6,597 nucleotides of DNA from Promethearchaeia archaeon (GCA_046497275.1 JAWOFX010000132.1:1-6597), one strand, 5' to 3'; numbered from the stretch's first letter, positions 1-6,597 are shown. Made by a program: numbers and translations. The notes: generated from the letters alone by a model not told the origin.

Positions 1-69
1 TGTCTTGAAAAAATGTTTAAAGAAATTAAAGCATGTCGTTATTGTGGTTCTCAAATAATTTTTGAATAA
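1..69 (+). CDS. 3' end of an upstream gene (partial); Cys-rich C-terminus, possibly a RING-finger or zinc-ribbon tail
   Basis: Frame +1 is open from base 1 and reads CLEKMFKEIKACRYCGSQIIFE, then TAA at 67-69. The C-x10-C-x2-C spacing with CRYCG matches the last ligands of RING or zinc-ribbon domains. It is not in the ORF track because it is truncated. Confidence 0.6.
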   Translation, partial: CLEKMFKEIKACRYCGSQIIFE

Positions 70-126
70 ATTATTTATATTCATAAATCTAATTTAATAA
101 TAATTTCTTTCTTTGGTAAAAATGCT

Positions 127-705
127 ATGAATTCATCTATGGAAGATCTCAATAAATTTTTAAACGAAATTTTAGAAACTAATTCGGAAGTAAAATCTGC
201 CCTAATTGTAACTTTCGAGGGATTACCTATAGCATCAACTTCAACTCTAGGAAGTGATGATGTGAAAGTTTCTGCCATAACAACAGTTCTTGAATTTTTA
301 TCGGATCATTTAGTTATAGAAATGAATATTGGCGAATTAGATCAGGTAAATTTACAATGTTCAAATGGATATTTAATTTTAAAATTATTAGGTCCAAACG
401 CAATATTAGCCCTCTCAACCACCAAAGAAGTAAAATTAGATTTACTTTTTTCTGATCTCTATCATAAATTTAAAGAAAAAATTGATGAAGCTTTTAAAGA
501 AATTAAAGATCTAATGAACGAGCAAAATTCCTCTACTTTGAATTTAAATCGAAATTATCTTCTTGAGCTTTTTGATGAAAATCTTATCGAAACTCATAAG
601 GATGGATATCCCCAAGTAAAGGAATTTTTAAAGCAATATTTTTTATTTGGCGGAATGAAAATTGAATATTCTGGAGATTTAGTAAAAATTAGTAAAATAT
701 TCTGA
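127..705 (+). CDS. Roadblock/LC7 (MglB/LAMTOR-like) domain protein with ~60 aa C-terminal extension
   Basis: 192 aa ORF. Residues ~5-125 follow the archaeal Roadblock pattern: VKSALIVTFEGLPIAS (cf. xxxAxxxxxDGLxIAS), helix KVSAITTV, GELDQVNLQCSNGYLILKLLGPNAILALST, and KLDLLFSDL. The start could be ATG 127 or ATG 139. Confidence 0.85.
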   Translation: MNSSMEDLNKFLNEILETNSEVKSALIVTFEGLPIASTSTLGSDDVKVSAITTVLEFLSDHLVIEMNIGELDQVNLQCSNGYLILKLLGPNAILALSTTKEVKLDLLFSDLYHKFKEKIDEAFKEIKDLMNEQNSSTLNLNRNYLLELFDENLIETHKDGYPQVKEFLKQYFLFGGMKIEYSGDLVKISKIF

Positions 706-906
706 GAAAAAAATATTCAAGTAAGAACAAATTAGACCAAATTTTTACATTATTATTGTTTTTGATTAGTATTCCCAATATTGACAAATATAATTTCAAA
801 TTCCCTATTAATGTAATTTGAGAGATATTCTATAAAAAGATTCCCAAAAACTCTTATTTTATTAAAATCTATCATATATAACTTTATATCTATGGAATTA
901 TCACTA

Positions 907-913
907 GAGGTTG
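907..913 (+). promoter_or_regulatory. Putative Shine-Dalgarno site for metG
   Basis: GAGGTTG resembles the GAGGTG anti-SD match, and there are 8 nt between GAGGT and the in-frame TTG at 920. Confidence 0.5.
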
Positions 914-919
914 TTTTAT

Positions 920-2968
920 TTGTCAAATTCGAATTCAAATAAATGGGTTATCACATCGGCTTGGCCTTATGTCAATGCAATTCCTCATTTAGGAAATCTC
1001 ATTGGAAGTGTTTTATCCGCCGATGTGTTTGCTCGATATCTTAGATTAAAAGGTGATGAAGTAGTCTTCGTATCTGGTTCTGATATGCATGGAACACCTG
1101 TTGCGGTTGCTGCAAAAAAACAAAGAGTTGATACTAAAGAGCTTGCTATGAAAAATCATTCTTTAATCAAGAATTTATTTAAATCATGGAAAATCTCCTA
1201 TGATAATTATACTCAGACTCATAATCCAGTTCATATAAATTTTGTCCAGAATCTTTTAATGGATATTCAACAAAATGGTTATATTTTCGAAAAAGAGATA
1301 AAATCTCTTTATTGTGCGAATGATGATTTGTTCCTCCCAGACCGATTTGTTGAAGGCATTTGTCCACATTGTGCTTATGAAGATGCCCGAGGAGATCAAT
1401 GTGATAATTGCCAAAAACTTTTAACTCCTCTCGAGTTGAAAGAACCAAGATGTGCGATCTGTGGGCATACTCCAGAAGTTAAAAGTACAAAGCATTGGTA
1501 TATGGATTTCCCTAAATTGCAATCTGAATTAGCGGAATTAATTGAAGAAAATGATATAATTCCTCAGAATGCATATCAAGTATGTTTAAATAGCATAAAA
1601 GAGGGCTTACCCGAAAGGGCGATTACAAGAGACTTGGAATGGGGAATTCCCGCCCCCTTTGAGGGTGCGGAGGATAAAACGGTATACGTGTGGTTCGAAG
1701 CAGTTTTAGGGTATGTATCTGCCGTAAAGGAGTGGGCAGAAAAAATAATTAAAAATCCTGATAAATTTAACTATTTTTGGAAAGATAAAAACACAAGGAC
1801 CGTCTTTTTTATTGGTAAAGATAATATCATATTTCATTTAATTGTATTTCCCGGTCTTCTATTGGCTTATAACGCAGATAAAAAGGATAAGGAAAAGCTT
1901 GTTCTTCCATATAATGTTTCCTCAACCGAATGGTTAATGTATGAAAATGATAAATTTTCTAAATCTCGTGGAATTGGGATATGGATTGATGAGGCATTGG
2001 AAATCGCTCCATTAGATTATTGGAGGTTTAATTTACTATATAATAGACCAGAAAAGAGTGATACCTCCTTTTTATGGTCAGAATTTGAAAATAATATGAA
2101 CACATTAAATGATGTAATCGGTAATTTCATTCACAGAACATTGACATTTATTAATAAGCAATTTAATAATAAAATTCCCGAAAAGATAGAGTTAGATGAA
2201 ACTGACATCGAATTTATTTCGAAGATAAACGGAATTTCCAAAAAGATTGAACTTCTATTGGATAATTTTGAAATGAGGAAAGCTATTCGGGAAATTGTTG
2301 AATTTGCACGGGAGGGAAATATTTATTTAAATGAAAAAGCACCATGGCATATAATTAAAAAAAATAAAAAAGCAGCTGGTCATGTTTTTAACTTATGTGC
2401 ACAATTTGTATATGCATTAACGATTTTACTTGGTCCTTTTATCCCTAATACATCTGAAAAGATTTTAAAATTATTAAATATTGAAAAAAGCCTTAATGAT
2501 CTTGGATGGAATAGTATTAATGAAAATGTCCTTGAGGAAGGTAAACCAATTAAAAAGGCAATTCCACTTTTCGAAAAATTAGATATAGAACAAATTCAAG
2601 AAGATTTACAACAATTAAAAAAACAAAAAAAGGAAAAAAAAATGGAAAATATCTCTTATGAAGATTTTAAAAAATTGGATATTAGAGTCGCAAAGGTTGA
2701 AAAAGTTGATGAGGTATCAAATGCGGATAATCTGTATAAACTAACAATTTCCATTGATGATGAAGACAGAACATTAGTAGCAGGTTTAGCTCAATATTAT
2801 AAACCTGAAGAATTACTCGGTAAAAAGATAATTGTCCTCACTAACCTTGAACCTAAAAAACTACGAGGGATCTTAAGTCAAGGGATGCTTTTAGCTGCTG
2901 TTGAGGGAGACAATGTATCAATATTGACTCCTGATAAAGATATAAAACCAGGAGCGAAGATTGAATAA
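920..2968 (+). CDS. metG: Methionine--tRNA ligase (MetRS), archaeal/eukaryotic type, with fused C-terminal tRNA-binding OB-fold domain
   Basis: It has TSAWPYVN, a HIGH-type PHLGN motif, GSDMHGT, Zn-knuckle cysteines (CPHC...CDNC and CAND...CAIC), ITRDLEWG, YVWFEA, GKDNIIFH, a KMSKS-type KFSKS motif and the anticodon domain RPEKSDTSFLW...GNFIHR. There is no in-frame ATG before the first motif. TTG 920 lies 8 nt after GAGGT (907-911), so it is preferred over TTG 911 in the ORF track. Confidence 0.98.
   Translation: MSNSNSNKWVITSAWPYVNAIPHLGNLIGSVLSADVFARYLRLKGDEVVFVSGSDMHGTPVAVAAKKQRVDTKELAMKNHSLIKNLFKSWKISYDNYTQTHNPVHINFVQNLLMDIQQNGYIFEKEIKSLYCANDDLFLPDRFVEGICPHCAYEDARGDQCDNCQKLLTPLELKEPRCAICGHTPEVKSTKHWYMDFPKLQSELAELIEENDIIPQNAYQVCLNSIKEGLPERAITRDLEWGIPAPFEGAEDKTVYVWFEAVLGYVSAVKEWAEKIIKNPDKFNYFWKDKNTRTVFFIGKDNIIFHLIVFPGLLLAYNADKKDKEKLVLPYNVSSTEWLMYENDKFSKSRGIGIWIDEALEIAPLDYWRFNLLYNRPEKSDTSFLWSEFENNMNTLNDVIGNFIHRTLTFINKQFNNKIPEKIELDETDIEFISKINGISKKIELLLDNFEMRKAIREIVEFAREGNIYLNEKAPWHIIKKNKKAAGHVFNLCAQFVYALTILLGPFIPNTSEKILKLLNIEKSLNDLGWNSINENVLEEGKPIKKAIPLFEKLDIEQIQEDLQQLKKQKKEKKMENISYEDFKKLDIRVAKVEKVDEVSNADNLYKLTISIDDEDRTLVAGLAQYYKPEELLGKKIIVLTNLEPKKLRGILSQGMLLAAVEGDNVSILTPDKDIKPGAKIE
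2642..2968 (+). other. C-terminal Trbp111/CsaA/EMAP-II-like tRNA-binding and dimerisation domain of MetRS
   Basis: MENISYEDFKKLDIRVAKV...ADNLYKL...RTLVAGLAQYY.PEEL.GKKIIVLTNLEPKKLRGILSQGMLLAA is the standard Trbp111-like signature. It follows a Lys-rich linker (LKKQKKEKK). Confidence 0.93.
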
Positions 2969-3009
2969 ATTAAAATTTTTTAATCCAAAATCTTTCTTTT
3001 TATCAAATC
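2969..3009. terminator. Putative convergent termination region (oligo-T tracts) between metG and the RtcB-like gene
   Basis: The 41-nt gap holds T6 (2976-2981) and TCTTTCTTTTT (2991-3001) on +, plus a weak AT-only inverted repeat ATTAAAA/TTTTAAT (2969-2984). Oligo-T tracts are the usual archaeal terminators, but they are common in AT-rich DNA. Confidence 0.4.
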
Positions 3010-4254
3010 TTATAGTTTTAAACTAAAAATAGGGGTCAATCTTGCCGCCATTTTTCCCAGATTCAACTGAAGTGCTTTCAAAACTACTTCCCTTTTTCTA
3101 TATTCAAATTGTAAATCGGAAACAACTCTAACGATTTTTAGTCTTTCCTTACTTCTTTTTAATCGACAAACAAAATACCGTTGATCTTTATATTCTAAAA
3201 CATTGATTACTTTTTCGATGTCTGGAAATGAATAACCCGCTCCATGAGGCAAAATATTAGCATTTTTTAATCTGTGTAAAACACCACATCTTTTTGCCCT
3301 TTCATAGAATTTTAAATTCATTAAGGTAGTTTCAGAAAGGTTATGTAATCCTTCAAATAAGTAAGCTGATAAATCTGCTCTTAAAGCAATTGGAAATATA
3401 TTCGAGTTTATAAATTTATTTTTGACATCAGTACAATTACTTCCTAAATATATACTATTATAATCCTTTAAGAATTGATGAGGCTGATTACAAATAATAT
3501 CATAATGATTTCCATAGAGTTGCTGAGCAATTATTTCCCTTTTTTTACAAGAAAATTCCAAGACTTTCTTATTTATCTCAAAATACTTATCTGCGTCTGA
3601 ATCTAATAGAATATATTGAGTACCTAATTGAGTTTCTTCCTTAATTGCCATATTTTTAAGATTTTTTGATTTATCGATATAAACGCCCATTCCATATTTA
3701 TCATCTCGTAATTCTGGAGCTGAACCATGAATCAAACAGATATAGGGAGGATATTCAATTTCAGTAAGATTGTTAGTTTTATAAAAACTAATAAAATGGT
3801 TACTAGTTCCAAAATCCCAATCTAGATGAATATCATCAAGATATAATTCCTTAGACTTTATCTCATCAATTTTTTTAATAAGATCATATGGATTCATCAT
3901 ATCCCATAATCCAATAACTAATATCCCACAATGATTCGGTTTTGTATTTAGAAAGATAAGTTTATCCTCTCCTGATCCCCATACGAGCTTACCTCCATAT
4001 CCAAATCCAGAATTCCATCGATATTGGTTTCTGGATATTGTCTCATCTGGAGAAGAGATAAATAAAGCATTTGGGTCAAATCCATATTTTTCTTGGATGA
4101 TATGCATCTGAGCAAGCCCATATTTCATATTCCATTGACAAAGACTTGACGTACCGTCATTTAAACCAGTTGAAAAAATAAATTGGGTACTTCTCTCTAA
4201 TAGTTCTTTTTTTGATAAACTTGAGATCTTTTGATTTATAAATTTTGGTTCCAT
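3010..4254 (-). CDS. Highly divergent RtcB-family (RNA 3'-phosphate/cyclic-phosphate ligase fold) protein
   Basis: 414 aa. Motifs occur in RtcB order: SPD70, NHC109G, GTSN152H153F154, LIH176GS, the helix EFSCKKREII, PH259Q, PH337GAG, EY385R and C-terminal RLTPIFSLK413L. These match the RtcB PD, DINCG, GSGNHF, HTGS, NFAWANR, AHN, CHGAGR, AYK and LRPIxxxKG motifs. The assignment is by eye, so no gene symbol is given. Confidence 0.8.
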   Translation of the reverse strand: MEPKFINQKISSLSKKELLERSTQFIFSTGLNDGTSSLCQWNMKYGLAQMHIIQEKYGFDPNALFISSPDETISRNQYRWNSGFGYGGKLVWGSGEDKLIFLNTKPNHCGILVIGLWDMMNPYDLIKKIDEIKSKELYLDDIHLDWDFGTSNHFISFYKTNNLTEIEYPPYICLIHGSAPELRDDKYGMGVYIDKSKNLKNMAIKEETQLGTQYILLDSDADKYFEINKKVLEFSCKKREIIAQQLYGNHYDIICNQPHQFLKDYNSIYLGSNCTDVKNKFINSNIFPIALRADLSAYLFEGLHNLSETTLMNLKFYERAKRCGVLHRLKNANILPHGAGYSFPDIEKVINVLEYKDQRYFVCRLKRSKERLKIVRVVSDLQFEYRKREVVLKALQLNLGKMAARLTPIFSLKL

Positions 4255-4292
4255 AGAATGCAGAAATGAGATTCTAAATTTTTATTTGATAT

Positions 4293-4338
4293 TCAACTAT
4301 ATCATAGTATAATATATATTATTAATGTCTCTCAACTA
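4293..4338. promoter_or_regulatory. Divergent promoter region with a palindromic TATA-like core and flanking 7-mer direct repeats
   Basis: It sits in the 138-nt gap between divergent starts (4254 - and 4393 +). It contains the perfect 14-bp palindrome ATAATATATATTAT (4309-4322) and TCAACTA at 4293-4299 and 4332-4338, each 9 nt from the palindrome. Confidence 0.4.
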
Positions 4339-4392
4339 GAATATTATTTAATAGAATAAAAAGATCATAAAGTTAAGATTATAAAAATTAAA

Positions 4393-5031
4393 ATGTCACT
4401 TAATGAAAAACTTCAAGAAAAATTCATTATATATGATTCGGTGAAAAAAATCCAAGAGGATGGAGAATTTACGGGCTCTATCATTACAAAATATAAAAAT
4501 AGTAATATTATCTTTTCCGATAAACTTATTTCAAAAGAAAATTATTTGGAAGTTCCGAAAGGATTAATGGTTGGTTTTGAGTCAACAGGGAAATTTAAAA
4601 AGGAGGCATTTTCAAGATCTTCCCAATTTCTCTTCAATTTAGCAGAAGAACAAATAGATTACTCATTATTGATTCCTGGGACTGAGCTTGAAAAATTTGA
4701 TCATGAACGATTTTCAGTAACCTTTCCTTATGCGATAAATTTACTTCACTCGGCAGGACTATTATTAAAAGAGGAAAATTATAAAATTAATCATCTTGAT
4801 TTTTTTAAGGGTGAAATATTAAAAAACCCAATTGCTTTCATCAGTAGGGGAATTTGTGTTGCTGATAGAGTTGTTATTGATCAACAAGGAGATCCCATTT
4901 TTTATGGAACACTTATTATTGGTAGGGATGAGGATTATAATTTATCAGTTAGTTATGAGTCAATTTTGAATTTAGATGACATGTTAATTAACGCTATTAT
5001 AATATTGGGAATAGAATCAATAAAAGATTAA
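4393..5031 (+). CDS. Hypothetical protein (212 aa); weak resemblance to LURP-one/Tubby-C/scramblase-like beta-barrels
   Basis: Long ATG-started ORF in an AT-rich background, probably co-transcribed with the next gene (17-nt gap to TTG 5049). It appears beta-rich and ends in the hydrophobic helix DDMLINAIIILGIESI. Confidence refers to the CDS; the fold guess is about 0.3. Confidence 0.85.
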   Translation: MSLNEKLQEKFIIYDSVKKIQEDGEFTGSIITKYKNSNIIFSDKLISKENYLEVPKGLMVGFESTGKFKKEAFSRSSQFLFNLAEEQIDYSLLIPGTELEKFDHERFSVTFPYAINLLHSAGLLLKEENYKINHLDFFKGEILKNPIAFISRGICVADRVVIDQQGDPIFYGTLIIGRDEDYNLSVSYESILNLDDMLINAIIILGIESIKD

Positions 5032-5048
5032 AATGTGAAAGATATAAT

Positions 5049-6287
5049 TTGTTGTTATGGGAAAATAAGAAACAGAAATTTTTAAAAATCCTAAAGATTG
5101 GAATGAATCCCTTTAGAAGATTTGTAGCTACAGGTGAAATCACAGAACATTTGGGTTTGGTTGATTCCAGAAGAGAACTTTTAACCAATATAAAAACAAT
5201 AATCGGTGAGGATGAAAATTTTATTCTTCCACTCATAGGGGAGATTGGTGTTGGTAAAACACATTTATTCTGGGCTTTAAAATCTGAAGTTAGACTTCAA
5301 TTCAATACAATTTATATTTCACTAGATAACATCTACAAGAAATTCTACTATAATCTTTATTCTGAATTTATAGATGAATTGGGACTTATAGAATTAAGGA
5401 GAATAACAAATAATCTATGTAATAAATGGGGGGCATACAAAAAGAGATATGGGTTTTTTCAAGTTGTAGATATGCAAAAAGCACGAAAAAATGCATTTAT
5501 CGAATGGAAAGACTCATTTTCTAATATAACTGCTCTTGAAGAAGCGATTAATGTTATTACATGTCATCAATTGGATCCTTATAACAAAATTGAGGCTGAA
5601 AATTATTTACTCGGTGAATTGATGAATATCAGAGAACTTTTAATGCTTAATGTGGAAAATGATCTAAGAAAAAAACAAAATGCCTATACTATGCTAAAAA
5701 TTCTTATTGAAAATTCTAAATATGGAACAATCATATTTATTGATGATTTCGAAATAATTATTTCATTATTAAAAGGAGAAGAGGAAAAAGAGACGTATTT
5801 TGATTCTAGTTGGCTTTATGGAGCTGAAGAGTCTCCCGATAGTATTGCAGCCAAGAAGATTTTAAAAAAAATAATGAATTTATTGAATATTAAAGGATTA
5901 AGAATCATTATTACCTTAAATTCGGTTAAATCTTTAGAAGAAATAAAAGAATTGATTACTGAGAAAAACAAGGATTTCTTAATGATATTTAAAAAACCTC
6001 GTTTTCTGTATAAGTTTGAAAAAGAGGATATTTTTAATTTCTATAAAAATAATATGAAATTATTTTTAAAAAATGTCAAGCGCCCTCACCTTTTAGAAGA
6101 AATAGAAAATCCATATTATCCACTCAATGAGGAGCTACTTAAAAAAATTTATAACAAAACAAATGGTAATCCTCGTAAGATTATAAAGGCCCTAATTGAG
6201 ATCTTTAATAAGATTATTTACGATAATAAAGAAATTGAAGAAATATTAAAGGAAAATAATACAGATGAATATATTAGAGATTTCTAA
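5049..6287 (+). CDS. P-loop NTPase, AAA+/BrxD (DUF2791)-like
   Basis: Walker A is GEIGVGKT (res 64-71, nt 5238-5261) and Walker B is IIFIDDFE (res 228-235, nt 5730-5753). It also has a sensor-1-like IIITLN and the lid motif YPLNEELLKKIYNKTNGNPRKII (GNPR at nt 6165-6176). The long helical insert between the Walker motifs, with AENYLLGE, recalls BrxD-like ATPases. The start is TTG 5049/5052 or ATG 5103. Confidence 0.85.
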   Translation: MLLWENKKQKFLKILKIGMNPFRRFVATGEITEHLGLVDSRRELLTNIKTIIGEDENFILPLIGEIGVGKTHLFWALKSEVRLQFNTIYISLDNIYKKFYYNLYSEFIDELGLIELRRITNNLCNKWGAYKKRYGFFQVVDMQKARKNAFIEWKDSFSNITALEEAINVITCHQLDPYNKIEAENYLLGELMNIRELLMLNVENDLRKKQNAYTMLKILIENSKYGTIIFIDDFEIIISLLKGEEEKETYFDSSWLYGAEESPDSIAAKKILKKIMNLLNIKGLRIIITLNSVKSLEEIKELITEKNKDFLMIFKKPRFLYKFEKEDIFNFYKNNMKLFLKNVKRPHLLEEIENPYYPLNEELLKKIYNKTNGNPRKIIKALIEIFNKIIYDNKEIEEILKENNTDEYIRDF

Positions 6288-6597
6288 GCAGAATTCTCTG
6301 ATAAGTATCAATTTCCTTTAGGAATTCTTCCTTATGTTTAATATTCCATTCGGAGTTTTCAATTCTTTCTCTGAATTTTTCGACATTGATAACAGATTGA
6401 AAAAATAAAGTTAATATTGTTCTGAACGCTTGCTTATTTATATCTTTAAATGTCTCTTGATTATCAAGAATTTCGAATAATTGTTTTTCATTCTTAATTT
6501 GGTTTTGTAATATTTTTTTGCAGTTATTTAAAACCTCAGAATCTCGGGTATCCAAGCCTATTAATAAATTTTTAATAATATTAAATTCGGGATTTTT
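6274..6597 (-). CDS. 3' end of a gene entering from the right edge (partial); predicted alpha-helical protein of unknown function
   Basis: The frame has no stop between 6597 and the TTG at 6555 and reads KNPEFNIIKNLLIGLDTRDSEVLNNCKKIL... The 93 aa ORF in the track is therefore probably the C-terminus of a longer protein. Its end overlaps the ATPase 3' end by 14 nt (6274-6287). Confidence 0.7.
   Translation of the reverse strand, partial: KNPEFNIIKNLLIGLDTRDSEVLNNCKKILQNQIKNEKQLFEILDNQETFKDINKQAFRTILTLFFQSVINVEKFRERIENSEWNIKHKEEFLKEIDTYQRILLRNL

Follow-up and report, generated by a model that had tools for sequence, protein, structure and literature searches.

What does an RtcB-like protein do when the residues with which RtcB recognises its nucleotide and its RNA appear to be changed, in a genome that also encodes canonical RtcB ligases? 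The question is raised by P0001, a protein of 414 aa encoded on the minus strand (3010-4254) of a 6,597-nt stretch of DNA from a Promethearchaeia archaeon (GCA_046497275.1 JAWOFX010000132.1:1-6597; the whole stretch is called the window below, G+C about 28%). A first-pass annotation had described six motifs of this protein in which the metal ligands and the nucleophilic His are kept and the base- and substrate-contacting residues are systematically changed, and had proposed that the enzyme may use another NTP or a different substrate. All six quoted motifs were present at the expected codons of the ORF; five of them lie within the span given for them (3232-3801, corresponding to N152 to Y341), and the sixth, KPNHC (3928-3942), lies outside it.

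The other genes of the window encode a Roadblock/LC7 protein of 192 aa (127-705, plus strand; domain in residues 16-96, followed by a C-terminal extension of about 95 residues without a family match), methionyl-tRNA synthetase (MetRS; 911-2968, plus), a 212-aa protein without a family match that is divergent to the P0001 gene (P0003; 4393-5031, plus), a P-loop ATPase of 412 aa (P0004; 5049-6287, plus), and an ORF of at least 107 aa (6274-6597, minus) that exits the right end of the window. The MetRS and P0001 genes are convergent, with their stop codons about 40 nt apart; in other Loki genomes this spacing is 1-2 nt, and 82 of 83 close loci have the two genes in convergent order.

Fold, distribution and paralogues

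No Pfam, NCBIfam or PDB sequence match was obtained for P0001, permissive thresholds included (Pfam to E 0.1), and pairwise BLASTP against the RtcB of its own genome returned nothing significant. P0001 does not belong to PF01139, and among 83 relatives only one touches this family (E 0.007). An AlphaFold2 model built with an alignment of 83 representatives (pLDDT 96.5, pTM 0.94) was searched against PDB with Foldseek, and the best 16 matches were all RtcB (E 1.5e-7 to 3.5e-5, prob 1.00). In a Foldseek-independent comparison with 48,161 PDB chains by VIA-align, the model matched T. thermophilus RtcB (2epg) with Z 21.5 and rmsd 3.4 A over 309 residues, the best non-RtcB fold reaching only Z 4.3-4.8; against ten RtcB entries the values were Z 19-22 and rmsd 3.3-3.4 A over 306-321 residues. 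The structural alignment with Pho (P. horikoshii) RtcB runs end to end (model 17-414 against Pho 17-481, the last residue), i.e., the RtcB fold is found over the whole chain of the model. The label "RtcB-like" therefore holds at the fold level, although sequence searches do not recover it.

Profile comparisons pointed in the same direction: in a search of PDB with the family profile, P. horikoshii RtcB ranked first (E 0.002), and hhalign aligned the family with 18 canonical Asgard RtcBs over 236 columns (prob 79.8%, E 1.5e-5). Global hhalign misaligned the N-terminal half of P0001, and local alignments of sub-regions were used instead; those of the N-terminal and middle thirds are colinear with RtcB and individually not significant. 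P0001 has the whole-chain fold and motif order in common with RtcB (PF01139; structures 4dwq, 2epg and 7p3b from P. horikoshii, T. thermophilus and human) but is only 13-16% identical to it and shorter (414 versus about 481-490 aa). P0001 is RtcB-like, though by fold only. Its family is a variant of the RtcB fold that is absent from the profile libraries (Pfam, NCBIfam), and a literature search found no description of it. On balance, we lean towards placing P0001 in a family of its own within the RtcB superfamily, recognisable by a "PNxCG" motif.

There are 597 close homologues, almost all of 414 aa, 63-79% identical, from Lokiarchaeota/Promethearchaeota metagenomes and all labelled "hypothetical". 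An exhaustive search yielded 238 representatives at the 50% clustering level, and a genome scan restricted to close relatives found a relative encoded at 111 loci. The family profile detected the gene in 83 of 201 Asgard genomes, some with 2-3 copies, and in 38 of the 40 genomes searched in the window's own family. Structure-based Atlas neighbours belong to clusters in which Altarchaeota (TM 0.90), Myxococcota, Chloroflexota or Bacillota predominate, taxa that are to be taken as leads only. A cluster look-up for the distant relatives returned neither names nor taxa, and no match was obtained by tblastn in collections of phages and plasmids. Lokiarchaeia orthologues of P0001 are 60-66% identical, compared with 67-75% for the adjoining MetRS, and the mean column identity among Loki orthologues is 77%. 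This conservation shows strong selection on the family in those archaea that are the nearest relatives of eukaryotes.

P0001 is not the housekeeping ligase, because the same genome has two canonical PF01139 genes (571 and 553 bits, with all classic motifs), one of them beside archease. The latter (G000 contig C145:7959-9723; L002, L126) is convergent with the archease gene, which is the classic tRNA-splicing pair, and the second canonical RtcB gene is located on contig C100. RtcA is also encoded in this genome.

Catalytic core, guanine pocket and RNA-binding surface

Residues of P0001 were mapped onto RtcB by hhalign and local alignments (PhoRtcB numbering), and their conservation was counted in 83 relatives at 21-63% identity. 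In RtcB, Mn1 is bound by Cys98, His234 and His329 and Mn2 by Asp95, Cys98 and His203, and His404 is the guanylylated residue (PMC9745838); in PhoRtcB the His-GMP bond is made by Asp65 and His404 (PMC3973293). All Mn1 ligands have equivalents in P0001: C109 in the KPNHC motif (residues 105-109; 3928-3942, minus) corresponds to the bridging Cys98 (C in 79/83), H176 (3727-3729, minus; family-profile and hhalign alignment) to His234, and H259 in the PHQ motif (residues 258-260; 3475-3483, minus) to His329, the last equivalence being drawn from a weak local alignment and colinearity; both His are invariant (83/83). The nucleophile His404 corresponds to H337 of the HGAGY motif (residues 337-341; 3232-3246, minus), which is invariant within P-H-G-x-G (H337 83/83, G338 79/83, G340 82/83), and Asp65 corresponds to D70 (4045-4047, minus; D in 78/83, local hhalign). 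In the NHFIS motif (residues 152-156; 3787-3801, minus), N152, H153 and F154 match Asn202 (N in 80/83), His203 (H in 83/83) and Phe204 (F in 81/83), and S156 occupies the position of Glu206.

The Mn2 site appears incomplete, with H153 and C109 present and P106 at the position of Asp95 (P in 66/83), followed by N107 (N in 72/83); N107, D147 and D33 are candidates for a substitute ligand, and the next residue of the motif, H108, is not conserved (A/C/G/T in relatives). On the alignment, P0001 keeps the Cys/His/His/His metal centre, the nucleophilic H337, D70 as the Asp that assists formation of the His-NMP, and N152 as the Asn in contact with the triphosphate and with the hydroxyl that attacks; the residues of the chemistry are strictly constrained with one exception, the replacement of Asp95 by a conserved Pro. 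What the first-pass annotation had said of the nucleophile was borne out, and its statement that the metal ligands are kept is right for the Cys and the three His and wrong for Asp95. The exception may be of consequence: the D95A mutation abolishes ligation by PhoRtcB, archease rescuing its guanylylation defect (PMC3973293), and therefore the chemistry of P0001 may differ more from that of RtcB than assumed.

Outside this core, some positions are replaced by residues that are themselves conserved and others vary. Asn202 and Asn330 of RtcB are phosphate contacts, Asn330 touching the gamma-phosphate (PMC9745838); the Asn330 position is Q260 in P0001 (Q in 53/83, E in 10, H in 8). The position of Arg408 is Y341 (Y in 59/83). 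IYLGSN (residues 268-273; 3436-3453, minus), the positional equivalent of HRKGA by hhalign and local alignment, has an invariant G271 (83/83) and a frequent L270 (68/83), its remaining positions, 268-269 included, being variable. The Glu206 position is likewise variable (N24, D13, E13, S7, A7, G7; D or E in 26/83), with S or N among close Loki orthologues. The description "systematically changed" thus fits the positions with a fixed replacement (P106, N107, Q260, G271, Y341) and not positions 156, 268-269 and 180, and at position 156 the homologues vary in the way expected of drift.

Could the altered motifs as a whole result from drift under relaxed constraint, in an RtcB paralogue that is decaying or has no catalytic role (a pseudoenzyme or scaffold)? 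The freely varying positions (the Glu206 position, 268-269 and 180) and the loss of the Asp95 metal ligand would be in line with this. We nevertheless consider it very improbable, because the catalytic residues (four invariant His, and near-invariant Cys, Asn, Phe and Asp) persist in relatives down to 21% identity; moreover, the column identity among Loki orthologues is close to the conservation of MetRS, and the gene is nearly always present in genomes of the same family. The substitutions at 106/107, 260 and 341, being conserved in their own right, form a signature of the family and do not reflect drift.

With respect to the nucleotide, Lys480 of RtcB reads O6 of guanine and Glu206 reads N1/N2 (PMC9745838), and the guanine-touching side chains are Phe204, Glu206 and Lys480 (PMC3973293). 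F154 and K413 (the penultimate residue; 3016-3018, minus; K in 46 and R in 13 of 83, the C-termini aligning end to end) preserve the first and the last of these. The PhoRtcB loop Gly379-Thr383 packs on the guanosine (PMC8051266). PIALRADLSAY (residues 288-298; 3361-3393, minus) is the equivalent of the guanosine-pocket loop IPGTMGxxSY, shortened by 2 residues, with P288 in 73/83 and Y/F298 in 65/83. Tyr451 of RtcB may also stack on guanine; Y385 of P0001 is conserved in the family. The claim that base-contacting residues are changed is therefore correct for the Glu206 position and the pocket loop and incorrect for F154 and K413, and D70 is retained too. A loss of GTP specificity appears overstated, because two of the three guanine contacts persist and the third position varies freely and is often acidic; the shortened and rewritten guanosine loop gives the proposal of a different NTP weak support.

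The surface with which RtcB binds RNA is altered as well. In PhoRtcB, the residues that hold the 5'-OH strand are Asn202, Arg238, Arg190 and Gln194 (PMC8051266). In the alignment of P0001, the three contacts other than Asn202 are lost: Arg190 is replaced by D140 and Gln194 by L144, neither conserved in the family, and Arg238 by P180 at a variable position. Three residues from P180, a basic residue (K/R183) is conserved in 76/83, which might compensate. The lobe with these strand contacts lacks about 60 residues, in the segment that joins the Cys motif to the NHF motif (residues 128-193 of P0125 correspond to 137-139 of P0001), and a helical insertion of about 20-30 residues precedes the nucleophilic His (residues ~303-333). 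Because the RNA-strand-binding arginines and this lobe are gone and Arg408 is a conserved Tyr, we slightly favour the reading that P0001 is an RtcB-superfamily enzyme in which H337 is charged with a nucleoside monophosphate in the RtcB manner, acting on a substrate other than tRNA-exon ends.

Alternatively, P0001 might be a third GTP-dependent RNA 3'-phosphate/5'-OH ligase, a paralogue specialised for the repair or splicing of a particular RNA, in which the changes tune the choice of RNA and not the chemistry. The full RtcB fold and the retention of the core residues, F154 and K413 agree with such a ligase. Archease rescues not only D95A guanylylation but also the guanine-pocket mutants F204A, E206A and K480A, and lets RtcB use ATP, dGTP and ITP (PMC3973293); the genome of P0001 encodes archease. 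The missing equivalents of Arg190, Gln194 and Arg238, the missing lobe, and the conserved Tyr and Pro in place of Arg408 and Asp95 argue against it, and together with the neighbours described below they make a third RNA ligase unlikely in our view.

Genomic neighbours and fusions of the family

In the Loki clade, the ATPase and 212-aa protein genes diverge from the RtcB-like gene, which converges with MetRS. In the 83 close loci, MetRS is a neighbour in 82, the 212-aa protein in 74 and the ATPase in 68. This order is gone in relatives at 22-44% identity, and it may therefore be no more than inherited gene order. MetRS, the 212-aa protein and the ATPase were considered as obligate partners and rejected, the synteny being restricted to the close Loki clade.

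For P0003, neither Pfam nor NCBIfam gave a match and the Atlas gave no lead; the protein is 44-68% identical across the Loki loci. Its AlphaFold2 model (pLDDT 82) consists of two tandem small beta-barrels, and about 45 of its 50 best structure matches are Sm/LSm/Hfq proteins, but their scores (Z 5-6.8) fall short of Z 8 and of the level that excludes a common arrangement. This weak resemblance of the divergent neighbour to two Sm/LSm-like barrels would suit an RNA ligase. No sequence similarity was found between P0003 and the HD protein encoded at the same position in sister clades. In the ATPase P0004, GVGKTH forms a Walker A motif, and the AAA, IstB and NACHT-helical matches are all weak; a homologue in another Asgard family (L115:6686-8332), with weak ATPase_2, STAND and BrxC/D matches, is located by the HD neighbour of the RtcB-like gene.

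No phosphoesterase genes adjoin the RtcB-like gene in the Loki clade to which the window belongs; they do so in other clades. In a deep Asgard clade, the RtcB-like gene lies in an operon between a metallophosphoesterase (528 aa) and a glycerophosphodiester phosphodiesterase-type gene (GDPD; 247 aa, 25-nt gap) at 14-15 loci. In the exemplar of this operon (L088:4426-8142) and 13-14 like loci (L089-L099, L123-L125), about 300 C-terminal residues of the metallophosphoesterase lie outside any family match, and in some loci a Ras-family small GTPase is encoded a few genes downstream. A metallophosphoesterase also adjoins the RtcB-like gene in two families of the window-clade subgroup; in one family of this subgroup (5 loci) an HD phosphohydrolase is encoded directly upstream, often with a DAO flavoprotein downstream, and one further family has HD and GDPD neighbours. 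CpdA/SpdA-like metallophosphoesterases occur among these neighbours.

Beyond Asgard, the gene after that of one relative encodes a HAD phosphatase, and PolX, an NTPase and RtcA are encoded at a distance of 3 kb from another relative (L087). In a 743-aa protein, an APH-type kinase is fused to the RtcB-like domain; the cluster that encodes it also contains genes for HAD hydrolases, two radical-SAM enzymes, an aminotransferase and an SDR. In the Atlas, a cluster of 936-aa proteins carries the annotation calcineurin-like phosphoesterase (Metallophos), and its match to the P0001 model (TM 0.72 over 357 residues) suggests an RtcB-like/Metallophos fusion; a search with the family alignment for longer, fused forms found none, a result that we rate as weak evidence. 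The shared theme of these neighbours, enzymes that make or remove phosphate ends, is suggestive, the clades concerned being few (about 4) and related, so that the association is not a statistical one.

These neighbours bear differently on the alternatives. RtcA and PolX near L087 fit ordinary RNA repair and hence an RNA ligase, whereas neighbours such as GDPD, HAD and DAO, and the kinase of the APH fusion, do not serve as partners in RNA repair. They would rather suit an enzyme acting on a small molecule, in which a phosphomonoester or cyclic phosphate (e.g., glycerol phosphate, a deacylated lipid head group, or a 2',3'-cyclic or 3'-nucleotide) is activated as an NMP-diphosphate and joined to an alcohol. 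In favour of this are the operon with GDPD, the CpdA/SpdA-like metallophosphoesterase, HD phosphohydrolase and HAD phosphatase neighbours, the fusion of the domain to a small-molecule type of kinase in a biosynthetic-looking cluster, and the loss of the RNA-binding arginines. Metallophosphoesterase and HD domains, however, also heal RNA ends in known repair systems, as in Pnkp and the CCA-adding enzymes; none of these neighbours occurs in the window's own clade, and no RtcB-fold enzyme is known to act on a non-nucleic-acid substrate. We regard this small-molecule activity, taken as a full account of P0001, as doubtful.

Proposed reaction and candidate substrates

For the favoured reading of P0001 as an RtcB-type enzyme with a substrate of its own, the reaction can be outlined as follows. 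H337 would be charged with a nucleoside monophosphate from a purine NTP, as in RtcB; GTP is the most likely donor, because the equivalents of Phe204 and Lys480 persist, and discrimination between nucleotides is probably looser. The acceptor of the NMP would then be a phosphate monoester or a cyclic phosphate that has been opened, and attack of a hydroxyl on the activated phosphate would yield a phosphodiester. The tRNA-exon ends are presumably served by the two canonical RtcBs of the genome, and the phosphoesterases beside or fused to relatives would make or remove the phosphate ends. The earlier proposal of a different substrate is in this respect partly and indirectly supported, by the lost strand contacts and lobe, the Tyr at the Arg408 position, the canonical ligases and archease in the same genome, and the links to phosphoesterases and a kinase.

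As to what the substrate might be, a special nucleic-acid or nucleotide end comes close to an even chance, on account of ancestry and of the RtcA/PolX and Sm-like neighbours. A small phosphoester, e.g., a glycerophospho compound or a cyclic nucleotide, is a possibility to be taken seriously, given the lost arginines, the GDPD, HAD and DAO neighbours and the APH fusion; something else altogether seems rather improbable. The metallophosphoesterase and HD neighbours fit both of the first two.

To our knowledge, the chemistry of RtcB, in which a phosphate end is activated with GMP on a histidine, has been described for no ends other than those of RNA and DNA, and for a single, tightly conserved family. 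The family of P0001, which no profile library recognises, has this fold and a predicted equivalent of the catalytic core, together with a rebuilt substrate surface and recurrent links to phosphodiesterases and a small-molecule type of kinase. Its substrate would show how far RtcB chemistry reaches, and would assign a role to a gene that is conserved in Asgard archaea and at present annotated as "hypothetical". A bolder version of the proposal, to which we attach little probability, is that P0001 is the first RtcB-fold enzyme acting on a non-polymer substrate, a nucleotide-dependent, phosphodiester-forming ligase for small phosphoesters that works in a cycle with GDPD, metallophosphoesterase or HD enzymes and is near-universal in Lokiarchaeia.

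Two kinds of known systems can be compared with the family. In Pnkp-type enzymes (kinase, calcineurin-like phosphoesterase and ligase), as putatively in the P0001 family, an operon or a fusion links a ligase-type domain with a metallophosphoesterase or kinase, a likeness by analogy: the Pnkp ligase has an adenylyltransferase fold and its kinase is a P-loop polynucleotide kinase, whereas the ligase-type domain of the P0001 family has the RtcB fold and the fused kinase is APH-type. Myxococcus xanthus RtcB1-3 and E. coli RtcB2-PrfH are recognisable PF01139 members with canonical motifs, unlike the P0001 family, which neither Pfam nor NCBIfam recognises. Like P0001, these bacterial proteins are RtcB-fold paralogues additional to a housekeeping enzyme, and they differ among themselves in RNA/DNA ligation and capping (PMC10630183), a precedent for specialised paralogues on which an RNA-ligase function of P0001 could also draw.
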